From Candidatus Eiseniibacteriota bacterium (GTDB taxonomy: Bacteria > Eisenbacteria > RBG-16-71-46), in assembly GCA_041483195.1 (NCBI GenBank), contig JBGPFC010000065.1, positions 1 through 10,395 on the forward strand: DNA of 10,395 bases, in the 5' to 3' direction. The stretch's first letter is position 1, and each line of letters begins with the position of its first letter. Under the pieces are notes generated by a model. The model had not been told where the DNA came from, did not search any database, and saw only the letters and a list, made by a program, of their open reading frames with translations. Position numbers and translations under genes: made by a program. Positions 1-10,395 of the stretch are shown here, piece after piece.

Positions 1-1040
<1,040 letters not shown>

Positions 1041-1103
1041 TGCTCTCCTCCTCAGGTGGCCGGCCCGATGCGGGCCTTCATGGCGTTGGGTTTCGATCGC
1101 GAG

Positions 1104-1130
1104 GGAACACTCACACGATTGGAGCGTTCT
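1104..1130 (-). promoter_or_regulatory. CIRCE-like inverted repeat (putative variant HrcA operator)
   Basis: Minus strand AGAACGCTC-N9-GAGTGTTCC versus canonical TTAGCACTC-N9-GAGTGCTAA. The 9-bp spacer and CTC/GAG core are exact. It lies between the predicted promoter and groES. Confidence 0.65.
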
Positions 1131-1158
1131 TGAGGACCTACAACGGCTCGCGGCTGAG

Positions 1159-1187
1159 AATCTAGTGTACGCGGGAGCCGGGCGCAA
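1159..1187 (-). promoter_or_regulatory. Putative sigma70-type promoter of groES-groEL
   Basis: Minus strand TTGCGC (1187-1182), 17 bp, TAGATT (1164-1159). It sits just upstream of the CIRCE-like repeat, the usual arrangement for groE operons. Confidence 0.55.
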
Positions 1188-1411
1188 CCCAGGCGCGAAG
1201 ATACTTTATACTCGGCTGTGGGATAACGCGTTGCGAGGCCGCGCGTGGTCAGCGATCGAGGCTCTCGACGGACCGTCTTGCCCAAATGACACGGCATCTC
1301 TGGCGGTTCGGCGGGTCGTCGCCAGCGGTTTCGTCGCGGCCTCCGGGTGGGAACGCGGGAGATCGCCGTGAGGCCGGCGAGGGCCGGCCGAGCCGCGCGG
1401 GCGCGCGGCGC

Positions 1412-2308
1412 TCAGCGCGATTCTTCGAACAACGCCTGGCGTGGCGCTCCGTCGAGGAACCCGGTGCTCACGGCCGCGACGACGGTCACGTTCGACCGGG
1501 GCACCGGGACGCGCGAGCGCGTGAACACCACGATCGTGTCCCGGCCCTGGTGAAGGTAGAACGCATAGCCGCTGCCCACGTTGAATACTTCGCCGACGCG
1601 TCCGCTCACGCGCACGATGTGCGAGTCGAACTTGTCCGGGTGCTGGCGGATGTTCGCGAGGTCCGTGCCGCGCTGGCCCTGCGGCCAGAAGATCCACGCC
1701 GCGAGCGCCCCGACCAGCGCCACCGCGACCAGGATCTGCGTGCGGCGATTGGAGCGCAGCTCCTCGAGGGCGATCAGCCACCAGGCCTCGCGCAACGGCG
1801 CGAGCGTGGGGCCCGGGCGGGCCGCGACCGGCGTCGCCGGGGCGTCGTCGGGAAAGGCGATCGCGTCGAGTCGCGCGGACGCTTCGTTTTCTTCTTCGTC
1901 GTCCCCCTTCGCGGGCGCGCCGGCCCGGGCCCGCGCGGGCGCCGGAGGCGGAGCGGGCTCGAGGCGCAGACGTGGAACGCTGCTCGCAGCGGCGGTCCAT
2001 GGCACCGGCCGCGCGGGCGCGGGCGGCGCGCCGGGCGCCGCGGGTTTCGCGGAGGGCAGCATCTGCCCCGGCGGCGGCTCGGATCGCTCGCGTTCCACGA
2101 CGCCCTCGCCGGACTTCACGAGCCGCAACGGGGCGGCGGGCTCCTCCGGCGTGTCCTTCGAGAGCCGCTGCTGCTCGGAGCGCGCGCCCTCGTCCGGTCC
2201 CACCAGCCAGTCGGGGCGAGCGACGTTGGCGTCGGAGACGAACGGCTCTGAAGACGGCGACAACGCGTCTTCGTTCACCACGTGTTCGTCGGGCTCGGGA
2301 GGCGGCAT
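1412..2308 (-). CDS. Hypothetical single-pass membrane protein: long Pro/Ala/Glu-rich N-terminus, TM helix, C-terminal OB-fold-like domain (298 aa)
   Basis: SD GGAGA lies 6 nt before ATG 2308. Hydrophobic segment ILVAVALVGALAAWIFW follows the basic stretch RSNRR. The C-terminal pattern NIRQHPDKFDSHIVRVSGRV...YAFYLHQGRDTIVVF...NVTVVAAV resembles OB-fold beta strands. Confidence 0.75.
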   Translation of the reverse strand: MPPPEPDEHVVNEDALSPSSEPFVSDANVARPDWLVGPDEGARSEQQRLSKDTPEEPAAPLRLVKSGEGVVERERSEPPPGQMLPSAKPAAPGAPPAPARPVPWTAAASSVPRLRLEPAPPPAPARARAGAPAKGDDEEENEASARLDAIAFPDDAPATPVAARPGPTLAPLREAWWLIALEELRSNRRTQILVAVALVGALAAWIFWPQGQRGTDLANIRQHPDKFDSHIVRVSGRVGEVFNVGSGYAFYLHQGRDTIVVFTRSRVPVPRSNVTVVAAVSTGFLDGAPRQALFEESR

Positions 2309-2430
2309 CACGGATCTCCGATGGGGGTCACACCAACTCGGCCTCATTATCGGCGGGATGGCGGCCGGAGATGAGCGGAGTTCCCGCTCGCGTCACGCGC
2401 GTCCCGGAGCCGCTGGCGCGCGCGGCGCGT

Positions 2431-3807
<1,377 letters not shown>

Positions 3808-3829
3808 CACGCGCCGCAGCGATCCGCCG

Positions 3830-4306
3830 CTAGGCCGCGGACTGCAGCGCGAGGATCACGCGCTGGTTGTCGGGGATCTGGCTCATGTCGCCCGTGTTCT
3901 CGCTGATCTCGCGATGGATCACCCTGCCCTCGCGGTCGATCACGAACACCGCGCGCCCGCTCATGAGCGCCTCCTCGTTCAGGACGCCGTACGCCGCGCT
4001 GGTGGCGCGCTTGAAATCGGAGAGCAGCGGAAACGAGAGGCCGAGCCGGCGGGCGAACGCCTCGTTCGCGAAGTGACTGTCGACGCTGATCCCGAAGACC
4101 ACGGCGTTCAGCGCTTCGATCGTCGGGAGCGCCTTCTGAACCTCCGGGAGCTGGTGCGAGCACACCGGGGAAAACGCGAGCGGGTAGAAGACGAGCACCA
4201 CGTTCTTCCGGCCGCGGTACTCGGAAAGCGCCACGAACTGCCCGCCCGGGCCCTTCAACTTGAAGTCCGGGGCGCTCTGGCCCACCTCGAGCGACAGCGC
4301 CGGCAT
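3830..4306 (-). CDS. Peroxiredoxin (AhpC/TSA family, AhpE-like, single Cys)
   Basis: GQSAPDFKL, active site FYPLAFSPVC (PxxxS/TxxC), GISVDS, FPLLSDF and RAVFVID. Only one Cys. SD GGAGGT upstream. Confidence 0.93.
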   Translation of the reverse strand: MPALSLEVGQSAPDFKLKGPGGQFVALSEYRGRKNVVLVFYPLAFSPVCSHQLPEVQKALPTIEALNAVVFGISVDSHFANEAFARRLGLSFPLLSDFKRATSAAYGVLNEEALMSGRAVFVIDREGRVIHREISENTGDMSQIPDNQRVILALQSAA

Positions 4307-4447
4307 CTGAACACCTCCGCCATGCGGCCTGGATGGTCCGGGAGATCCTGCGGCAGACTCCCATTGAAACGCCTCGCGCGGTGCGATGGCAAATCGCCGC
4401 GGCGCCGGCGAGGCGCCTTGGGCCCGCCGAATCCGAGTGGTAAGGCG

Positions 4448-5044
4448 TCAGCGCCGCGCGGTGAGGCGCATCACGTCCTGGCTCGCGGCGGCCAGCTCGG
4501 AGGCGGTGCGCACGCCGCGCTCCGCCTCCCAGCGCGGCGCGAGCGCCAGGAACAGTCGCGCGGTGGTGAGCGCGTCGCCCAGCGCGCGATGGGCCGTCTC
4601 CGCGGGCAATTGAAGCCGGGTCGCGAGCGCGCCCAGCGAGTTGCTGCCGGTCCCGAACAGGCCGCGCGCGAGGCCGAGCGTGTCCACGATCGGATTGAAG
4701 AGCGGCGGCTGCCCCGCTGCGCGCAGGAGCGCGATGAGAAACGGCAGATCGAACGGCGCGTTGTGAAAGACCAGCGGAAGGTCGCCGCACGCCGCGCGCA
4801 ACTCCGCGGCCACCTGCGCCGGCTCTGGCGCATGCGCCACCATCGCGTCGGTGATGCCGTGGACCCGGGTCGCATCGGGCGGGATCGGGCGTCCCGGCCG
4901 AATCAGGCTCGACCAGGTCTCGCCGATCGCCCCGCCGTCGACCGCGACGCGCGCGACTTCGACCAGCGTCGCGCCGGACGCTGGGCTCATGCCGGTGGTC
5001 TCGGTGTCGAGCACGAGCACGCGCACCGAGTCGAGCAGGCTCAT
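4448..5044 (-). CDS. Stand-alone DEDDh 3'-5' exonuclease (DnaQ/epsilon-like), 198 aa
   Basis: ExoI VLDTETTG, VHGIT, ExoII FHNAPFD and ExoIII HRALGDA. Start set at ATG 5044 to avoid overlap with the upstream gene. Confidence 0.93.
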   Translation of the reverse strand: MSLLDSVRVLVLDTETTGMSPASGATLVEVARVAVDGGAIGETWSSLIRPGRPIPPDATRVHGITDAMVAHAPEPAQVAAELRAACGDLPLVFHNAPFDLPFLIALLRAAGQPPLFNPIVDTLGLARGLFGTGSNSLGALATRLQLPAETAHRALGDALTTARLFLALAPRWEAERGVRTASELAAASQDVMRLTARR

Positions 5045-5067
5045 GCGTCGCGGGAGGGGCGCGCGGG

Positions 5068-5586
5068 CTAGGGCCGCGGCGCGGACGTCGCGCCTTTCTC
5101 GAAATCGGCCCACTTCTCGCCGCGGCCGACGTGGTCTTCGCCGATGTAGCGCAGCATGAGCTTGAAGCGATCCGCCGGGACGTAGCCCGGCACGCTCACG
5201 ATGTGCTCGCCGCTGGACTTGAGAAACAGGGTGGTCGGATAGCCGCTCACGTGAAAGCGCTGCGCCAGCGCGCGCGACGTGTAGTTGCGATCCTCGAAGC
5301 GTGCCTCATCGAGCGCCTCGGCGTTGAGGCGCACGACGATGAAGTGCCCGCGCAGGTACTCGCGCACGTCATCGCGCGCGTACACGTCCCGGTCCATGCG
5401 CTTACACCAGCCGCACCAGTCGGTGTAGACGTCCACCAGGATCGGCCGGTGGGTGATCGCGGCCTCGGACATGCCCTGATTCCAATTGAGCCAGCCGACC
5501 TCGCCGGCGGCTCCCGCCATCGCGGGAGGCGCGAAGGGCAGGCACAGCAGGGCGGCGATGGCGAGCGGGGCGGGTGCGATTTTCAT
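5068..5586 (-). CDS. Exported thioredoxin-fold protein (SoxW/DUF255-like)
   Basis: Signal peptide ending AMA, ILVDVYTDWCGWCKRMD with a CxxC motif, cis-Pro loop VSGYPTTLFL, and VPGY. Confidence 0.9.
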   Translation of the reverse strand: MKIAPAPLAIAALLCLPFAPPAMAGAAGEVGWLNWNQGMSEAAITHRPILVDVYTDWCGWCKRMDRDVYARDDVREYLRGHFIVVRLNAEALDEARFEDRNYTSRALAQRFHVSGYPTTLFLKSSGEHIVSVPGYVPADRFKLMLRYIGEDHVGRGEKWADFEKGATSAPRP

Positions 5587-5643
5587 GGTGATTCCCCTGC
5601 GGCAGCGGTTGAGGAGCGCTGGGCGCGGCCCAGGCCGGCCGAG

Positions 5644-5673
5644 AGCCTATCACGCGCGAACGGCGCGCCCCAA
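5644..5673 (-). promoter_or_regulatory. Putative extended -10 promoter for the thioredoxin/exonuclease genes
   Basis: Minus strand TG-A-TAGGCT (5652-5644), with a weak TTGGGG 18 bp upstream of the hexamer. Confidence 0.35.
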
Positions 5674-5748
5674 ACCCTGGGGCGCACCCACGGCGGCGGC
5701 ACCGGCGCGGGGATCACGCGCGACGCGCGGAGCCCGGCCGCGCGCCGC

Positions 5749-6585
5749 TCACTCGTACACGGTGTGGCGGAGGGATTCGGAGATGCGCGCCGGGTCGAAC
5801 CGCACCCCGCACAACCGCGAGGTGCCGAACTGTCCGGGGTTCACCGTCACCGTGCGCCCGATGGTGTCGCGCCAGGACGCGGACACCCGCGGCGATTCGT
5901 GGATGTGGCCGCTCAGCACCAGCGGCGGCTGCCGGCGCTCGATGAATCCACGGATGGCGCGCGAGCCAACGTGGACGCGCGCGCCGATCATGTCGCAGCG
6001 CGTATCGCGCGGCGGCGAGTGCAGCACGAACACGGTCTCCGCGGCCGGCGTGAGCGCCGCGAGCTCGTCGAGCGCTTCGGCGATCGTGGGCGAGCGCCGG
6101 TTCGCGTCGAAGGCGTGCGGCTCGATGCGGCCGCCGCGGCTCACGTACCCGTCGAGCCGCGGCGGCGACTCCGGCGCGCCGTCCTCCCAGCGCTCCCAGT
6201 CCTTGAGCCCGAAGGGCGTGATGGGAACCCAGGACGATCCGGCGACGCGCACGCCGTCCACCTCGACCACGCGCCCGTGCAGCGCACGCCACATCTGGCC
6301 GTCGTGGCGATCGAGCAGGTCGTGATTGGCGGCCCAGTCGTCATTGCCCATCAACAACAGCAGGTCGAGTCCCGGCGCCGCCTCGCGCAGGCGCCGCGCG
6401 AACTCCACGAAGAAACCCTCGAGGAAGATGCGCTGGCGCTCGACGCCGTCCGCGCCGCCGGCGTGCGGGCAGAGGTCGCCGCCCAGCACGATCGCGCGCG
6501 GAGGATGCGCGGCGGCAAGCGCGAGCAGCTGCTCGTAGAGCGCGGTCTGGCCGTGAAGATCGGATGTGAACAGCCACTCGCTCAC
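5749..6585 (-). CDS. Calcineurin-like metallophosphoesterase (Icc-related)
   Basis: Five motifs in order: SDLHG, GGDL, GNDD, HSPP, SGHIHE, plus a C-terminal NPG. GTG start. Confidence 0.92.
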   Translation of the reverse strand: MSEWLFTSDLHGQTALYEQLLALAAAHPPRAIVLGGDLCPHAGGADGVERQRIFLEGFFVEFARRLREAAPGLDLLLLMGNDDWAANHDLLDRHDGQMWRALHGRVVEVDGVRVAGSSWVPITPFGLKDWERWEDGAPESPPRLDGYVSRGGRIEPHAFDANRRSPTIAEALDELAALTPAAETVFVLHSPPRDTRCDMIGARVHVGSRAIRGFIERRQPPLVLSGHIHESPRVSASWRDTIGRTVTVNPGQFGTSRLCGVRFDPARISESLRHTVYE

Positions 6586-6678
6586 GGCTGGGCTCCGGGT
6601 TCAGAACATGCTCGTGACATCTCGAAGCACAAAATCTATCCGAGCGCTCGGGCGCGCGCCAATCGGGCGAGAAACCGC

Positions 6679-6708
6679 TTGACCCGCGGTCGCGGCGCTC
6701 CGGATAAT
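6679..6708 (+). promoter_or_regulatory. Putative sigma70-type promoter for the CBM-like gene
   Basis: TTGACC (6679-6684), 18 bp, GATAAT (6703-6708), in the divergent intergenic region. Confidence 0.55.
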
Positions 6709-6760
6709 CGCTGCGCTGAATCTCGCCTGGTCGTTCCCCATGCCCTTAGAGAGGTTCCGA

Positions 6761-7990
6761 ATGCTCCGCCCGCGCCTCGCGCGCTTCCGCTTCGCGCTGC
6801 TCGCCATCATCTCGTGCACGTTGATCGCCGCAGCTGCGCACGCGAAATCCGCCCCGCGAAACCTGCTCAGCAACCCGGGGTTCGAGCAGCCGCTGGTGGA
6901 CACGCTCGGCACCGGCATACCGCACGAGCATCCGTGGATGCCGGCCGCGTGGGACACGACGCAATCGGGTCTGCCCACCGTGTTCTTCGGGCGCGATTCG
7001 CTGCTGGTGCACGGCGGGTCCTACGCGGTGAGCGTCGCGAACCTGAGCGTGCTGTTCCCGATGGGGCACAACTGGAGCCAGAAGCTGCTCGTCGGCCGCG
7101 AAGCCTGGGGCAAGGACCTCGTGTTCTCGGTGTGGACCCGGACCAACGGCCTCGATGGGCGCGCGTACATCCTGCTGCAGGCCTACCGCGACACCATCTC
7201 GAAGATGGCGATGGTGTGGGGCGTGGGGCGCGACGAGGCCGCGCACACGCTGAACATCAAGGGCGTGGACGACCCGCTGATCGACCTCGGCTGGAAGCGT
7301 GAATTCTTCACGACGCCCGAGACCGACTGGGTCCGGCGCGAGGCGCGAGTCTACTGCCCACCGAGCGTCAACATCGTGTTCGTTCGCTGCGGCATGCTGG
7401 GCACGGGACAGGTGATTTTCGACGACGCGTCGCTCACCCTCGAGGCCCCGCTTCCGGCGAAAGCCCCGGCGGTGGGCGAGAACCTGCTCGCCGATCCGTC
7501 GTTCGAAGGCGACACGAACGACTGGGAGTTCTCGGTCCCGCCCTACCGCGGGATGCGCATCGATCCCGAATCCACCGTCGTGCACGGCGGCCGCCGGGCG
7601 ATCCGATGCGCGAGCGGCGAAGGCGAGTACGTCAAGACGCGCGCCGGGGCGTGCCAGTCGATCTGCAATCGCGCGCTGGCGGGCAAGCGAGTGCGGCTCA
7701 CCGCTTGGGTCAAGACCGACAGCCTGCGCGGCAACGCGTACACGAAGATCTACGCCCACACCTTGCGGGGCATGAGGCAGGTTCCGCAGGGGCAGGGGTT
7801 CGGAGCCAGCACCGATTGGTCGCCGACGACGCTCGAGATGGACCTGCCTCCCGACACGTTCGAGGTCTGGGCGTGGCTCGCCTGGGACGCGCCGGTCACG
7901 GGCCGCGTTTTCTACGACGACGCAAAGCTCGAAGTGATCGGGCCGGCGCACCCCGCGCCCGCTCCGCCCGGGCCCACGCGAAAGCGCTGA
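6761..7990 (+). CDS. Secreted protein with two tandem CBM4/9-like (galactose-binding-like beta-sandwich) domains
   Basis: SD GAGG before ATG 6761 and a signal peptide ending AHA. Two repeats: NLLSNPGFE/NLLADPSFE, HGGSYA/HGGRRA, GKDLVFSVWTRT/GKRVRLTAWVKT, TDW/TDW, GQVIFDDASL/GRVFYDDAKL. Confidence 0.85.
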   Translation: MLRPRLARFRFALLAIISCTLIAAAAHAKSAPRNLLSNPGFEQPLVDTLGTGIPHEHPWMPAAWDTTQSGLPTVFFGRDSLLVHGGSYAVSVANLSVLFPMGHNWSQKLLVGREAWGKDLVFSVWTRTNGLDGRAYILLQAYRDTISKMAMVWGVGRDEAAHTLNIKGVDDPLIDLGWKREFFTTPETDWVRREARVYCPPSVNIVFVRCGMLGTGQVIFDDASLTLEAPLPAKAPAVGENLLADPSFEGDTNDWEFSVPPYRGMRIDPESTVVHGGRRAIRCASGEGEYVKTRAGACQSICNRALAGKRVRLTAWVKTDSLRGNAYTKIYAHTLRGMRQVPQGQGFGASTDWSPTTLEMDLPPDTFEVWAWLAWDAPVTGRVFYDDAKLEVIGPAHPAPAPPGPTRKR

Positions 7991-8026
7991 TCCCGCGCCG
8001 CTCCGCCGCGCGCCGAGAATCATGTC

Positions 8027-8056
8027 TTGACACGCGACTCATGGCGGCAACACACT
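8027..8056 (+). promoter_or_regulatory. Putative sigma70-type promoter pointing into a non-coding region
   Basis: Perfect -35 TTGACA (8027-8032), 18 bp, CACACT (8051-8056). Predicted start is about 8063, and no credible + strand CDS follows. Confidence 0.55.
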
Positions 8057-8062
8057 TGATTT

Positions 8063-8316
8063 GCGGCTGGGCAGGCGGGCGTCCTTGGCAGGGAACCCGC
8101 CCCCCGAACCGAGATCGCGTACGCTGCACGCGGTCTGCCGGCATGCGAGATGGCACGGTGTTCACGAGCGAGGTGAGCCGTGCGTGCTCGATCCCGGCTG
8201 CGCGGTGAGGGAGTCGCAGGGCGCGTGGAAGTACGCCCGAGGTGAACTCCTCACACGCGTCACGTGGGATGGATCCCCTCCCTCCATACTACGGCCGGAC
8301 CTTCCTTCGACCGGGG
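8063..8316 (+). ncRNA. Candidate structured non-coding RNA of unrecognised family
   Basis: Closing helix 8064-8069/8292-8297 encloses five hairpin arms found by eye. G-U pairs favour the + strand. It has its own upstream promoter and lies between convergent genes. Confidence 0.55.
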
Positions 8317-8324
8317 AGCGGGCG

Positions 8325-9281
8325 CTAGCTCCAACGCTTGCGCCGCAGGTACCACCACGTCCCGAGTGCGGTGAGTGCCAGCAGGCCCATCGCGTACCAG
8401 CCCCCATGCGGCCAGCGGTACTCCGGGAGCGCGAAGTTCATCCCGTAGTAGCTCGTGACCACCGTGAGCGGCAGGCCAACCGTCGCGATCACCGTGAGCC
8501 GCTTGATGATCTCGTTGAGACGGTTCGAGACCACCGAGACGTGCAGCTCGAGCAGCGTCGAGGTCTCGTCGCGGAACGAGTCCAGCAGGTCGGACACGCG
8601 CGCGAGGCGGTCGTACACGTCGCGCAGGTACGGGCGCAGCGCCGCGGGCACCGGCCGGAACTCGTCGCGCGTCAGCGCCAGCACGGTGTCGCGCTGCGGG
8701 CCCATCACGCGCCGCAGCGCCGACATGCCGCGCTTCAACCGCACGACGCGGGCATGAACGGCGTTCTGATCGCCCTCCTCGAACACCAGCTCCTCGAGCG
8801 CGTCGATCTCTTCAGCGATGCGGTCCACGATCGGCAGGTAGTGGTCCGCCAGCAGATCGAGCATGAAGTGGAGCAGGCCGGACGGGCCGCCGGCCAGGAG
8901 CTCGGGCCGCCGCGGCACCACCTCGTGCGCCGCGCTGATCGAGCGCGTGCTGCCGTCGTGGCAGGTGACGATGACGCGCTCGCCGAGCACGATGTCGATC
9001 TCGCGCAGCGTGGGCCGGTCCTCGTCCCAGCGCGCGGAGTGCACCACCAGGTAGAGATACGATCCGTAGTTGTCGACCTTCGGGCGATTGACGTGCGAGA
9101 CCACGTCCTCGACCACCAGCGGGTGCACCGCGAGCGGCTCGAGCACGGCGCGCGCGGCCAGCTCGTCGTCGCGATCGAGATCGATCCACACCGCCCCCCC
9201 GCCCTCGCGCACGACCCGCAGGGCGTCTGCGAGCTCGGCGGCGCGCGCGCCAGCGCCGTCGGCGATCCACGCCCGCGTCAC
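8325..9281 (-). CDS. corA: CorA-family Mg2+/Co2+ (divalent cation) transporter, 318 aa
   Basis: VWIDL, HPLVVED, RPKVDNY, YLRDVYD, NRLNEIIKRLT, signature YGMNF-x-LPE and two C-terminal TM helices. The GTG start at 9281 overlaps the upstream stop (GTGA). Confidence 0.93.
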   Translation of the reverse strand: MTRAWIADGAGARAAELADALRVVREGGGAVWIDLDRDDELAARAVLEPLAVHPLVVEDVVSHVNRPKVDNYGSYLYLVVHSARWDEDRPTLREIDIVLGERVIVTCHDGSTRSISAAHEVVPRRPELLAGGPSGLLHFMLDLLADHYLPIVDRIAEEIDALEELVFEEGDQNAVHARVVRLKRGMSALRRVMGPQRDTVLALTRDEFRPVPAALRPYLRDVYDRLARVSDLLDSFRDETSTLLELHVSVVSNRLNEIIKRLTVIATVGLPLTVVTSYYGMNFALPEYRWPHGGWYAMGLLALTALGTWWYLRRKRWS

Positions 9282-10201
9282 GCGGCACCCGGCGCGCGCG
9301 CCGCCGCGAGCCGCATCGCGATGCGGCAGGTCTGAACGTGGATCCGCACCGTGTCCTCGATCCGGCGCGCGTAGCCGCCGCCCAGCGTCACCACCGCGGG
9401 AATCGCACGCGCCGCGCAGCCTTCGAGCACCCGACGATCGCGCGCATCGAGGCCCTCGAACGACAGCGCGAGGCCGCCCAGCTGATCCTCGGCGTAGGGG
9501 TCCGCGCCCGCCTGGTAGAGCACGATCTCCGGCGCGAACGCCCACACGCGCTCGAGCGCTGCGTCGAGCCGCGCCAGATACTCCGCGTCGCCCGTGCCGT
9601 CGGCTAGCCCCACGTCGAGGTCGCTCGCTTCCTTGGGCACCGGATAATTCGCCTCCTGGTGAACGGAGAGGGTGAACACCGCCGGGTCGTCGCGGAAGAT
9701 GCGGGCGGTCCCGTTGCCCTGGTGCACGTCGAGATCCACCACCGCCGCGCGCCGCACCAGTCCATCGTGCCGCAGTGTCAGGATCGCGACCGCGAGATCG
9801 TTGATGTAGCAGAAACCCTCGGCGTGGTCGGCGAACGCGTGATGGAATCCGCCCCCGAGGTTGATGCCCGCCCCGCGCCGCAGCGCCTCGCGCGCGGCGA
9901 GCGTGGTGCCGGCCGCCGCCAGCCGGTAGGCGCGCACGATCTCGGCGGTGAGCGGCAGCTCCGACATCCGCGTTCGCGGGGTCCAGCGCAGATGCTCGAG
10001 GTCGTCCAGGTATTCCGCGCGGTGGGCGCGCAACAGCTCATCGCGCGCGGGCGGCTGCGGCACCAGGATCTCGCCGTCCGCGAGGTCGCGGTCGGCCACG
10101 AGCTGGGCGCGCGCGAGGGCGAACTTCTCGACCGGGAACACGTGCGCGCCGATGTCGCAGAAGTACTCTGACGAATGGACGACGGCGGCGGCGTTCGACA
10201 T
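9278..10201 (-). CDS. Histone deacetylase-family Zn-dependent amidohydrolase (HDAC11/class IV-like)
   Basis: HVFPVEKF, GGGFHHA, GFC, DLDVHQGNG, QAGADP...D and GGGY. ATG 10201 preferred; GTG 10219 is an alternative. Confidence 0.94.
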   Translation of the reverse strand: MSNAAAVVHSSEYFCDIGAHVFPVEKFALARAQLVADRDLADGEILVPQPPARDELLRAHRAEYLDDLEHLRWTPRTRMSELPLTAEIVRAYRLAAAGTTLAAREALRRGAGINLGGGFHHAFADHAEGFCYINDLAVAILTLRHDGLVRRAAVVDLDVHQGNGTARIFRDDPAVFTLSVHQEANYPVPKEASDLDVGLADGTGDAEYLARLDAALERVWAFAPEIVLYQAGADPYAEDQLGGLALSFEGLDARDRRVLEGCAARAIPAVVTLGGGYARRIEDTVRIHVQTCRIAMRLAAARAPGAA

Positions 10202-10209
10202 GGCGGGGG

Positions 10210-10238
10210 ATGCTGCCACCTTCTGGCGCGTGCGGCAA
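10210..10238 (-). promoter_or_regulatory. Putative promoter giving a (near-)leaderless HDAC-corA transcript
   Basis: Minus strand TTGCCG (10238-10233), 17 bp, CAGCAT (10215-10210) with a TG extension. ATG lies 8 nt downstream with no SD. Confidence 0.35.
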
Positions 10239-10254
10239 CGCGCGCGACGCGATC

Positions 10255-10395
10255 TGTAGTTCCGCAGTGAAAATGTCCGGGTTAACTCCGCTGTGATTAG
10301 GTCCGAGGCATGGACCCCATACCGATGTCACTGCGAGAAGCCCGACGGCTGGGCTTGTTGGAAGCCGCACTGCGAGGAGAAGTGACGAACGTACA
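10255..10395 (+). mobile_element. Left end of a probable IS1202/ISNCY-like insertion sequence (truncated by window edge)
   Basis: GC content drops abruptly starting at TGTAGTTCCGCAGTGAAAATGTCC (TGT terminus). A transposase-like reading frame begins 55 nt inside. Confidence 0.65.
10310..10395 (+). CDS. N-terminus of probable IS1202/ISNCY-family transposase (partial)
   Basis: Translation MDPIPMSLREARRLGLLEAALRGEVTNV resembles, from my recollection, the MSxxExxRLxxIxxxxxGxLT start of these transposases just before the HTH. Alternative start at 10325. Confidence 0.65.
   Translation, partial: MDPIPMSLREARRLGLLEAALRGEVTNV

Follow-up and report, generated by a model that had tools for sequence, protein, structure and literature searches.

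Locus, promoter and strand

The window, as we call the whole stretch of 10,395 nt that was analyzed, contains a gap of 334 bp between two convergent genes. On one side, a + strand open reading frame (6740-7990) encodes a protein of 416 aa with a hydrophobic N-terminus. A first-pass annotation of this DNA had called the gene CBM-like; a link to CBM_4_9 survives as a weak lead, and the protein matches no Pfam family even at E≤10. On the other side, corA, a gene of the Mg2+/Co2+ channel family, points back toward the gap on the − strand (8325-9545; Pfam CorA, 3.3e-60), and upstream of corA on the same strand lies a histone-deacetylase-family gene (9278-10219; Pfam Hist_deacetyl, 1.2e-59).

Reading the gap directly, we find a −35 box, TTGACA (8027-8032), and, after an 18-nt spacer, a −10 box, CACACT (8051-8056), both on the + strand and exactly as first described. 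The DNA 3' of this promoter is densely self-complementary, which also agrees with the initial description. The −10 box is weak, with 3/6 matches to TATAAT, and for that reason it was missed by a simple consensus scan of the region, which called neither a promoter nor a terminator for the RNA. A perfect 11-nt inverted repeat that flanks the locus (7955-7965/8315-8325) was set aside, as it is not conserved and repeat lengths match those of mismatched-locus controls.

Both boxes recur throughout the family. TTGAC(A/G/T) stands at a constant distance from the RNA and its first helix, P1, in all 75 distinct copies (TTGACA in 56), and an nAnnnT hexamer, most commonly CAGACT, CACAAT or CACACT, lies 16-18 nt past the −35 box in every one of them. 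Thus, −35 and −10 boxes are held at a fixed spacing to the RNA 5' end, as in an sRNA gene transcribed by sigma-70, and the aligned copies establish that the RNA is preceded by a conserved, putative promoter of sigma-70 type with the form TTGACA, 17-18 nt, cAnAcT. The strand can be read from the wobble pairs: over all pairs of the 75-sequence alignment, G-U occurs in 325 cells and A-C in 47, so the + strand is the RNA strand. The same conclusion had been drawn from the wobble pairs of the window by itself, and it is upheld family-wide.

Distribution, extent and copy number

Searching 60 relatives by blastn, we recovered stretches of 70-260 nt at 67-76% identity. The window and 23 of the blastn matches form a first alignment, A1 (24 rows), from which six short matches (L021, L023, L025 and L027-L029) were omitted; the covariance model described below later put true copies at the sites of two of these (in genomes G010 and G008). 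With a degenerate pattern drawn from the pair of blocks conserved best, we located 65 loci in GTDB species genomes, of which 45 are labeled Candidatus Eisenbacteria, 17 ‘bacterium’ or ‘uncultured bacterium’, and 3 carry the names of other taxa. A second alignment, A2, holds 70 distinct rows, 19 pattern loci having been dropped as identical to earlier ones.

From the relatives we built a covariance model, R1, with 225 positions and 54 pairs. It finds a full-length match on the + strand of the window at 8061-8288 (156.3 bits; E 5e-36, although R1 E-values are rough owing to a shortened calibration). The 5' end of the RNA is predicted near 8062-8064 and its conserved 3' limit is at about 8288, giving a conserved RNA of ~225 nt (8061/8063 to about 8288) instead of the 235-250 nt estimated earlier.

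To map the distribution, we used a sample of 151 genomes chosen evenly from the phylum. In the window's own family (f1), R1 matches 55 of 59 other genomes, and in a sister family (f3) it matches 5 of 6, the latter tally including an unpublished genome, G038; the genomes of the clade are kin, and such counts are not independent. None of the 3 genomes of family f2 and none of the 82 genomes of the remaining families has a match (0/85 in total), and a laxer R1 search of f2 and of a MAG from the window's genus (G002, 80% complete) returned nothing significant. The window's genome holds one copy only, and elsewhere, too, there is a single match per genome, the exception being one MAG (4% contamination) with two.

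Three well-completed f1 genomes have no R1 match. At the syntenic site of one genome, G091, we find a degenerate copy that scores 48.6 bits, and in another, G021, the upstream gene is present with no RNA adjoining it. Judging from these sequences, the RNA appears to be dispensable or decaying in some kin. Among metagenome contigs, at least 119 stretches match the pattern. Of 80 that were examined, 61 match R1; the other 19 we judged to be chance hits, as by eye they resemble coding or tRNA sequence. As mapped by these searches, the RNA family occurs within a single order-level group of Candidatus Eisenbacteria and nowhere else.

Compensatory change supports the predicted structure

The structure was tested on a model-based alignment of 75 distinct sequences and 54 pairs, set against 500 shuffles and against controls in which the pairing partners were slid. 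Paired cells amount to 93.3%, compared to 79.7% when shuffled, and 43 of the 54 base pairs show compensatory change, with both sides altered. The covariation score is 0.450, as against 0.196 in shuffled alignments and no more than 0.106 in the slid controls, and none of the 500 shuffles equals the observed values on any of five measures. Compensatory substitutions therefore exceed the controls, as they should in a structured RNA. The result was repeated with 57 distinct metagenome copies (92.6% paired, 45/54 pairs compensatory), and covariation in relatives, one of the checks that the first-pass annotation had proposed, thus speaks for the RNA. As model-based alignments lean toward the structure of their model, we guarded against this with alignments from MAFFT only, in which RNAalifold finds 31 compensatory pairs, of 50 predicted in A1 and of 41 predicted in A2.

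A mutual-information scan of the alignment gave top pairs that are almost all structural; it also lengthened P3 and P6 and placed two pairs in the 3' hairpin; beyond helix extensions, it returned no long-range pseudoknot pairs. Pseudoknots are not demonstrable in this way, because the candidate loops are invariant. Folding of single sequences, another of the proposed checks, was not decisive. The + strand of 8060-8300 folds at −120.8 kcal/mol with a z-score of −2.19, and 4 of 200 shuffles are as good; the − strand reaches −119.4 kcal/mol with a z-score of −3.09. Single-sequence folding fails to separate the strands or to decide whether the locus encodes an RNA.

Architecture of the RNA

In the fold predicted from the alignment, P1 closes a 5' domain; inside it are arm A and a three-way junction at which P3, arm B and the long arm C meet. 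Two hairpins, P6 and P7, follow on the 3' side. All coordinates given here are on the + strand. P1 (GCGGCU/AGUCGC, 8063-8068/8212-8217), taken from the family alignment, has 6 pairs, with 99.8% of cells paired and 4 pairs compensatory. Within it, arm A (8069-8104) consists of P1a (GG/CC) and P2 (8074-8084/8092-8101; 9 pairs, 97.9% paired, 6 compensatory) under a near-invariant loop, UUGGCAG. At loop positions of this arm, U.G switches jointly to C.C in 8 copies. P3 (CCG/CGG, 8109-8111/8203-8205; 3 pairs, 99.1% paired, 2 compensatory) encloses arms B and C. In arm B (P4, 8112-8136), strands 8112-8119 and 8129-8136 form 8 pairs, all of them compensatory and 96.6% paired, below the loop UACGCUGCA, whose GCUGC is invariant.

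Arm C (P5, 8137-8198) is a stack of three helices (8137-8140/8195-8198, 8153-8158/8178-8183 and 8161-8165/8173-8177) with 15 pairs, of which 80-86% of cells are paired and 13 pairs are compensatory. Its apical loop GAGCGAG (8166-8172) is invariant, as is GAGCGAGG across the 70 rows of A2. Arms A, B and C had all been drawn in the original proposal, and each of them covaries. A conserved purine-rich junction, GGUGAGGG (8206-8211), then leads into the 3' strand of P1, AGUCGC (8206-8217 together).

P6 (8221-8260) is a hairpin of GCGCGUG (8221-8227) with CACGCGU (8254-8260), and it replaces what had been drawn as arm D. All 7 of its basal pairs are compensatory (94.8% paired). Its 4 apical pairs are 96.0% paired family-wide, and 2 of the 4 are unpaired in the window's copy. 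Its apical loop GCCCGA and an internal loop, (C/U)CCUC, are conserved. Two hairpins of the RNA are alike in sequence, both of the type UCAC-loop-GUGA (ACGAGCGAGGUGA and ACGCCCGAGGUGA). The loops are invariant across the two families.

P7, the 3' hairpin (about 8267-8285), is G-rich along its 5' strand and C-rich through its loop and 3' strand. It could be folded in 74 of the 75 copies (median, 8 pairs). Among these 74, the loop reads CCCCC in 33, and C makes up at least 80% of it in 52; C-runs are unremarkable at about 68% G+C. This hairpin had been anticipated as arm E, and its existence is borne out, including by the top columns of the mutual-information scan (311-327 and 312-326). Its register is not: the family favors pairing at ~8267-8285 around a C-rich pentaloop over AUGGA/UCCAU with a 9-nt loop. 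At least 4 U within 8 nt 3' of P7 are found in only 8 of 74 copies, and the U fraction is 25% just 3' of P7 vs 15% further on. In one sister-family copy (L135), a U-rich tail follows directly 3' of P6. From its sequence, P7 is possibly a weak terminator at best, or a protective end. With U-tracts this scarce after P7, read-through into the convergent gene is conceivable.

Two of the six helices first proposed are wrong. A closing helix of the whole RNA (8064-8069/8292-8297) has 51.3% of cells paired vs 53.0% shuffled, and the outer part of arm D (8200-8214/8246-8260) has 55.8%, precisely the shuffled value, with 278 of 500 shuffles as good. The GGAA tetraloop said to cap arm D is not conserved either. 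Arm D is the minimum-energy choice of the window's own copy (−113.1 kcal/mol, as against −88.0 for the family structure, a difference of 25 kcal/mol), which explains why it was proposed from this one sequence. We also considered arm D as a switch helix, in which the purine-rich junction would pair with CCCUC, and rejected it on the same equality with shuffles (55.8%); by eye, junction and CCCUC motif do not covary.

The RNA matches no Rfam family and has no conserved reading frame

At gathering scores, Rfam 15 has no family match anywhere in the window, and a search of 7950-8400 at E≤10 gives three junk matches of 13.7-14.4 bits, against thresholds of 37-95. Families without a match include 6S, RNase P, SRP, tmRNA, M-box, raiA, OLE, ROOL, GOLLD, HEARO, 6C and Ms1. 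The earlier statement that the element is not RNase P, tmRNA, SRP or 6S RNA is corroborated by the genome itself, where 6S, RNase P, SRP and tmRNA lie on other contigs at 67.5, 263.3, 81.4 and 175.3 bits, all above their cut-offs. The M-box, searched for in the region and in the whole genome, gave no hit, and a tRNA- or tmRNA-like element was dismissed, since no tRNA-like gene was found. The family is, as the initial reading anticipated, uncatalogued in Rfam, and a literature search on Eisenbacteria with noncoding RNA, Rfam or riboswitch turned up no study of Eisenbacteria RNAs. On sequence grounds, we regard 8061-8288 (+) as a member of an RNA family so far undescribed, ~225 nt long.

A small protein-coding gene was the other explanation to be checked. 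Some frame of every copy contains a stop-free stretch of 51-91 codons. However, no frame is consistently open (each is open in just 29-32 of 75 copies), the copies differ in length modulo 3, with all three classes represented, and insertions and deletions are not multiples of three. Taken with the covariation, these comparisons show a conserved, promoter-preceded, structured and non-coding locus on the + strand, present in single copy.

Neighboring genes

We surveyed the neighbors of 75 loci, with downstream flanks of 262-2107 nt available. In 69 of the 75, the gene for the 416-aa protein precedes the RNA in the same orientation, ending roughly 75-270 nt before it. Downstream, a convergent corA or deacetylase gene is found in 71/75. 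Convergent corA accounts for 52 loci, its stop codon lying ~37 nt past the RNA in the window and about 10-220 nt past it across loci; it was not found within these flanks in the other 23. The deacetylase gene is present in 58/75 and, at loci without corA, faces the RNA directly (Pfam-confirmed in three, L041, L135 and L136). Thus, corA had to be discarded as a constant partner of the RNA. In f3, the sister family, a corA or deacetylase gene again adjoins the RNA, and the 416-aa gene does not. One locus, L039, has a + strand gene for a POT-family transporter between the RNA and corA. The sequence between upstream gene and promoter and the spacer after P7 are not conserved. None of the 75 loci contains a 9-mer resembling a DnaA box. 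Paired DnaA boxes do occur in other families of the phylum (f11, 11 of 32; f16, 3 of 10), where 13 of 20 retrieved loci gave no R1 match; one such locus, L272, seems to adjoin an rpmH-like ORF, which suggests an origin region. The first reading had found no downstream + strand gene in the window that the RNA could regulate in cis, and across the survey this arrangement proves general, the next gene being convergent in 71/75.

Comparison with known RNAs

The raiA motif RNA, OLE, ROOL and GOLLD are orphan structured bacterial ncRNAs, and by analogy the RNA described here most resembles this group, in particular the raiA type. Like them, it would stand alone and has multiple stems and strong covariation; with the raiA type it shares a length of ~200 nt, highly conserved unpaired nucleotides, a promoter of its own and a biochemical function without assignment. 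It differs from all four in its helices and motifs, with no Rfam match even at E≤10. It is smaller than OLE, ROOL and GOLLD, and its range, one order-level group of Candidatus Eisenbacteria, is a different and much narrower one.

The 3' part is closer to sRNAs that base-pair through C-rich loops, such as 6C RNA of Actinobacteria and RsaE/RoxS of Firmicutes. As in these, C-runs are displayed in loops or unpaired stretches (CCCCC in P7 and CCCUC in P6, where both CCCUC and GCCC are conserved). Unlike these, our RNA has a large, junction-rich 5' domain, and it matches no Rfam family. With 6S RNA it has in common that it is single-copy, clade-wide, promoter-driven and ~200 nt long; yet it is branched, with no rod around a central bubble, and the genome has its canonical 6S RNA elsewhere (67.5 bits).

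Two further likenesses concern location. A complex fold and, in most loci, proximity to a gene for the Mg2+ channel CorA are reminiscent of the M-box, but our RNA adjoins the 3' end of corA and is encoded on the other strand, where it would not be a leader, and it does not match the M-box model. Riboswitch-controlled antisense RNAs exist, and the convergent layout at this locus would permit antisense control. GadY is encoded in cis, at the 3' end of a gene that converges on it, and the resemblance to our locus is that an sRNA gene runs toward a protein gene and ends within tens of bases of it. In contrast to GadY, the neighbor here is not the same in all genomes, and the RNA greatly exceeds the spacer in structure and conservation.

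A stand-alone RNA that probably acts in trans

Collectively, these data leave us almost certain that the locus is a real, stand-alone structured RNA gene. The core of the initial reading, a promoter-driven, multi-branched, stand-alone and uncatalogued RNA, has held up: the element is conserved, covarying and single-copy, and Rfam has no match for it. Gene order suggests that the RNA probably acts in trans, since the gene that follows it is convergent and changes from genome to genome, which is not what is expected of a leader. Our confidence in the combined claim, that the locus is a gene for a stand-alone structured RNA and that this RNA acts in trans, is good but somewhat lower.

The strong flanking synteny (upstream gene in 69/75 loci, corA or deacetylase gene in 71/75) could instead mean a local, cis-linked role. 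The RNA might be a riboswitch-like sensor in which read-through at P7 controls the convergent deacetylase-corA operon, or a cis-antisense regulator that pairs with the 3' UTR of this operon and so tunes Mg2+/metal transport or the deacetylase. The proximity of the corA stop codon, just about 10-220 nt past the RNA, would suit such models, as would the persistence of the convergent gene in f3, where the upstream gene differs, and the fact that most copies of P7 have no U-tract. The multi-junction fold with invariant junction bases is aptamer-like, and the genome has no M-box. However, a riboswitch or cis-leader lies upstream of its target on the same strand, and here the downstream gene is convergent in 71/75 loci; corA was not found in 23 of the 75, and in L039 a + strand transporter gene separates it from the RNA. 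The spacer past P7 is not conserved. P7 itself is a stable hairpin in 74/75 copies and the U-rich tail of L135 comes after P6, both of which fit a discrete RNA, and neither the M-box nor any other riboswitch model matches. What lowers the rank of sensor and antisense control is that we found no conserved alternative pairing, of the kind an expression platform needs, between the 3' hairpin and the aptamer for a regulated P7 terminator, arm D pairing at 55.8% as in shuffles. Taken together, we consider the two variants improbable.

A smaller chance still, and a slim one, attaches to the idea that the RNA is part of the 3' UTR of the 416-aa gene upstream, produced by read-through or processing and stabilizing or regulating its mRNA. 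That gene is on the same strand in 69/75 loci and ends close before the RNA, with no terminator called in between; but a promoter with a near-consensus −35 box stands at a fixed distance in 75/75 copies, the sequence from the gene to this promoter is not conserved, and f3 keeps the RNA without the upstream gene beside it. We give next to no credence to a non-functional origin, in which a G+C-rich spacer would pair by chance, or to a small protein-coding gene. The modest folding z-score (−2.19, and a better one, −3.09, on the opposite strand) and the stop-free 51-91 codons in some frame of every copy would be in keeping with one or the other. Against chance pairing stand the 43 of 54 compensatory pairs, with 0/500 shuffles reaching any of the measures, the 31 compensatory pairs from MAFFT-only alignments, and loops that are invariant across two families; against a gene, frames open in just 29-32 of 75 copies and indels that are not multiples of three.

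For a stand-alone RNA acting in trans, several modes of action can be envisaged. The invariant unpaired elements UUGGCAG, GCUGC, GAGCGAG, GCCCGA and CCCUC, in loops and junctions, together with the two UCAC-loop-GUGA hairpins, could give the RNA a compact tertiary structure able to bind a partner, either a protein or a small ligand. Such a partner-binding RNP or ligand RNA is a plausible main mode, though we would put it at somewhat below even. The exposed C-runs (CCCCC in the P7 loop, CCCUC in P6) might alternatively pair with G-rich, Shine-Dalgarno-like RNA, and base-pairing through C-loops as the main mode seems to us possible but rather doubtful. Unlikely, but worth stating, is a compactly folded RNA of a new class that only this uncultured phylum would have, whether a ribozyme, a trans-acting sensor of a ligand or ion, or the RNA subunit of an unknown RNP; catalysis or binding would then reside in a core made of the five invariant elements, with P6 docked on the 5' domain.

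Our knowledge of Candidatus Eisenbacteria comes from metagenomes alone. Nearly all genomes of one of their main lineages carry, in single copy, a promoter-preceded RNA in which seven helices covary and many unpaired bases are invariant. In other bacteria, this signature has pointed to RNAs that do real biochemical work. The R1 covariance model permits annotation of MAGs and a search of soil and sediment metatranscriptomes for this RNA, which is small enough for probing, ligand screens and structural work without culturing the organism.

Sequence and structure of the RNA tips and loops

Two hairpin tips of the predicted structured RNA (window 8061-8288, + strand) are nearly identical in sequence, ACGAGCGAGGUGA in arm C (8164-8176) and ACGCCCGAGGUGA in P6 (8233-8245), and UCAC-loop-GUGA is the family consensus for both. 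An internal duplication could account for this likeness, or one protein might bind both tips as twin sites. In the loop of arm A, window positions 8085 and 8091 covary without Watson-Crick pairing among the distinct family sequences, from U.G in 61 copies (CCUUGGCAGGG) to C.C in 8 (CCCUGGCACGG), a hint of a contact there, either tertiary or with a protein.

Insertions and decay among relatives

One MAG (L086/L138) carries about 49 extra nt in arm C, directly 3' of the GAGCGA loop, and in three others (L042/L096/L098) about 15 nt (CAGUGGCAGUACAGAAC) are inserted 5' of P7, the 3' hairpin. These extra stretches mark the positions, in arm C after the GAGCGA loop and before P7, that tolerate insertion. 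Both insertions are lineage-specific. Within the window's own family, the sole RNA copy of genome G091 is degenerate: it lies at the syntenic site (locus L261, 2745-2963), scores 48.6 bits with the covariance model and is damaged in P1 and in the GAGCGAG loop. Genome G021, which is small (2.2 Mb), keeps the upstream gene with no RNA detectable 3' of it (L260).

Surroundings of the RNA locus

In one sub-group of loci, L039 and six with similar spacing (L043, L065, L068, L074, L089 and L093), an inserted gene separates the RNA from corA. In L039 this gene encodes a POT/MFS transporter (2411-3733, + strand) and lies about 200 nt 3' of P7 on the strand of the RNA, the sole instance of such an arrangement downstream.

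The whole RNA locus lies between the arms of an 11-nt perfect inverted repeat (window 7955-7965/8315-8325), one at the end of the upstream gene and the other at the corA stop. The repeat is not conserved in relatives, and inverted-repeat lengths around RNA loci equal those of mismatched-locus controls.

A pair of perfect DnaA boxes with 3 nt between them is found repeatedly in two other Eisenbacteria families, f11 (11/32) and f16 (3/10), at loci L272-L281 and L262-L264. In L272, the one locus read, an ORF that we take to be rpmH-like seems to adjoin them, and this neighbour suggests an origin region. The paired boxes are unrelated to the structured RNA.

Neighboring genes

Upstream of the RNA, two long + strand ORFs (5131-7302 and 6740-7990) lie in different frames and share about 560 nt, and neither matches a Pfam family; probably at least one start, or one of the ORFs, is not real. 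The corA ORF as listed (8325-9545, - strand) overlaps the end of a deacetylase gene (9278-10219, - strand) by about 270 nt. Its true start is probably later than listed, because relatives begin to align to it only at about residue 28-50. A sigma-54-dependent response regulator (2431-3810, - strand) with receiver, AAA+ and Fis-type HTH domains is encoded about 4 kb upstream of the RNA.
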